Shown here one piece after another: positions 1-64,000 of a stretch of 64,000 nt of DNA. Made by a program: the position numbers and the translations under genes. Location: contig OY762964.1 of assembly GCA_963667035.1 (NCBI GenBank), positions 2,048,001-2,112,000 of the forward strand, written 5' to 3'. How positions within the stretch are numbered: position 1 is the first letter of the stretch; the number at the start of each line of letters is the position of its first letter. Source of the DNA: Candidatus Cloacimonadales bacterium. Lineage in GTDB: Bacteria; Cloacimonadota; Cloacimonadia; Cloacimonadales; JAFGVF01. Below the pieces are notes generated by a model. That model worked only from the letters and a program-made list of their open reading frames with translations, was not told where the DNA came from and made no database searches.

Positions 1-2
1 AG

Positions 3-2045
3 ATGCTTGAAGCTCAATTGAATCTTGCTACTTCTGAAACTCCAATCAGAATAGTATTAAGAGATTTAAGAGTGACATATCAAAAAGCTAAAACCAATAG
101 ATATATCTTTCTGGAACTGACAACCCTTGCCATGCTTGTGCAGATTTACTCTTCTCTACAAGCTACAAAAAATGCTAACCAGTATTTCAAGCTTATGAAG
201 AGTAGAATTGATGTTATAACTGAAAGTTGTGATTCCGAGATTATCAACTTCTATAAAAAGCATTACTTCTACAGAAAGAAATATCTGACAGAACTCAATT
301 TCATGGAAGTCGCACCTCGCTTACAACACGATAAAGAAAGCCTTGTTGAGCAGTTATATGATTTATTGCGTTTAAGTAATGTAACTCGTATTAAGTTCTT
401 TGTTGAAAAAGCTTTAAAAGAGACTATTTCTCCTTCGCATTTTGCTATTTATCTCATTGATAAAAACAATGACCTGACAGCATTTATGGAGTATCAGTGT
501 ACAGAGCTTATATCTTCATCGGTAAAAATACCTGAATATATCTATAAGAGCATTAATAACAATGCAATTACTACTGTTAACATAAAAGGAATGCATTATC
601 TTTTTGTTCCACTGATAATCAAGTCAGCGAAAATTGGTTGCCTTGTAATAAGTGATGAAGGTGAATTGAATTATCAGAAGATTGAGCTCGAGATGATGCA
701 AGCATTGAAGCTACATCTTACAGCAATACTAGTCAGAGTTCAAGAGTACACGGAGATGAGACAGAACCGTGATTTAATTACCAAATTGATGTATGCCTCC
801 CAAGAGATGATGGGAATTATTGATATTACCAAGTTGAATCTGAGCCTTTTAGGTTGGTGTATTGACTTTACGGGAAGTAGTCGTGGATTTCTTTTAAAGA
901 AGACTTACGACGGAACTCTAGAAGTTGACTTGGCTTTAGATTCAAGCAAGAAATTCCTGAGTAGCAATGAGATGGTTAGCCATGATGTGATAGCGGAAGT
1001 GCAATCTCATAAGAAGTTCTACTATCATCACATAAACCAGAACGAGCAGAGGTTCGATTTGGATTATGATTTGGATGAATTCGTCGTGCAAACGGTTTAT
1101 GCCGCTCCGATATTAATAAAGAATAACGAGATATACGGGATTGTTTATCTGGATAACTTCCTTGATAGTAGCACTAAACTAACCGTTAATCAGGATATGA
1201 TGAAACTTCTATTCATGCAAATTTCAGCAGCTATACAGAATGCTCTGCAATATGAGAGTCTTGTGCAAAGAAACATAGCTTTAGGAAATCTGGAGAATGC
1301 TAAGGATTGTTTTGCAGGAATAGTTTCTCATGAGTTAATAACACCGTTAACCAAACTTAATAGCGAAGTAAACAGACTAAAAAATAAGCAATATCATTCC
1401 GATGAAGAGAAAGAAAAACTTCTGTTAAAAGCCGAAGAGAATATAGGACATCTTACCAGAACAACAGAAAGTATTATGACTTTACACAGATATAACACTG
1501 TTTCCACATTGAAACTGACTTCTAATAATCTTTCTGAATTCTGCAATCACATTACGGAAGAAGCTGAATTGATTTCCAAATCAAGAAAGATGATAGTGAA
1601 ATCAACTATTGAGGATAATCTACCTGATGTGTATTTTAATTGGGAAGCAATGTTTACAGCGATTATGAACATCATCAGTAACTCGGTAAGATATACAAAG
1701 GATTTTGGAACTATTGAAATTGTCATTAGAAGATCAACTTTCCAGACTGAAAAGATTAATGACCAACAATCCATTGTGTTTATCATAAGAGATAACGGTA
1801 AAGGTATGCCTCAATATGAAATTGACAGGATATTTACTAAATTTTCTGAGTTAAAAGACTTGTATTCGCATCATTCGGGAACAATTCAATACGATAGTTG
1901 TGGATTAGGATTAGGATTATCTGTAACTAAACAGATAATTGATCTTCATCATGGTAAGATATGGATAAAAAGTGAAGAGGATGAAGGGACAGTTGTGAAT
2001 ATTGCCCTTCCAATGATAAAAGAGATGAAAACAGAGGATAATTAA
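3..2045 (+). CDS. GAF-domain sensor histidine kinase (5' end probably outside the window)
   Basis: H-box SHELITPL, N-box NIISNSVRYT, G1 DNGKGM, G2 GLGLGL; two GAF-like regions upstream (VPLIIKSAKIG, APILIKNNEIYGIVYLDN). Confidence 0.9.
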   Translation: MLEAQLNLATSETPIRIVLRDLRVTYQKAKTNRYIFLELTTLAMLVQIYSSLQATKNANQYFKLMKSRIDVITESCDSEIINFYKKHYFYRKKYLTELNFMEVAPRLQHDKESLVEQLYDLLRLSNVTRIKFFVEKALKETISPSHFAIYLIDKNNDLTAFMEYQCTELISSSVKIPEYIYKSINNNAITTVNIKGMHYLFVPLIIKSAKIGCLVISDEGELNYQKIELEMMQALKLHLTAILVRVQEYTEMRQNRDLITKLMYASQEMMGIIDITKLNLSLLGWCIDFTGSSRGFLLKKTYDGTLEVDLALDSSKKFLSSNEMVSHDVIAEVQSHKKFYYHHINQNEQRFDLDYDLDEFVVQTVYAAPILIKNNEIYGIVYLDNFLDSSTKLTVNQDMMKLLFMQISAAIQNALQYESLVQRNIALGNLENAKDCFAGIVSHELITPLTKLNSEVNRLKNKQYHSDEEKEKLLLKAEENIGHLTRTTESIMTLHRYNTVSTLKLTSNNLSEFCNHITEEAELISKSRKMIVKSTIEDNLPDVYFNWEAMFTAIMNIISNSVRYTKDFGTIEIVIRRSTFQTEKINDQQSIVFIIRDNGKGMPQYEIDRIFTKFSELKDLYSHHSGTIQYDSCGLGLGLSVTKQIIDLHHGKIWIKSEEDEGTVVNIALPMIKEMKTEDN

Positions 2046-4918
2046 TGTCTAGAAAAGTAACAATAATTCTAATTACTTTTGTTTTGTTGTTTTCGGTATT
2101 ATTCGGAACAGATAGTGAAGACTTTAAATTTATATATGGCTTATTCTCAGACAGCAATTACTCGATTGCTAAATCAGAGATAAACAGATTCGAAAACAAT
2201 TACCCTGACTCGGAGTATTACCCTGTGGTCAGATTGATATTTGGTGACATTCTTTTTGCAGAGAAGAACTATTCGGAAGCTGATAAAGTATACAAAAGTA
2301 TCTACGAGAAAGCCCCTGTTGAGCAGTTAAGGGGTGAAGCCGTTGTTAAACAGATTCAATGCTTGTATCACTTAAACAAATACGGTGAATTGAAAAAACT
2401 TAGAGATTATTTTGTTAAGACTTTCCCCAATAGAGATGATAGATGGATGGCTTATTATTGGAATGCAAAAGCATTTCTGAACGAAAATAAGATTTCTGAT
2501 GCTTATAGTGAAATCCTACTTGCTGAGAAGATTATTTCCAATGCGGATATACAAAGTGCCAAAGTGCAAATTATGATTCCCAGAGGACAAGATGATGAGA
2601 CTTCGGAAGAAGTTGAGGAGATGCTTAGTAAGTATCCCAAACATCCAGGTACTGATTATGCGTATGTAAAATGGTTTGATTACAATTATCAAAATAAGAA
2701 CTTCAAACCAATCTTGGAAAGACACTATCGCTTAAGAAATGATTCGCGTTACTATAATGACTATTTGTTAATTTTAGCCCAATCATACTATGAGTTAGAG
2801 GATTATACCACTGCTCTTGATGTATTGCAAAGAATGGATAAGTATATTGATAAGAAAAGCTTCTATCAAGGGCTATCATACGAAAGACTGGGAAGAGTGG
2901 AAGAAGCCAAGAACAAGTTACGCAGACTCTATGAGAACTCTGATGACCCCGAAGTTAAATATAACAGTTTCTTTAAACTTGTAGATATTATCTCTCTGGA
3001 ATCACCGGATAAAGCACTTGCTGAATTGAATAGATTCATTGCTGACCCTAAAAACAAAAACAATCTTGATTCTGCCTATTACCAAAAAGCTCAGATACAA
3101 TATCTACTGGAGCAATATCCTGATGCTATTAACAGTCTTGTCAAACTTAGTCAGTCTTCCTTGAATACAAACCTTCAGGAAAAAGCTCAATTCCTCTATG
3201 GTGATATCTATTACATGCTTGAGAGATATACAGATGCAATAGATTTCTATGAGGACTACGTAACCATTTATGAATCAGGTCTCTTTTTAAGTGAAGTATA
3301 CTTTAAACTTGGAATGTCTAATCTTGCTCTTCGTAACTGGCAAGATTCCAAGGAATGGTTTGAAAAGGTTATAAATGAGTTCCCTGAAGATTCAAAAGCA
3401 ACAACCTCTATATACTATATTGGTGAGCTGTACTTCCTTCAACATAAATATAAGCAAGCTGTTACACAGTTTACAAAAGCACTTGATAAAGGATTTGAAA
3501 CAAATGTGACTAATGAGCGAATAGCTCATGCATATTATTACTCAGGTCAATATGATAAGGCTATGACAACAATTGAGAAGATTCCTGAAATGGAGCCTTA
3601 CTTATTCGATAAGTATATGCTCGAAGGAAACATTGAATTCAATAGAGATAAGAACAACTTTGCTTTGATTTACTATCAGATTGCTAAGAAATATGTTAAA
3701 TCCAAAGAAGAAACAGAATTAGTTCTTAGTCAGACTGCTTGGACATATTACAAGATGGAGCGATATGATGAAGCGAAAGATACTTTCAGAATGCTCTCGG
3801 AAGAATCCGATACTCCTGATAAATATCTTCTTCTTTCTGCTAATGCAGCTTTCAATCATGAAGACTACCAACAGGCAATCAATGTATATGAAGAGCTCAT
3901 AAAGAAATATAAAAAGTCAAAGCTTATAGTAGAAGCTACATTAGGTATTGCAAATGCATATTATAATCTTGGTGATTATCAGAACTCTTTCTCTACATTT
4001 ACAGAACTGCTGACCGAACATAATCTGAAAAAGAATACTCAGCTTGTCATTGACGGGTTGTATTGGAACATGATTAGAGATAATGCTAATGACTATCGTG
4101 ATGATATTAAGACTATTATTAATAAAAATAGTGATGATGATGAAAATAACAGACTTCTTGCAATTCAATTGAAATGGGAGATGGATAGAAAACTTTATAA
4201 TGATGCTGTGAAAACAGGTAAAGAACTGATTGAGAATAAGAAATATTATGGTGACAATGACGAGTTAGTAATTCAATATGCAGAAGCTTTAAAGAATATT
4301 AAGGATTTCAACAGAGCTGAGAATCTCTTTACTAAAACTCTAAAGAAGCTAGAACCATCAAAGACAAATTTCCACTTGGCAGATATATATCTAGCTAAGG
4401 GAGATACAACTCTTGCCATCACTAGCCTAAGATCCATTCAAAAAGAGAAACCTGAATACTCATCAGCTATTAGACTTCTCAGAATATCTAGAATCAGTAA
4501 TAACCCCGACTTTATAACAGACTATACAAATGTTGTAGCATCGGGAGTCTCTACCGATTATGCTGAGGCTAAACTTCAATATGTTGAGTATTACATTGAT
4601 AAAAACAAAGTCTCAACTATTACTAATGAGCTTGAACAATTACTAAAACATGATAAGAAACAGATAAGAGCTAGTGCGCAATATTTAAAAGGTAAATCTC
4701 TCTACATTCAGAAGAAGTACTCTGATGCAATTCCGGAATTACTTAGAGTTAAGTATATTTATCCTGAATTCAAAGATATAGTTCTCAATGCTGAGTATTA
4801 CACTACTTTAAGCTATATCAAGTCGGGTAGAAATGAAGAAGCTACGAAGCTCCTCAAAGTCATCAAATCCGATTTACCTATTGATAAAGTAAAGTCAATT
4901 GAGAGGATGCTTAAATAG
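2045..4918 (+). CDS. Secreted/periplasmic tetratricopeptide-repeat protein
   Basis: N-terminal signal peptide, many TPR-like helical repeats (e.g. AQFLYGDIYYMLERYTDAIDFY); start overlaps the kinase stop (TAATG). Confidence 0.85.
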   Translation: MSRKVTIILITFVLLFSVLFGTDSEDFKFIYGLFSDSNYSIAKSEINRFENNYPDSEYYPVVRLIFGDILFAEKNYSEADKVYKSIYEKAPVEQLRGEAVVKQIQCLYHLNKYGELKKLRDYFVKTFPNRDDRWMAYYWNAKAFLNENKISDAYSEILLAEKIISNADIQSAKVQIMIPRGQDDETSEEVEEMLSKYPKHPGTDYAYVKWFDYNYQNKNFKPILERHYRLRNDSRYYNDYLLILAQSYYELEDYTTALDVLQRMDKYIDKKSFYQGLSYERLGRVEEAKNKLRRLYENSDDPEVKYNSFFKLVDIISLESPDKALAELNRFIADPKNKNNLDSAYYQKAQIQYLLEQYPDAINSLVKLSQSSLNTNLQEKAQFLYGDIYYMLERYTDAIDFYEDYVTIYESGLFLSEVYFKLGMSNLALRNWQDSKEWFEKVINEFPEDSKATTSIYYIGELYFLQHKYKQAVTQFTKALDKGFETNVTNERIAHAYYYSGQYDKAMTTIEKIPEMEPYLFDKYMLEGNIEFNRDKNNFALIYYQIAKKYVKSKEETELVLSQTAWTYYKMERYDEAKDTFRMLSEESDTPDKYLLLSANAAFNHEDYQQAINVYEELIKKYKKSKLIVEATLGIANAYYNLGDYQNSFSTFTELLTEHNLKKNTQLVIDGLYWNMIRDNANDYRDDIKTIINKNSDDDENNRLLAIQLKWEMDRKLYNDAVKTGKELIENKKYYGDNDELVIQYAEALKNIKDFNRAENLFTKTLKKLEPSKTNFHLADIYLAKGDTTLAITSLRSIQKEKPEYSSAIRLLRISRISNNPDFITDYTNVVASGVSTDYAEAKLQYVEYYIDKNKVSTITNELEQLLKHDKKQIRASAQYLKGKSLYIQKKYSDAIPELLRVKYIYPEFKDIVLNAEYYTTLSYIKSGRNEEATKLLKVIKSDLPIDKVKSIERMLK

Positions 4919-6370
4919 ATGAAGAAGTTTATAACAACCTTTTTTGTTCTCTTTCTCATCTCATTGTCTGCTCAGTCAGGCGACATCAGCTTACAGGATG
5001 TAAAAATAGAAGGTAATGACAATAAATCAGCAGACTTTCATCTTGTTAAAAGAGATTTAAGCAAGTATGAATTCATAGAGAATCCTCTCGATACGCGATA
5101 CAAGTACTTTGCCCCTGTAAATACATTTTCAACAATTAAGGATAGTGTTAAGGAGCATGAGTCATATACAGAGTTCGAAGCAGGTACAAAAGGCAATATA
5201 TACTTTAAGACTGCTTATAGAGACGGTGATAAAAAACTCTTGAGATTTAATGCAGGATACAATACTAAAAAGTATTCTTCCGATTGGCATATTTCAGCAA
5301 TGGAGTTCAATTGGACACCTTTTGTGCTAAACTCAGAATACTCTATAGAAGCTTTTGAAGATAAGTATAAATTACATAACATTGATAATAACTATAGCGG
5401 ATTTAATGTATATGGAGACTTCAGTAGACTATTAGCTTTAGATAGATTAACCGGACTGTATTGTAAGGTTGAATTGGGAAACTATGATTCGGATAATTCT
5501 AAATCATTAGCATCTGCTACGATTTCATCTAACTATGCAATAAATGATGTGAATAAGCTATCCTTAGACCTAACTGTGAAGAATGATTATTTTCATTTCA
5601 ATGCATCGGATAGAATAAGCATCAAGAAGTCAGAAATATCAGTCATGCTACAAGGAGATAACGATCTTATCTTCCCGACAGTGGGATGGGAGTTACCTTT
5701 AGTTGACTCGTCTATTGGAGTTCTGAGCTTTAATAACAGACCAACTACTCTAACTCTGGATTATAGAGATAATCTGGCAAACTATCACTATTTGGATATT
5801 AGTAGAAAGATAAAGTCTCAATTCTCACCAATCAATGCCTCACTAGTTTATGGAAGCAGTCGGATAATTCCTTTTAATGTAAGTCTATTCCACAAGTATC
5901 TTCTTAACTATGGTTATATTAGTCTTTATGATTACACAAACTTTAACTATAAAGATATTCAGATATCGGGTATAGCAGTAAATCTTTCTTATAATTCAAA
6001 GCATTTCAATGTAGCAAATGATTCGGTGATCCGTTATTTTGACCATCAAGATATAAAGTTAAATAGTTTAAGCAATTACAAACAAGTCCCCTATCTCAGT
6101 TCTTTTGAGAACAAAACGACTCTAGATATTGTTATTGACAAATTTCTTTTTAATACTCTAATTGTTTATAAGAATAGTCGATACAGTCATTTAAATGAGA
6201 AGCTGGATCCTATGTATAGATTAGATTGTAAATTAGAGTATAGATTAAAAAGAGAGTATTCGTTCTATCTTCTATGTGAAAACATCGTCAAGGAAGGAGC
6301 AATTGTTTACTCAAATTATGAAGAAGAACCATTTAACTTAGGAATTGGATTGAAAATATCTTTACGATAG
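4919..6370 (+). CDS. Putative outer-membrane beta-barrel protein (TonB-dependent-receptor-like partner of the TPR protein)
   Basis: Signal peptide, alternating beta-strand pattern, C-terminus NLGIGLKISLR; directly abuts the TPR gene. Confidence 0.55.
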   Translation: MKKFITTFFVLFLISLSAQSGDISLQDVKIEGNDNKSADFHLVKRDLSKYEFIENPLDTRYKYFAPVNTFSTIKDSVKEHESYTEFEAGTKGNIYFKTAYRDGDKKLLRFNAGYNTKKYSSDWHISAMEFNWTPFVLNSEYSIEAFEDKYKLHNIDNNYSGFNVYGDFSRLLALDRLTGLYCKVELGNYDSDNSKSLASATISSNYAINDVNKLSLDLTVKNDYFHFNASDRISIKKSEISVMLQGDNDLIFPTVGWELPLVDSSIGVLSFNNRPTTLTLDYRDNLANYHYLDISRKIKSQFSPINASLVYGSSRIIPFNVSLFHKYLLNYGYISLYDYTNFNYKDIQISGIAVNLSYNSKHFNVANDSVIRYFDHQDIKLNSLSNYKQVPYLSSFENKTTLDIVIDKFLFNTLIVYKNSRYSHLNEKLDPMYRLDCKLEYRLKREYSFYLLCENIVKEGAIVYSNYEEEPFNLGIGLKISLR

Positions 6371-6374
6371 AATT

Positions 6375-6785
6375 ATGAGAGAAATATTAAAAAAGCTTGT
6401 CCTGTTAATCAGAGAAGACTCTATCAGAAAAATGGCTCATGCTACTGCACTTATTATTATTACATCAGGAATGATATGGCTTACATATATTCTTTTAATT
6501 GATAATAATGAGAAGAATCTTAACGAACCCATCGCTGAAGATATTGATGATTATCAGGCTAAATATACTGCAGACCAGTCAAGCTTTGACCCTGAGATTC
6601 TTGAAGCGAATCGTAAAGCATGGACATCTAGTTATAATAAACATACTACTACCAGATTCAGGGATTTCGTCTACACTATATTCTTCCATCCTGCGATAGT
6701 ATTCTTCTTTGCAATTATTGTGAATGTTATTGTTCTTGGAAGTATTGTTGTTTATTTCATTACCAAGCATAAAGCAGAGCCATAA
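6375..6785 (+). CDS. Hypothetical membrane protein with two TM segments
   Basis: Two hydrophobic stretches; starts 4 bp after the previous gene. Confidence 0.65.
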   Translation: MREILKKLVLLIREDSIRKMAHATALIIITSGMIWLTYILLIDNNEKNLNEPIAEDIDDYQAKYTADQSSFDPEILEANRKAWTSSYNKHTTTRFRDFVYTIFFHPAIVFFFAIIVNVIVLGSIVVYFITKHKAEP

Positions 6786-6895
6786 AGCAACTGACTGTAT
6801 TCTTAACAGTTAAATTGTTTTTTAGAAATAAATGTCCATTTTTGCTTGACAACAATAGTGACCTGAAATTTATTCCAATCACTGTTCAACGACAG

Positions 6896-6971
6896 GGCGA
6901 GATAGCTCAGCAGGTAGAGCAGAGGCCTGAAAAGCCTTGTGTCCCCAGTTCAACTCTGGGTCTCGCCACCA
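6896..6971 (+). tRNA. tRNA-Phe(GAA)
   Basis: Acceptor stem GGCGAGA/TCTCGCC, D arm GCTC/GAGC, anticodon arm GAGGC-CTGAAAA-GCCTT, T arm CCCAG-TTCAACT-CTGGG, encoded CCA; TTGACA upstream at 6846. Confidence 0.97.
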
Positions 6972-6977
6972 GTTTTC

Positions 6978-7000
6978 CCCGACTCAGGTCGGGTTTTTTT
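6978..7000 (+). terminator. Rho-independent terminator after tRNA-Phe
   Basis: CCCGAC-TCAG-GTCGGG followed by T7. Confidence 0.85.
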
Positions 7001-7024
7001 ATTTATACCATATTTGAGGTTCTT

Positions 7025-8566
7025 ATGAAAAAGTTTCTCCTAAGAAGTGTCTCTTCTCCAATTATTAATGATTACGATTTACATTATCTTGTCTCCCGTA
7101 AGCTAAAGATAAATCAAAGCGATATTGCCGACTTAACCTTAATCCGTAAATCGATAGATGCCAGAAAGAGAAACAATCTTAGGTTTAACTTCACTGTTGA
7201 AGTAACTTTTAATAATCAACCTCCTAAACATCCGGACTTGCTTCCTGTGAATGATCCCCCAAAAATTATACTTCCAACAGTCATTGTTTCTAATCCCAGT
7301 CCCATTATTATCGGAGCCGGTCCTTCAGGTTTATTCTGTGCTCTGGCGATGGTAGAAAAAGGATTAAAGCCAATCATCTATGATAGAGGAAATAAGATTG
7401 AGAACCGTAAGAAGTGTATTAAGGAGTTTTGGCAAAAAGGCATTCTTAACGAAGATAGCAACATACAGTTTGGAGAAGGCGGAGCAGGAACTTTCTCGGA
7501 TGGTAAATTAACTGCTAGAAACAGAGACATATTCTCCGAAAAAGTGTTTGATTCACTTGTTACTTTCGGAGCTGATAAGGAAATCCAATTCGAAGCTCTT
7601 CCCCATCTCGGAACCGATAAACTGGAAGTTATCATTACCAATATTAGCAAGTATTTGGAATCTATGGGATGTGAATTCCATTGGAACTCCAAACTAACCG
7701 AGCTTAAATCTAAAGGTAATAAGATTATATCTCTTAGAATTAATAATGAAATCATTCGACCTGAAACAGTAGTGTTAGGAGTGGGTAATGCAGCTAGAGA
7801 TATATTTACTAATCTACACCAAAACAATATAGCCATTGAATCAAAAGACTTTGCAATGGGTGTGAGAATAGAGCATAGTCAAGACTACCTTAATAACACA
7901 TTCTATGGGGATAAAACAGACTTCTCAATTACTGGTCCGGCAACCTATAGACTTACCAGAAAGGTGAGCGGTACAGGAGTTTATAGCTTCTGTATGTGCC
8001 CCGGAGGACTCGTAATCAATGGTACTTCTGAGAACGAATCAATTGTTACCAATGGGATGAGCAATTCTTCAAGAACAGGTAAATACGGAAACAGTGCTAT
8101 TGTTGTGACTGTTAATAGTGATAAAAGTAATCCCTTCTTCGGTATGGAGCTACAGAAGAGTATAGAGCAAAAAGCATTTAGACAAGGTTACCAAGCCCCT
8201 GTTCAATCTGGTAAAGCTTTTCTTTCTGGAAAAAATGACTCTCATAAGATTACAGGATCTTTCCTTCCGGGAACGGTGAACAGTAATCTTCATAATCTTT
8301 TACCTAAAAGCATCGCACAGCCTCTTAAAACTGCTTTGACCCATTGGGATAAGAATCTAAACGGTTTTGCTAAGAATGGTGTACTTATTGCTCCTGAAAC
8401 AAGAACTTCTTCACCTATCCGTATTGTGAGAGATTATCAAACCAGAGCTTCTGTAAGTGCAACAAATCTCTATCCTATCGGAGAAGGTGCCGGTTATGCA
8501 GGCGGAATAATCAGCAGTGCAGTCGATGGTTGGAAGACAGGTTCTGTGTTCGAGCTAAAGGGTTAA
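7025..8566 (+). CDS. Uncharacterised FAD-dependent oxidoreductase (COG2509 type)
   Basis: GAGPSG Rossmann motif, QFGEGGAGTFSDGKL, FCMCPGG, PETRTSSP, GEGAGYAGGI. Start moved to ATG 7025 (RBS GAGGT) because the longer ORF overlaps the tRNA. Confidence 0.9.
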   Translation: MKKFLLRSVSSPIINDYDLHYLVSRKLKINQSDIADLTLIRKSIDARKRNNLRFNFTVEVTFNNQPPKHPDLLPVNDPPKIILPTVIVSNPSPIIIGAGPSGLFCALAMVEKGLKPIIYDRGNKIENRKKCIKEFWQKGILNEDSNIQFGEGGAGTFSDGKLTARNRDIFSEKVFDSLVTFGADKEIQFEALPHLGTDKLEVIITNISKYLESMGCEFHWNSKLTELKSKGNKIISLRINNEIIRPETVVLGVGNAARDIFTNLHQNNIAIESKDFAMGVRIEHSQDYLNNTFYGDKTDFSITGPATYRLTRKVSGTGVYSFCMCPGGLVINGTSENESIVTNGMSNSSRTGKYGNSAIVVTVNSDKSNPFFGMELQKSIEQKAFRQGYQAPVQSGKAFLSGKNDSHKITGSFLPGTVNSNLHNLLPKSIAQPLKTALTHWDKNLNGFAKNGVLIAPETRTSSPIRIVRDYQTRASVSATNLYPIGEGAGYAGGIISSAVDGWKTGSVFELKG

Positions 8567-9772
8567 CACTCCATAGTTACCGTCAAAGCCGGCAGGTTCA
8601 AAGGAGAACTTACCGTCATGTATTTTTAGTAGTCTTGCCAGGATATCGCTCTCTAGCTTATTATCAAGCTTACGTAAAATTAACTCTTTTGGTGCTAACC
8701 AAAAATCTATTTCGGTTTCAAATTCATTCAGGACAAGATTGAATCTATCAATAACATTTCCGGAAGTTATACTCTTCAATCCCATTGCTAAAGCTATTGC
8801 TTCAATCAGAGGTAACAAATGGTGAAACTTTCTTGTATGAACCGCTTCATATCCATTTGCCAATTGCTTCACTCTTCTCTCTACTCCCGGTAGGAATGGT
8901 TTGTTGCATATCGGGCAAATGCTTTCTTCTACACTGCCGGCAATATAAGCAACTTCATGTCCTGCCCTATCAGCTCTATGTCCCGTATTATAATAACGTC
9001 CCTCTTCCGGATTAAACTCAGCGGTAAACTCAACACTGTTTTGTCTTAATGCTTCTACAATGCCTTTATAGCTCCTTTCTTTCACATTCAGCATAGTAAA
9101 CTCACGCCCTATTCTGTTCAGAGCGGCACTATGGCAATCACTATTGGAAATCATGGTCATTCCGGAGAGCTCTTCAATCTGCTCAAGCATAAAAGGATCT
9201 GCACTTAAGCCTGTTTCTATCGTACTAATCTCGCTAGTAAAATCGCCGTAGAATTCATGTATGGATTCCAACATATTCTTACTTCCCAAAACTCCTTCAG
9301 GAGTCATTACATGGGCAGGAATTACTTCAACTAATGGATGTATCGCTTTTATTTCAAATAGTCTGTCAGTTTGCTGTTTTAGGTTCTCACTAACAATAAA
9401 CGGTCTACCTATTGTGTTTTTCTGCCCCCATTTATCCATTAGTTTCTGCATCTTCATAATGGATTCAAAGTCGGGAAACAGGACAACATGATGAGCCATA
9501 ATCTTACGTTTATAACCCTCAAGTTTTACAGATAGTATAATTTCGGTTTGGAGAGCAAATTGTTCCTGACTATCCTTAAAGGAGAAGAGACCTTCTGTAG
9601 TTTCATTAAGCACTTGTCTTAACTCCTCGGTTCTCTTAGGGAACAACACATCTCCAGCTCCAAATACGGAGATACCTTTCTTCTTCATTGTTGCAACTAT
9701 GTCTTCAAGCTTTATATTGCCAACTCCTCCGGCATAACCGGAATGCGAATGTAAATCTACTGCTAATCTCAT
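8555..9772 (-). CDS. Endonuclease Q family PHP-domain protein
   Basis: DLHSHS, IPAHVMTP, IETGLSAD, SNSDCHS, IGREFT, FNPEEGRYY, CPIC..GVERRV motifs. Confidence 0.85.
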   Translation of the reverse strand: MRLAVDLHSHSGYAGGVGNIKLEDIVATMKKKGISVFGAGDVLFPKRTEELRQVLNETTEGLFSFKDSQEQFALQTEIILSVKLEGYKRKIMAHHVVLFPDFESIMKMQKLMDKWGQKNTIGRPFIVSENLKQQTDRLFEIKAIHPLVEVIPAHVMTPEGVLGSKNMLESIHEFYGDFTSEISTIETGLSADPFMLEQIEELSGMTMISNSDCHSAALNRIGREFTMLNVKERSYKGIVEALRQNSVEFTAEFNPEEGRYYNTGHRADRAGHEVAYIAGSVEESICPICNKPFLPGVERRVKQLANGYEAVHTRKFHHLLPLIEAIALAMGLKSITSGNVIDRFNLVLNEFETEIDFWLAPKELILRKLDNKLESDILARLLKIHDGKFSFEPAGFDGNYGVLTL

Positions 9773-10530
9773 TCTCTTATCTCCGGAGCAAACATCTCGT
9801 ATTCAGCTCCCATGGCTTTTATAACTTGAATACTTCTGTCGTAGTGTTTATCAAAAAGGTCAATTGTGTGAGCATCGGAACCGATAGTTAGCAATCTTCC
9901 ACCTAAATCAAAGTATAGATCAAGATCCCTGACAATAGGCAGAATCTCATTAATCGGTTTACTATATCCCGAGTTGTTGATCTCAAGAGCGATTCCTTTT
10001 TCTATCATCACTTTGAAAATCTCTTTCTTCAAATCCTTAACATGGTTTTCTTCATGCCTTTTGTATCTGTTAAAGATACCTAGATGCCCTAAGATATGGA
10101 AATCAGCTTGCTCAACCATGTTCAGATTCATCAGATAGTAATCCTTTATCTCATCTTTATTCAAGAATCCTTCGAAGTATGTGGATATTTCTCTTTTATT
10201 GGACAAGAAATGAATGGAAGCTAACAGATAATCAGGTGCATAATCACCGAATATATCCTCCAGTTCACTTTTAAACCAGTGATACTCCCCCACTTCGGCT
10301 CCCAAGGCAAGTTTAATTTCTGGATACTTGTTGCTGAGTTCTCTAATGATTTCAGTATAATTACCAAACTCGATGTTCTTGTGAGTACTCACACTCTCGG
10401 CAATAATGTCAAAATGATCTGTTATCCCAATCATTTCATAGTTTGTATCAATTGCTCTTTCAATAAGAGCTTCCGGTTCTATAATGCTGTCGGAACTGTA
10501 TTTTGTATGTATATGTAAATCTGTTTTCAT
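9769..10530 (-). CDS. PHP-family histidinol-phosphatase (HisJ-like)
   Basis: DLHIHT.YS.DS, ITDH, GHL, LEINNSG, TIGSDAH motifs; start at ATG 10530; ATGA overlap with the EndoQ gene. Confidence 0.85.
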   Translation of the reverse strand: MKTDLHIHTKYSSDSIIEPEALIERAIDTNYEMIGITDHFDIIAESVSTHKNIEFGNYTEIIRELSNKYPEIKLALGAEVGEYHWFKSELEDIFGDYAPDYLLASIHFLSNKREISTYFEGFLNKDEIKDYYLMNLNMVEQADFHILGHLGIFNRYKRHEENHVKDLKKEIFKVMIEKGIALEINNSGYSKPINEILPIVRDLDLYFDLGGRLLTIGSDAHTIDLFDKHYDRSIQVIKAMGAEYEMFAPEIRE

Positions 10531-10601
10531 GATAATCCTATCCAGATGTTTTTTGCATTTAGAGGAATGGCAGTTATTAGTCAATGAATATTGTGTTTTG
10601 A

Positions 10602-10757
10602 GTGCATTGACTGTGTCGATGCTGAATTACAATAGTAATTTAATCCACTTATGACGGAAATAACGTTAACTAAATATGAAATGCTCTTCTAATATCAGTG
10701 ATAGTTCCAAACTGCGTTTGGAGAATTATTCTAGGAGTGCATCGTCTGTGTCGATGC
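10602..10757. repeat. Short REP-like palindromes
   Basis: GTGCAT(T/C)G(A/T)CTGTGTCGATGC at 10602 and 10737; CCAAAC-TGC-GTTTGG at 10707. Confidence 0.55.
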
Positions 10758-11180
10758 AGATTTGCTTATGCAAGTCTCAACAATGTACTGCAACTCTCAT
10801 GAGTTGTTGTGACGACGAAGTCAAATACATAAAACCGTAACAGGAATGTGATAAAAGATAACATTTTAGGCTTATTAATGTGTTGCTTCATTCTTTTCAA
10901 AACGATGATATTAATATTGTTTAAGCTCATTCTTTATTACAAAAAATTAATAGTTTAGCTAATGAAATGCTCACTCATTGTTCTCTCATAGTTATTGTTT
11001 AAGAGCAATCAATTTCTACTCCTATTCTTATCACTCTCTTATGTTTTTGCACAGGGATTGCTCAAGAGACTCATAAGAATCGGACAAATTTCAATAGATT
11101 ATTATGATGGAGCATAGAAGAAATGATAAAACTATTTTGAGTATCTTTGATTAACCTGAGATAGATAAAATTAGCAAAAT

Positions 11181-11626
11181 ATAATCCCAACGGGATTAAA
11201 TGTGAGTAGCCATGTACGAAGTGCATGGTTATAGAATACCCCAAAAAACATCTACCCCGAAGTGGGTCGAATGTGATAGGTAAGAAACAGGTTATTTAAC
11301 CCCGTTGGGGTTTGTATTCGTTTATTTCCATTACCCCGAGTTGCACTCGGGGCTACTGATGTGTAACCATTTCATGGTTGTAGTACAGATTTTGGGATAA
11401 TTAACATAAACATACTGAATTACTTTATATCCTGTTGCAAGTCACGCCCCAATAGGGCTAATCCGTACTTTATTATGATACCACATGCCAAGGCATGTGG
11501 CTATTAAACAAACGCCTCTTCAAGGCTATTCCGATATTCATGACAAACAAAATGTTCCAGGCATGTGGCTATTGAACAAACGCCTCTTCAAGGCTATTCC
11601 GATATTCATGACAAACAAAATGTTCC
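11181..11626. repeat. ~450-bp palindrome-rich REP/BIME-like module, copy 1
   Basis: Near-identical to 11902-12346 (offset ~720 bp); hairpins TAATCCC-AAC-GGGATTA, CCATGTAC-GAA-GTGCATGG, AACCCC-GTT-GGGGTT, CCCCGAG-TTGCA-CTCGGGG, CCACATGCC-AA-GGCATGTGG. Confidence 0.9.
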
Positions 11627-11740
11627 AGGCATGTGGCTATTGAACGAACGCCACTTCGAGGCTATTCAGATATCTATGACAAGCAAAACATTCCAGGTAT
11701 GTGGCTATTGAACGGACGCATCTTCGAGGCTAATCTGATA
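11491..11740. repeat. 68-bp tandem repeat, ~3.7 units
   Basis: Unit AGGCATGTGGCTATT(A/G)AACAAACGCCTCTTCAAGGCTATTCCGATATTCATGACAAACAAAATGTTCC starting at 11491, 11559, 11627, 11695. Confidence 0.92.
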
Positions 11741-11901
11741 ATTCTTAACAAACATGCAAACACGGGTGAATGCTATATATACATCATAAAGGCTTATGAA
11801 GGGTCAAAATGTTGAGTTCCTATATACAGTAATTCCATTTAGTCTTGTCTGGACGTAACATTGAACTAAGACTAATGCAGTGACAAGAGAGTTAGCAGAG
11901 C

Positions 11902-12346
11902 ATAATCCCAACGGGATTAAATATGAGTAGCCATGTACGAAGTGCATGGTTATAGAATCCCCCAAAAAACATCGACCCCGAAGTGGGTCGAATGTGATAG
12001 GTGAAGACATGTTATTTTACCCCGTTGGGGTTTGTATTCGTTTGTCTACATTACCCCGAGTTGCACTCGGGGCTACTGATGTGTAACCATTTCATGGTTG
12101 TAGTACAGATTTTGGGATAATTAACATAAACATACTGAATTACATTATATCCTGTTGCAAGTCACGCCCCAATAGGGCTAATCCGTACTTTATTATGATA
12201 CCACATGCCAAGGCATGTGGCTATTAAACAAACGCCTCTTCAAGGCTATTCCGATATTCATGACAAACAAAATGTTCCAGGCATGTGGCTATTGAACGAA
12301 CGCCACTTCGAGACTATTCCGATATTCATGACAAACAAAATGTTCT
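11902..12346. repeat. ~450-bp palindrome-rich module, copy 2, with two 68-bp units (12211, 12279)
   Basis: Direct repeat of 11181-11626. Confidence 0.9.
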
Positions 12347-12352
12347 AGGTGG

Positions 12353-13537
12353 CTAGTAAGCAAACTTCTTAGGTTTAAGTCGCTTCCTCAGAAGAATCAA
12401 CATAACAGTTGAAACTGCCAGAATTACTCCCATTCTAATATAAACCGTAAAGGCATCATTATTATCCAGACCCTTTCCGACAAAAGGAGCAAAAATAGCA
12501 AATCCAAGACTACCCGCTAAGCTAACTAATGAAATGACCGTTGCTCTGAATTTATCCTCAACATTATGATTTATATAGAATCTTAATGTCGGATCTTTTA
12601 AACCCCTTACAATCTGTTGCAGAGATAGGATTACCAACATGAATGGAGTTTTTAGTAGTCCCGGGATGATAAAGCTTATCACCAGAATCCAGCATAGTCC
12701 GATTAGTATCTTCCTTGGACGCTCATCATAGTATTTAGCTACCAGATACTTTGATGAGAAGGCTGCAACCAGATTAAATCCGAAATAAATCCAACCATAA
12801 TAGATTACATCTATGTTAACTGCCGAGAAATAAGGCTGATACATCCAGTAACTACTCCTGAAAAAGAAACCTATTACAAATGCAAACATTATTGCCCAAA
12901 GGATTCTTGGATGGCTTACTGCATAGCTTGTGCTTTTAAATATATGGAAGATATAGCTATGCTTACTCTTCTCAATCTCAGTATCTGTAAAAAATATGCT
13001 TGCAACACCTGCCAAGGCAAGAAACACCAATGAAATTATGAATGGGATTATCTCACCAATCATATATAAGTAACCCGATACAATTGAGCCTATTGCTTGT
13101 GATATGAAGATGTATGAAGAACTATTCCCCTCATACCTTTGATACTCTTTACGCTTATCAAGTTTTGTGAGGGATTCATATAGAATTGCGGAATCAGCAC
13201 CACTGGCAAAAGTCATACCCAATCCGAACAATAACTCGGCAATGGCAAACATAAAGAATGAGTTAAAAAGAACATAGAACGAAAGTCCTGTTATACAGAT
13301 AATCTCACTTATAACTAATGAAAACTTTCTCGAGATTTTATCAGCAACAGCCCCCGTAGGCACTTCAAATACAAACACACTTACAGCTGATATTGATTGA
13401 AGAAGCATAATCTGAGAGTAAGATAATCCTTTCCAAATCATATAAGGAACCATTATCGGCCCTATAATCATTAGGCTTGAAAGAACTCTATAGTAAGGGT
13501 AAATCTTCAGATTTTTATTGTATACATCTTCATACAT
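12353..13537 (-). CDS. MFS transporter
   Basis: EVPTGAVADKISRK (MFS motif A), SGADSAILY, ~12 hydrophobic segments; ATG 13537 with RBS GAGGTG. Confidence 0.92.
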   Translation of the reverse strand: MYEDVYNKNLKIYPYYRVLSSLMIIGPIMVPYMIWKGLSYSQIMLLQSISAVSVFVFEVPTGAVADKISRKFSLVISEIICITGLSFYVLFNSFFMFAIAELLFGLGMTFASGADSAILYESLTKLDKRKEYQRYEGNSSSYIFISQAIGSIVSGYLYMIGEIIPFIISLVFLALAGVASIFFTDTEIEKSKHSYIFHIFKSTSYAVSHPRILWAIMFAFVIGFFFRSSYWMYQPYFSAVNIDVIYYGWIYFGFNLVAAFSSKYLVAKYYDERPRKILIGLCWILVISFIIPGLLKTPFMLVILSLQQIVRGLKDPTLRFYINHNVEDKFRATVISLVSLAGSLGFAIFAPFVGKGLDNNDAFTVYIRMGVILAVSTVMLILLRKRLKPKKFAY

Positions 13538-13764
13538 AAGCACCTCGTCAATAATCATCGACCTGAGTTAAAACTTCATAATACATGGTCGGGAATAGTA
13601 CTAAATCTTTAACAAGATGCAATAAATAGAATTACGGAGTATTTTGTCAATAAGAGTGGGATTAATATTTTAAATGGGAGAAGGAAAGAAGCCCAAAACT
13701 TCCTTAGAAAAGAAGAGGCAATCAGACTCTTCCAAAGAGACTTCGGACTTCGAATTCCATTCCT

Positions 13765-14754
13765 TTAAGATTCGGTCGGATCGTTCTGACCCAACATAGC
13801 CAAATAAAAGGCTACTATATCAATAAAATAAACTAAAGCGGCAAAGTCAACAAAATCATTATCAGATTCAGCAAAAAGTTCAAGGAAGTTAATTCCTTTT
13901 TTTGCAAGCAGTTCCTTGAACTCATCGTGTTCAGTGGTCTCAAAGCTCAATTTATCAATAATGATAGGTATATAATTCTCATTTAGTAACTCTCTGTTCC
14001 ATACACCCATTTCATAAGTCAATGCATGGTCGTAGCTACTGTAAAATGCAGGATATTTAGAAATTCTGTTTACCTGATTCTTAAGCCTTCCCGCAACAGG
14101 ACGATAAACCTTATTAGTATAATAGATTAGAGGAATTCTCCCATGAATATGATGAGCAAAATGCTTAGCCATATTCATAGTAAAAGGCTGATTCCTAGTT
14201 ATAGCACCAGCTTTTGTAATCAAAGCCGCTATCATCCTGTCAATCAACTTATCATTCTCCAGAACTCCGGTAAGTTGTAATGATTTAACAACAAGAGTGT
14301 ATAGATACGGGAAATTAAGTGAAGGTAAGTTAGATGTGGTGAAATAGAACCCGTTTTGCCTGAATTCTACTTTATTCAATTCGGTAGAAATCATAACCAG
14401 ATCAGCGGGAGATTGATTTATAACGGATAAGTAGTTATCATTCTTGATTCTTTCAGTGTCGAAATCTATATAAATTACCAATGTATTCTCTTTTAAATAA
14501 AGAGGATTAAGATTATCCGTATTCATCACCTCAATAGTGCCTTTCAAAACTTCCCTGAAAGTACGAGTTGTATTACATTTATTCTTGTTAAGGAAGACTA
14601 CTGTTGTGTATTCATTATTTTTAAAAGGTGTCACATCTACATAATCTATGCTTTCTTTAGCCAACATAGCACACTGCGGGTAGTGAATAATCTGGTCATA
14701 GACGTTGTTAGTATCAATCTTCTTTATAAGATCAATATCATCTAAAAGGTGCAT
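13765..14754 (-). CDS. SIS-fold protein resembling bifunctional phosphoglucose/phosphomannose isomerase, divergent
   Basis: N-terminus LDDIDLIKKIDTNN; C-terminal NMAKHFA..IHGRIPLIY..PVAGRLKNQVN..K.PA pattern. Confidence 0.65.
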   Translation of the reverse strand: MHLLDDIDLIKKIDTNNVYDQIIHYPQCAMLAKESIDYVDVTPFKNNEYTTVVFLNKNKCNTTRTFREVLKGTIEVMNTDNLNPLYLKENTLVIYIDFDTERIKNDNYLSVINQSPADLVMISTELNKVEFRQNGFYFTTSNLPSLNFPYLYTLVVKSLQLTGVLENDKLIDRMIAALITKAGAITRNQPFTMNMAKHFAHHIHGRIPLIYYTNKVYRPVAGRLKNQVNRISKYPAFYSSYDHALTYEMGVWNRELLNENYIPIIIDKLSFETTEHDEFKELLAKKGINFLELFAESDNDFVDFAALVYFIDIVAFYLAMLGQNDPTES

Positions 14755-14762
14755 TGTTACTC

Positions 14763-16121
14763 CTAAATTTTAAATTTATGGTCTCGTGAAGAGATGTAAG
14801 AATCCACATTATCTTGCTTATCCTGATAATCAGGATGTCCCATAAGAGCATAAGTGGCAACCTTACCTGCCTCAACACCCGGTTGATCAAGCGGATTAAT
14901 ATTGGAAAGATAACCTGTCAAGACTGTAGTTAACTCATAAAGATAAATAAACTCACCGACGTGATATTCGTTAATTTCAGGTATTGTAATAGTACAATTA
15001 GGGCATCCGGCTTCCGTAAGAGCTATCTCGGTCGCCAGTTGTTCAGTGTTTAAAAGCTCACTCAAAGATTTATCTGCAAGGAAGTTGGTCGTTAGCTCAT
15101 CCGGATAAAGATTTGGTATCACATAATCATGCCTGAACTCTTCGACTCTTATAAAAGTAACTATCTTGTCATGAGGACCTTCGGTATACAATTGGACTTG
15201 AGAATGCTGGTCAGTAGAGCCGAGACTTTTAGCAGGAGTCTGCCCCACTCTAACCTGATTACCGTTATTATCTAATTTCTTACCAAGACTTTCACCCCAC
15301 AACTGTCTATACCAATCAGCCATATCATACATAGCATTAGAATATGGCATCATAACCGATATATTGAAGCCTTTATCCATAAGTAACTTGTGAGTTAAGG
15401 CAAGTACCATAGCGGGATTGCTTAAAAAATCCTTACTTCGGCATTTATCTCTCATTGACTTAGCACCATCTAATAAGCGGTCAATATTGACTCCGGCAAA
15501 TGCTAAGGGAACCAGTCCGACATCAGTTAAAACAGAGAAACGCCCACCTACATTTGCAGGGACAGTAAAAGAAGGAAGCTTCTCCCATTCGGTTAATCTT
15601 CTTAGGAAGCCTTTCTCTTTATCAGTTGTAACTAATAAATGTTTCTTATAATCCTTAGGATAAGCCTCTTTAAGGATTTTGTGTACAATTAAAAATTGTG
15701 AAAGAGTCTCAGCAGTTCCACCTGATTTGGTTATAACATTAAAAATTGTTCTCTTTAACTCAATCTTTTCAAGTATCTCATATAGGAGAGTTGGATCAAC
15801 ATTATCACAAACATATACTTTATTTACTAAAGACTTTGCTGTCTTTAAAGCATTGTAAATTGCTGTAGTTCCAAGTGCTGAGCCACCTATTCCCAAAACA
15901 ACTATCGTATCAATATCCGGTGAAACAGTTGCTACGTAATCGTTAATCTTAGTAGTATCATAGTCGGGTAGAGAATCAAAACCTAACACTTCATTCTTCA
16001 CTTCCGATAGAAAATGGTTAAAGGCTTTTTCTGCCTCAGGCAAAGCGTTTATTAAATCATCATAGGTGATACCATTCTCTTTGTTAGGTAAATTAAGTAG
16101 ATTCTGATATAATAGTTTCAT
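14763..16121 (-). CDS. pgi: Glucose-6-phosphate isomerase
   Basis: GIGGSALG, TKSGGTAET, VGGRFSVL, QLWGESLGK, DQHSQVQL, DQPGVEAGK. Confidence 0.97.
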   Translation of the reverse strand: MKLLYQNLLNLPNKENGITYDDLINALPEAEKAFNHFLSEVKNEVLGFDSLPDYDTTKINDYVATVSPDIDTIVVLGIGGSALGTTAIYNALKTAKSLVNKVYVCDNVDPTLLYEILEKIELKRTIFNVITKSGGTAETLSQFLIVHKILKEAYPKDYKKHLLVTTDKEKGFLRRLTEWEKLPSFTVPANVGGRFSVLTDVGLVPLAFAGVNIDRLLDGAKSMRDKCRSKDFLSNPAMVLALTHKLLMDKGFNISVMMPYSNAMYDMADWYRQLWGESLGKKLDNNGNQVRVGQTPAKSLGSTDQHSQVQLYTEGPHDKIVTFIRVEEFRHDYVIPNLYPDELTTNFLADKSLSELLNTEQLATEIALTEAGCPNCTITIPEINEYHVGEFIYLYELTTVLTGYLSNINPLDQPGVEAGKVATYALMGHPDYQDKQDNVDSYISSRDHKFKI

Positions 16122-16146
16122 GTGGTACTCCGTTGAGTTATTGTAT

Positions 16147-17778
16147 TCAGTTTGATAGGTTAATGTTTCTAATTGCTTCTTTAATTTTTGCCTGATTAAC
16201 AGGATTTGTGCTTAGAGACCTGAATCCCATTCTTAATAGCATCTCGCAATATGCAGTATTTGATGCCATCTCTCCACAAATACTAACCGGGATTCCCCAC
16301 TCTTTAGCACTTTTTACGGTCATCTCCATTAATTTAAGAACCGCAGGATGATTAGGTTTATAAAATTCTGAGATTGTCGAATTGTTTCTATCAACAGCGA
16401 CCGTATATTGAATTAAGTCGTTGGAACCAATACTAAAGAAATCACATACTTCTGCGAGTTCAGAAGATGTTAAAGCTGCAGAAGGAACTTCAATCATAGA
16501 ACCAAACTTTATCTCGGAAGTAAAACTTTGATTGCTCTCAACCAACTCTTTTCTTGCTTCCTCCACCAGAGCCATAGCTCTAAGAAAGTCATTCTTGTCA
16601 TTTATCATTGGGAACATAACCCATAGTTGTCCATAAACACCGGCTCTTAATAGAGCTCTTAATTGTGTTTTAAAAATATCTGGATTTTTAAGAGAGCATC
16701 GTATACCACGGCAACCAAGATAAGGATTATCCTCTTCCGATATATCAACTGATGGAAATTTATCTCCACCTAGGTCCATAGTACGGATAATCACAGGTTT
16801 ACTCTCCATCTCTAATAAAACTTTCTTATATATATTGAATTGCTTATCTTCAGAAGGAAGCTCTTCTGTTTCCAGATACAAGAATTCAGTTCTAAATAAA
16901 CCTATACCGTCAGGATTAATAGATTTGATGTACTCCAGTTCTTCAGGAATCTCCATATTCACGGATAAAGAAATCAATGAACCGTCTATGGTTTTAGCAG
17001 GTAAATTGATTAACTCTGCTAATTTGGAATCTCTTGCCTCTTTATCTCGGATAAGCTCTCCATACTCTGCTTTTGTTTCTTGATCCGGATTAACAATAAT
17101 GAATCCTTTATCACCATCAACAATCAGCTCATCATCAGTGTATATCTTATCTTGAATACCATTTATACCAGCAACAAAAGTCAAACCCATTGATCGAGCC
17201 AATATGGAACTGTGAGAAGTCTCAGAGCCATGTTCAGAACAAAAGCACTTAATCCCTGAATTGAATAGATGAATCACTTTAGATGGTGTTATATCGTTAA
17301 GAATAGGTATATCACCCTTTTTTAAGTTAAGAAAATCATCGTTTGAATTACCTGAAAGGTGAAAAAGCATTCTTTGACTTATGTCCATGTAATCATTCGC
17401 TCTTTGTTTGAAATAATCATCTTCCATATTATTGAAGTAGTTAATCATATACGAGAAATGTTTACTGAGAGCTGATTCGAGACATATTAAATCATCATTT
17501 AATGTTTTTTCGATGGATTTATGAAATTCAGGATCCTCCATAATCATAATATGCGAGTTGAGTATTGCCTTGTCTTCGACAGCAAGTGTTAAATCATCCA
17601 GAATTTTCTTTGTGTCACCGATAAGATGATCTACCGTCGATATAAATCTTTGTCGCTCTGAATCCACCTCTGAGGCATCAATAGGCCTGTGATTAACTGT
17701 ATTATGATTAGATTTTATCACCTTGGCTGAGCCTTGCTGTAATCCCCCGGAGATAGCCTTACCAAGAAGTTTTGTCAT
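16147..17778 (-). CDS. ptsI: PTS enzyme I (PEP-protein phosphotransferase)
   Basis: TSHSSILARS phospho-His motif, GIGLFRTEF, RTMDLGGDK, NPYLGCRGIR, SIGSNDLIQY, ICGEMA. Confidence 0.96.
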   Translation of the reverse strand: MTKLLGKAISGGLQQGSAKVIKSNHNTVNHRPIDASEVDSERQRFISTVDHLIGDTKKILDDLTLAVEDKAILNSHIMIMEDPEFHKSIEKTLNDDLICLESALSKHFSYMINYFNNMEDDYFKQRANDYMDISQRMLFHLSGNSNDDFLNLKKGDIPILNDITPSKVIHLFNSGIKCFCSEHGSETSHSSILARSMGLTFVAGINGIQDKIYTDDELIVDGDKGFIIVNPDQETKAEYGELIRDKEARDSKLAELINLPAKTIDGSLISLSVNMEIPEELEYIKSINPDGIGLFRTEFLYLETEELPSEDKQFNIYKKVLLEMESKPVIIRTMDLGGDKFPSVDISEEDNPYLGCRGIRCSLKNPDIFKTQLRALLRAGVYGQLWVMFPMINDKNDFLRAMALVEEARKELVESNQSFTSEIKFGSMIEVPSAALTSSELAEVCDFFSIGSNDLIQYTVAVDRNNSTISEFYKPNHPAVLKLMEMTVKSAKEWGIPVSICGEMASNTAYCEMLLRMGFRSLSTNPVNQAKIKEAIRNINLSN

Positions 17779-18044
17779 TACTCCTCTCCAAACTTACTAT
17801 TAAAGAGCTCCAATAAATCGTTAATTAGATACTCTTCATCCACACCATCGGCTTGTAAAGTTATTCTAGAGTTATACTCAGCAGCTAGCATCATAACACC
17901 CATAATACTCTTTCCGTTTATCTCCATACCATCTTTTAAAATTGTTAAATCAGATCTGTATTTAGTTGCAGTTTTTACTAAAAGAGCAGATGGTCTTGTA
18001 TGTAGTCCAAGTTTATTACTTACTGTTACTTCTCTTGATATCAT
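17778..18044 (-). CDS. ptsH: HPr phosphocarrier
   Basis: GLHTRP (His15) and NGKSIMG (Ser46). Confidence 0.96.
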   Translation of the reverse strand: MISREVTVSNKLGLHTRPSALLVKTATKYRSDLTILKDGMEINGKSIMGVMMLAAEYNSRITLQADGVDEEYLINDLLELFNSKFGEE

Positions 18045-18058
18045 AATTTCCCTGAGTT

Positions 18059-18997
18059 TTAATTGTGAGTTTTACGCTTTATAGCCTCGTTAAGAATATT
18101 AGCATAGTCTTCAGCTGCATGATAACCGTTCTTTTTTAGTATGTAGTTCATTACAGCCACCTCAATAATGACAGAAACATTTTTACCGGGAGAAACAGGT
18201 AAATTAATACATGGGATATTAACTCCCAAATGGTCAACCCAGTTGGATACCAAACCTAATCTCTCATAATCAAAGTTTTCTTTCCAAGGCATTAATTCTA
18301 TTTGCAAATCTATACTATGTCTGAATCTGACTCTTTGAATTCCAAACATCTTTTCGATGTTGATAATTCCTACTCCTCTGATTTCCATGAAGTGTCCGAA
18401 TTTTTGAGGAGGCATACCAACAAGAGCATCATTTAAGACTTTTATAGTTACAGTATCATCCGTGACCAAACCATGACCTCTTGTCACTAAATCAAGAGCA
18501 CATTCACTCTTACCAATACCACTCTTGCCTGTGAGCATAACACCCACACCAAAAACATCAACGAGTGTTCCATGTATGGTTTTCTCAATAGCAAAGTGAT
18601 TATTAAGATATCTCGCCAATCCATTATGTAATTTAATTGTGCTTAATCGACTCGATAGGATTGCAATATTCATATTGTTAGCCAAATCAATGACAATGTA
18701 AGGTAAAGTAAGCCCTTTACTAACAATAATACATGGTATGCTGTATGAGAAAATGTCCTTCACTTTTTCATACAGTTCATCTTCACTCAATGACTGGAGA
18801 TATATTACTTCCGTTTCACCCAGAATCTGGATTCTATCAAATGCAAATCTATCAAGAAAACCGGAAAGAGCTAATCCGGGTCTATTCAAATGAGCATAAT
18901 TTATGAGATTATCTAATGTTTTCTCATCACTAACAGGAGCAAGAAGTAACTCATCCTTTTTGTGGTTCAATAATTGGCGGACAGTATAGTTTTTCAT
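18059..18997 (-). CDS. hprK: HPr(Ser) kinase/phosphorylase
   Basis: NRPGLAL, HGTLVDVFGVG, GKSGIGKSE, EIRGVGII, PVSPGKN. Confidence 0.97.
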   Translation of the reverse strand: MKNYTVRQLLNHKKDELLLAPVSDEKTLDNLINYAHLNRPGLALSGFLDRFAFDRIQILGETEVIYLQSLSEDELYEKVKDIFSYSIPCIIVSKGLTLPYIVIDLANNMNIAILSSRLSTIKLHNGLARYLNNHFAIEKTIHGTLVDVFGVGVMLTGKSGIGKSECALDLVTRGHGLVTDDTVTIKVLNDALVGMPPQKFGHFMEIRGVGIINIEKMFGIQRVRFRHSIDLQIELMPWKENFDYERLGLVSNWVDHLGVNIPCINLPVSPGKNVSVIIEVAVMNYILKKNGYHAAEDYANILNEAIKRKTHN

Positions 18998-19007
18998 AGA
19001 TATAAGT

Positions 19008-19028
19008 GCGGGGAGTTGTACTCCCCGC
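19008..19028 (-). promoter_or_regulatory. Intergenic stem-loop between hpf and hprK
   Basis: GCGGGGAGT-TGT-ACTCCCCGC perfect 9-bp stem, no U-tract. Confidence 0.6.
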
Positions 19029-19040
19029 TTATGTATTAGT

Positions 19041-19568
19041 TTATGGTTCTAATAATTTATAATGTACATCATCTTTACGGACTAGCACATTAATACGGTC
19101 TGTTTCGATATTTTTAAAGATAAGGAAATACTCAGTAGAATCCTCAAGTTTCTCAACTGCTTCATCTGAAGTCATATATTCAGGGATAACTCTTTTAGTC
19201 TTGATTAGTTTCTTTTGTGAATCTTCTCTCTTATAGAGATATGTTCTTGAAAATCCTGAATTCTCGAGTAAACTTTTCTTCTTATGATCAGTTACCTTTT
19301 CTTTTAACTTCTTTAATTGGTGCTCCATACGGTCAATGGTAGTATCTATAGCAAGATACATGTCATTTTCCTCTGATTCACTTTGCAGGTTAAACTTGGA
19401 AGCATGCAAACTAATCTCACAAATATTGCGCGAATTATCAAGCGTAAGTATTACTTGTAGATTAATGATTTGATCAAAATAGCGCTCCAACTTCTCGCAA
19501 GCTGATTCGACGTGGTCACGAATTGCCTTGGTTAGTTCGAAATGGCGAGCTGTGATTGTGATTTGCAT
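19041..19568 (-). CDS. hpf: Ribosome hibernation factor (long HPF / RaiA family)
   Basis: MQITITARHFELT.AIRD, DMYLAID..DRMEHQLKK, C-terminal MTSDEAV...INVLVR. Confidence 0.92.
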   Translation of the reverse strand: MQITITARHFELTKAIRDHVESACEKLERYFDQIINLQVILTLDNSRNICEISLHASKFNLQSESEENDMYLAIDTTIDRMEHQLKKLKEKVTDHKKKSLLENSGFSRTYLYKREDSQKKLIKTKRVIPEYMTSDEAVEKLEDSTEYFLIFKNIETDRINVLVRKDDVHYKLLEP

Positions 19569-19577
19569 AAATTCCTC

Positions 19578-20441
19578 CTATATTTTGATAAATTTTCTAG
19601 CTTTCTCAGCATGATAAGAACTTCTTACCAAAGGTCCTGACTCAACTAATAAGAATCCTAATTCCAGACCTTTCTTATGATAACGCTCAAACTGCTCCGG
19701 AGTTACATACTCTACTACAGGATGGTGCTTCTCTGAAGGGGCAAGGTATTGACCTATTGTTAAGATGTTACAATCTATGCTTCGCAAGTCTTGCATGAGG
19801 TTAATAACTTCGTCCTCAGTTTCTCCCAAACCAACCATTATTCCACTCTTGGTTAGAATATTCTGATTAAACTCCTTAGACCTTTTCAAAAGCTCCAAAG
19901 ATCTGTCATAATCAGCCATAGGTCTTACGTCAGGATACAATCTGCGAACTGTTTCTAAATTATGATTAAGAATATCGGGAGAAGCAGCCAGGATATTCTG
20001 TAGACTCTGCCAGTCTCCCTGTAAATCCGATATTAACACTTCTATTGATACATCTTCTGTCTGTTCATGAACAGCATCCAATGTCTTAACAAACTGGCTA
20101 GCTCCACCATCCTCTAAATCATCTCTTGTCACAGTAGTTAGTACGAGATGTTTTAGCTTAAACTGTTTGGTAAGCTTTGCAATATTTGCAGGCTCATTAG
20201 GATCGGGAGTCATGAGAGCGTCTTTATCTTTCCTAACAGCACAGAATTTACAATTTCTAGTGCAAACTTCACCCAATATCATAACGGTGGCAGTCCCTCT
20301 ATCAAAGCACTCTCCACGATTCGGACAATGTGCGCTTTCACATACTGTGTGCAAGTTCAACTGCTTAAGATAAGCATTTATCTCAGAAGCTTTCTTTGAT
20401 CCTAATCTGTTGGCTTTAAGCCATTTTGGTTTTCTTTCCAT
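19578..20441 (-). CDS. lipA: Lipoyl synthase
   Basis: RKPKWL, CESAHCPNRGEC, CTRNCKFC, VRSSYHA. Confidence 0.97.
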   Translation of the reverse strand: MERKPKWLKANRLGSKKASEINAYLKQLNLHTVCESAHCPNRGECFDRGTATVMILGEVCTRNCKFCAVRKDKDALMTPDPNEPANIAKLTKQFKLKHLVLTTVTRDDLEDGGASQFVKTLDAVHEQTEDVSIEVLISDLQGDWQSLQNILAASPDILNHNLETVRRLYPDVRPMADYDRSLELLKRSKEFNQNILTKSGIMVGLGETEDEVINLMQDLRSIDCNILTIGQYLAPSEKHHPVVEYVTPEQFERYHKKGLELGFLLVESGPLVRSSYHAEKARKFIKI

Positions 20442-21842
20442 TTATAATTTATGTACCGACAACCCTTCAACATCTTCAACAGATTCCATAACACACTCAG
20501 CTAAAGTCGGGTGAGCAAAAACAATCTTTTCAACATCATGGGTTGTTGCTTGTTTTCCGATTAAGATTGCACCTTGTGCAATCATTTCTGTGGCATTTGG
20601 TCCTATAATGTGCATGCCTACTATTCTACCGCTTTCTTTCTCTGCAATTGTTTTAACAAATCCAAAAGTATCTCCTATTGCCATTGCTTTTCCCGAAGCA
20701 GAGAATGGGAACTTACCGATTTCTATCTCGTTGAATTTCTCTTGTGCTTCTGCCTCTGTTAAACCAACAGAGCCTATTTCAGGATGCGTAAAAGTACAAC
20801 GAGGTATGTTCTTATAATCTAAAATAAAGGAATCAAATTCTGTTCCATTTACTAATTTATTTATCTGAGATGCAACCATTAAGCCTTGTTTGCTGGCCGT
20901 ATGTGCTAACATAAGCTTTGCTGTATTATCTCCAATAGACCAAACATTGTTAACGTTTGTCTTCATATCGTCATCTATAGTAACAGAACCTTTATCAATA
21001 GTTACTTCACAATTCTTGAATTCTATCTGATTTACCGGTTCTCTACCAACACTTACAAGTACTTTATCAACTGTTAAGTTCTTTCCGTTTGAGAAGTTAA
21101 GAACTATACAATTTCCTGTTTTCTCATAAGATTCGACTGCTGTTTTAGTCATTACTTTAATACCTGATTTTTTTAGAGCTACAGCTAGTCTCTTGGAAAC
21201 TTCTTCATCTTCAAACGGTACCAGTTTAGGAAGGAACTCAATAATTGTCACATTAACACCGAAAGAGTTGTAAATGGATGCGAACTCGCACCCGATTACT
21301 CCACCTCCAACAACTGCCAGAGATTCGGGTAAGTCAGTCATTTTGAGTATATGGTCTGAAGAGAGAATATCCTCTCCGTTAAATGGCATGAATTTTAATT
21401 CTTTGGGACGAGAACCTGTTGCCAGGATAATATAGTCGGCACTATATTCTTCGTTTTCTTTTGTACTAATTACGAACAACTCATCCCTCTTTTCAATTGA
21501 GATTACTTCTTGGTTTACTAACGGAATCTCCTGTTTTGAATATAACTGTTCAATGCCGGAAACCAAGTTCTCAACAATGTTATTCTTTCTATTAAATACC
21601 TGATTATAATCTACTTCAAATTCAGGAATAACCAAGCCAAATGATTTAGAATTTCTAACTTCATTATACAACTCAGCAACCTTTACCAAAGCTTTAGTTG
21701 GTATACATCCTTTATTAAGGCAGACACCACCTAATCTCTCTTTTTCAAACACCACTGTCTCTATATTGTAACGGTGTAAACGCAAACCGGTAACATATCC
21801 ACCGGGGCCACCACCAATGATTGCAACTTTATAATGCTTCAA
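20442..21842 (-). CDS. lpdA: Dihydrolipoyl dehydrogenase
   Basis: GGGPGGY, GGVCLNKGCIPTK, GGGVIGCE, HPTLAE; TTG start overlapping the rpoN stop. Confidence 0.97.
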   Translation of the reverse strand: MKHYKVAIIGGGPGGYVTGLRLHRYNIETVVFEKERLGGVCLNKGCIPTKALVKVAELYNEVRNSKSFGLVIPEFEVDYNQVFNRKNNIVENLVSGIEQLYSKQEIPLVNQEVISIEKRDELFVISTKENEEYSADYIILATGSRPKELKFMPFNGEDILSSDHILKMTDLPESLAVVGGGVIGCEFASIYNSFGVNVTIIEFLPKLVPFEDEEVSKRLAVALKKSGIKVMTKTAVESYEKTGNCIVLNFSNGKNLTVDKVLVSVGREPVNQIEFKNCEVTIDKGSVTIDDDMKTNVNNVWSIGDNTAKLMLAHTASKQGLMVASQINKLVNGTEFDSFILDYKNIPRCTFTHPEIGSVGLTEAEAQEKFNEIEIGKFPFSASGKAMAIGDTFGFVKTIAEKESGRIVGMHIIGPNATEMIAQGAILIGKQATTHDVEKIVFAHPTLAECVMESVEDVEGLSVHKL

Positions 21843-23296
21843 TTTTGCCTCCTTAGTCGACTATTGAGTATACCCATCTCATCTCTGTATTTTGCAACAA
21901 TACGTCGAGAAATGAACATTTCATCTTCTCTTAGCATCTCTACAAGTTCTTGATCACTATATGGATGATGCGGGTCCTCTTCTTCTATATATTTTGCTAA
22001 GCAAGTTTTTACTCTTTGCCTTGAAACCGACTCGAAATTCATATCTTGACCCGCTGTTGAACTGAAAAACTTCTTTAACGGGATAATTCCAAACGGAGTA
22101 TCGGCATATTTATCTTTTACTACTCTAGAAATTGTTGATTCACTAATTCCTAAATCTTCTGCAATAACAGAATACGTCATGGGATGAAGTACTCTGTCGT
22201 TATTGTAAAAATAGTCCTGTTGATGTCTTATTATTGACTTGACGACACGTTCCATTGTTCGTCTTCTCATGTAGATTGACTTAATCAAAAATCTTGCTGA
22301 ATTTATCTTATCTCTCACATATCTGACAGTCTCTTTATCATGACTTTTTGTATGAATCATCTTTCTGTAATGAGAGTTGATTGCCAGATTAGGAGAATAG
22401 AAATCATTAATAATCACTTCATACTCATCATCAATCAGTTTAATAATTACATCAGGAGTCACGTAATCTTCCGCTCCTTCAGAGATTCTCAGTCCGGGCT
22501 TTGGATCACATTTAGCTATGATATCTCTAATCAAGATTATATATTCTTGCGATACTTGATATTTAGGTGCAATTCTATGATATCTTCTATGAATCAAATG
22601 CTCAAAATCCTCTTTGACTACCCTCATAACAACTGAATCGGATGGATATTCTTCTCTTAGCTGAACTTCTAAGCATTCGGTTATTGACCTGGAAGTAATC
22701 CCTTTAGGAGTTAGATTCAATATCTGATCATGTAAATCTTCAGCTCTTGCCGGTTTTATTTTATATTCTCTGGCAACATGAATAATATCGTAATCTTCAG
22801 GCAAGAATCCATATTCATTACAGCTTTCAATCATATCATTAACAAATTCTGTTTCCTCTTCTGTCAGATTAAGATAATGCAATTGCTTTAAATACTTCTC
22901 GCGTCTATTGACTTTTGCTTTAAGAACTACTTCAGTCTTATCATCACTCTCTTTGTATTTTGATTTATTATAACCATTGTACTCATTCCAAGAATCAAGA
23001 ATTTCACTGAGTTCATTAACTTCTTCAGCAGTTGCCTTATCTTCTTCGTTTGGAGAATCATCAGAATCAGACTCTTGCTTCTCAGTTTCTTTTGCCGAAT
23101 CGTTTTTATCCTCCTCGTCATTCTCAGGGTCAAACTCCTGAAGTTCTAACAAGGGATTGGATGTCAATTCAGTCTTCAAGAACTGTTCCAGTTCAAGTCT
23201 GGTCATGGTTAAGAGCTTCAATGATTGAAGCATCTTAGGCTTCAGAACAGTTTGCTGAAGCTGTTTATGTGATAATATCTGATGTATACCGCTCAT
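21839..23296 (-). CDS. rpoN: RNA polymerase sigma-54 factor
   Basis: NPLLE, PKPG, HTH ISESTISR, RpoN box SRRIVAKYR. Confidence 0.97.
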   Translation of the reverse strand: MSGIHQILSHKQLQQTVLKPKMLQSLKLLTMTRLELEQFLKTELTSNPLLELQEFDPENDEEDKNDSAKETEKQESDSDDSPNEEDKATAEEVNELSEILDSWNEYNGYNKSKYKESDDKTEVVLKAKVNRREKYLKQLHYLNLTEEETEFVNDMIESCNEYGFLPEDYDIIHVAREYKIKPARAEDLHDQILNLTPKGITSRSITECLEVQLREEYPSDSVVMRVVKEDFEHLIHRRYHRIAPKYQVSQEYIILIRDIIAKCDPKPGLRISEGAEDYVTPDVIIKLIDDEYEVIINDFYSPNLAINSHYRKMIHTKSHDKETVRYVRDKINSARFLIKSIYMRRRTMERVVKSIIRHQQDYFYNNDRVLHPMTYSVIAEDLGISESTISRVVKDKYADTPFGIIPLKKFFSSTAGQDMNFESVSRQRVKTCLAKYIEEEDPHHPYSDQELVEMLREDEMFISRRIVAKYRDEMGILNSRLRRQN

Positions 23297-23299
23297 TCT

Positions 23300-24052
23300 T
23301 TATTCATCTATCAACGGATTATGAAGGAAGTTATCTCCTAAATAAACCTTTCTTGCCTTTTCATCGTTCACTAGATCTCTTGACTCTCCGGAAAAGATTA
23401 TTTGACCTTCCGAAACAATATAAGCTCTATTAACTATTTTCAAAGTTTCTAATACATTATGGTCAGTTATCAGAATTCCAATATTTTTTTGTTTCAATTT
23501 CTCAACAATATGCTGAATATCAGCAACAGCTATCGGGTCAACACCTGCAAACGGTTCGTCCATAAACAAGAAAGATGGATTAGTAACCAGGGATCTTGTT
23601 ATCTCAAGCTTCCGTCTCTCTCCACCTGAAAGCGTATATGCTTTTTGCTTAGCAAGCTTAGTTAGATTAAGTTCTTCCAAATGCTCTTCAAGTTTTTGAT
23701 ATCTCTCTTTTCGGCTAACTTTCAGGGTTTGAAGAATTGCCATAATGTTTTCTTCAACTGTCAGTTTATGGAATATTGACGGTGCTTGTGCAAGATAGCT
23801 TATACCCAATCTGGCTCTTTTATACATAGGCCATTTTGTGATTTCTTGATCATTAAACATCACTTTACCTGCATTAGGTTTAGTAAGTCCTATAATCATA
23901 TAGAAGGATGTTGTCTTTCCTGCCCCGTTAGGACCAAGAACTCCGACAACTTCCCCTTGGGTAATTTCGACAGAAAGCTCATTTACTACTCTTCGCTTTC
24001 CATATATCTTAACAAGCTTTTCGGCTCGTATGTTGTTTTGCTCATTCATCAT
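23300..24052 (-). CDS. lptB: LPS export ABC transporter ATPase
   Basis: GPNGAGKTT, PMYKRARLG, LSGGERRKLEI, DEPFAGVDP, TDHNV. Confidence 0.96.
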   Translation of the reverse strand: MMNEQNNIRAEKLVKIYGKRRVVNELSVEITQGEVVGVLGPNGAGKTTSFYMIIGLTKPNAGKVMFNDQEITKWPMYKRARLGISYLAQAPSIFHKLTVEENIMAILQTLKVSRKERYQKLEEHLEELNLTKLAKQKAYTLSGGERRKLEITRSLVTNPSFLFMDEPFAGVDPIAVADIQHIVEKLKQKNIGILITDHNVLETLKIVNRAYIVSEGQIIFSGESRDLVNDEKARKVYLGDNFLHNPLIDE

Positions 24053-24058
24053 ATTACT

Positions 24059-24087
24059 TTTATAAGGAGTTTGAGGAAAAATGTCAA
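24059..24087 (-). promoter_or_regulatory. Sigma70-type internal promoter for lptB-rpoN
   Basis: Minus strand TTGACA-17 nt-TATAAA, ending 6 nt before the lptB ATG. Confidence 0.6.
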
Positions 24088-24155
24088 GCCATATTCACTA
24101 ATGAATGTAAAAAAATAAATTGTTTATGTTAATTGGAACTTTTCTTGCAACTATC

Positions 24156-25238
24156 TTATTGATAAAATCTATACTTGCCTTTTATTTTGCCGCCCATCTC
24201 CAAATGGTCAACTTGATTATCCTCTTTGAAATAGATATTTAACTCGGCTCCATCCGATTGAATCTGCATTGGATCTTGACGCTTTTCCTTATTCTCTTCT
24301 TGGTCATAGAAATAGGAAACATTTTGGTAAGCTTTAAAGTGCTCTATACTATCGTCAACAAAGAAAATATCCATTAAATCCGATTTAACCCAATTACTTT
24401 GAGGTTCTCCTTCGGCTGTTGTATAATCAACATTGCAAGCATTGCGTAGATCAGCTTTATATAGTTTATTATCCTTAAAGAACAGAGTAAACTCTTCTGC
24501 TCTTCCTTTAGCAATGTCGGAATAAAAAACAGGGTCACCGGTAAATAAAGCTCTCTCTTCTTCACTAAAATAGATAAGGAAATTAGAGGTAGCTGTAAAT
24601 GCTTTTTGAGTGACAACAACATCAAATGAAGCTATATACTTCTTATAATTGTGAAAAAACTCTACTTTTCTGGATTCAATTGTTAATGAATCCTTCTTAG
24701 TTAAACTTAAAATAGGATTGTCCCTAAGGAATCCATAGCCTGTACTATGGTTGTATTCAGCATATCCACATACAGCTGATACACTATCGGAATAACTAAA
24801 CATTCTTACGTTACCATCAACTTTCAGATAGTTGTTATTCCTATTAAAGCTACCCTTATCCGAGTAAAACTCTCTGGTAAGGTTTTCATCTTCAAACTCT
24901 CTAACTTCTATATCACCTGACATATAGAGAACATTCTTACTATTATCAAAGGCAACGCTATCAGCCACAACTCTCATAGTATCGTCTTTTGCCTTTACAT
25001 TGCCTAGCATGTAGGCAAACTCTCGTCCCTCATATATCATTGCTTTGTCGCAATTGTATTCAACTTCACAATAGAAGAAATGTACTCTACCTTCCAATTT
25101 ACTTATATAACCTTCAGGAGTATCTATAATTGTTACTTTATCCGAATGCTCTATTGTGTATGGCTTTTTATTTTGTAGATCTTGAGCATAACAAACAATC
25201 GAAATCAAGAATAAACTAAAAATCAAGATTCTCTTCAT
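24156..25238 (-). CDS. LptA/OstA-like beta-jellyroll protein
   Basis: Signal peptide MKRILIFSLFLIS; repeated G.V...D motifs; lies between lptC and lptB. Confidence 0.8.
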   Translation of the reverse strand: MKRILIFSLFLISIVCYAQDLQNKKPYTIEHSDKVTIIDTPEGYISKLEGRVHFFYCEVEYNCDKAMIYEGREFAYMLGNVKAKDDTMRVVADSVAFDNSKNVLYMSGDIEVREFEDENLTREFYSDKGSFNRNNNYLKVDGNVRMFSYSDSVSAVCGYAEYNHSTGYGFLRDNPILSLTKKDSLTIESRKVEFFHNYKKYIASFDVVVTQKAFTATSNFLIYFSEEERALFTGDPVFYSDIAKGRAEEFTLFFKDNKLYKADLRNACNVDYTTAEGEPQSNWVKSDLMDIFFVDDSIEHFKAYQNVSYFYDQEENKEKRQDPMQIQSDGAELNIYFKEDNQVDHLEMGGKIKGKYRFYQ

Positions 25239-25773
25239 CAACAGTTCCTTTAGCTTTAACATTATCCATATATGTAACTTTAAAAGCAGAATCGGTAATC
25301 AGGTTATATCCTATCACTTCGTTATCATCTCTTATCATTATAACTCTATTGGGAGCTAGCACTTTATCCGTAATCTTATCCCACTCAATATAATCAGTCT
25401 TTACTATACCGTTAGGTGTTTCCAGATACACATGCCCGTATGCTTTAATTAAGTTAGCATTGTTTTCAACATAAGCGGAATCACATTCTATATATGAATA
25501 ATGTACACCATTTTTATCATAGGAATCAAGCTTTGCTTCATAAGCAATAGTGAGCTTTTCATCATAAAAGTTCTTAATCGTGACTGCTCTCAGTTTATAA
25601 TCCGATTTATCACCTTTTAAAGTATAAACTTCTATACCTTCTATATACTCTTCAGGAGCATCGGGATCAATTACAAACCTCTCTCCTCCGTTGTCCGCTT
25701 TAAAGCATCCTTGGAATAGAGTTAGGCTAGCGAGTAGTAAGATGATTAACGAAAATCTGTATACTTTCTTCAT
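25216..25773 (-). CDS. lptC: LPS export protein LptC
   Basis: Lipoprotein-like signal (LFQGC), AYGHVYL..TDYIEWD..G.NL.TD pattern, synteny. Confidence 0.8.
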   Translation of the reverse strand: MKKVYRFSLIILLLASLTLFQGCFKADNGGERFVIDPDAPEEYIEGIEVYTLKGDKSDYKLRAVTIKNFYDEKLTIAYEAKLDSYDKNGVHYSYIECDSAYVENNANLIKAYGHVYLETPNGIVKTDYIEWDKITDKVLAPNRVIMIRDDNEVIGYNLITDSAFKVTYMDNVKAKGTVDEENLDF

Positions 25774-26260
25774 GTTTTCCTTGCTTGTGGAGAATGTAAT
25801 CAATTAATTCTCTTAATGCACCCTTGCCACCCGGCTTAGTGGTGACATAGTTTACCCTTTTGGATATACCTTCAGCACAATCTATCGGTGCTGCTGAAAA
25901 GCGTACTGCTTCTAAGAGAGGTAAATCATTATAATCGTCTCCGATATATGCGGCATTGGAAAATTCAAGTCCAAGACTATCTAACAATTCTTTAGCAACA
26001 TCATACTTATTGCTTACATTTTGGTATAGATGTTCTATATTCAAATCATTAGCTCTTCTTTTCAAAGCAAGAGATTCTCTACCTGTTATCACTGCCATAA
26101 TTCCACCGGATTTGTGCCATAAGAAGACTCCTAATCCGTCTCTGGCAGAGAAAGATTTAACTTCATTAGAAGTGTTGTCATATATTATTGAATTATCAGT
26201 GAGTACTCCGTCACAATCCGTAATTATTATTTTAATATCGTTCCAATCAAAATGTCTCAT
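25727..26260 (-). CDS. kdsC: KDO 8-phosphate phosphatase (HAD family)
   Basis: DCDGVLTD, RDGLG, ITGR, YIGDDYND, GGKGALRE. Confidence 0.93.
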   Translation of the reverse strand: MRHFDWNDIKIIITDCDGVLTDNSIIYDNTSNEVKSFSARDGLGVFLWHKSGGIMAVITGRESLALKRRANDLNIEHLYQNVSNKYDVAKELLDSLGLEFSNAAYIGDDYNDLPLLEAVRFSAAPIDCAEGISKRVNYVTTKPGGKGALRELIDYILHKQGKHEESIQIFVNHLTTR

Positions 26261-27051
26261 TATAAAACTTCCAAACTCCTATCTAGTAATCTTTCAAATT
26301 TATCTAAAGCCAACATTGTGGAAGCATCACTTTTTGCTTCCGAAGGATTAGGGTGAGTTTCAACAAATAAACCTTTTACTTTTCCGGTTGCTATTGCAGC
26401 TCTTGCCATCATCTCAATATACTGAGGAGTTCCGCCTGTAGTTGTTCCTGAAGAAGGCTGTTGCATACTATGAGTCACATCATAAACAACAGGATATCCC
26501 AATTCTTCTAAGATAGCAAAACTTCTAAAATCAACAATCAAGTTATGATATCCAAACGAGACACCTCTCTCAGTTAGTAATATTTGGTCATTAGAGAAAG
26601 CTAAGCACTTCTCAATTGCTGACTTCATATCATTGGGAGCCATAAATTGTCCTTTCTTTATGTTAACTATTCTCCCTGTAGCTGCAGCAGCTCTAATCAG
26701 AAAAGTCTGTCGGGAAAGAAAGGCAGGAATCTGTATTATATCGGCTATTTCAGCAGTAGGAACCGCTTCCTCCGACTCATGGATATCAGTAACAATAGGA
26801 ACATCAAACTCCTTCTTCACTTTCTCCAAGATGGCTAGTCCATTTTCTATGCCTGGTCCTGTGAACGAACTTAAGGAAGTTCTATTTGCTTTAGTAAATG
26901 AGGATTTAAAGATAAACTCAATTCCCCTTTTACTAGTATACTCTTTCAATTTTTCAGCTATTAACAGAGTGGTAGCTTCATCTTCTATAACACACGGTCC
27001 TGCGATTACAAAAAACTTATCACTCTTGAGTAATTTACTATATAAACTCAT
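26260..27051 (-). CDS. kdsA: KDO 8-phosphate synthase
   Basis: IAGPCVIE, KANRTS, QIPAFLSRQT, KKGQF, ERG.SFGY, DVTHS, ETHP. Confidence 0.97.
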   Translation of the reverse strand: MSLYSKLLKSDKFFVIAGPCVIEDEATTLLIAEKLKEYTSKRGIEFIFKSSFTKANRTSLSSFTGPGIENGLAILEKVKKEFDVPIVTDIHESEEAVPTAEIADIIQIPAFLSRQTFLIRAAAATGRIVNIKKGQFMAPNDMKSAIEKCLAFSNDQILLTERGVSFGYHNLIVDFRSFAILEELGYPVVYDVTHSMQQPSSGTTTGGTPQYIEMMARAAIATGKVKGLFVETHPNPSEAKSDASTMLALDKFERLLDRSLEVL

Positions 27052-27254
27052 AATAATCCCATATTTTTTTCTAACCAATTTCATTATTAGCACGTATGTC
27101 AAGCTAAAAGGTTTTGTTAGATTTCATTAAGGAGTTCTTTAGAAGTATATTGTCTATGTCAATCTATGTCTCAGCGAAACCGATTTTGCTTTTAACTGCT
27201 ATGTAGAGTCATAGCATTTAGTGTACTCTTTAAATGTTTTCTTTATCCTCTGTA

Positions 27255-29666
27255 CTATTTAACAACCATCATCTTGCCTATAGCTTCTTGTCCTTCCGAC
27301 TTAACTCTATAGAAGTATATCCCCGATGCTACAGACTTACGATTGTTATCCCTGCAATCCCATACTTGTGAATAGTACTCACCTGATTGCTTATCCTCTG
27401 ATGATAATCCTGCACTTCTAACAAGCTGTGAGAAACTCTGAGTTATCTTTATATCCCTCACTTTCTGTCATCTGATATTGTATATCTCTAAGGTTGGTTT
27501 TTCTATCGGTTTCTTTGGCAATGTAAACTCTATGAAAGCAATCTTCCCGTCATTTGAATTTGGTGTAACAGGATTAGGGAAATGAGATACCTGGATTGTA
27601 GCAGGTGGTGTCGGGGATGTCTCATCACTATTCGGTGTTGGATTGTATTCATAAGCTCCCATATCAATTATTCCATCCCATACTCTCGGATTTCCTGCAA
27701 TATCTACCGACGGTAGATTCATATCTAACGTATCAGGTGTTCCTGCATTAATACAAGGTGAGCCTTGAGTTAACTGTACCCAAGCAATATCGTTAAGTTC
27801 TACATCTCCATATACATCTCCTCGGAATAGAGGGTCAGCATCTATGTTATGTGCTCCCCAATTTAAAACAGCGTTATTAGAACTAGTTCCACCTATCCCC
27901 TCATACCCATTCCTAATCAAGCAATAATCTACATTAACAATCGACCTTTGAGTTGGTACATATTTATCTCTAACAAATATATACATTTCGCCATAAGAAT
28001 TTGGGTTGTACATGATACTATTATGAATGCTAAACTCACCGAAAACTCTAAGCATTCCTCCATACATTGCATTGTTAGCATAAGTCATGTTATTAACATA
28101 GCAGGGATCAAAATTGCTACCAAAGATTGTTAACACAGTACCGTTATGAGACGATATGTTGTTATACATTAGAAAATTTTTTAACTCTAAGTTTCCTCCT
28201 GGTGAATCCATTGCTGTGTTTGCATATTGGACTAATGTACCGGGATAATCCTGATGATTGTTTGCAACTACTATATTGTTTGCAGTTACATCACTATCAT
28301 CTAGGTTCAAACCTGAAATCCAACCATTACGTGAATTGCTATCATTATTACAAATTACTATATTACTCAAAATAACATTATAGCTTAAATATATTGACAA
28401 ACAGGTAAAATCTAGCAGGCTTGTGACGTTATCATGTATTATACAGTTAGAAATGTTAATATTTTCAGAAAAACTTATACTTATTCCTGGATACTGGGCA
28501 AGTGAGCTACCAAAGTCTAAGTCTGAAATGCATACATTTGAACTATTAGAGATGAACAGAGATGGACTTTTAGTATTGTTATGATATGATGACAGATTAC
28601 TTATCTTAACATTCTCTTGATAATATACAGCAAGCGTGTTCAAATCCCATTCATCACCTAATAAAACATCGCTATTCTCCGAACCTAGACCAAGCATCTT
28701 AGTATTCGATTGTAAAGCAATAGGAAAGATCTGATTATTCAACTCCTTACTATATACTCCTGGAAGAATAAAAACTGTATTAGGATTGTCCTCATTAGGT
28801 TTTATTAAACGAGTAGCACAAGCAATTGACTGTAAAGCTGTTTCAGGAGTTAGTCCATCGTTTAGATTGTCTCCTGTCGGTGATACATATAGATTCGCAT
28901 CCACTTGATTTATGATTGAATTCATTACTGTTATAGTGGGAGCAAGTAAACCTTCAGTAGATTCAAAAGAAACAATATATCCATCAGGAGTATCTAAATC
29001 AATACTTAATGTATCAAGACAAATGTTATTGCAAATAGTGTCAAACAAGCTAATATCCAGTACATCTCCATAATTATTGTATATATTATTAAGATTAACT
29101 GGATCAAACCAAATTGAGCATTGATATCCACCTATGCCTCCTCCCCAGTATACACCAACATTGTTTCTTACTGTGCATCCACTAATGTTTAATGTACAAT
29201 CGCTTCCACAAACAATTCCTCCGCCATAAAATCCATTGTTGTTTTCTACCAAACAATTACTCAAGGTTAATGTACTTGCACTTTTTATAAAAACACCTCC
29301 CCCAAACCTTGAAGTGCTGTAACCAATACCATTTGTAATGGTAAAACCATTAAGAATAGCATTTTCATGTTCCTTGACAAGAATACAAGTAGATAGTTGA
29401 CCTCCATCTATAATGGTCGATTCAACTGTACTCCAATCATCATTATACATGTAATTGCTAGTAACAGTAATACTCTTGCCTGCAAATTCAATGTTCTCAA
29501 GATAAACACCGGAATGCACTAGAATAGTATCGCTATTATAAGAATCATCAATCGCATCTTGAATGGATGTATATTCGTGAGAACCATCAAGTGAGACTTC
29601 TCTAATTGTTGCATTTATGCAAAGTGACGATAGAATAAATATTATAGCGAATAATGTTTTTCTCAT
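27255..29666 (-). pseudogene. Secreted beta-helix / choice-of-anchor-Q protein with FlgD-like CTD, interrupted by an in-frame TGA at 27468-27470
   Basis: Signal peptide from ATG 29666, YTSIQDAID, GGG repeats, LYVSPTGDN, SPCINAG..DMGAYE. The frame continues IYNIR*QKVRDIK...SGIYFYRV..GKMMVVK. Confidence 0.8.
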
Positions 29667-29687
29667 AAGACCTGCTTTGTCATTACT

Positions 29688-29766
29688 GGGAACGCGGACA
29701 TCCCTGTCCGCATTCTTTGCATGCAAGATGCCTGCGTTCCTAAAAAGGGGCAGGACTTGCCTGCCC
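29688..29766. repeat. REP-like palindromic element
   Basis: GGAACGCGGACATC...GATGCCTGCGTTCC outer stem, inner GCGGACA-TCCC-TGTCCGC, plus GGGCAGG-ACTTG-CCTGCCC. Confidence 0.75.
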
Positions 29767-29780
29767 ATATAACTATAGTT

Positions 29781-30060
29781 TAATTTAAGCAACATCATCT
29801 TCTTTGTCAAGATGTTATGATTTGCTTTAAGACGAAAGAAATATATTCTGGAAGGAACAGAACCATTATCTTGATTTTTCCCATCCCAGACAACATTTTT
29901 AGCGACTCAATTGGTATCTCTCGGTTTTGTTTGTCCTTTAACATTGATTATTTGCAACTTTGCATCCAATAACTCTGTTTTGTCTAAATTGATTTCGGAA
30001 GTGGTATTGCCAGATAAAGAATTTCGATAATTATCGGTTTCTGTAAGAATTTGTTCTATC
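29781..30060 (-). pseudogene. Decayed remnant of another FlgD-like CTD
   Basis: Manual translation NYRNSL..LQIINVKGQTKPRDTN*VAKNVVWDGKNQDNGSVPSRIYFFRLKANHNILTKKMMLLK. Confidence 0.75.
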
Positions 30061-30065
30061 TTCAA

Positions 30066-30092
30066 TGTGTCTACTATATTTAGGACGTTGTA
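30066..30092 (-). mobile_element. IS-end-like 27-mer (inverted copy of 63664-63690)
   Basis: Reverse complement TACAACGTCCTAAATATAGTAGACACA matches 26/27 with the sequence preceding the transposase remnant at 63725. Confidence 0.65.
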
Positions 30093-30186
30093 AATGAAGA
30101 CTTCAAAAGGCTTCCAACTTCCTAAACCATTCCTATTTCACTCCTAATTCCTTCCTATTTTAATCTCTTTAATCGTTCCTTTTAGT

Positions 30187-30309
30187 CGTCCACCAACCAC
30201 GGGTTTCTTTCGGGTTAGTCTCCCGTTGCTCTCCCGTTGGTCTCCCGTTGCTCGCAACGAGATAGAAACGGGAGAAAAATGAGAGAGAAACTCTCGAAAA
30301 ATTTGTGGT
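30187..30309 (-). repeat. Dispersed ~120-bp repeat with an 11-bp-period CAACGGGAGA array (inverted copy of 63518-63637)
   Basis: Direct sequence comparison. Confidence 0.9.
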
Positions 30310-30753
30310 CGGAGGGGAAAGTAAAGGCGAGTAAAATGAAATAAGGGGTATTGGGAGTATTCCGAAAAGTGTAGAGAATCATCCTGAGCGGAATGACAAA
30401 ATTGAAACATCATTCAGTCACTCTGTGCAAAATGACAGAAACCGGAATATTCCAAAGACTGGTTGAATTATTTATTATGGCTTATAATATGCGTAATTGC
30501 ATTGTGAAATCTACACACTTATCTTTTTACTCCCATAAAGTTGAATTGTTACCGATAACAAATAATTGGTCATTATGATGGGATATCATTAGTTTATAAA
30601 GCGTATGAATAAAGTTGAAAAGGTCAAATAATTAAGTTAATGTAAACTCTTGTTTTAGAGAAAATAATTCATTGACAGAATTAACAATTAGGAAATCTTA
30701 CCATGAGGAATTAACTTACAAATTACTAATGAATTACATAGACAGGAGGAAAA

Positions 30754-33489
30754 ATGTCTGAAACTAAAAGAGTATATACTTTTGGAAATGGAAAAGCTGA
30801 AGGTAATAGCTCATTAAAGAACCTTTTAGGTGGTAAAGGAGCTAATCTTGCAGAGATGAACTTAATCGGTGTTCCTGTACCTCCGGGATTTACAATCACT
30901 ACCGATGTTTGCACAGAATACTATCAGGTTGGCGAAGAGAAGATGAAAGAGATTCTTAAGCCTGAAGTTGAAGCTGCAGTTAAAACTCTGGAAGAAATCC
31001 TCGAAACCTCTTTCGGTTCTAAAGAAAACCCATTACTCGTATCTGTTCGTTCAGGGGCTAGAGTTTCAATGCCGGGTATGATGGACACAGTTCTTAACCT
31101 CGGTTTGAATGATGATGCGGTTGAAGGAATTGCTAAGAAATCAGGTAATCCTAGATTTGCTTGGGATTCATATCGTCGTTTTGTGCAAATGTACGGCGAC
31201 GTTGTGCTTGATATGAAACCATCTTCAAAGGAAGAAATTGATCCTTTTGAAGAGATTATAGAAGCTGTTAAACATGAGAAAGGCGTTGAGAATGACCTTG
31301 ATCTTGGAACAGAAGACCTTAAAGAGCTTGTAATTCGTTTCAAAGCTGCCGTTAAGAAAAATACAGGTAAAGAATTCCCTGATAACCCTTGGGATCAACT
31401 CTGGGGTGCAATCTTTGCTGTATTCGGTAGCTGGAACAACGAAAGAGCTATCTATTACCGTAAAATGAACGGAATCCCTGGCGAATGGGGTACTGCAGTA
31501 AACGTACAAGCTATGGTTTACGGTAATATGGGTGACAACTCAGCTACCGGTGTTGCTTTCACTCGTGACGCTGCAACCGGTGAAAATATCTTTAACGGTG
31601 AATATCTTATCAATGCACAAGGTGAAGACGTTGTTGCAGGTATCAGAACACCTCAGGAAATCACTCTTGAAGGTTCACACCGTTGGGCAAAACTTGCAGG
31701 CGTTACAGAAGAAGATAGAAAAGCTAAATATCCTTCTCTTGAAGAAGCTATGCCAGTTGTTTACAAAGAACTTTATGCTGTTCAAGAAAAACTTGAAAAT
31801 CATTATCATGATATGCAAGACCTTGAATTCACTATTCAAGATGGCAAACTCTGGTTACTCCAAACTCGTAATGGTAAGAGAACCGGTCCTGCTATGGTAA
31901 GAATGGCTATGGAAATGCTTGAAGAAGACTTTATTGATGAAAAGACAGCTCTTCTTCGTGTAGAACCTGCTAAGCTTGATGAACTTCTTCATCCTGTATT
32001 TGAAAAAGAAGCTCTTGAAAGTGCAAAAGAAATTGCTAAAGGTCTTCCTGCATCTCCTGGTGCTGCTACAGGTAAAATCTGTTTCTTCTCAGAAGAAGCT
32101 GAAGCTATCGTTAATAAGAACAAAGGTGAACAACTTATTCTTGTTAGAATCGAAACTTCACCGGAAGATCTTGCAGGTATGAATACAGCCCAAGGTATCC
32201 TTACTGCTCGTGGCGGCATGACCTCTCATGCTGCTGTTGTTGCTCGTGGAATGGGTAAATGCTGTGTATCCGGTGTTGGTAATCTTGAGATTAATTATAA
32301 AGCCAGAACCATGAAAGTTGATGGTGTTGTATATAACGAAGGTGACTGGATTTCTCTTAACGGTTCAACCGGTAAAGTATACGAAGGTAAAATCGCTACT
32401 AATGATCCTGAGCTTTCAGGAAACTTCGGTAAACTTATGGATCTTACTAAGAAATTCACAAGAATGTATGTAAGAACTAATGCTGACACACCTCATGATG
32501 CTGAAGTTGCAAGAAACTTTGGTGCCGAAGGTATCGGTCTTTGCCGTACAGAACACATGTTCTTCGACGGAGAAAGAATCAAAGCTATGCGTGAAATGAT
32601 TCTTGCCGAAGATGTTGAAGGCAGAAAGAAAGCCCTTACAAAGATTCTTCCTTACCAAAGAGAAGACTTTGAAGGTATCTTCAAAGCTATGAGTGGATTC
32701 GGTGTAACAGTTCGTCTTCTTGACCCACCATTACACGAGTTTGTTCCTCATGAGGACGCTAATCAGAAGATTATGGCTGAAGAAATGGGAATTTCAGTTG
32801 AAGATGTTAAGAAGAAAGTTGAAGACCTTCATGAATTCAACCCAATGCTTGGACATCGCGGTTGCCGTCTTGGTAATACATATCCTGAAATCACAGAGAT
32901 GCAGGCAAGAGCTATCATCGAAGCTGCTCTCAATGTGAAAGCTGAAGGTTACGATCCTAGACCTGAAATAATGGTCCCGCTCGTAGGTGTTTATCAAGAA
33001 CTTAAAATGCAGTCAGATATCATTAAAACAACTGCTGAAAAAGTATTTGCCGAAAGAGAAGAAAGAATCGACTTCATGGTTGGTACTATGATTGAGATTC
33101 CTCGTGCTGCTCTCACTGCTGATCAGGTTGCCGAATATGCCGAGTTCTTCTCATTCGGTACAAATGACCTCACTCAGATGACATTCGGTTATTCCCGTGA
33201 TGACTACGGAAAATTCAAAGATGTATATCTTGACGCTAAACTCCTTGATGTAGATCCATTTGAAAGCTTAGATCAAACAGGTGTTGGTCAGCTTGTTGAG
33301 ATGGGTGTTCTTAAAGGTAGAAAGACAAGACCAGAGCTTAAGGTTGGAATCTGCGGAGAACATGGTGGAGAACCAAAATCAGTTGAATTCTGTCACAGAA
33401 CAGGACTTAACTATGTAAGTTGCTCACCTTTCCGTGTACCGATTGCACGTCTTGCTGCTGCTCAAGCTGCTGCTAAAGAAGTTAAATAG
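30754..33489 (+). CDS. ppdK: Pyruvate, phosphate dikinase
   Basis: LLGGKGANLAEM, SVRSGARVSMPGMMDT, GGMTSHAAVVARG, GIGLCRTEHMF, GICGEHGG; RBS AGGAGG. Confidence 0.99.
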   Translation: MSETKRVYTFGNGKAEGNSSLKNLLGGKGANLAEMNLIGVPVPPGFTITTDVCTEYYQVGEEKMKEILKPEVEAAVKTLEEILETSFGSKENPLLVSVRSGARVSMPGMMDTVLNLGLNDDAVEGIAKKSGNPRFAWDSYRRFVQMYGDVVLDMKPSSKEEIDPFEEIIEAVKHEKGVENDLDLGTEDLKELVIRFKAAVKKNTGKEFPDNPWDQLWGAIFAVFGSWNNERAIYYRKMNGIPGEWGTAVNVQAMVYGNMGDNSATGVAFTRDAATGENIFNGEYLINAQGEDVVAGIRTPQEITLEGSHRWAKLAGVTEEDRKAKYPSLEEAMPVVYKELYAVQEKLENHYHDMQDLEFTIQDGKLWLLQTRNGKRTGPAMVRMAMEMLEEDFIDEKTALLRVEPAKLDELLHPVFEKEALESAKEIAKGLPASPGAATGKICFFSEEAEAIVNKNKGEQLILVRIETSPEDLAGMNTAQGILTARGGMTSHAAVVARGMGKCCVSGVGNLEINYKARTMKVDGVVYNEGDWISLNGSTGKVYEGKIATNDPELSGNFGKLMDLTKKFTRMYVRTNADTPHDAEVARNFGAEGIGLCRTEHMFFDGERIKAMREMILAEDVEGRKKALTKILPYQREDFEGIFKAMSGFGVTVRLLDPPLHEFVPHEDANQKIMAEEMGISVEDVKKKVEDLHEFNPMLGHRGCRLGNTYPEITEMQARAIIEAALNVKAEGYDPRPEIMVPLVGVYQELKMQSDIIKTTAEKVFAEREERIDFMVGTMIEIPRAALTADQVAEYAEFFSFGTNDLTQMTFGYSRDDYGKFKDVYLDAKLLDVDPFESLDQTGVGQLVEMGVLKGRKTRPELKVGICGEHGGEPKSVEFCHRTGLNYVSCSPFRVPIARLAAAQAAAKEVK

Positions 33490-33509
33490 TTAACTTATTT
33501 ATAGATATC

Positions 33510-33538
33510 GGGACAAGCATCATGCTTGTCCCTTTTTT
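33510..33538 (+). terminator. Rho-independent terminator of ppdK
   Basis: GGGACAAGCA-TCA-TGCTTGTCCC followed by T6. Confidence 0.92.
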
Positions 33539-33581
33539 ATTTTCTAACACATAAAGTATTAATTATCAAACAATTTATCCA

Positions 33582-33611
33582 TTGACACCAAAACTAACTA
33601 TCCGTTAGAAT
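33582..33611 (+). promoter_or_regulatory. Sigma70-type promoter
   Basis: TTGACA-18 nt-TAGAAT upstream of 33640. Confidence 0.6.
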
Positions 33612-33639
33612 TGATTTTATTCAACTTGCTGGGGGTTAA

Positions 33640-34221
33640 ATGCAAGTAACCGTTATTGATGGATGTGGATACTATGATGATTATGCAAACCAACTTAGAC
33701 AATGCCTAATCGATTCATTTAAATCCGAAGTTTATAATTTTGAGATAGTATCAATTGAGAAGTACTTTATTAAGCCGTGCGTTGGATGCTTAAACTGTTG
33801 GTTCAAGACGCCCGGTAAGTGCATATTTAAAGACGATATGGAGACAGTTCTTAAAGCACTTATTAACTGTGATATCCTCATATTGTTAGGTGATATTGCC
33901 TTCGGTGGTTTCAGTAGCACTTTAAAAACAGCTTTAGACAGGTCCGTAAGCCTATTCGTACCTTTTTTAACTAATAAAAAAGGCACATCGCATTATCAGT
34001 TAAGATATCCGCCCAAAAGAGGAATTGCCTATCTTGGCATATTAAAAGATGAACATTACCCTAGTCTGGAAGATACATTCATTAGGTTGACCAACAAGAT
34101 GTCTAGTGATTTTGCCTCCGATAGCAATGTCTCTTTAGTTATACATCAAGATATAAAACCATATGAGGAGTGCTTAAGAATCAAAAAAGTTCTTCACGAA
34201 GGATTGCTATGCAAGCTTTAA
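33640..34221 (+). CDS. Flavodoxin-family / iron-sulfur flavoprotein
   Basis: IKPCVGCLNCWFKTPGKCIFKDDM, FGGFSSTLKTALDR. Confidence 0.85.
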   Translation: MQVTVIDGCGYYDDYANQLRQCLIDSFKSEVYNFEIVSIEKYFIKPCVGCLNCWFKTPGKCIFKDDMETVLKALINCDILILLGDIAFGGFSSTLKTALDRSVSLFVPFLTNKKGTSHYQLRYPPKRGIAYLGILKDEHYPSLEDTFIRLTNKMSSDFASDSNVSLVIHQDIKPYEECLRIKKVLHEGLLCKL

Positions 34222-34871
34222 TCCTTATCGGAAGTCCCAAGGCAAACAAATCCAACTCATTCTCTATTGCAGAATATCTGTCCATTAAACTACAAAGAAA
34301 AGAAGTGCGATGCCATTTCCAGAACATTCTTGCCAATTATACAAAGATTTCCGATATTGTTAGATTTATAGGGAATGTTGATATTGTAGTGCTGGTAACA
34401 CCACTATATTCATGTGCCTTACCGGGTCATGTAACCTATTTTATGGAAAGAATATACATGGAGTTGGAACAATCAAGCAAAAGAGAGATTGCAACTTTCA
34501 TGATTGTTAACTCCGCATTCTCAGAGCACTACCAATCTGACATAGCTTCCGAGATATTCAAGAACTGGAGCGATATGTGTGATTTTAATTATCATGGAAC
34601 AGTTGCAATCGGAATGGGACAAGCTCTGAAGGGAATTTCTCTACATAAACGGTTGTTTACTTTGAGATTAAGAAGAAATCTTACACTACTTGCTAATGAC
34701 ATTAGTAAAGGAGAATCAATATCTTCATTTATTTTCGATAGATTCAAAGACCCTCTACTACCGGTATGGTTCTATAAGAGAATTGCTGAACTCCAAGTTA
34801 AACATAAATTCAAGAAATACAATACTAAACCTTTCATAAAGCCCTACATGCGAAAAAATATTAATGACTAA
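34209..34871 (+). CDS. NAD(P)H-dependent FMN-reductase-like flavoprotein
   Basis: LIGSPKANKSNS, TPLY..ALPG; start at ATG 34209. Confidence 0.8.
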   Translation: MQALILIGSPKANKSNSFSIAEYLSIKLQRKEVRCHFQNILANYTKISDIVRFIGNVDIVVLVTPLYSCALPGHVTYFMERIYMELEQSSKREIATFMIVNSAFSEHYQSDIASEIFKNWSDMCDFNYHGTVAIGMGQALKGISLHKRLFTLRLRRNLTLLANDISKGESISSFIFDRFKDPLLPVWFYKRIAELQVKHKFKKYNTKPFIKPYMRKNIND

Positions 34872-34874
34872 ACT

Positions 34875-35753
34875 CTAATCCCTGTTCTTAAGATAGTAGT
34901 TCATACTGACTCTCATAGATGTCAGAGTTATCTCCTTAACATTTGGATTAGACTCCAGTTTCTTTAAGAGATTCTCAGATCTGAAAAGCTCTTTCTTATG
35001 TTCAAGAACCATTAGATAGTATCTGAAAGCATCAATATCTGTGTTTATGTTAACAATATAATTCTCTAGCAGCTCAATTCCTTTGGAATAAAAGCCGCAA
35101 CTGAGAGCGGCTCTTGCATAGAGGTAGATATATCTTAATCTCCATCCGGTATCTTCAAGAACCTCTTCAATTTGTCTAAAAGCTTTTACAGCCAAAAAGT
35201 TCTCACCAATCATGTAGCGTATAATCCCACCTAAAGCAATTATTCTAGCATCATTATCAAAATCTCTGAGTCCTATATCCACATAATCAAGAGCTTCATC
35301 AAATTTGCCGGACTGAGCCAGAATTTCTATATATTGTATAATAGTTTCAGGATAAGGTGAATCATAGATATATTGGTCCAGAAAGTCTATTGCTTCGCTT
35401 AGTTTGTTCAATCTATGCAAGACATAGACCTTCTTATGAACAACATTAATGGGAACATCATCAAGCATATCAAAATACTTCAAAGAAGAGACAAAATCGT
35501 CAATCATTAGATAAGCATCAGCTGTTTTACTGATGAGTTCTTGGTCCGAACTACCGTATTTCATAGCTTGTTTGTACAATTCAATGCTCTTATTGGGAGC
35601 ATTTTTTTCCATATATATGTCACCCATTAACTCATATAGTTCAGAATTATGAGGATGAGAATCTATACCTTCTCTAACAAGGTTAACCGCTTTCAACCAA
35701 TTGGTTTTTGCAAGCTCTCTTGCACTAACTAATAATCCTTCTACATTATCCAT
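34875..35753 (-). CDS. Tetratricopeptide-repeat protein
   Basis: TPR-like repeats (LYELMGDIYMEKN..SIELYKQA). Confidence 0.75.
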   Translation of the reverse strand: MDNVEGLLVSARELAKTNWLKAVNLVREGIDSHPHNSELYELMGDIYMEKNAPNKSIELYKQAMKYGSSDQELISKTADAYLMIDDFVSSLKYFDMLDDVPINVVHKKVYVLHRLNKLSEAIDFLDQYIYDSPYPETIIQYIEILAQSGKFDEALDYVDIGLRDFDNDARIIALGGIIRYMIGENFLAVKAFRQIEEVLEDTGWRLRYIYLYARAALSCGFYSKGIELLENYIVNINTDIDAFRYYLMVLEHKKELFRSENLLKKLESNPNVKEITLTSMRVSMNYYLKNRD

Positions 35754-35755
35754 AT

Positions 35756-36727
35756 TTATATTTTAAATAACCTTTTCAATTCTCTCATGATAGTATCGAC
35801 ATCAGTGGTCTGATTAATCAAATTTCTTGTCTTCGAACCACCTGGAATACCTTTTGTATATGTACTGACATGTGCTCTAAACTCTTTTATTGCCTGTTCA
35901 TGTTTATGCTCATTATCTTCAAGTACATATTTCAAGTGTTTTTCAACTACACTATACTTATACCTAAAACCAAGTGGTATAGTATATTTATCATCCAAGT
36001 AAGCTCTAATTTCCTTGAATATCCACGGCTTACCCAGACTCCCTCTACCAATCATTATTGAGTCGCATCCGGTTTTATCGAACATTTCCATTGCAGTAAG
36101 CACATCATTAATATCACCGTTGCCAACCACCGGTATAGATACTGCTTGTTTTAGATTCTTTATGTGCTCCCAGTCGGCAACTCCCGAAAAGAGTTGAGAC
36201 CTGGTTCTCGGATGCAGGCATAGTAAATCGGCTCCTGCGTCTTCCATCATCTTACCATAATCAAGATAGTTGATAGAATTGAAGTCCCAACCAGAGCGAA
36301 ACTTAGTGGATAGAATAATATCAGTTCCTTCAAGAACTTTTCTTACTTCTTTGACAATTTCCACAGCCAACTCAGGTGTTTGCATTAAAGCAGACCCGGC
36401 TCCACGTTTTACAACCTTTTTAACCGGACAACCCATGTTAATGTCAATACCATCCGGTTTTAATTCTGCTATTATCTCTGCACCTTTTGCCATTATAGAG
36501 GGTTTGTTTCCAAAAATTTGAACAAAATAAGGACGCTGTTCTTCAGTTGACTTAGCATATTTTATGGTATTACTTTCACCGTAGACTAAGCCATCGGCAC
36601 TTACCATTTCGCTAACCAGAACATCTACCCCACACTCTTTACATATCCTTCTAAAGGCATTATCCGTATAACCTGCCAGAGGAGCTAACCAAATCTTTCT
36701 GTTAACCACATAACCCGTATTCTTCAA
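35756..36727 (-). CDS. dusB: tRNA-dihydrouridine synthase B
   Basis: LAPLAGYTD, SEMVS, DINMGCP, GAGSAL, HPRT, GNGDI, MIGRG. Confidence 0.93.
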   Translation of the reverse strand: MKNTGYVVNRKIWLAPLAGYTDNAFRRICKECGVDVLVSEMVSADGLVYGESNTIKYAKSTEEQRPYFVQIFGNKPSIMAKGAEIIAELKPDGIDINMGCPVKKVVKRGAGSALMQTPELAVEIVKEVRKVLEGTDIILSTKFRSGWDFNSINYLDYGKMMEDAGADLLCLHPRTRSQLFSGVADWEHIKNLKQAVSIPVVGNGDINDVLTAMEMFDKTGCDSIMIGRGSLGKPWIFKEIRAYLDDKYTIPLGFRYKYSVVEKHLKYVLEDNEHKHEQAIKEFRAHVSTYTKGIPGGSKTRNLINQTTDVDTIMRELKRLFKI

Positions 36728-37467
36728 ATCAACCTCTTCAGTTTATACATGAATAAAGATGCGGCAATAGCGGCATTAAGCGATTCAATGTTCTCTGTTT
36801 GTGGTAATCTGACTTTATGATTCAAAAGGGGGATAACATCTTCTCTGATACCGTGAGCTTCGGAACCAATTACTAGAATCAACGGTTCTTGAGGAATATC
36901 CAATGACCTGATGTCGATAGAATCTTCCAGCACCGCACCTATCTTTACCTCTTCCCTCTCTTTAAGCCAGTTAGTGGTCTTGTACTCTATCGGAATAGAG
37001 AAAACCGTTCCAAGTGATGATCTGATTACTTTGGGTGAAAGCAATTCACAACTATCTTCAGATAAGACAATTCCCGAGATGCCCGTAGCTACGGCTGTTC
37101 TTATAATTGTTCCCAAATTACCCGGATCTGAGATTCCATCCAGATAAAGGATAAAATCATTGTCTTTTATAGGTTTTGTTATTGCAGGGAAAAGACAAGC
37201 AATATCTTGGGGATGCTCCGTATCACAGATTAGTTTCATCTGTTGCGGGGTTACATCATAAAAATCAACTCTAACATTCTCCAAGAATGGGAAATCTTTA
37301 TGAGAATTCCCTTGCTTTAAATATACTTCTTTAGGGTACAAACCATTATGAATTGCTTGTTCAACAGTCCGCACTCCCTCAACAATTACTTCTCTCTTTA
37401 TTTTCCTAAACTTCTTCTGTTGAAGTTTCTTAAGCTCTTTACAAGCGTTCTTACTTAATGGCTTCAT
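36724..37467 (-). CDS. TrmH/SpoU-family RNA methyltransferase
   Basis: DPGNLGTIIRTA, GSEAHG, ESLNAAIA. Confidence 0.93.
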   Translation of the reverse strand: MKPLSKNACKELKKLQQKKFRKIKREVIVEGVRTVEQAIHNGLYPKEVYLKQGNSHKDFPFLENVRVDFYDVTPQQMKLICDTEHPQDIACLFPAITKPIKDNDFILYLDGISDPGNLGTIIRTAVATGISGIVLSEDSCELLSPKVIRSSLGTVFSIPIEYKTTNWLKEREEVKIGAVLEDSIDIRSLDIPQEPLILVIGSEAHGIREDVIPLLNHKVRLPQTENIESLNAAIAASLFMYKLKRLI

Positions 37468-39151
37468 TGAATACTTTTCTTAGTTCCTCTTTTTCAATAG
37501 TATCTATCTGATGATTGAAGTCTCCGTTATCATCAATCATAAACTTTTTTGCATATTCTACATAGGTATCCGAGTCAAGTAAGAATTCAACAATATTCTT
37601 ATCAATCTCTTTAGCTCTTACTGCATAACCGAGTATCCTAAATGTTTCTGTGAGTAGTTTACCTTTTTTGTATGGTCTGTCGGAAGCAGTGAGAGCTTCA
37701 AACATATCAGCTACAGCCAGTATTCGAGATTGGACAGGTAACTGTTCTTCATTCAAATGTTTAGGATATCCCTTACCATTAAGTTTCTCGTGGTGAGAAG
37801 CTGCATATATAGCAACATTCTCATATTTCTTAGGGAAGGTCAGTTCGGATAATATATCCCAAGAAACTTGAGCATGATTATTCATGATTTCTCTTTCTTC
37901 AGGAGTAAATGTACCCTTTCTTATACTAAGATTCTTTAGCTCGGAATCATTAATAATGAAGTATTCTTCTCCATCGGAATGATATTTAAACTGGTGTATC
38001 TCTTTAAGTTTATCTATTGCTTCATCGGATAGGAACTCTCCACCGATATTGGCAACTTCAATAAAACTTAGATAATCGTTTATTCTCTCTAAGAGCTTTT
38101 TGGTTTTATCTCTGAATTCATTATCAACTCCGGGTTTATGAGATTCTTTAAGAATGACTTGTTTAAGTAGTTGACCTCTTAATCTGACTACCTCAATACC
38201 ATCAATGAGCTTCTCTAGTTTTGTTGCCTTATCCATGATAAATTCGGGAGTAGAAATCTTACCGACATCGTGCATCCATCCTGCTATTGAAATCTCAGTT
38301 ATCTCGTTAGCACTAAATTTAAGGTCCTTATAATAACCATAATCTGCTTTATTAATAGCATGACTAATCATTTCTGTTAAAGTCGCTACTTTAGCTATAT
38401 GACCACCTGTATATTTAGATTTCTTATCAATTGCAACAGCAATAGCTCTGATTACTTGCCTGATAAGTTTTTCCAAGTCTTCAATCAAGCGTTTATTAGA
38501 AAGTGAGATAGCTGCCTGAGATGCCAAAGAATTCAACATCACTACATGCTCGGGAGAGAAGCTGATAATATTGTTCTCTTTATCCATTGCATTAATCAAT
38601 TGAATCACACCTAGAATCTCACCTTCGTGATTCTTTAGCGGGATTGCTACCATCGATTTACTTCTATAACTATTGGTTCTGTCTATCTCTCTTGTTTTCT
38701 CGGCATCAAACATGCTTTGCTTATACACATCATCAAAATTCTGTATCTTTTTAGTATGGAACACATAAGAAACCATATTCTTCAGTATCTTGTTTCCATT
38801 CTCGTCAAACAATTGCACTACAGGCCAGTTTAACTCTCCGTGAGAACCACCAATATGTAAGTTCATTGATCTGTTATAAACAAGCTTGTATTCAAGAGAT
38901 CTGTTATCGCTACTAACGGTATAAATCGTTGCTCCATCCGAATTTGTATATTCAAGAGCTTCTTGTAGGATTAAATCCAGTATTTTGTTTATATCATTCT
39001 CACTTGATAGTGCTTCTCCAATCTGAGTAAGTTGCTTTATATGTTCTAATTGCCTTTGAGCATGAAAGTTAATTGTATCAACTACAGTATTCAACATTTC
39101 ATTAATTTCAGGATCAGTACTGAATGTATAATTTCGCATAAGTTGCTCCAA
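37451..39151 (-). CDS. GAF + HD-GYP phosphodiesterase
   Basis: GAF region (PLKNHEGEILGVIQLIN), YTGGH, MHDVGK, HHEKLNGKGYP, ADMFEALT..RPYK. Confidence 0.92.
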   Translation of the reverse strand: MEQLMRNYTFSTDPEINEMLNTVVDTINFHAQRQLEHIKQLTQIGEALSSENDINKILDLILQEALEYTNSDGATIYTVSSDNRSLEYKLVYNRSMNLHIGGSHGELNWPVVQLFDENGNKILKNMVSYVFHTKKIQNFDDVYKQSMFDAEKTREIDRTNSYRSKSMVAIPLKNHEGEILGVIQLINAMDKENNIISFSPEHVVMLNSLASQAAISLSNKRLIEDLEKLIRQVIRAIAVAIDKKSKYTGGHIAKVATLTEMISHAINKADYGYYKDLKFSANEITEISIAGWMHDVGKISTPEFIMDKATKLEKLIDGIEVVRLRGQLLKQVILKESHKPGVDNEFRDKTKKLLERINDYLSFIEVANIGGEFLSDEAIDKLKEIHQFKYHSDGEEYFIINDSELKNLSIRKGTFTPEEREIMNNHAQVSWDILSELTFPKKYENVAIYAASHHEKLNGKGYPKHLNEEQLPVQSRILAVADMFEALTASDRPYKKGKLLTETFRILGYAVRAKEIDKNIVEFLLDSDTYVEYAKKFMIDDNGDFNHQIDTIEKEELRKVFNEAIK

Positions 39152-39220
39152 TGTTATAGTTAACTAAATAATAATTGTAAATCAATGCTTTAGTCAACAA
39201 ATTTCTGATTTCGGATATAT

Positions 39221-39247
39221 AAAAAGACCGATACTTATGTACCGGTC
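39221..39247 (-). terminator. Probable terminator downstream of the FG-GAP/CTD gene
   Basis: Minus strand GACCGGTAC-ATAA-GTATCGGTC hairpin followed by T5. Confidence 0.6.
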
Positions 39248-39418
39248 CATGTCTTAATAAATCAATGTATCTATTCATCAATACAATCTTACTTGTATAC
39301 CAATCACCCTTAATCAGTGTCGTTCAAGCTGAACGACTTACAACCTCTTTATTTGAACTATCTTATTCATGTCTCATGGAGTCGTACTCCTTTTTGGTCG
39401 TATGGATTCGTGCTCAGG

Positions 39419-41218
39419 CTATTTAAGTAATATAACTTTTTGAGTAGAGATCTTATCGCCATTCGACAGCTTACAGAAATATACTCCACTAGCTACATTC
39501 TCAGGTTTCCATTCATAGCTATGTTTACCTGCAATTACATTCCCTGCAAGCAATGTCTCAACTAACTCACCTTTGATATTATATATTTTAAGTGTTACAT
39601 AGGAGCTGTTTGTTAAGCTATAAGATATTGTTGTTTCCGGATTGAAAGGGTTTGGATAAACAGAATCAATAGATAAAGTTGGAACATTCATAACAGTATT
39701 GTCTGAATTACCAACACTCTAGTATGTGAATGACTGTTCTTCTGCGAATGTAGAACGAGCAAAGGAATTATCAATAGATTGGCAACTCCAATAGTAAGTT
39801 TCATTCTCATCAAATACTGAGCTTTTGATAAGATAGAAGCAATTAGAGTTGATTCTACCAAATACAGGTCTCAATGCTCTACCATCCGGTAACGCCATTG
39901 GGGAAACAATATCACAACCGCCCGGAGTAGAACCTATCCTAACTTCATAAGTCAAACTAATATCAGGTTGCTCTATATCTGTTCCCATATCCCATTCAAA
40001 CTTAAAATATTCTCCTTCTTCGCTGATACTTAGATTAGTTGGAGGAGTTGGAACGTTATTAGTTGGAGTGTCTTCATTTCTGTATACTCTTGTAATCGGT
40101 ATATTATTACTACTTGTCCCTGTTAGTACAATATCTAAATCTGAGTCATTGTCATAATCACACCATTCTAATGAACAATTAGATAATTGATATAGTGAAA
40201 TTGTTGTTTCATCAAGTAAGCTACTATCATTACTAAATAATGATGTAAAGGTTTCATAAGGACTATTCCAATATTGGTCACCTGAAATTGCACAATCAAG
40301 GTCAGAATCATTATCAAAGTCTCCCCACTCACAGTCTCCGAAGAAAGCTCCGGGCAAGTCCATACTCAAATCGACAAAAGTTCCAGTTAAGTTCATATAA
40401 ACAGTAGATATACTTTGTGCATCCGGTTTTAAACCTGTTAGTAGAATATCCTGATAACCATCATTGTTGAAATCTCCATGACATAATGATGAATATCTAA
40501 CTCCATTAAGTACATTATCGATAGGATTGAAACCATTCCCGGTATTCTCATAAATAATGGCTCTAAAATTTGTTGATGAATCTAAGCCTGTAACCACTAT
40601 ATCAATCAAAGAATCATTGTTATAATCAAATACTAGAATTGAACCTGTTTGTAACTGTTCAAAGTCTATACTTGATTGAATGAAACCATTATCTGTATTC
40701 TCGTACAAGACAGTATTATAATACTCATCATTTGTATATCCCATAACTAACAAATCCGAATCTCCATCGTTATCATAATCAATAAAATGACTTTCTCCTA
40801 CAAAATCAATTATTGGAGTATCCAAAACATTAATTGACCCTTTTTCATTAATATACAATTGGGATATATATACATCTGTTGGATCTATCTGGGATAGACC
40901 ATTTATAAATAGGTCTAAATCACCATCATTATCGTAATCGAACCAAGTATGTTTACCTAATATTGACCCACTAATATTAGAAACTATACTTGTTAACTCA
41001 GCATTAGAGTTCTGATAAAGACCTGTTTCGATTGTTGTGGATTCTTGATTTCGTGCACCAGAAACACATAAATCTATAAAACCATCATTATCAAAATCAA
41101 CCCAAGAGACACAACCCTTCTTATAGTTCTCAATATTGGAACTAGTATTTGTTAATGTTATTCCAAAGCAAATTGAAGATAAAAGCACTATCGTGATTAT
41201 TGAGATAATCTTACTCAT
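39419..41218 (-). pseudogene. Secreted FG-GAP/VCBS-repeat protein with FlgD-like CTD, interrupted by an in-frame TAG at 39719-39721
   Basis: Seven D(F/Y)xND repeats, signal peptide, RBS GGAGG. The frame continues SFTY*SVGNSDNTVMNVPTLSIDSVYPNPFNPE...KVILLK. Confidence 0.8.
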
Positions 41219-41479
41219 AATTTCCCCCTCCAATAAAATTTCGTAACAAAGTATAGCTATGGAGCAGACTATTTATGAAATAATTCACAAGTTCTAAATC
41301 CGCTATATATCTATTATCTCGTTCATGATAAGCAATAGTTATATAGTCAAGTAGATTGTTTTCAAAAATAATAGAGATTAGCTCACACTTCTCTCCTGAT
41401 TTACCCATGTGTAATAAGCAATAAATAGAAAGATGTTAATCACTAACAACCTACATAATTCTTACTTTTCAAGTAAGGG

Positions 41480-41668
41480 TTATGCAAGTGTTGAGTAAGT
41501 GTTATGTAAAGAATATGTGAATATTGCTCATGGGAACATAATGGGAGTAGAAGTGGAAGATATATGATTAGTTTCTTACTCGACTTATAAGTTCATCTGA
41601 TACCAATCTGATTCTAATCCGATTCTCTACTATCGTAACGAGTATCTAACGAAGAGCTAACGGGCATC
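41480..41668. repeat. Cluster of degenerate 11-bp-period triplet arrays
   Basis: TTATGCAAGTG/TTGAGTAAGTG/TTATGTAAAGA; ATGGGAACATA/ATGGGAGTAGA/AGTGGAAGATA; ATCTGATACCA/ATCTGATTCTA/ATCCGATTCTC; TAACGAGTATC/TAACGAAGAGC/TAACGGGCATC. Confidence 0.6.
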
Positions 41669-41930
41669 TCATGAGTAATAAGGAACTGCAAAAAAGTATA
41701 AAACAGCCATTGTTATACGTCTTACAGATAACTGTAACGTTCCATTACAATTCAACAATTAGTGTATCATATAATACATGTATGACATTAACTGCATGTT
41801 ATGTATATAATTAAATACTATTTATCATAAGAAACGCACATTAAGGTGCAACGTAGCGTTACATGCGTGCGATATCTGCGCACAAGCTTAAAAGGCTGTA
41901 TAACAACACGTTACGGATATTAAAACAAAT

Positions 41931-41946
41931 TGGCACAGATATGGCT
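41931..41946 (+). promoter_or_regulatory. Candidate sigma-54 (-24/-12) promoter
   Basis: TGGCACAGATATGGCT fits TGGCAC-N5-T(T)GC with exact GG-N10-GC spacing, ~50 bp before ATG 41998. Confidence 0.55.
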
Positions 41947-41997
41947 CTAACAATAAATTGTCGAAAACATTTATTGTTCTTTTGAAAAGGAGTTGAA

Positions 41998-44070
41998 ATG
42001 AGAATTTGTTTGTTATTGTTATTTACTATGGGGATAGCTCTGCTATCAAGTTTACAAATCAATGGGGATATAAATCAATCAATAGTTTGGTCTGAAGATG
42101 TTTATATAAATAGTGATGTAGTTGTCACAGGGACTTCAGTTCTGACTGTTAATCCGGGTATAAATGTTGTTTTTACAGGAAATTATGCCCTGGAGTTTAA
42201 CGATGAAGCAAGAATAATTGCCGGAGGTGAGGGGAATTCGGTCAGGTTCACGGCAGATTGGGATAACGATAGTACATTCGGAGAGACCGGAGTAAATAGT
42301 GAACGTTGGCATGGAATAAAATTCATGAACATGGACAGTCAAGCCGATTCCTCTTACTTCACCAATTGTATCTTTGAATATGGATATAAGGACGGAAGCG
42401 GAAGCGAGTCGGATGAACTAAATGGTGGAGCTGTCTATATAGACCATTTTTATAAAACCGAGTTCAATAATTGCAGTTTTAGAAACAATTCTGTTCACGG
42501 AGTCAGCTCTGCAATGGGGGGAGCTGTATACTTAAACTGGGGAGGTTCCATTTTTAGGAACTGCTCCTTCTATGATAATTCTTCTACTGTGGATTTTAGT
42601 TTCCGCTCTGATGGAGGAGCTATTTACGGAGTAAGACACGATATAGAACTATATAATTGTCATTTCTCAGGTAATACCGTTGATGACAGAGGAGGAGCTC
42701 TCACATTCATAGAGGGTTCATTTGCTTTACTATATAATGTTATTATGGATAATAATGAAGCTAATAGTGGTGGAGCATTGTTTGCGGAAAACACTTCACT
42801 ATACGTATCAAATGCAACAATAGCCGATAATCATGCAAGTAGCGGAGGAGCTTTATATAATAGATTTTGCGATGCATTATACGGTAACTGCATTATATAT
42901 GGTAACACTGTTAGCTTCAGAGGTTCACAGGTTTATAACTATTCAAGCGACCCGGTATTCAATAGTTGCTTGATAGAAGGAGCTGACACAAGTTTCTATA
43001 ATGAAGGTAACTGTAATTACGCTTACGATGCAGATTGCATTAATCTGAATCCACTGTTTGATAATAGCAATCCTAATATGCCATACTATCTAAGTTCCGA
43101 CTCACCGGCAATCGATAGTGGAGTGGAACAATGGTATTCATCTTTCTATCTATATGACTATCTGCTCAATCCAAGAATTGCTAACGATATAATAGATATG
43201 GGTGCTTATGAAATAGTAGGCAATGTGTTATTACAAGAAACACAGTTACAGTTTGGTGGAGTAAACGTCGATAGTAGTAGAATACTAATTTGCTATCTCT
43301 ATAACAGAGGAATGGATGCAGTTAACATAATCGATTATGAAATTGATAACAATGCTTTTTCTATATCTAATGATGAAGTTGTTCTACCTGCTGAGGATAG
43401 TCTACTTATTCGAGTAACTTTCGCTCCAAATTCAATGGGAGTAAGCAACGGAGGACTTACAATTCGTACAGATGCAGGAGATTTTGTTATAAGATTGAGT
43501 GGAAATGGGCTTGAGAGAATAATAAACTATGAATTTGGAATCATAACATACAACTGTCTTCTAGGTGAATCAAGAGAAATTGAGCTCTTATTGGAAAATA
43601 ATGGTAATCTGGGATTAGAGATTACACAGCTAAACTCAAACAATCCTAATCTTACTATAACAGAACCCTTACCTGTAACAATTGATGCAGATAGCTATGT
43701 AGAAGTTAGTTGCCTTTATACTCCCGATACTCTTGGAAGAGAGGATATAACAATAGCAGTTACTTCTAATGCTCATAACCAGCAAGTCTTAAATGTTGTA
43801 ATAAATGGAGTTGGGGATAAGTTACCTACTCCACAAAATGTACAAATAACAAACAATGAAAGTGTGATTGAACTAAACTGGGATGAAGTAAGTGTTACAG
43901 AGTACGGATATTCAATTGAAGATGTTACATATTTAATTGATATAAGTGCGACCCCTTCATTCGACCAATACGAACGAATAAATTGTAATAATAACTCTCA
44001 CCAATACATCCCCGGGGAAAATGTAAAGCAAGCTTGGTTCAGAGTATTAGCTCGACACATTAGTAATTAA
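41998..44070 (+). CDS. Secreted beta-helix protein (GGA(I/V/L)Y..F..N repeats) with choice-of-anchor Q/D Ig-like domains and an Fn3-like C-terminus
   Basis: Signal peptide, GGAVY/GGAIY/GGAL repeats, SPAIDSG..DMGAYE, LYNRG and LENNG Ig domains; RBS AGGAG. Confidence 0.85.
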   Translation: MRICLLLLFTMGIALLSSLQINGDINQSIVWSEDVYINSDVVVTGTSVLTVNPGINVVFTGNYALEFNDEARIIAGGEGNSVRFTADWDNDSTFGETGVNSERWHGIKFMNMDSQADSSYFTNCIFEYGYKDGSGSESDELNGGAVYIDHFYKTEFNNCSFRNNSVHGVSSAMGGAVYLNWGGSIFRNCSFYDNSSTVDFSFRSDGGAIYGVRHDIELYNCHFSGNTVDDRGGALTFIEGSFALLYNVIMDNNEANSGGALFAENTSLYVSNATIADNHASSGGALYNRFCDALYGNCIIYGNTVSFRGSQVYNYSSDPVFNSCLIEGADTSFYNEGNCNYAYDADCINLNPLFDNSNPNMPYYLSSDSPAIDSGVEQWYSSFYLYDYLLNPRIANDIIDMGAYEIVGNVLLQETQLQFGGVNVDSSRILICYLYNRGMDAVNIIDYEIDNNAFSISNDEVVLPAEDSLLIRVTFAPNSMGVSNGGLTIRTDAGDFVIRLSGNGLERIINYEFGIITYNCLLGESREIELLLENNGNLGLEITQLNSNNPNLTITEPLPVTIDADSYVEVSCLYTPDTLGREDITIAVTSNAHNQQVLNVVINGVGDKLPTPQNVQITNNESVIELNWDEVSVTEYGYSIEDVTYLIDISATPSFDQYERINCNNNSHQYIPGENVKQAWFRVLARHISN

Positions 44071-44085
44071 TTCTCAAAACAAACT

Positions 44086-44119
44086 AAAAGGGGTAGCTGA
44101 TTAGCTATCCCCTTTTTTT
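44086..44119. terminator. Bidirectional terminator between convergent genes
   Basis: AAAAGGGGTAGCT-GATT-AGCTATCCCCTTTTTTT. Confidence 0.7.
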
Positions 44120-45274
44120 CAATTGTTTCTCTTTTAGTAAGCTGTAATATAGATTTTCAATATCATTTACCAGACGTTCTGAAGAAAACATCTCATAGGC
44201 TTTCTTTGAGGCATTAGCACCAATATGAGAGAAATCATCACTGTTTTCCAACCAATTGGATATTGCACTAACAAATCCTTCTAAATCATCTTGATCAAAG
44301 TAAAAGCCATTAATGCCATTCTCAATAAAATCCGAAATACCACCAACATTGGTTGAAAAAACCACTTTCAGTTTAGACATAGCCTCAATGAGAGCTACAG
44401 GAGTACCTTCGTTAATAGATGTTAGCATAACTGCATCAGTTGCTGAATAGGCTAATCCCATGTCTTTAATCATTCCGGTAAAAATAATTCTATCGTTATT
44501 AGTGATATTTGTAGCTTTCTGCTTTATATCTTCTAGTAAATCTCCATCTCCAACGACCATAAAGTAAACATCATCATTCCTCTCAAGAACTTGTTCTGCA
44601 ATCTGAAGGAAGAATGAATGATTTTTAATGTGAGTAACTCTTCCAACTATCGAAACAACTTTCGCAGAAGCAGGGATATTAAACTTAGATCTAAATTGAT
44701 TCCTTTTAGAATCATTTACAACAATTCTTTCAAAATCAAAACCCAAAGGAATTACAACAATCTTCTCCGCAGGTGCAATAGATAGACTTATCAACTCACT
44801 CTTTTGTAACTCACTAATAGCAATAATCTTTGCTGAAAGTGAAGCTAAGATTCTGTCGATGAACACAAATACTCTTGTTTCAAAAGGTGTAAAATATCCA
44901 TTGTAAATGTTACCGTGGTATGTGTGTACTATTACAGGTACACGGCAAAGCCATGCAACAATTCTTGCAATACCACTTTTTGAAAGATGAGTATGCACTA
45001 TATCCGGCTTTTCTTTCCTGATAATCTTTATCATTTCAATTAAAGCAAAGATATCTCTAAAAAATGAAATCTCTCTACTAAGAGTTTTAATACATCTTGG
45101 AGTAATACCATATTCTGTGGCAACATAAGACATATCGGTCTCATGAGGTTCGATAACACCACATACTAGTTTAGATTTGAAATTAGTTTTATCTAATTTT
45201 GATGATAGAATCGACACATGTATTGTTGGTCCTCCAACACAGAGTCTTGTTATACTTCTTAATACTTTATACAT
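44105..45274 (-). CDS. Glycosyltransferase family 4
   Basis: ITRLCVGGP, VHTH, VGR...K, NEGTPVALIEAM. Confidence 0.92.
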   Translation of the reverse strand: MYKVLRSITRLCVGGPTIHVSILSSKLDKTNFKSKLVCGVIEPHETDMSYVATEYGITPRCIKTLSREISFFRDIFALIEMIKIIRKEKPDIVHTHLSKSGIARIVAWLCRVPVIVHTYHGNIYNGYFTPFETRVFVFIDRILASLSAKIIAISELQKSELISLSIAPAEKIVVIPLGFDFERIVVNDSKRNQFRSKFNIPASAKVVSIVGRVTHIKNHSFFLQIAEQVLERNDDVYFMVVGDGDLLEDIKQKATNITNNDRIIFTGMIKDMGLAYSATDAVMLTSINEGTPVALIEAMSKLKVVFSTNVGGISDFIENGINGFYFDQDDLEGFVSAISNWLENSDDFSHIGANASKKAYEMFSSERLVNDIENLYYSLLKEKQLKKRG

Positions 45275-46329
45275 TTGTTCTCCACAAGATTAATGAAAGC
45301 ACTTGCAACTTCTTGTACTTCGATTGAGTTTATACATTTAAAGTTATAGGGACACCCTTTTTGATTACAAGGTGAACAAGGTTCTTTATGAAAAAGAGCT
45401 ATACTATTCATTCCTAAAGGACCGGAAATAGATGGTAAATTTGGTCCCATAAGAGCTATGGTTTTTATGCCACTCATCCATGCAATATGCATTGGTCCAC
45501 TATCATTCCCAATAAAAATCAATGAACTTGAGATAAGCTTTTGAGTTTCTTTAAGATTCATACGACCCGCAAGGTCTTCTATATCATAGTTACTCTTTTC
45601 TTGAATCAACTTGTTTAAAACCTTATCTTGTGGTCCTCCGATTAGCTTAATATCTGATGATTGAATATTATATTTCTCAATCAATAAATTAATCAGACTA
45701 GCAAATCTTTCTGTTGGCCATCTTCTTCCTTCAAAATCTGCTCCTGCATGAATGATCACATTTTTCCCTGACGAGGAATAAAATGAGTTAATATCATTCA
45801 AGCTAACTCCAAGTGATTCTAATATTATATCACTTCTGTTCGCAAGATGCAAATCTCTCATCTCAATCATTTGTGATTCAACTTTATATCCAACAGCTTG
45901 AAACTTGAACGATGATATATATCGGGAAGTAAAGGATACAATATAACCGAGAACTCTTCGAGAGCTAAGAAGTGCTACGATACTATGTCTTAAAGCCCAG
46001 CCAGGAATAATGATTAAATCATATTTTCGTCGGCGAATCATCTTTATAGTTTTGTAATAGCTTTGATGTGGTATTACTTCCTCTAGCTCAACAAACTCGT
46101 TAATCAAATCTGTGTATGAAGAGGGAAAGCAACCAGAAACTTTAAAATTACTACTTTCTTTTAAGGATTTTATGAAAGGAACTAAGCAGATTACATCACC
46201 TATCCCCATTAAGTCAATCACCAAAACAGATTTAATCTCTTTAACAGATTTCGATGGTGTAAGTGTCTTTCTAAGCCAGTAAAGTACTGTAAAAAAAGAC
46301 ATTAATATGTGTTTAATTAGATTTCTCAT
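45259..46329 (-). CDS. Glycosyltransferase family 9 (heptosyltransferase-like)
   Basis: GIGDVI, HAGA...RRWP.ERF, GNDSGPMHIA, GP, CSPC. Confidence 0.9.
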   Translation of the reverse strand: MRNLIKHILMSFFTVLYWLRKTLTPSKSVKEIKSVLVIDLMGIGDVICLVPFIKSLKESSNFKVSGCFPSSYTDLINEFVELEEVIPHQSYYKTIKMIRRRKYDLIIIPGWALRHSIVALLSSRRVLGYIVSFTSRYISSFKFQAVGYKVESQMIEMRDLHLANRSDIILESLGVSLNDINSFYSSSGKNVIIHAGADFEGRRWPTERFASLINLLIEKYNIQSSDIKLIGGPQDKVLNKLIQEKSNYDIEDLAGRMNLKETQKLISSSLIFIGNDSGPMHIAWMSGIKTIALMGPNLPSISGPLGMNSIALFHKEPCSPCNQKGCPYNFKCINSIEVQEVASAFINLVENKCIKY

Positions 46330-47590
46330 TATGTTTGCTTAGCACTTCTATTAGCTGCTGAGTTTGAGATTCTCTTGAAAACTTATGTATGCTTTCATCA
46401 TCTCTGATAATATTGTAGTTCATTATTCTATTTACTGCTTCAAGTAGCATTGCTTCATTATTCGGTTGTGTAGCGACTCCAAGCTTATAATCATTAATAA
46501 GCTTCTCCAGTACTCCATCTTTAGGACATATTGCTAAAATCGGTTTGTTAAGTCTTATATATTCAAATACCTTTCCGGTAATAACTCCTTTAGATTTAAT
46601 ATCATCATTCACTATTAAAACTAATATATCAGCACCAGCTCCCATCTCTAAAGCTTGCTTATGAGATTTATATCCAAGATACTTAAAAAAAGAAAACTTA
46701 CTATTTACATCATTCAATATAGATTTTGGTATAGTACCAATACTTATAAACTGAAAGTCCATAGAGTTCTCTACTTTATGTAACGTCTCCAGAATTGGAA
46801 GTGGAGAGCGTTTATAATCATAAATCTTCCCCATATAAAAAAACGTGAATTTATCGAATTTCATCGGAACAATGTCATTAAAATCATCCTCGTCAAATCC
46901 GTTAAGAATCACTGTACTCTTGGATTTTAACTCGGGTATTATCTCAAAGTATTCCTCAAGTATTTGTTCAGTAGCAACAGTAAAATAATCACATTTCTTA
47001 AGAACCATGTTATCTAGTTTTTGTATTTTTCTGAGTCGAGTTCTGTTAACATTCTCAGAGAGCTTAGGTTCAAACTGCCATGAATCACGATAATCAGCTA
47101 CATAAAAAATTCTCGAGCCAAACTTCTTCTTAAGTTTCAACCCTATAAGTTGTGCAGAGAAAGGATAAGATGTGATAAATACTTTTTCGATACGCTCTTT
47201 TTTAATGACTTTACTTGCTTTATATATTGCAAAAGGAACCCATCCTATCTGTTTATCGTATGGGAAGATAAAATCGTTTACGAGTTTGATTATATTCCAG
47301 ATTATGGATTTTATTAATGAAGGTTCTTGATACTTAACAGAATCCTTGGTTTTAGCTATTGCGTCTCTTGCTTTACCTTTGATTCCCAAACTAGGTGTGT
47401 AATGAACAATAACAGACTTTGGTATATCATTACATAAAGTATAATCCAAAATGCTCTTAACAGGTTTTTTAGGAGTAATGACATGAACTTCATGACCTGC
47501 TTTTGAAAGGTATTTAACAAATTTTAATGCTCTTTGAACGCCACTTTCACCTGTAGGAGGAAACTCGTTTATAATCATTAAAACTTTCAT
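46313..47590 (-). CDS. Glycosyltransferase family 4
   Basis: FPP....GVQR..KFVKYL, DYRD.W, NGFD, GKVFEY. Confidence 0.88.
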   Translation of the reverse strand: MKVLMIINEFPPTGESGVQRALKFVKYLSKAGHEVHVITPKKPVKSILDYTLCNDIPKSVIVHYTPSLGIKGKARDAIAKTKDSVKYQEPSLIKSIIWNIIKLVNDFIFPYDKQIGWVPFAIYKASKVIKKERIEKVFITSYPFSAQLIGLKLKKKFGSRIFYVADYRDSWQFEPKLSENVNRTRLRKIQKLDNMVLKKCDYFTVATEQILEEYFEIIPELKSKSTVILNGFDEDDFNDIVPMKFDKFTFFYMGKIYDYKRSPLPILETLHKVENSMDFQFISIGTIPKSILNDVNSKFSFFKYLGYKSHKQALEMGAGADILVLIVNDDIKSKGVITGKVFEYIRLNKPILAICPKDGVLEKLINDYKLGVATQPNNEAMLLEAVNRIMNYNIIRDDESIHKFSRESQTQQLIEVLSKHNEKSN

Positions 47591-48813
47591 TTTAAACCTT
47601 CTACACGGTTTAATGGTCCTTTGCTTTTATACATCATTACTGTTGCTTTGTAGTGATTATACAACTCTGTATTCTTTCCTAGGAATCGTTCTTCTACTGA
47701 TTTTGCAGCATTTTTACTTAACTGAGCCTTCATATCCGGTTCATTTATCAGCATTTCAAGAGCTTCTTTAATATCATGAGGTGAACTTTTATCAACTAGC
47801 AATCCGGTATCTCGATCTTTAATTATATCCAAAGGACCCCAAGTTCTGGTTGCTATAACTGGTAAACCACAAGCCATAGCTTCTACTAATGCTAATCCAA
47901 ATGGCTCATACAAAGATGGGAAAACCATAACATCAGAGATTTTGTATAGATCAACAAGCTTACGCTGGTGGATATGATTAATGATTGTAAGTTTCTTATC
48001 AATACCCAATTCTTCTGCTTGCAAGATTAACTCATTTTTTAAAGGACCTCCTCCTACAAGAATAAGTTTAATATTGGGTGAATTTAACATAGCAATAGCT
48101 TTTATAATATCAGAATGGGCTTTTCTTTTTATAAAAAAGCCTACAGATAAGACAACGAAATCTTCATCTCTAAGATTAAAATCATGTCTTGAAAGCTTCG
48201 GTTCATTAGTATTGAAAATATTCCCATTATAACTGTTTTGGATAGTTATGCAATTTGCTTGTGGCTGAATCTTTCTTACAAATTCGGTAAAAGGTTTTGA
48301 TACTCCAATAACCGATGAGGCATTTAAAAGTGCTTTTTTATGCAATCTCAAAACTGATGTTTTCTGCATTCTAGCCCCCCCCATCTCAATAGAGTTAGGG
48401 TAGCATTTATACGAATCAGCTCCATGACTAGTTATGATGTAAGGGATACCCCATGCTTTTGATAGAAGCATGGCTGCATGACCTGATGGATACCCATTCT
48501 GTGCATGAATGACATCAAACTTAAGGGAATGATACTTCTTTTTTAACAAAAAATAGATCAATCTGGAACTGACTGATTGCATAATATGCTTTGGAAGAGA
48601 TGGATACACCGTTAATGAATAGAATTTATCTTCCAAACTATACTCAGAAAATTTATTCCTTACTTTCTCTGGATTATGTTTCGAATCACGGAAGTATGTC
48701 CAAGAACCTATATGAACATCAAAGTAGATTTCAATATCGTTCTTCTTCTTTAAATCATTAATCTGATTTTGAAGAAAAGATGAATCGTAGTCGTTTAAGA
48801 ATAGTACTCTCAC
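47587..48813 (-). CDS. Glycosyltransferase family 4 (TuaC-like)
   Basis: HAQNGYPSG, TSHGAD, PSLYEPFGLALVEAMACGLPVI. Confidence 0.9.
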   Translation of the reverse strand: MRVLFLNDYDSSFLQNQINDLKKKNDIEIYFDVHIGSWTYFRDSKHNPEKVRNKFSEYSLEDKFYSLTVYPSLPKHIMQSVSSRLIYFLLKKKYHSLKFDVIHAQNGYPSGHAAMLLSKAWGIPYIITSHGADSYKCYPNSIEMGGARMQKTSVLRLHKKALLNASSVIGVSKPFTEFVRKIQPQANCITIQNSYNGNIFNTNEPKLSRHDFNLRDEDFVVLSVGFFIKRKAHSDIIKAIAMLNSPNIKLILVGGGPLKNELILQAEELGIDKKLTIINHIHQRKLVDLYKISDVMVFPSLYEPFGLALVEAMACGLPVIATRTWGPLDIIKDRDTGLLVDKSSPHDIKEALEMLINEPDMKAQLSKNAAKSVEERFLGKNTELYNHYKATVMMYKSKGPLNRVEGLK

Positions 48814-50054
48814 TTGTTTTTCCTGATCAATGAATAGATAAAAGCATTACTTATTACACTACTAAGTATGTAAATTGTTGTTGTTGAATAGGCTGCTCCA
48901 ATGATGCCAATCTTTTGAATCAAGTATGCATCAAGTATAATATTAGTAACGCCACTAATCAAAGCTACTATTAGATTCCATTTAACTTTGTGAAGAGCTG
49001 CTAATGTGTTTCCGGCAGGTATACGAAAAGTACTTGCAAAGAAAAAGCCAATAATCAATACTCTAAAGGCAGGTACAGCTTCCATATATTTCTCGGTAAA
49101 TATGAGTTTAATTAAAAATGGAGCTCCAAAATAAAGAGTTATGACAATCGCTCCATTAACTAGAGCAAGCATCTTAATTAGTTTTAGATACTTAGTTCTT
49201 AAATACTCTTGATTGTTGATATTTTTGCAGAAATAAGGATAAACAAACGTCATTATCGAAATAGGTAGAAAAGTAAGATTAAAAGGTATCATTGAGGCTG
49301 TTTTATAAAGAGCAACAGCATTACCGGAACTAATAATCTGACCAATTAAATGAGTATCAATTAAGTAAAGAAATTGAGAAATAGCGTTGTTTAGTGTTGA
49401 AAGAAGTGAATACTTGATAAACTCTAATTTATTGATTACTATCCTAGTACTCTTTTCTATTCTCTCTTTATCTAGAATGAATGAAGCAATACTTGTTAGC
49501 ATCCATGTTGAAACAAAAGCTATTGCAAGTCCATTGACACCCCAGAAATAAGCAGATACAATTAAAAGAATTAAATGAGTTATTGCTCTAAAGATTGTCA
49601 AAGTTGAGAACAAGCGATTTTGAAGTCTTCCTCTGTAGTAATTGAGATACCCTTCCGAGTATCCGCTAAATATAACTGCAAAAAGAAGTATTTGTAACAA
49701 GCTCTTACTTTCAGGAATTTTTAAAGGAATAGTATAGATAATTATATAACCTATTACTACAATAACGATATTGGAAGCAAATGATAACTTTTTACCATAA
49801 CTCATATATGATAGACAAGTCTCTTTATCGGAATTCAAACTAACAAACTGGAGAATACCCATATGAAAACCTAAATTCTGAAAGAGAAAGAAAAACATGA
49901 GAAAGTTTAGTGAAAATGCCCATACACCATAATCATTAACAGGAAGTATTCTAACTAAAATAAAAGATGTAGCAAGCATGCAAAACTTCTGTAATACATT
50001 TGCTGTAAAAATATGCCCTAATCCATTCTTAAGTAAATATCTCAATAGATTCAT
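48810..50054 (-). CDS. wzx: Oligosaccharide flippase (Wzx/MOP family)
   Basis: RILPVNDYG, multiple TM segments, IGIIGAAYST; polysaccharide-cluster context. Confidence 0.85.
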   Translation of the reverse strand: MNLLRYLLKNGLGHIFTANVLQKFCMLATSFILVRILPVNDYGVWAFSLNFLMFFFLFQNLGFHMGILQFVSLNSDKETCLSYMSYGKKLSFASNIVIVVIGYIIIYTIPLKIPESKSLLQILLFAVIFSGYSEGYLNYYRGRLQNRLFSTLTIFRAITHLILLIVSAYFWGVNGLAIAFVSTWMLTSIASFILDKERIEKSTRIVINKLEFIKYSLLSTLNNAISQFLYLIDTHLIGQIISSGNAVALYKTASMIPFNLTFLPISIMTFVYPYFCKNINNQEYLRTKYLKLIKMLALVNGAIVITLYFGAPFLIKLIFTEKYMEAVPAFRVLIIGFFFASTFRIPAGNTLAALHKVKWNLIVALISGVTNIILDAYLIQKIGIIGAAYSTTTIYILSSVISNAFIYSLIRKNK

Positions 50055-51682
50055 AGCTTTGAATAAAAACTCAGTGCTTTAAGTAATGATACGACTCTTA
50101 ATCTATCACTAATATTTTCGCTTGAGAAGAGCATGTGTAAATCATCTTGCAATTGTCTATCCTGAACCAGTGTTTCATGTTCCGAATATGAATCATTAAG
50201 AAACAATCTGAAATCACTATTTTTTTTATACCAGTATTCAAATGGATTCATTGATGCGGTTTTTCCTGTCAATCTTCTTTGAATTGCCCATTTTATTCTT
50301 ATTGATTTCTTTTTTAAATGTGAATCAGAGAGTCTGCAACCATATTTCTCCACAATGGTCTTATCTGCTTCAGGTAATTTCTTTAAAATATAGTTTTCCA
50401 GTAGCATTCTTTTATATCTCAATTCAGGACTTGTATGAAATGCTAGAGTAAGAAAATCCTCATTAAGAAATATTGAGCTAACTTCCAGGATGGGATTTCC
50501 AATTAAAAAGGCATTTATCATCCCATTTACAGCCCTATTGTAAAATACAAATAACTCATCGTTAGGATACTTAGAATATTCGTTTAAGTAATCATCTTTA
50601 AAGCGAGAAATCAATACTCTATCTTTGTTAAACAAATCAATAGCTTTATTAGTATGACTTGGTCCTTGTAAATAACCACCAAAGCCTCCTTCACCAAGTC
50701 CGCCTGTATGCATAACAAAAAAGTTACTTGAATTAATATTATTGAGAACAAAAGGTAATCCGGTAGTCCCGTAATAATTAACTAGACCGAAATTAGATTG
50801 AATTGGTTTTTCCCAATCAGTTATAGATTTACAGTTATCAAGAGGATAAAATAGGATGTTATCATTATTAATCTCAGCAAGCTCAAGACTAATTCTGGCA
50901 TCAAGAGAGTCTTTCGCAGCATAGGTAAAGTGTACACAGTTTTCCGTATTATTTCTCTTTAAAAGATAGTATACTACCCTTGAGTCAAGCCCGCCACTAA
51001 GAGTAACTAAATGTTTTCTTTGTTTATAGTTATTCAGGTCAATATCTCTTTGTATAGCTTTTGAAAGGATATCGTCTATGGAGTTAAGTGAATAGTCCAA
51101 GTCGTCTATTTTAGATTCATTACTATACATATGATATCTTTTCTCAATTAATCCGTGTGTAGATATATTCAGAATTGTTCCGGGCTTAACTTTACTAATA
51201 TCTTCGTGTATTGTATTATTACCTAACATATAACCGAAAGTTAGCAATTGATAACAACCGGACAAAGAAATAGTATAAGATAATCCACATTCTTTAATCT
51301 TTTTAAGAATATGTATGTAGTTATTTGAGACGATTACTATATCATTGGATTCGAATAAAAATAGTGGTTTAGTATTAGCTCTATCGGTAACAATCTTAGT
51401 TATACTTCTTCTTTTATCAATCAAAATTAATGAATATCTACCTTCAAGTTTATCTTGGAAGTCTATATCTGATTTCATATATAAATCAATTATTAATTCT
51501 GCTGTGAGTGGGGTATCTATGGATGAAGCTAAATTCTTTCCGTAAACAACGCCCCAGACCAGTAGTTGATATTCAGGACTATTAAATACTATGTAATTTT
51601 GTATTGAATTCTCTCGTAATACACGAACATTATGATTATCATTATACGATTTTCTTTTGTAGATGTATTCAAAAATAAACAT
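50051..51682 (-). CDS. Asparagine-synthase-related (PP-loop) protein
   Basis: LEGRYS, TDR...KPLF, TLSGGLDSR, MNPFEYWY. Confidence 0.85.
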   Translation of the reverse strand: MFIFEYIYKRKSYNDNHNVRVLRENSIQNYIVFNSPEYQLLVWGVVYGKNLASSIDTPLTAELIIDLYMKSDIDFQDKLEGRYSLILIDKRRSITKIVTDRANTKPLFLFESNDIVIVSNNYIHILKKIKECGLSYTISLSGCYQLLTFGYMLGNNTIHEDISKVKPGTILNISTHGLIEKRYHMYSNESKIDDLDYSLNSIDDILSKAIQRDIDLNNYKQRKHLVTLSGGLDSRVVYYLLKRNNTENCVHFTYAAKDSLDARISLELAEINNDNILFYPLDNCKSITDWEKPIQSNFGLVNYYGTTGLPFVLNNINSSNFFVMHTGGLGEGGFGGYLQGPSHTNKAIDLFNKDRVLISRFKDDYLNEYSKYPNDELFVFYNRAVNGMINAFLIGNPILEVSSIFLNEDFLTLAFHTSPELRYKRMLLENYILKKLPEADKTIVEKYGCRLSDSHLKKKSIRIKWAIQRRLTGKTASMNPFEYWYKKNSDFRLFLNDSYSEHETLVQDRQLQDDLHMLFSSENISDRLRVVSLLKALSFYSKL

Positions 51683-51689
51683 ATCTCAA

Positions 51690-52982
51690 TCAATTAACAT
51701 CTTCAAAACAAATCTTTTGCTGAGATATTAGTAAGTTTCTCACATTGAAAGAGAATGCAAAACTTGTTAAATAAGCTATATGTATCCACATAACAAAGAT
51801 ATTAAACATACTTGAAGGCAAATTGCTTACTACAAGAAACACAAATACTGAAATCAGATTGAATTCTGATAGCACTTTTAGTCGTCCCTTTGAATAAATC
51901 ATAATAAGAAACAATCTTATTATCAAAACTGCAATAAATATCAAAAATGGGATAACAACAAACAGACCGAAATTTGCTACCAATTCAAACAAATAACTGT
52001 GGGGATTTTCAATCCAGTCAGTATCTCCAAAGAATCCTTTTTTTGTATGGTAATCAAAGTTACCGGCACCTACGCCTATGAAGTGGCTATCTCTACAAAG
52101 ATTAATAGCTCTTTTAACCATGTTGATTCTTATCTGAGTTGAGCCAATGTTATAAGTCTCTGTTTCCGAGGAAACAGATGTATAAAGCCCCACACAGTAT
52201 TTCTCTGCTAATTCAAACTGCTTAGGATATTTTAAACTAAGGGAGTAAATCAACGCAATTATTATAGCAATAGCTATTGATATTACACGCCAGTTTGAGT
52301 ATTTTATAAAGGTATACGCATAAAGAGGGACTAAAGCGATTAATGCTATTCTTGCTCCCTGAACGATAATGATTATAAAACTTACAAGTAAGGCAATAAG
52401 GAATAGTAACTTAAAAAAATTGTTTTTACTAACAGCATACTTATAGCAGATAATTGGAGTAATAAATGATGTCACCATTGCTTGAATATTCTCACCATAG
52501 AATAAACCGGTTGGATTAGGTAAGATTGAGTCAAAGTGACGAGAAGTCGGGAGATGACTAAATGACGCCATTTCCCAGATACACACTAGATTGTAAATTA
52601 TGAATACTACTACTAAAAGATTTGTATATTTCTTCTGCTCTGAGAAATCTTCATGCAGATTATACATCACAAGATAGAACAAGCTTGCATGCACTAATAT
52701 CATATTAACATGCTTAATTCCGAAATCAAATGATTGAGCCCAAAACAAACTTGCCATTGAGTAAAACACATAAATTATAAAAAATTGGTTTACTGAGAAT
52801 AATTTAAAAGACTTAAGAGATCCTTGAGAGAGCATGAATTGATAAGCAATCAATGCTACATTCAAAAGAATTGAGATTTTTACAAGCTGAATTTTTATTG
52901 GGAAAAAAGTAACTAAAATAAGAACAAAATAAAGTATCACACTTATGTTCTTTAATAGTGCTGATGAATCCTTAATACGCAT
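51690..52982 (-). CDS. O-antigen ligase/polymerase family membrane protein
   Basis: About 11 TM segments, GAR, S..IR, GVGAGNF, NPHS..ELVANFG. Confidence 0.85.
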   Translation of the reverse strand: MRIKDSSALLKNISVILYFVLILVTFFPIKIQLVKISILLNVALIAYQFMLSQGSLKSFKLFSVNQFFIIYVFYSMASLFWAQSFDFGIKHVNMILVHASLFYLVMYNLHEDFSEQKKYTNLLVVVFIIYNLVCIWEMASFSHLPTSRHFDSILPNPTGLFYGENIQAMVTSFITPIICYKYAVSKNNFFKLLFLIALLVSFIIIIVQGARIALIALVPLYAYTFIKYSNWRVISIAIAIIIALIYSLSLKYPKQFELAEKYCVGLYTSVSSETETYNIGSTQIRINMVKRAINLCRDSHFIGVGAGNFDYHTKKGFFGDTDWIENPHSYLFELVANFGLFVVIPFLIFIAVLIIRLFLIMIYSKGRLKVLSEFNLISVFVFLVVSNLPSSMFNIFVMWIHIAYLTSFAFSFNVRNLLISQQKICFEDVN

Positions 52983-54164
52983 TTATGAAAAGAATATCTT
53001 TCTTGCCTGTATCAGTTTCATTTTTTTATCTTGGGGAACATATTCAATCAATATACTGATAACAATTGAAAAGAATAAAGCAATAAAGAAAGAAACAACA
53101 CAAACAATTGCTCTTTTAGGTTTAACTCTTAATCCTGGTAAATCAGCATTAGAGATAATGTTAATAGTTGGCAAGTCTTTCAGCTCTTCCATTTTAGCAA
53201 GTTCATATTGAGGATAAAGGAATTCATAAATCTTTCTATTTATCTTCAATTTCATTTCCAGAATTTGAGACTGCATAGCAATTGAAGGGATATCATTAAT
53301 CGGAACTATAAATTCGGAAATTCCACCGACAGTCTCCATATTATCAATCTTCTTCTGGAGTTCATCCCTCTTAAGAACTAACTCATTTAACATTGGAGAT
53401 TTATCACCATAGAGTTCTTTACTAATAGTAATTTGAATATTGGTTTTTGTTAACTCTGCGACTAAATCAGAATACATGGTTAAAATTTTTGATGTCTGAT
53501 CTTCTATTGAAATCATTTTGCTATCTTCTTTCTGAGCCAAGATTTGTGCAGTTAACTCGTTAAACTCTTTATCAATCTCTTGAACTCTCTCTTCCATAAA
53601 GATACGTTTCAGTTTACCTTTAGTCATGTTTTCATTCTGATTATAGTAAACTAATTCAGTCAAAACGTATTCAACTATATCTTTAGATAGTTGCTTATCA
53701 AAAGTATTAGCGGAAACAGTAATTGAATTCGTTTCTTTATCATAAAAGATACCAAATGTCTCTTTTTTTAACTTCTTTATAGCTTTATCCATTTCCTTAA
53801 GAGAATCTTTTTCGGAAATCTCGTAATAAGTTATCAAATCAAATTTTCTTACAATCTTCTTTGCAAAATCCCTACTATCAAGAATTAAAAGGTTATTCAT
53901 TGATTCTTCAGAAGCAAATCCACCCATGAAATCTAATCCCATTCCACCTAAAATAGAATTACCCATACTTGCACTCATATCATCTGAAAGAGTAATAAAA
54001 GTTGCTGATGACCCCCAAACTTCCTTGGCTAGTAAACTATATGCTACAGCTGCGATACTAACTACAATTGTAATAATAAAAATCAACCATTTATGCTTTG
54101 CTATAGTTATTAATATATCAAATACATCAAAATCTGCATCATTTGTTCTAGTAGTATTATTCAT
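52983..54164 (-). CDS. Polysaccharide chain-length determinant (Wzz/GumC family)
   Basis: N-terminal TM, coiled-coil periplasmic region, A.LP...VKPKR before the C-terminal TM; start probably ATG 54164 (AGGA RBS). Confidence 0.88.
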   Translation of the reverse strand: MNNTTRTNDADFDVFDILITIAKHKWLIFIITIVVSIAAVAYSLLAKEVWGSSATFITLSDDMSASMGNSILGGMGLDFMGGFASEESMNNLLILDSRDFAKKIVRKFDLITYYEISEKDSLKEMDKAIKKLKKETFGIFYDKETNSITVSANTFDKQLSKDIVEYVLTELVYYNQNENMTKGKLKRIFMEERVQEIDKEFNELTAQILAQKEDSKMISIEDQTSKILTMYSDLVAELTKTNIQITISKELYGDKSPMLNELVLKRDELQKKIDNMETVGGISEFIVPINDIPSIAMQSQILEMKLKINRKIYEFLYPQYELAKMEELKDLPTINIISNADLPGLRVKPKRAIVCVVSFFIALFFSIVISILIEYVPQDKKMKLIQARKIFFS

Positions 54165-54221
54165 AAGCTTCCTATCATCTTTCATGTTGTAATTATGTTA
54201 TTGTTCTTAAGTATACAATTA

Positions 54222-54299
54222 TGGTCGGGATGACAGGATTCGAACCTGCGACCACTTGAACCCCATTCAAGTGCGCTACCCGGACTGCGCTACATCCCG
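54222..54299 (-). tRNA. tRNA-Pro(GGG)
   Basis: Minus strand CGGGATG...CATCCCG-A-CCA, anticodon arm CTTGA-ATGGGGT-TCAAG, T arm GCAGG-TTCGAAT-CCTGT. Confidence 0.97.
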
Positions 54300-54507
54300 A
54301 CTCACAAATCTACTTTTTATCTGTTGATTTTGTTGGCAAGTAAAAAGTATCAAACTACCAATATCTGCATTGCAAAACACTAATTACACCGTTATCATAT
54401 TGAATTACCATCATTATTCATCTGTCTACACTAACAATTATCCTTGCTATAAATTAGGATTTACACATTTTCCGATTATAATAACAAGAAAGAGTATTGG
54501 AGGATAG

Positions 54508-55524
54508 ATGAAGAAGATAAATTTGATATTAATCCTATTTTCCCTAATAGGAATTCTATCAGCTCAAAATATTCTACTTTGGGATAACGACAACTATTCC
54601 AGCTTCGTTCAGCCCGGTGATGAATACTATACCGGTACGGAAGTTGCTGTTGGTCGCTCATTGCTAAGAAACGGGCTGACATTTGAAGAAACAACCATAT
54701 TACCCGGAGATTTATCGCAGTATGACGCTGTCTTTGTGACATTAGGCGTTTACTGCCTTTCCTGAGGAGTCACTCCTCCGGGATCAATAGGCTCGGTCGA
54801 GCTAAACATTTTAGTTAATTACTTAAACCAAGGTGGTGCACTTTATATTGAAGGTGTTGATTTTGTTAATGATTACTCATCAACACCATTAATTGATTTC
54901 TTTGGTGTTACAATAGGTAGTACAGGATTAGGCGGAGGAATAGAACAACTCACAGGTTTAGACGGTTCTATTGCCGAAGGTCTTGAATATCAATATCTAA
55001 CCGGAGAGTATCCTGATTATTTAGTAGATGAGATTGTTTTGAACGGAGCAACAGCCGTGTTAAACTCAAATGATGGTAATGTAAGAGTAACTTCTTATCA
55101 ATCAGGAAGCTATCGCACTATTGCTTCTGCTATAGCTATGGGTGGTATTTATGATAGCGAAGAACATACTAGAGCGGATTTGATGGAAAGATACCTAAGG
55201 TTTTTAATACCTGCTATTTCCAATAATGAAGATACTCAGCCAATAGCTAAAGTTGAACTGCATTCTGCTTACCCTAATCCGTTTAATCCTACAACAAATA
55301 TTAGCTTCACATTACCTGAAAATCAAGCTTACTCTTTAAGTATCTATGATATAAAAGGGAGACTTGTTAAAGTCCTTTCAGAAGGATTTGGTAACAAAGG
55401 AATGAACCGTTTTGTCTGGAACGGCACTAACAATGAGAATCAAGCAGTTGGTAGCGGTGTATATCTTTGCAGACTTAATACAAAAGGTAGTTCTAAAACC
55501 ATTAAATTAACAATGATTAAATAA
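54508..55524 (+). CDS. Putative secreted selenoprotein (CxxU) with FlgD-like CTD; 338 aa if TGA 54763-54765 is decoded
   Basis: RBS GGAGG, signal peptide; the single in-frame TGA in ...LGVYCLS*GVTPPG... is the only stop before 55524; C-terminal AYPNPFNP...IYDIKG...WNG...SGVYL...KLTMIK. Confidence 0.75.
54773..54801 (+). promoter_or_regulatory. Candidate bacterial SECIS element
   Basis: CUC-CU-CCGGG-[AUCAAUAGG]-CUCGG-UC-GAG stem-loop; upper stem begins 12 nt after the UGA; locally GC-rich. Confidence 0.5.
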
Positions 55525-55540
55525 CTTTTAAGCTATATAC

Positions 55541-55573
55541 AAAAGAAGGGTAGTTGATTTCAACTACCCTTTT
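55541..55573. terminator. Bidirectional terminator
   Basis: AAGGGTAGTTG-ATTT-CAACTACCCTT flanked by A and T runs, between convergent genes. Confidence 0.85.
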
Positions 55574-55589
55574 CATCTATAATTATAAT

Positions 55590-58589
55590 CTATTTTATCA
55601 ATCTGAATGTTCTTATTTCGTAAGGAGTAAAACCAAGGTCGATGCAATTAGTGTTTTCAGCAACAACTTCATTTCCTTCTTCAAGTAAATTGGTCTCAAT
55701 AATCTTACTCCAGCTTGTATCAGAGAAGAAGGATACATCAACAGGACGACCGCATGTTTCGTACAATCTGACAATGACATCTTTTCCATCTTCTGAAGGT
55801 TTTACAGTCTCAATTTCCACTTGTATAGCAGGATTTGCATTGTTCTGTTCTATTCTGAAACCTGTTCGATCCGAAATGTTTCTGTTATCACCTAAGTGTA
55901 TAAGAACAGGAGAGTTTAACTCATGTGCAGATTGCAAGACTTCAGAATGAGTATAATCCCCCATGTGAGGAAGATATGCAAAAGTAAACTTATGAATCCT
56001 CATATCACATTCTGCATCAGGATGTTTAGGGCTTCTGAGAAGGGTTAACTCCATCACGTTATCTCTGATTCTGTGACCATACTTACAATCGTTTAACAAG
56101 GCAAATCCATAATCCGGTTCGGAAAGATCAGCAAATCTATGAGCTACTGTTTCAAACTTAGCAGCATCCCAACTTGTATTATCATGAGTTGGACGTTTTA
56201 AGCTACCATATTGAATCTCGTAAGTCGCCTCTCCTTTGTGGATTGTTGTTTCTGCTCCAACACGAAGCATCTTTCTATCTTCTTTCCAATCAACTTCAGT
56301 CTCAATAGTCACTTGTCTGGAGTTCTCTTCAATAGAGACAATCTGTGAGACATTTGATTTCCCTACAGTGAACTCCAATCCAACTTTTATTAAATCATCT
56401 GATTGAGCAATTATTTTTGCAGAGATTAGTTTTGCTTGTTCCGGAATAGTTTCCATGTAGAAGTGGTTAATATCCCAAGCGTCCCAATTATTAGGTTTAT
56501 CCTCCCATAGAAGGATAGTGTTTGCTCTGCTTTTAATAGTCTCACGATGTGCTTCTTTATCATAGATTGAAGTTATCTCACCGGTTTCAGGAGAGAAATC
56601 TACACTAATAACATTGTTCTCAAGGTGGAAATCAAATTCCATTTCCTCTTGTTCTAGAGATGAAACACCGGGTAATGTTTTTAGTTCTTCTTTATCAATC
56701 TTAGTATAACCCATGGCAGGAATAGTAACAGGTACAGTGATTCCATCTTCCAGCATAACAAGTAGTTCTTCTCTATCCCAGCTAAGAGTATTAACTAAAT
56801 AATAAGCCTCTTCCCCATCTCCAAAAAGCTTTTTAAGCATCGAATCTTTAATCTCACTCAATTTAGTTAGATTCTCTTCGGACATTTTGTGTGCATCTTC
56901 ATAAACCCATTTGATTGAAGAACCAGGAAGTATGTCATGGAATTGATTCAGAAGTGTATTCTTCCAAATCTTATCTATTTCTTCTTTTGGCATCATATCG
57001 GATAATACAGCCAGGAACTCAACATCTCTGAGTGTTAGTTCCAATAACCTGTTATACTTCTTCATTAATGCTTGCGAAGTATATGTTCCTCTATGATATT
57101 CCAGATACAATTCTCCTACCCATGTAGGTAGTTTTTCTTTAGGAATTCTGTTAATCTTTTCAAAGAACTCTTCAGCGAAAGCAAATTTGAACTTAGGAGT
57201 ACCTTCAAGATTCTGTTGTCTTTTTCCAAATTCAATATGCAGTCTTCCCGGTCCGCCACCACCGTCTCCGATACCATACAGATTCAAGAATTCATCGGAA
57301 ACATCTGATTGGGCGTACCTATCAGCACTCTTTCTTAACTGCTCAGGCCAATTAGCAAGATTATAGTCATTAGTCGGGAGGAAGTGAGTCAAAATTTGTG
57401 TACCGTCAATTCCTTCCCAATAGAATGTATGATGAGGGAACTGATTAGTTTCATTCCAAGATATCTTCTGAGTCATGAAATAATCAACTCCACATTTCTT
57501 TAGAATCTGAGGTAATGCTGCGGAATAGCCAAAGACATCAGGCAACCATAGATTTCTGACATCTTTTCCAAACTCATCCATGTACAACTTCTTACCATAC
57601 AAACATTGGCGGACAAGTGCCTCACCACCGCTTATATTCATATCAGGTTCTACCCACATAGCACCTTGAAGCTCCCATCTTCCAGCCTTCACAGCTTCTT
57701 TCACTTCTTCAAAGAGTTGAGGATATTCCTCTTTTACCCATTCGTAAAGCTGAGGTTGAGATGCTCCGAATTTGTATTCAGGGAATTCATCCATCATTCT
57801 TAGAGCAGTAGAGAATGTTCTACCGCCTTTTCTTTTAGTCTCTCTTACAGGCCATAGCCAGCCTAAATCTAAGTGAGCATGTCCAATAGAGTAAACAGTC
57901 AGTTCACTTGCATTGGCAGGCTTATTTAAAAGCTCTTTTGTTATATCTAGACACTTCTTGATTCCGGTTCCATCTTTGTAACAATTACAAACCTCATTGA
58001 TGCCATATAGTATCTTCTGGAATCGTGTCGAATTTCTATCCAATTGTTCAGCGAGAGCAATAAGAACTCTCAAATCTAGGTTAAGTTCATATATGTCTTC
58101 ATTTAGACATGCAATCTCGGCTTGTTTGAGAATGTATTTTTCATCTTTAGCTCCAAACAAATCATTAGCACCTGCATCAAACATCAAATCAATATCTTCT
58201 CCGCCTTCCGCATATTCAAACAAAGGAACCCATGCTTTACCCACATGATGATGGTCATCCCTTTTATAAGTAATTGCCACGTGAGGTGAACCATCTTTAA
58301 AGTATAAGCCTTCACCTGCTATATCAATAATGACACCAACTTTTCGCCCTTTAAACTCTTGTGGAACTTTACCCTTAAACTTAAACCAAGCACATCCCCA
58401 ATTGTCAGCCCAGCAATCACCGATATTAATGGGAGTATATTCCGCTTTTATAGCTTCTTCATAAGAAATAGGAACTATTTTATCGTATATGTAGCTTACA
58501 TTCAAGTCCACACCTTTTGTATAGCGTAGATTGAATAGTTCATAAGTGAGTCTTCTTGCTCTATCAAGATAAATATTAATATTCTTCAT
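55590..58589 (-). CDS. Alpha-mannosidase, GH38
   Basis: GHAHLDLGWLWP, WLPDVFGY, G.GDGGGGP, GELYLEYHRGT, NQFHDILPGS. Confidence 0.95.
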   Translation of the reverse strand: MKNINIYLDRARRLTYELFNLRYTKGVDLNVSYIYDKIVPISYEEAIKAEYTPINIGDCWADNWGCAWFKFKGKVPQEFKGRKVGVIIDIAGEGLYFKDGSPHVAITYKRDDHHHVGKAWVPLFEYAEGGEDIDLMFDAGANDLFGAKDEKYILKQAEIACLNEDIYELNLDLRVLIALAEQLDRNSTRFQKILYGINEVCNCYKDGTGIKKCLDITKELLNKPANASELTVYSIGHAHLDLGWLWPVRETKRKGGRTFSTALRMMDEFPEYKFGASQPQLYEWVKEEYPQLFEEVKEAVKAGRWELQGAMWVEPDMNISGGEALVRQCLYGKKLYMDEFGKDVRNLWLPDVFGYSAALPQILKKCGVDYFMTQKISWNETNQFPHHTFYWEGIDGTQILTHFLPTNDYNLANWPEQLRKSADRYAQSDVSDEFLNLYGIGDGGGGPGRLHIEFGKRQQNLEGTPKFKFAFAEEFFEKINRIPKEKLPTWVGELYLEYHRGTYTSQALMKKYNRLLELTLRDVEFLAVLSDMMPKEEIDKIWKNTLLNQFHDILPGSSIKWVYEDAHKMSEENLTKLSEIKDSMLKKLFGDGEEAYYLVNTLSWDREELLVMLEDGITVPVTIPAMGYTKIDKEELKTLPGVSSLEQEEMEFDFHLENNVISVDFSPETGEITSIYDKEAHRETIKSRANTILLWEDKPNNWDAWDINHFYMETIPEQAKLISAKIIAQSDDLIKVGLEFTVGKSNVSQIVSIEENSRQVTIETEVDWKEDRKMLRVGAETTIHKGEATYEIQYGSLKRPTHDNTSWDAAKFETVAHRFADLSEPDYGFALLNDCKYGHRIRDNVMELTLLRSPKHPDAECDMRIHKFTFAYLPHMGDYTHSEVLQSAHELNSPVLIHLGDNRNISDRTGFRIEQNNANPAIQVEIETVKPSEDGKDVIVRLYETCGRPVDVSFFSDTSWSKIIETNLLEEGNEVVAENTNCIDLGFTPYEIRTFRLIK

Positions 58590-60069
58590 TCTTAACCTCT
58601 ATTTTATCAATAACTTGTTGCCTATAAGATTCAAAATCATAACCTGATTCTCTTAGGTATTTTAAATGCTTCTCAATGACACTTTTAAAACTCTCAAAGT
58701 CTTTATTCTCATCAGTTGTCCAAACTATCTCTGAAAGAGAGAAGATTCGGGGTATCAACATATATTCAAACTCATTTTCCGTATAAATATGCTCAGTCCA
58801 GATATTAGCTTGAGCTCCCAGAATAAGCTTACGCTGTTCAGTATTCAATTCTTCCGGTATTGGATTATATTTATAGACATCTTCCCAGGAAAGAATAGGC
58901 AAATTAACTTTCTTATCTTCCGGGAAAGGTCTTTTATCAAAGTAGAGATTAGCCCAAGGTGTCATAATCGCTTGGTTACCGTGTTGAACTGCAGCCACAC
59001 CACCTCCAATTCCTCTCCAAGACATTACAACGGCTGTATCCGCCAGTCCACCTTCAAGTATTTCGTCCCAACCTATCAGAGCTTTACCTTTTGATAGGAG
59101 ATGCTTCTCAATTTGTCTAATGAACCAACTTTGGAGTTCTTCTTCATTCTTCAAATCTTCTTCTTGAATACGCTTCCGGCAATCAGGACATTCCTTCCAT
59201 CTGGTTTTCGGACATTCGTCCCCCCCTATATGGAAATATTTACTAGGGAATAACTCGCAAACTTCATCAATAATATCTCTCAGGAACTCAAAAGTACTGT
59301 CTTTCCCTGCACAATAAACTTCATCCGATACTCCCCAGTCATTCCATACTTCCATTTCCATTCCGGTACAAGAGTACTCAGGATAGGCAGAAAGAGCTGC
59401 CTGAGCATGCCCTGGAAGCTCTATTTCTGGAATCACATCAATAGATAGTTTCTCGGCATAAGCAACTACTTCCTTGATTTCCTTTTGTGTATAGAAACCA
59501 CCATAAACAGTTCCATCTTTCTCTTTCCTCCAACCGGCATGAGAAGTTAGTTTAGGATACTTCTTTATCTCTATTCTCCAGCCTTGATCCTCAGTTAAAT
59601 GCCAATGGAACTTGTTCAGCTTATACAAAGCCATTAAATCAAGTTGCTTTTTTATAAATTCAATAGAGAAGAAATGCCTACAAACATCAATGTGTAAGCC
59701 TCTCCACTCAAAAGCGGGAAAATCATTAATGATTCCACATTGGATTATAGTCTCTTCTTTATCCTTCGACACCACCATTTGTCTTAATGATTGCAAAGCA
59801 TAAAAGACACCTGTATAGGTTGAAGCGGCTATTCCAATTGAGTTCTCTATAACGGAGAGCTTGTATTCTTCCGTTTTCATAAAATCATTCTTCAGAATAT
59901 GAATCAGAATGCCACTGTCTTTAACGGGTTTCTTACCAAGTATATCTGTAAGATGTTTCTCAATAGTATCAAGTCTGTCATGAAAATGAGTACTATCTAC
60001 TCTATATTCTTGCAGTCTTATTATATCAGGTAGAGTATGAACTTCTTTAGGTTGAGGAATAATTCTCAT
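58576..60069 (-). CDS. Beta-N-acetylhexosaminidase, GH20
   Basis: WRGLHIDVCRHF, HWHLTEDQGWR, PEIELPGH, HIGGDE, IWTE. Confidence 0.95.
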   Translation of the reverse strand: MRIIPQPKEVHTLPDIIRLQEYRVDSTHFHDRLDTIEKHLTDILGKKPVKDSGILIHILKNDFMKTEEYKLSVIENSIGIAASTYTGVFYALQSLRQMVVSKDKEETIIQCGIINDFPAFEWRGLHIDVCRHFFSIEFIKKQLDLMALYKLNKFHWHLTEDQGWRIEIKKYPKLTSHAGWRKEKDGTVYGGFYTQKEIKEVVAYAEKLSIDVIPEIELPGHAQAALSAYPEYSCTGMEMEVWNDWGVSDEVYCAGKDSTFEFLRDIIDEVCELFPSKYFHIGGDECPKTRWKECPDCRKRIQEEDLKNEEELQSWFIRQIEKHLLSKGKALIGWDEILEGGLADTAVVMSWRGIGGGVAAVQHGNQAIMTPWANLYFDKRPFPEDKKVNLPILSWEDVYKYNPIPEELNTEQRKLILGAQANIWTEHIYTENEFEYMLIPRIFSLSEIVWTTDENKDFESFKSVIEKHLKYLRESGYDFESYRQQVIDKIEVKNEEY

Positions 60070-60079
60070 TTATAGCTCC

Positions 60080-63000
60080 CTAATAAGTAAATAGTTTCTG
60101 TAAGTCATCCATAGTTAACGCCTGGAACACGCTTTCTCCTTGTTCAATTATATAATCAAACAGTTCTTTTTTATTTTTTTGAAGGCTCAATATCTTCTCT
60201 TCAACAGTTCCTTTTGTTATAAGTTTATAGACCTGCACTTTCTTGGTTTGCCCAATCCTATGTGTTCTATCAATTGCTTGATTCTCAACCATAGGATTCC
60301 ACCAAGGATCAACAATGATAACAGTATCAGCTGATGTAAGATTTATTCCAAATCCTCCGGTCTTCAAACTGATAAGAAATACTCTTAAGTTATGATTATC
60401 GTTAAAATGGTCAATTCTTGCTTGTCGGTTCTTAGTTGCTCCGTCCATGTATTCATAAGGTACCTGCATTTGATTAAGCATGTTTTTAACTATTTTCAGC
60501 ATCTCAACAAACTGACTGAACACCAGTATCTTTCTTCCGCTATCCAATGCCTCTCTCAAAAGCTCTTTCAACATCTCGGTTTTTCCCGATAGTTCGTCAT
60601 CAGTTTTAAAGCTATCATCAATCAGAGCAGGATGATTGCATATTTGTCTCAATTTAGTTAATCCTGCTAATATATGAATGTAAGAAGACTTGGTTCTGTT
60701 TACGCTACCATCATCATTAAACACGGGCATAAGTGATTTCTTAATCTCTTCAAGTACTTGTAAATATACTTTTTCTTGTATAGGTAGCATCTTAGCTGGA
60801 ATAATCTGTTCTTGTTTATCAGGTAACTCAACAAGCACATCCTTTTTCTTTCTTCTCAGAATAAAAGGTGCGATTAGAGATGTAAGCTTTGCCGTATCTT
60901 CTTTAGTAGTATACATATTCTTAAATCTCTTTCTTGATGGCAGTAATCCCGGCATTAAGAAGTCAAAAATCGACCATAGTTCATCCAGATTATTCTCCAT
61001 TGGTGTTCCCGAGAGAGCTAATCTTCTTTCGGTAGTAAGTTTCTTTATCGCTTTAGTTCTATGAGACGCTACATTCTTAATATGCTGAGCTTCATCGAGA
61101 ATGACATATCTGAATTTCTTTTTCTTCAAATCTTCCAAGTCGTTAACAATTATCGAGAAAGAAGCTATCACGATACCGGATTGCATATTCTTAAGCAGAA
61201 TCTTTCTTTGATTCTTGTTACCTTCCAACACAATGAACGGTAAGGCAGGATTAAATTTGCTTATCTCCGCAGCCCAGTTATAAACTAATGTTTTCGGACA
61301 AACGACCATAGATAGTGAATCTGAAGACTGACTTGAAAGTAGCGATATTGCCTGAATGGTTTTTCCTAGACCCATTTCATCGGCAAGTATACCTCCCAAG
61401 TGAAAACGTTCCAACATTTTCATCCAATAAAATCCCGACTTCTGATAATTACGCATTATAGAATTCAATGAAGGCGGAATATCAACTTTCTTAGCTCTTC
61501 CACGTGTCATTATCTCATTGTACATAGTAGAAAGAAATTTGTCTCCAAAGACTTTTATTGCAGGATTTGATTCTGACAGAGTATGAAGATAAGGGAGGTT
61601 ATAAGTTGCCATTCCATAAATCTTATCCTTTTGTCCTTCGGATTTCTCTATGAGTTTTTCAACATCATCAAACGCTTTTCTATCCATAAAGTATAGTAGT
61701 CTTCCATCTTGCAGTTTCATGAACTTCTGCTTTGTTTTAAAGAATTTCTTTAGTTCTGCATGAGTAAAACTCATATCTTTATAGCGGTACTTCACTTCAT
61801 AATCAAACCAATCTATGTCTTCTTTACTCTTAGCTTGAATCTCTACATTCAACTGAACTTTGTAAACAAACTCTTTCTTAAGTTCAGGAGACACTTCAAT
61901 GTTCCAATTCTCTTCCGAGAGTTCAAAGATAGCTTTCTTAAGCAATTCAACTTGAACTTCACCTTCAAATTCGAGAGCCATATTCTCATTCAGCTTATAG
62001 ATCTGATGTAAAGGTAATGACATTAAGAAGGTGGTAACCTCATTAATTGTCTGAGGTGGAACATAGAACCAGCTCTCTTTACCGTCTTTTCCGTATTTAA
62101 TAAGATTTGCATCCATTCTAAGTAATGAGATAGGCAGTTTCCATTCGGGAGAGTACTCCAAATAACCATCCATATTCACTTTGTTATCTACTTTTCTCAA
62201 ATGGAAATTAACGGTCGGTCTATTATCATAGACTTCCGGCAAAGTAATATTTTCATCAAAATCCAAGTATGACTGCATCAAAGCAAGTTGCTTGGAAACA
62301 ACTGAATGATAATAGATTAAGTCATGCTTCTTTAGATGTAAGCCACCAGTAATAATCTCATTTATTATATCTTTCTGGAACGGTAAGAATTTTGTGTATA
62401 TGGCATTTCTAATGAATATATATGTTGTATTACCGATAAAGAAAGTTCCAATCTTTTCTTTGCTGTTGTGAGTCAGTATATAATTATCCTCATCAATCTT
62501 ACGAACTCTGAAGTTAAGTGATAGTGGCTCATCAGAGAAATGGATTCTATCTCCGGTCTCTTTGATAAAGACTTTATGCTGTAATAACTTTAAGGTTGGT
62601 AAGATGTTTATAAAGTCTTCTTTGTAAATCGTGTAAAATACACCTTTGTTGCTGTAAGAACATTTATGTGTCTGTATAAGTCTATGTAGAAGAACCTCTT
62701 CGTCAGGAAGCAACATAATGTGTTTCTTTGCTTTATCCAATTCTGTCGGAGATTCGTTAATCGGTTCTTTCCCTGCTATTAGAGTTGAAATCAACCTTAT
62801 ATTGAGAGGAGCATACTTGGTGAAATAGATTCTAATTTTGTCAGTTCTGGGATTGTATATATCACTAATCTCTATCTCACTTTGAAGTATCAGTTTCTCC
62901 CAATACTCATTAAAGTTCAAGACATTCTTCTGGTAAGTGATTCGTTCTGAACCGTCTATAATGTCAGTACTGAGATACTTATAAGCATAATCCAGAACGG

Positions 63001-63268
63001 TAAAATAGTGTTCACATGATTCTTGCGAAATGCATTCTTTGCAATTATGTTCAAGTATGACTTCCTCAATCGGATCATATATAATCTTCATATTAAGAGC
63101 AAGTCTTGGTTGTCTTTCTCGATCAGCATTAAAGTGGAAGATAATGTTTCCCTGTTCATCCTTATATTTCCAATAAAACAGGTCATCGGGAGTAGTCTCA
63201 AAAATAGCTTTTTTATAAGTCCATGTGTTGGAATACTGGTGATATTCCTTTCTAAACAGTCGGGCCAT
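60080..63268 (-). CDS. SNF2/SWI2-family helicase with an N-terminal SWIM-like Zn site
   Basis: LADEMGLGKT, DEAQ, LSGTPMEN, LRRKK, GGFGINL, DPWWNP, HRIGQ; C..C....C.H near the N-terminus; ATG 63268 with RBS GAGGA. Confidence 0.93.
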   Translation of the reverse strand: MARLFRKEYHQYSNTWTYKKAIFETTPDDLFYWKYKDEQGNIIFHFNADRERQPRLALNMKIIYDPIEEVILEHNCKECISQESCEHYFTVLDYAYKYLSTDIIDGSERITYQKNVLNFNEYWEKLILQSEIEISDIYNPRTDKIRIYFTKYAPLNIRLISTLIAGKEPINESPTELDKAKKHIMLLPDEEVLLHRLIQTHKCSYSNKGVFYTIYKEDFINILPTLKLLQHKVFIKETGDRIHFSDEPLSLNFRVRKIDEDNYILTHNSKEKIGTFFIGNTTYIFIRNAIYTKFLPFQKDIINEIITGGLHLKKHDLIYYHSVVSKQLALMQSYLDFDENITLPEVYDNRPTVNFHLRKVDNKVNMDGYLEYSPEWKLPISLLRMDANLIKYGKDGKESWFYVPPQTINEVTTFLMSLPLHQIYKLNENMALEFEGEVQVELLKKAIFELSEENWNIEVSPELKKEFVYKVQLNVEIQAKSKEDIDWFDYEVKYRYKDMSFTHAELKKFFKTKQKFMKLQDGRLLYFMDRKAFDDVEKLIEKSEGQKDKIYGMATYNLPYLHTLSESNPAIKVFGDKFLSTMYNEIMTRGRAKKVDIPPSLNSIMRNYQKSGFYWMKMLERFHLGGILADEMGLGKTIQAISLLSSQSSDSLSMVVCPKTLVYNWAAEISKFNPALPFIVLEGNKNQRKILLKNMQSGIVIASFSIIVNDLEDLKKKKFRYVILDEAQHIKNVASHRTKAIKKLTTERRLALSGTPMENNLDELWSIFDFLMPGLLPSRKRFKNMYTTKEDTAKLTSLIAPFILRRKKKDVLVELPDKQEQIIPAKMLPIQEKVYLQVLEEIKKSLMPVFNDDGSVNRTKSSYIHILAGLTKLRQICNHPALIDDSFKTDDELSGKTEMLKELLREALDSGRKILVFSQFVEMLKIVKNMLNQMQVPYEYMDGATKNRQARIDHFNDNHNLRVFLISLKTGGFGINLTSADTVIIVDPWWNPMVENQAIDRTHRIGQTKKVQVYKLITKGTVEEKILSLQKNKKELFDYIIEQGESVFQALTMDDLQKLFTY

Positions 63269-63517
63269 TAATTCCTCTTTTCTTTGGTTAGCTTGGGTTA
63301 GATATTGAAAGATAAGTATGTCTGAAACATCGAAATTATGGCAAGTAATTTCTTGAATTATTGGCATTTCTATTTTGAACCGACAATATTCAAGTAATGT
63401 CCCAATCTCTATGGTTTCGTTATGACACATAATATTACTTTCGTCATATTTTATGTTTCATCTATTTACTCACATCAATTTCTCCATTTTTGTTTCCCTT
63501 TTGCGCTCCTTTTAACT

Positions 63518-63637
63518 ACCGATTTTTCGGAAGATTTTCTCTCATTTTTCTCCCGTTTCTTTCCCGTTGCGAGCAACGGGAGACCAACGGGAGAGCAACG
63601 GGAGACTAACCCGAGAAAAACCTGTGGTTGGTGGACG
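63518..63637 (+). repeat. Dispersed ~120-bp repeat with an 11-bp-period CAACGGGAGA array
   Basis: GCAACGGGAGA/CCAACGGGAGA/GCAACGGGAGA/CTAACCCGAGA at 63573-63616; inverted copy at 30187-30309. Confidence 0.9.
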
Positions 63638-63663
63638 CCTATAAAGAGCCATTATGGTGGGGC

Positions 63664-63862
63664 TACAACGTCCTAAATAAAGTAGACACATATATAACTT
63701 AGAGAAATTAAAGGTTTACAGAAAATGAAACAGAAAACAGCATTATGTTATAGTGAAGTATTTAAATGTAAAGTAGTTAAAGAAATAGAGGATGGAGTCC
63801 TAACTATATCCGAGAGTGTAGCAAAACACTCCCGGATTACTATAGAAACAGCATGTGCTTAA
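63664..63862 (+). mobile_element. IS remnant (IS3-like OrfA N-terminal fragment plus presumed end)
   Basis: 63725-63862 encodes MKQKTALCYSEVFKCKVVKEIEDGVLTISES..., resembling the YS..FK..VV.E HTH start of transposases; preceded by a 27-mer duplicated at 30066. Confidence 0.6.
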
Positions 63863-64000
63863 AACAAATCCTATCTGACTACCTTTCCAATATCTCTCAA
63901 TGTTTTTGCTATGTAAGTTAACATGATTATATCTTGACTCTATGGTAAAGACTGCTATTTTGCCATAAATATCAATAAGATTTTTATATGGAGGATATAT

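Follow-up and report, generated by a model that had tools for sequence, protein, structure and literature searches.

A putative selenoprotein family with a class-I-GATase-like domain and a type IX sorting domain in Cloacimonadota

Two genes called on the forward strand of the window, by which we mean the whole analysed stretch of 64,000 nucleotides from a Cloacimonadales bacterium, are, judged from their sequence and that of their relatives, almost certainly a single gene whose cell-surface product carries selenocysteine (Sec) at an internal UGA. We put a probability of about 0.87 on the whole reading, in which a single gene encodes an exported selenoprotein, the UGA stands for Sec, and the product combines a class-I-glutamine-amidotransferase-like (GATase-like) domain with a type IX secretion system (T9SS) C-terminal sorting domain (CTD). 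It is strongly supported that the gene founds a new selenoprotein family, common among the members of one phylum of uncultured anaerobes and listed in none of the catalogues that were consulted.

Reading frame and conservation of the TGA column

The features of the gene and its surroundings are the following, with positions given in the window.

54498..54502, + strand: Shine-Dalgarno-like GGAGG, 5 nt upstream of the ATG at 54508, read directly from the sequence
54508..55524, + strand: whole predicted selenoprotein gene, 338 codons and TAA with one Sec-TGA, from frame analysis and full-length homologues
54508..54564, + strand: signal-peptide-like leader, residues 1-19 (MKK, hydrophobic core, LSA), by eye; a similar leader is seen in homologues
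54565..55242, + strand: predicted class-I-GATase-like (flavodoxin-like alpha/beta) domain, residues 20-245, from the AF2 model and fold matches
54754..54765, + strand: C83-L-S-U86 motif, with TGC at 54754-54756 and the putative Sec codon TGA at 54763-54765, from sequence and alignment
54764..54778, + strand: hairpin GAGGAG-UCA-CUCCUC overlapping the UGA, from RNA folding; probably not the SECIS
54790..54803, + strand: candidate bacterial SECIS upper hairpin GGCUC-GGUC-GAGCU, loop 54795-54798, from folding and conservation in the genus
55270..55509, + strand: T9SS C-terminal sorting domain, residues 255-334, from PF18962, PF13860, TIGR04183 and a fold match
55546..55571, no strand assigned: 11-bp G+C-rich hairpin, possibly a two-way terminator, called as a terminator on the minus strand only

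The frame at 54508-55524 runs through 338 codons to a TAA, and the TGA at 54763-54765, in the context TAC TGC CTT TCC TGA GGA (Y82 C83 L84 S85 U86 G87), is its sole interruption, as the original prediction had stated. ORF analysis also confirmed that two ORFs share this frame, one of 85 aa ending in the TGA (54508-54765) and one of 161 aa from a TTG start to the TAA (55039-55524), and that the 91 codons between them (54766-55038) contain no stop and no ATG; GTG and TTG are missing from them as well. Direct reading of the sequence found no Shine-Dalgarno-like motif before the TTG at 55039. Read through, the product has 338 aa.

The contigs of four public runs, from two samples of one study that is possibly the source of the assembly, have identical letters throughout the stretch. 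Among the runs found to contain the stretch none is recorded as RNA. A promoter scan returned as many sites as expected from shuffles. The terminator-like hairpin at 55546-55571 lies between convergent gene ends, 22 nt past the TAA and not after the TGA. The gene is solitary on the + strand and is flanked by a surface-polysaccharide cluster (Wzz, Wzy, flippase, glycosyltransferases) and by GH38/GH20 genes; no redox partner gene was found in the neighbourhood.

We searched 232 Cloacimonadota genomes with the 226-residue N-terminal domain (N-domain) and obtained 127 matches in 84 genomes, 95 of them with exactly one in-frame TGA. This TGA form is carried by 74 of the 232 genomes, often in several copies. 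Three other genomes of the genus hold full-length homologues with one TGA at 59-66% identity, and the stretch between the two ORFs is conserved at the protein level (30-70% identity) across the 84 genomes. The original prediction had proposed that the aligned position in homologues be scored for TGA or Cys. One column holds the TGA of each of the 31 distinct TGA-bearing sequences that were aligned, and also that of each of the 38 such loci from a second collection; all eight inspected sequences among the nine strong stop-free matches have a Cys there. The resulting family motif is C-x-x-U/C-G-x-T-P-P-G; the C83 and U/C86 columns are invariant in the 33-sequence subfamily alignment. In the tree the Cys state corresponds to two changes and is nested among Sec forms.

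The Cys homologues of the subfamily (among them P0122, i.e. MDN5355058.1, a Cloacimonadota 'large repetitive protein', and L014, L041, L046, L019 and L024) share the domain at 34-43% identity, have in the equivalent loop a Cys where the Sec would be (C-x-G-C-G-x-T-P-P) and, like the window protein, end in a T9SS CTD. They differ in being longer, with added choice-of-anchor-D/HYDIN-type Ig and NIDO-like domains. An ESM Atlas search with the natural Cys homologue P0122 returned only unnamed clusters.

Selenocysteine machinery and the candidate SECIS hairpin

The Sec machinery whose presence was to be checked is found in the source genome: SelA (2.7e-130) with SelB adjacent, SelD (379 bits, with one TGA within its own gene) and a tRNA-SeC(tca). 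SelA was detected in 68 of the 74 genomes carrying the TGA form, and the six carriers that gave no SelA match are all MAGs, 59-96% complete. In family f4 both SelA and the TGA form are missing from all 98 genomes. TGA terminates 143 of the 1,265 long ORFs in the source genome and is thus an ordinary stop here. With TGA and Cys alternating at one column, the machinery present and TGA otherwise a normal stop, the proposed Sec codon is well borne out. Decoding of the UGA at 54763-54765 as Sec by SelA, SelB, SelD and tRNA-Sec is strongly supported at the sequence level, and we consider it very likely that the predicted protein is a selenoprotein.

A SECIS-like hairpin just 3' of the UGA had also been predicted, and this claim stands in part: a conserved hairpin is present at 54790-54803, whereas conservation within the genus does not extend to the hairpin overlapping the UGA (54764-54778). 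The latter was rejected as a SECIS candidate, since L028 and L030, two of the genus's four members, do not keep it and its loop is too near the UGA for the 16-37 nt rule. The bSECIS rules ask for a loop of 3-9 nt with a G among its first two nucleotides, a stem of 4-16 bp, a distance of 16-37 nt past the UGA and an MFE <= -7.5 kcal/mol. With a stem of 5 bp, the loop GGUC and a distance of 29 nt from the UGA, the hairpin at 54790-54803 lies within the loop, stem and spacing rules; its isolated energy of -5.4 kcal/mol means that the upper hairpin alone falls short of the energy rule.

This hairpin is identical in all four genus members, with additional pairs in L028 and L030, and is also seen in L039 and L014 and, with the loop GGGC, in L049. 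Over the family, 85.2% of 155 cells are paired, against at most 61.3% in slid controls; changes on both sides occur in 25 cells compared with 9.1 in shuffles (reached by 0 of 500), and the covariation score is 0.507 versus 0.231. A hairpin conforming to the stem, loop and spacing rules is found in 28 of 31 Sec forms, while shuffles give a mean of 7.8 and a maximum of 16. RNAalifold on the 31 Sec-form sequences yielded no consensus pair, and Rfam at E <= 10 gave two chance matches only. The register in the window differs from that of most relatives, where the hairpin sits 9 nt nearer the UGA, and since the window hairpin is invariant within the genus it has no covariation of its own. A competing alternative fold of it exists. 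All five Cys forms (L014, L041, L046, L019 and L024) retain the hairpin, which is therefore not Sec-specific, and its conservation could partly reflect the conserved peptide G-x-V-G-S/T. Taken with these qualifications, a short coding-region hairpin 3' of the UGA probably directs Sec decoding.

If the TGA were a true stop, the locus would be a pseudogene or two genes, one for an 85-aa secreted peptide and one for an independent 161-aa CTD protein. In favour of this, ORF calling with table 11 yields exactly these two ORFs and both kinds of fragment exist in public collections. The 91 open codons that offer no start, the TTG that has no Shine-Dalgarno motif and the conservation of the intervening stretch across 84 genomes speak against it, and in the structure model this stretch folds as the core of one domain spanning the TGA. 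Conservation of TGA in one column with Cys as the alternative is moreover unlike the decay of a pseudogene, and we regard a true stop as extremely improbable. Reading of the UGA as an amino acid other than Sec, by near-cognate insertion of Trp, Cys or Arg or by a reassignment of TGA (codes 4 or 25), be it local or across the lineage, finds some backing in two Logan-only database proteins (P0126 and P0004, read at the protein level) with Trp aligned to the TGA. These Trp calls may themselves stem from a gene caller that used a table with TGA as Trp. TGA is a frequent terminator in this genome, its forms track SelA, its partner in the column is Cys, which is the standard one for Sec, and a covarying hairpin lies at SECIS distance; non-Sec read-through is thus very unlikely, and Sec insertion is the reading we follow below.

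Predicted fold and probable export of the product

The original prediction placed the Sec in a loop of a class-I-GATase-like domain rather than in a thioredoxin fold, and the structure model, Foldseek and VIA-align agree with this. The AlphaFold (AF2) model (pLDDT 87.5) consists of a class-I-GATase-like domain (Z 17) followed by the T9SS sorting domain. With VIA-align, residues ~19-245 match 5xb7_A (Z 17.4), 2gk3_A (Z 17.2) and 3rht_A (Z 16.8), and Foldseek returned GH42 domain B, STM3548 and IFT52-N at E values of 1e-8 to 1e-6. That the product carries a class-I-GATase-like alpha/beta domain is hence strongly supported, on the model's evidence. True GATases (e.g. 2ywj, 1kxj, 1ka9) score Z 12-14, and non-catalytic look-alikes Z 15-17. 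The closest known domains of the latter kind, which share the fold over ~185-200 residues, are GH42 domain B (5xb7/4oif), STM3548 (2gk3), the 'GATase1-like protein' 3rht, ThuA-like proteins (4jqs, 1t0b) and the IFT52 N-domain (5fms); Z scores in the set include 16.0, 14.8 and 13.9. Their identity to the window protein is just 11-17%, all lack the C-x-x-U-G-x-T-P-P-G loop, and no selenoprotein was retrieved among them. Unlike them, the window protein has an export signature with a T9SS CTD.

In the model, a 17-residue loop that joins the central strand 74-78 to the helix 96-107 holds C83-x-x-U86; the Sec-free relatives of the domain have a loop six residues shorter. Cys replaced Sec in the modelling, and within the domain confidence is lowest in this loop (pLDDT 72 for residues 81-90). 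The model is a three-layer alpha/beta structure and shows no thioredoxin fold around the motif. In the alignments of 33 and 41 sequences, none of the columns that are invariant or conserved to >=90% is a His; E115 is invariant. No model of Pfam or NCBIfam covers the N-domain of the window protein (P0001), which also had no match to DUF4159, ThuA or Glyco_hydro_42M at E <= 1; a distant paralogue (P0142) matches DUF4159 below threshold only. Searching the family profile against PDB sequences retrieved no solved chain, the best hit (E 0.019) being spurious.

The C-terminus matches the T9SS sorting domain PF18962 (6.8e-9, 36.3 bits with a cut-off of 27, residues 255-334), PF13860 (2.9e-8) and TIGR04183 (1e-10, 41.4 bits with a cut-off of 23), and residues 245-338 match the fold of the PorU CTD (6za2_B, Z 11.5). 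The NCBIfams that P0001 matches at E <= 0.1 are all CTD-type models and fall within residues 246-337. The T9SS machinery search covered PorU and SprA_N; the source genome has PorU (615.5 bits, cut-off 420) and a SprA-like gene (SprA_N, 51.4 bits, cut-off 27), and 129 of its frames bear a CTD. The predicted export signals therefore hold up as a hydrophobic leader, seen by eye, and a type A T9SS CTD, with PorU and a SprA-like gene encoded by the genome, and the protein is likely to be exported by T9SS. The leader would carry it over the inner membrane, and T9SS would take it onward to the cell surface or the medium.

Novelty and possible role

The N-domain is not evidently among the 119 selenoprotein families tabulated in a 2026 review (PMC13188914), and no Pfam or NCBIfam model describes it, in line with the suggestion that the family is undescribed. 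Curated selenoprotein NCBIfams (including NF004836, NF049945, NF049953, NF041197, NF049942 and NF045500) do not match the Sec-bearing domain at E <= 0.1. In the literature searched on Cloacimonetes selenoproteins, on T9SS with selenocysteine and on GATase-like or ThuA selenoproteins, no such protein is described. PMC13188914 and PMC12013277, searched for these words, mention neither Cloacimonadota nor T9SS, sorting or secretion, and PMC13326102, searched for two of them, neither Cloacimonadota nor secretion; Table S1 of BSepDB, as far as available, includes Cloacimonadota genomes.

The sole class-I-GATase-type entry noticed among the 119 families of PMC13188914 has a GxUxG motif, compared with CxxUG here, and its Sec replaces the catalytic nucleophile in what is a true amidotransferase; the alignment of the window family has no invariant His or triad, and NF004836 finds no match in P0001 at E <= 0.1. 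A cell-envelope selenoprotein listed there, a beta-barrel receptor, shares an extracytoplasmic CxxU but has another fold and no match to P0001. Standard pipelines had been expected to split the gene, and among 149 database representatives 61 begin just past the Sec column and two stop just before it. The fragments in public collections are of two kinds, N-terminal ones of 91-102 aa and C-terminal ones, among them P0002 and P0128. Since public annotation breaks nearly all copies at the Sec codon, databases hold hundreds of fragments.

For the biochemical role, we propose a surface site that would be either redox-active or metal- or chalcogen-binding. Given a selenoprotein, we give an oxidoreductase role about even odds; at the surface the Cys/Sec pair would then act as a redox-active selenenylsulfide/selenol-thiol centre. 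It is also possible, if doubtful, that the pair forms a non-redox thiolate-selenolate site for a metal or chalcogen (e.g. Hg, Cu, Ni, selenide, polysulfide). A location outside the outer membrane, indicated by the CTD and the T9SS genes, has no obvious reductant to recycle a redox enzyme, and the model puts the motif in a flexible loop, unlike thioredoxins, where it lies at the N-terminus of a helix. The invariant or near-invariant acidic residues E115, D73 and D174 could complete a putative binding site, and known CxxU/UxxC selenoproteins include metal-binding families (Table 1 of PMC13188914). On the other side, the genome exports two selenoproteins with a thioredoxin motif as possible redox partners, and the habitat may provide sulfide as a reductant.

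These two UxxC selenoproteins (L110, L111) resemble the window gene in having a signal peptide, one in-frame TGA and a T9SS CTD and in being split by annotation. They differ in that the Sec lies in a W-U-G-Y-C-P type motif right after the leader and in a different domain, the sequence of which is unrelated to the GATase-like domain. Both families are Cys-switched in the same two lineages (family f2 and G030) despite retention of SelA, which fits a shared role. We tentatively suggest that Cloacimonadota display a selenoprotein set outside the outer membrane via T9SS, in which the present family would be a new redox scaffold working with the UxxC selenoproteins in extracellular redox or in chalcogen or metal handling. 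The scaffold would consist of a longer C-x-x-U loop, by six residues, put into an otherwise non-catalytic GATase-like surface module.

The family would add selenoproteins on a fold (class-I-GATase-like, not thioredoxin) and in a place (at the cell surface, as T9SS cargo) that are unlisted in the catalogues and papers searched. The motif C-x-x-U-G-x-T-P-P-G, together with a hairpin with a G-containing loop ~20-30 nt 3' of the UGA, is a handle for repairing gene calls, and the family offers selenium biology a testable case of an extracellular Sec/Cys pair.

A single gene with one in-frame TGA

The forward-strand frame at 54508-55524 runs through 338 codons with one interruption. Its features, read directly from the sequence, are:

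54508, forward strand: start codon ATG, with GGAGG five bases upstream
54763-54765, forward strand: TGA, the sole interruption, in TAC TGC CTT TCC TGA GGA (Y82-C83-L84-S85-U86-G87)
55522-55524, forward strand: TAA, end of the open frame

ORF calling with translation table 11 yields pieces of 85 and 161 aa, the second with a TTG start at 55039, and the 91 codons separating them are free of stops and of ATG, GTG and TTG. The initial observation of one frame with a single TGA was thereby borne out, and there is strong support for 54508-55524 being one gene. The stretch with the TGA has identical letters in contigs of four public runs (two samples, one study, from which the assembly may itself derive), which supports it weakly, as these runs are not independent of the assembly. 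On one side the gene is flanked by a nine-gene surface-polysaccharide cluster (44105-54185, reverse strand) with glycosyltransferases, a flippase, a Wzy-like ligase and a Wzz-like chain-length protein, and on the other side by a pair of GH38 alpha-mannosidase and GH20 hexosaminidase genes (55590-60069, reverse strand).

Among 1.84 billion cluster representatives searched, 601 match at E <= 0.001, and 149 of the best 150 were examined (P0003 was left out). Among these 149 proteins, 61 start a few residues past the Sec column, two end just ahead of it and 86 span it; six of the spanning proteins have a CxxC form, one has CxxW (P0126) and 79 lack the motif. The truncated representatives, together with the two table-11 ORFs, agree with the expectation that gene callers split the gene. 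Named database members are labelled 'hypothetical protein' or 'large repetitive protein'. By record title the carriers are almost wholly Cloacimonadota, the closest named relative being Candidatus Zophobacter franzmannii; MAGs labelled Zixibacteria and Bacteroidetes contribute single Sec-form loci. Three Sec-form loci (L062, L063 and L070) are from MAGs labelled 'Armatimonadota'. The contig ranges of L062 and L063 are those of L034 (genome G161) and L036 (genome G160), and since both genomes are placed in the window's phylum, the submitters' labels look unreliable.

Comparative evidence for a selenocysteine codon

The N-terminal domain (226-residue query, six-frame search) has 127 matches in 84 of the 232 genomes of the phylum, with exactly one in-frame TGA in 95 matches and none in 32. 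The TGA falls in one shared column in all of the 31 distinct aligned TGA-bearing sequences and, in a separate scan of species-representative genomes whose loci overlap with this set, in 38 of 38 TGA-bearing loci. Nine of the 32 stop-free matches, from six genomes, are strong and cover the full domain; eight were inspected and all eight have Cys at the TGA column. In the comparison proposed with the original prediction, the inspected TGA-bearing and strong stop-free matches carry TGA or Cys at this position. Members of the subfamily share the motif [Y/W/F]-C-x-x-[U/C]-G-x-T-P-P-G, with C83 and column 86 invariant in 33 sequences. On the domain tree the Cys state requires two changes, only one of which is forced by well-supported branches.

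The remaining 23 stop-free matches are weaker, and four of them stop short of the TGA column. Those inspected come from distant paralogues whose loop is shorter by six residues, is without Cys or Sec and has the consensus L-G-I-Y-S-N-N-H-V-L-T. The proteins P0141, P0142, P0161, P0176 and others represent a broader Sec-free version of the domain with this loop and a conserved Y-M-E-G-G-D-T-W. This version has no Pfam model and is located inside giant T9SS surface proteins beside PKD, malectin and MAM domains; in P0161 it adjoins a C25 (gingipain-type) peptidase.

All Sec machinery genes searched for are found in the window's genome (G000): selA with an adjoining selB, a tRNA-SeC with anticodon TCA, and selD (L003, G000:C1:2882124-2883047, forward strand; 379 bits vs a cut-off of 125), which has one in-frame TGA itself and so fits active Sec decoding. 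A reassigned code would also allow read-through, and two full-length proteins, P0126 (C-S-G-W-G) and P0004 (Y-R-C-W-G), have a Trp aligned with the TGA. Both are found in Logan assemblies only, and their Trp stands either for a real TGG or for a TGA that a gene caller translated with a TGA=Trp table. Reassignment is unlikely in G000, because TGA terminates 143 of its 1265 ORFs of at least 300 codons as an ordinary stop. Across the phylum, SelA occurs in 107 of 232 genomes and in 68 of the 74 genomes carrying the TGA form, the six others being MAGs that are 59-96% complete, and the largest family (98 genomes) has neither SelA nor the N-terminal domain. Since related genomes do not count as independent cases, this tracking is an association and not a test. 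With the TGA in one column, Cys in the strong stop-free homologues and the Sec machinery in the genome, the comparative sequence case for selenocysteine is strong, as originally predicted, and strongly supports Sec at position 86, paired with Cys83.

A candidate SECIS hairpin

The bacterial SECIS model has a 3-9 nt apical loop with G at loop position 1 or 2, an upper stem of 4-16 bp, a UGA-to-loop spacing of 16-37 nt and an MFE of -7.5 kcal/mol or lower (PMC13188914). In most Sec forms the codons of G-x-V-x-S/T form a hairpin of 5-7 bp, with a loop (CGUGA, GUU, GUG, AGUU or GGUC) starting 20-21 nt past the UGA. Of 155 helix cells in the 31-sequence alignment, 85.2% are paired, against at most 61.3% in slid controls. 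Changes on both sides occur in 25 cells, a value that none of 500 column shuffles attains (9.1 on average), and the covariation score is 0.507 vs 0.231. The paired changes also alter amino acids at the two codons (T/S, V/N, I/N, A/G, A/S), which points to selection on the RNA. Hairpins that follow the stem, loop and spacing rules, with at least 5 bp required in the stem, were found in 28 of 31 Sec forms; after shuffling the downstream 57 nt, 7.8 of 31 have one on average and never more than 16. RNAalifold predicted no consensus structure across the 31 Sec-form sequences.

In the gene itself the candidate is:

54790-54803, forward strand: candidate SECIS hairpin GGCUC-GGUC-GAGCU, UGA spacing 29 nt

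It lies three codons further from the UGA than the hairpin of most relatives and, being identical in the four genus members, offers no covariation there. It recurs in locus L039 and in the Cys form L014, and locus L049 has the same stem with a GGGC loop. Taken alone it reaches only -5.4 kcal/mol, and a competing fold exists. Hairpins are kept in all five Cys forms, where they may be relics, so having one is not restricted to Sec forms. Another hairpin, which overlaps the UGA (54764-54778), is probably not the SECIS, because only two of the four genus members keep it and because the distance from the UGA to its loop is too short. The predicted SECIS-like hairpin thus stands in part: the candidate at 54790-54803 fits the loop, stem and spacing rules, and the UGA-overlapping one is not conserved.

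Fold, export and possible role

In the 338-aa protein the sole part recognised by Pfam and NCBIfam is the C-terminal sorting domain; the N-terminal domain matches no model of either. In the AlphaFold2 model (41-row alignment, Sec modelled as Cys, mean pLDDT 87.5), residues ~19-245 are predicted to form an alpha/beta domain. Its best structural matches are non-catalytic class-I-GATase-like modules, namely GH42 domain B (5xb7_A; Z 17.4, rmsd 3.1, 192 aligned), STM3548 (2gk3_A; Z 17.2) and the 'GATase1-like protein' 3rht_A (Z 16.8), as well as ThuA-like proteins and the IFT52 N-domain, whereas true amidotransferases match less well (Z 12-14). Foldseek is in agreement, and the model strongly supports the GATase-like fold that had been proposed. 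No His is conserved in the alignments, hence a GATase triad is not supported. The CxxU is modelled in a 17-residue loop (79-95) that joins strand 74-78 to helix 96-107 and has the lowest confidence within the domain (pLDDT 72). The loop is at the C-terminal edge of the parallel sheet, which is the usual place of functional sites in such folds.

The modelled residues 245-338 match the PorU CTD (Z 11.5). Besides a PorU that exceeds its curated cut-off, G000 has 129 frames carrying a sorting domain and a SprA-like gene, which makes type IX export plausible. Together with the Pfam and NCBIfam recognition, these results strongly support the predicted sorting signal. In longer homologues the same GATase-like domain is found beside choice-of-anchor-D/HYDIN-type Ig, NIDO-like, MAM or CARDB domains and the CTD is always last, which is a surface-protein architecture. 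In L025, one of these homologues, the Ig-like domain after the Sec domain (L025:1495-3711) scores 41.4 bits against NF041425, 'OS_HP2 family (seleno)protein', below the cut-off of 100, and also matches DUF1573, which is listed as a selenoprotein family (PMC13188914); there is no TGA within this Ig-like domain.

None of the 119 prokaryotic selenoprotein families tabulated in PMC13188914 combines a GATase-like fold, a CxxU motif and a T9SS location, and the protein has no match to NF004836, the model of the class-I-GATase-type entry. No description of such a protein was found in literature searches on selenoproteins, Cloacimonadota and type IX secretion, and BSepDB, which analysed Cloacimonadota genomes, detects members of known families only (PMC13326102). 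The claim that the protein belongs to no described family is consistent with these results. As a selenoprotein family it is new, although its general kind, a Cys/Sec motif with standard bacterial decoding, is a known one; its scaffold and its predicted cellular location are unusual.

Export by way of the leader and CTD would bring the protein to the cell surface or into the medium, where its Cys/Sec pair might cycle between selenol-thiol and selenenylsulfide, or might chelate metal or chalcogen species. The lack of an obvious external reductant counts toward the binding role. Counting toward the redox role are two G000 proteins that could be redox partners, L110 (622 aa; L110:1-1869, G000:C1:1142257-1144125, forward strand) and L111 (976 aa; L111:1-2931, G000:C1:726758-729688, reverse strand). 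Each combines a T9SS CTD with a signal-like leader and a single in-frame TGA, which lies in the thioredoxin-type motifs W-U-G-Y-C-P and T-U-G-F-C-P directly past the leader, ~34 residues from the start; Pfam recognises only their Ig/MAM/CTD parts. Their UxxC redoxin family is found in 105 of 232 genomes. Six genomes (G030, G031, G036, G041, G046 and G050), all of which keep SelA, have the GATase-like family in its Cys form and the redoxin family stop-free, suggesting Cys at the redoxin U column. The lineages that appear to share Cys forms of both families are family f2 (genera g21 and g27) and G030, a pattern resembling a correlated change from Sec to Cys in two families of surface proteins.
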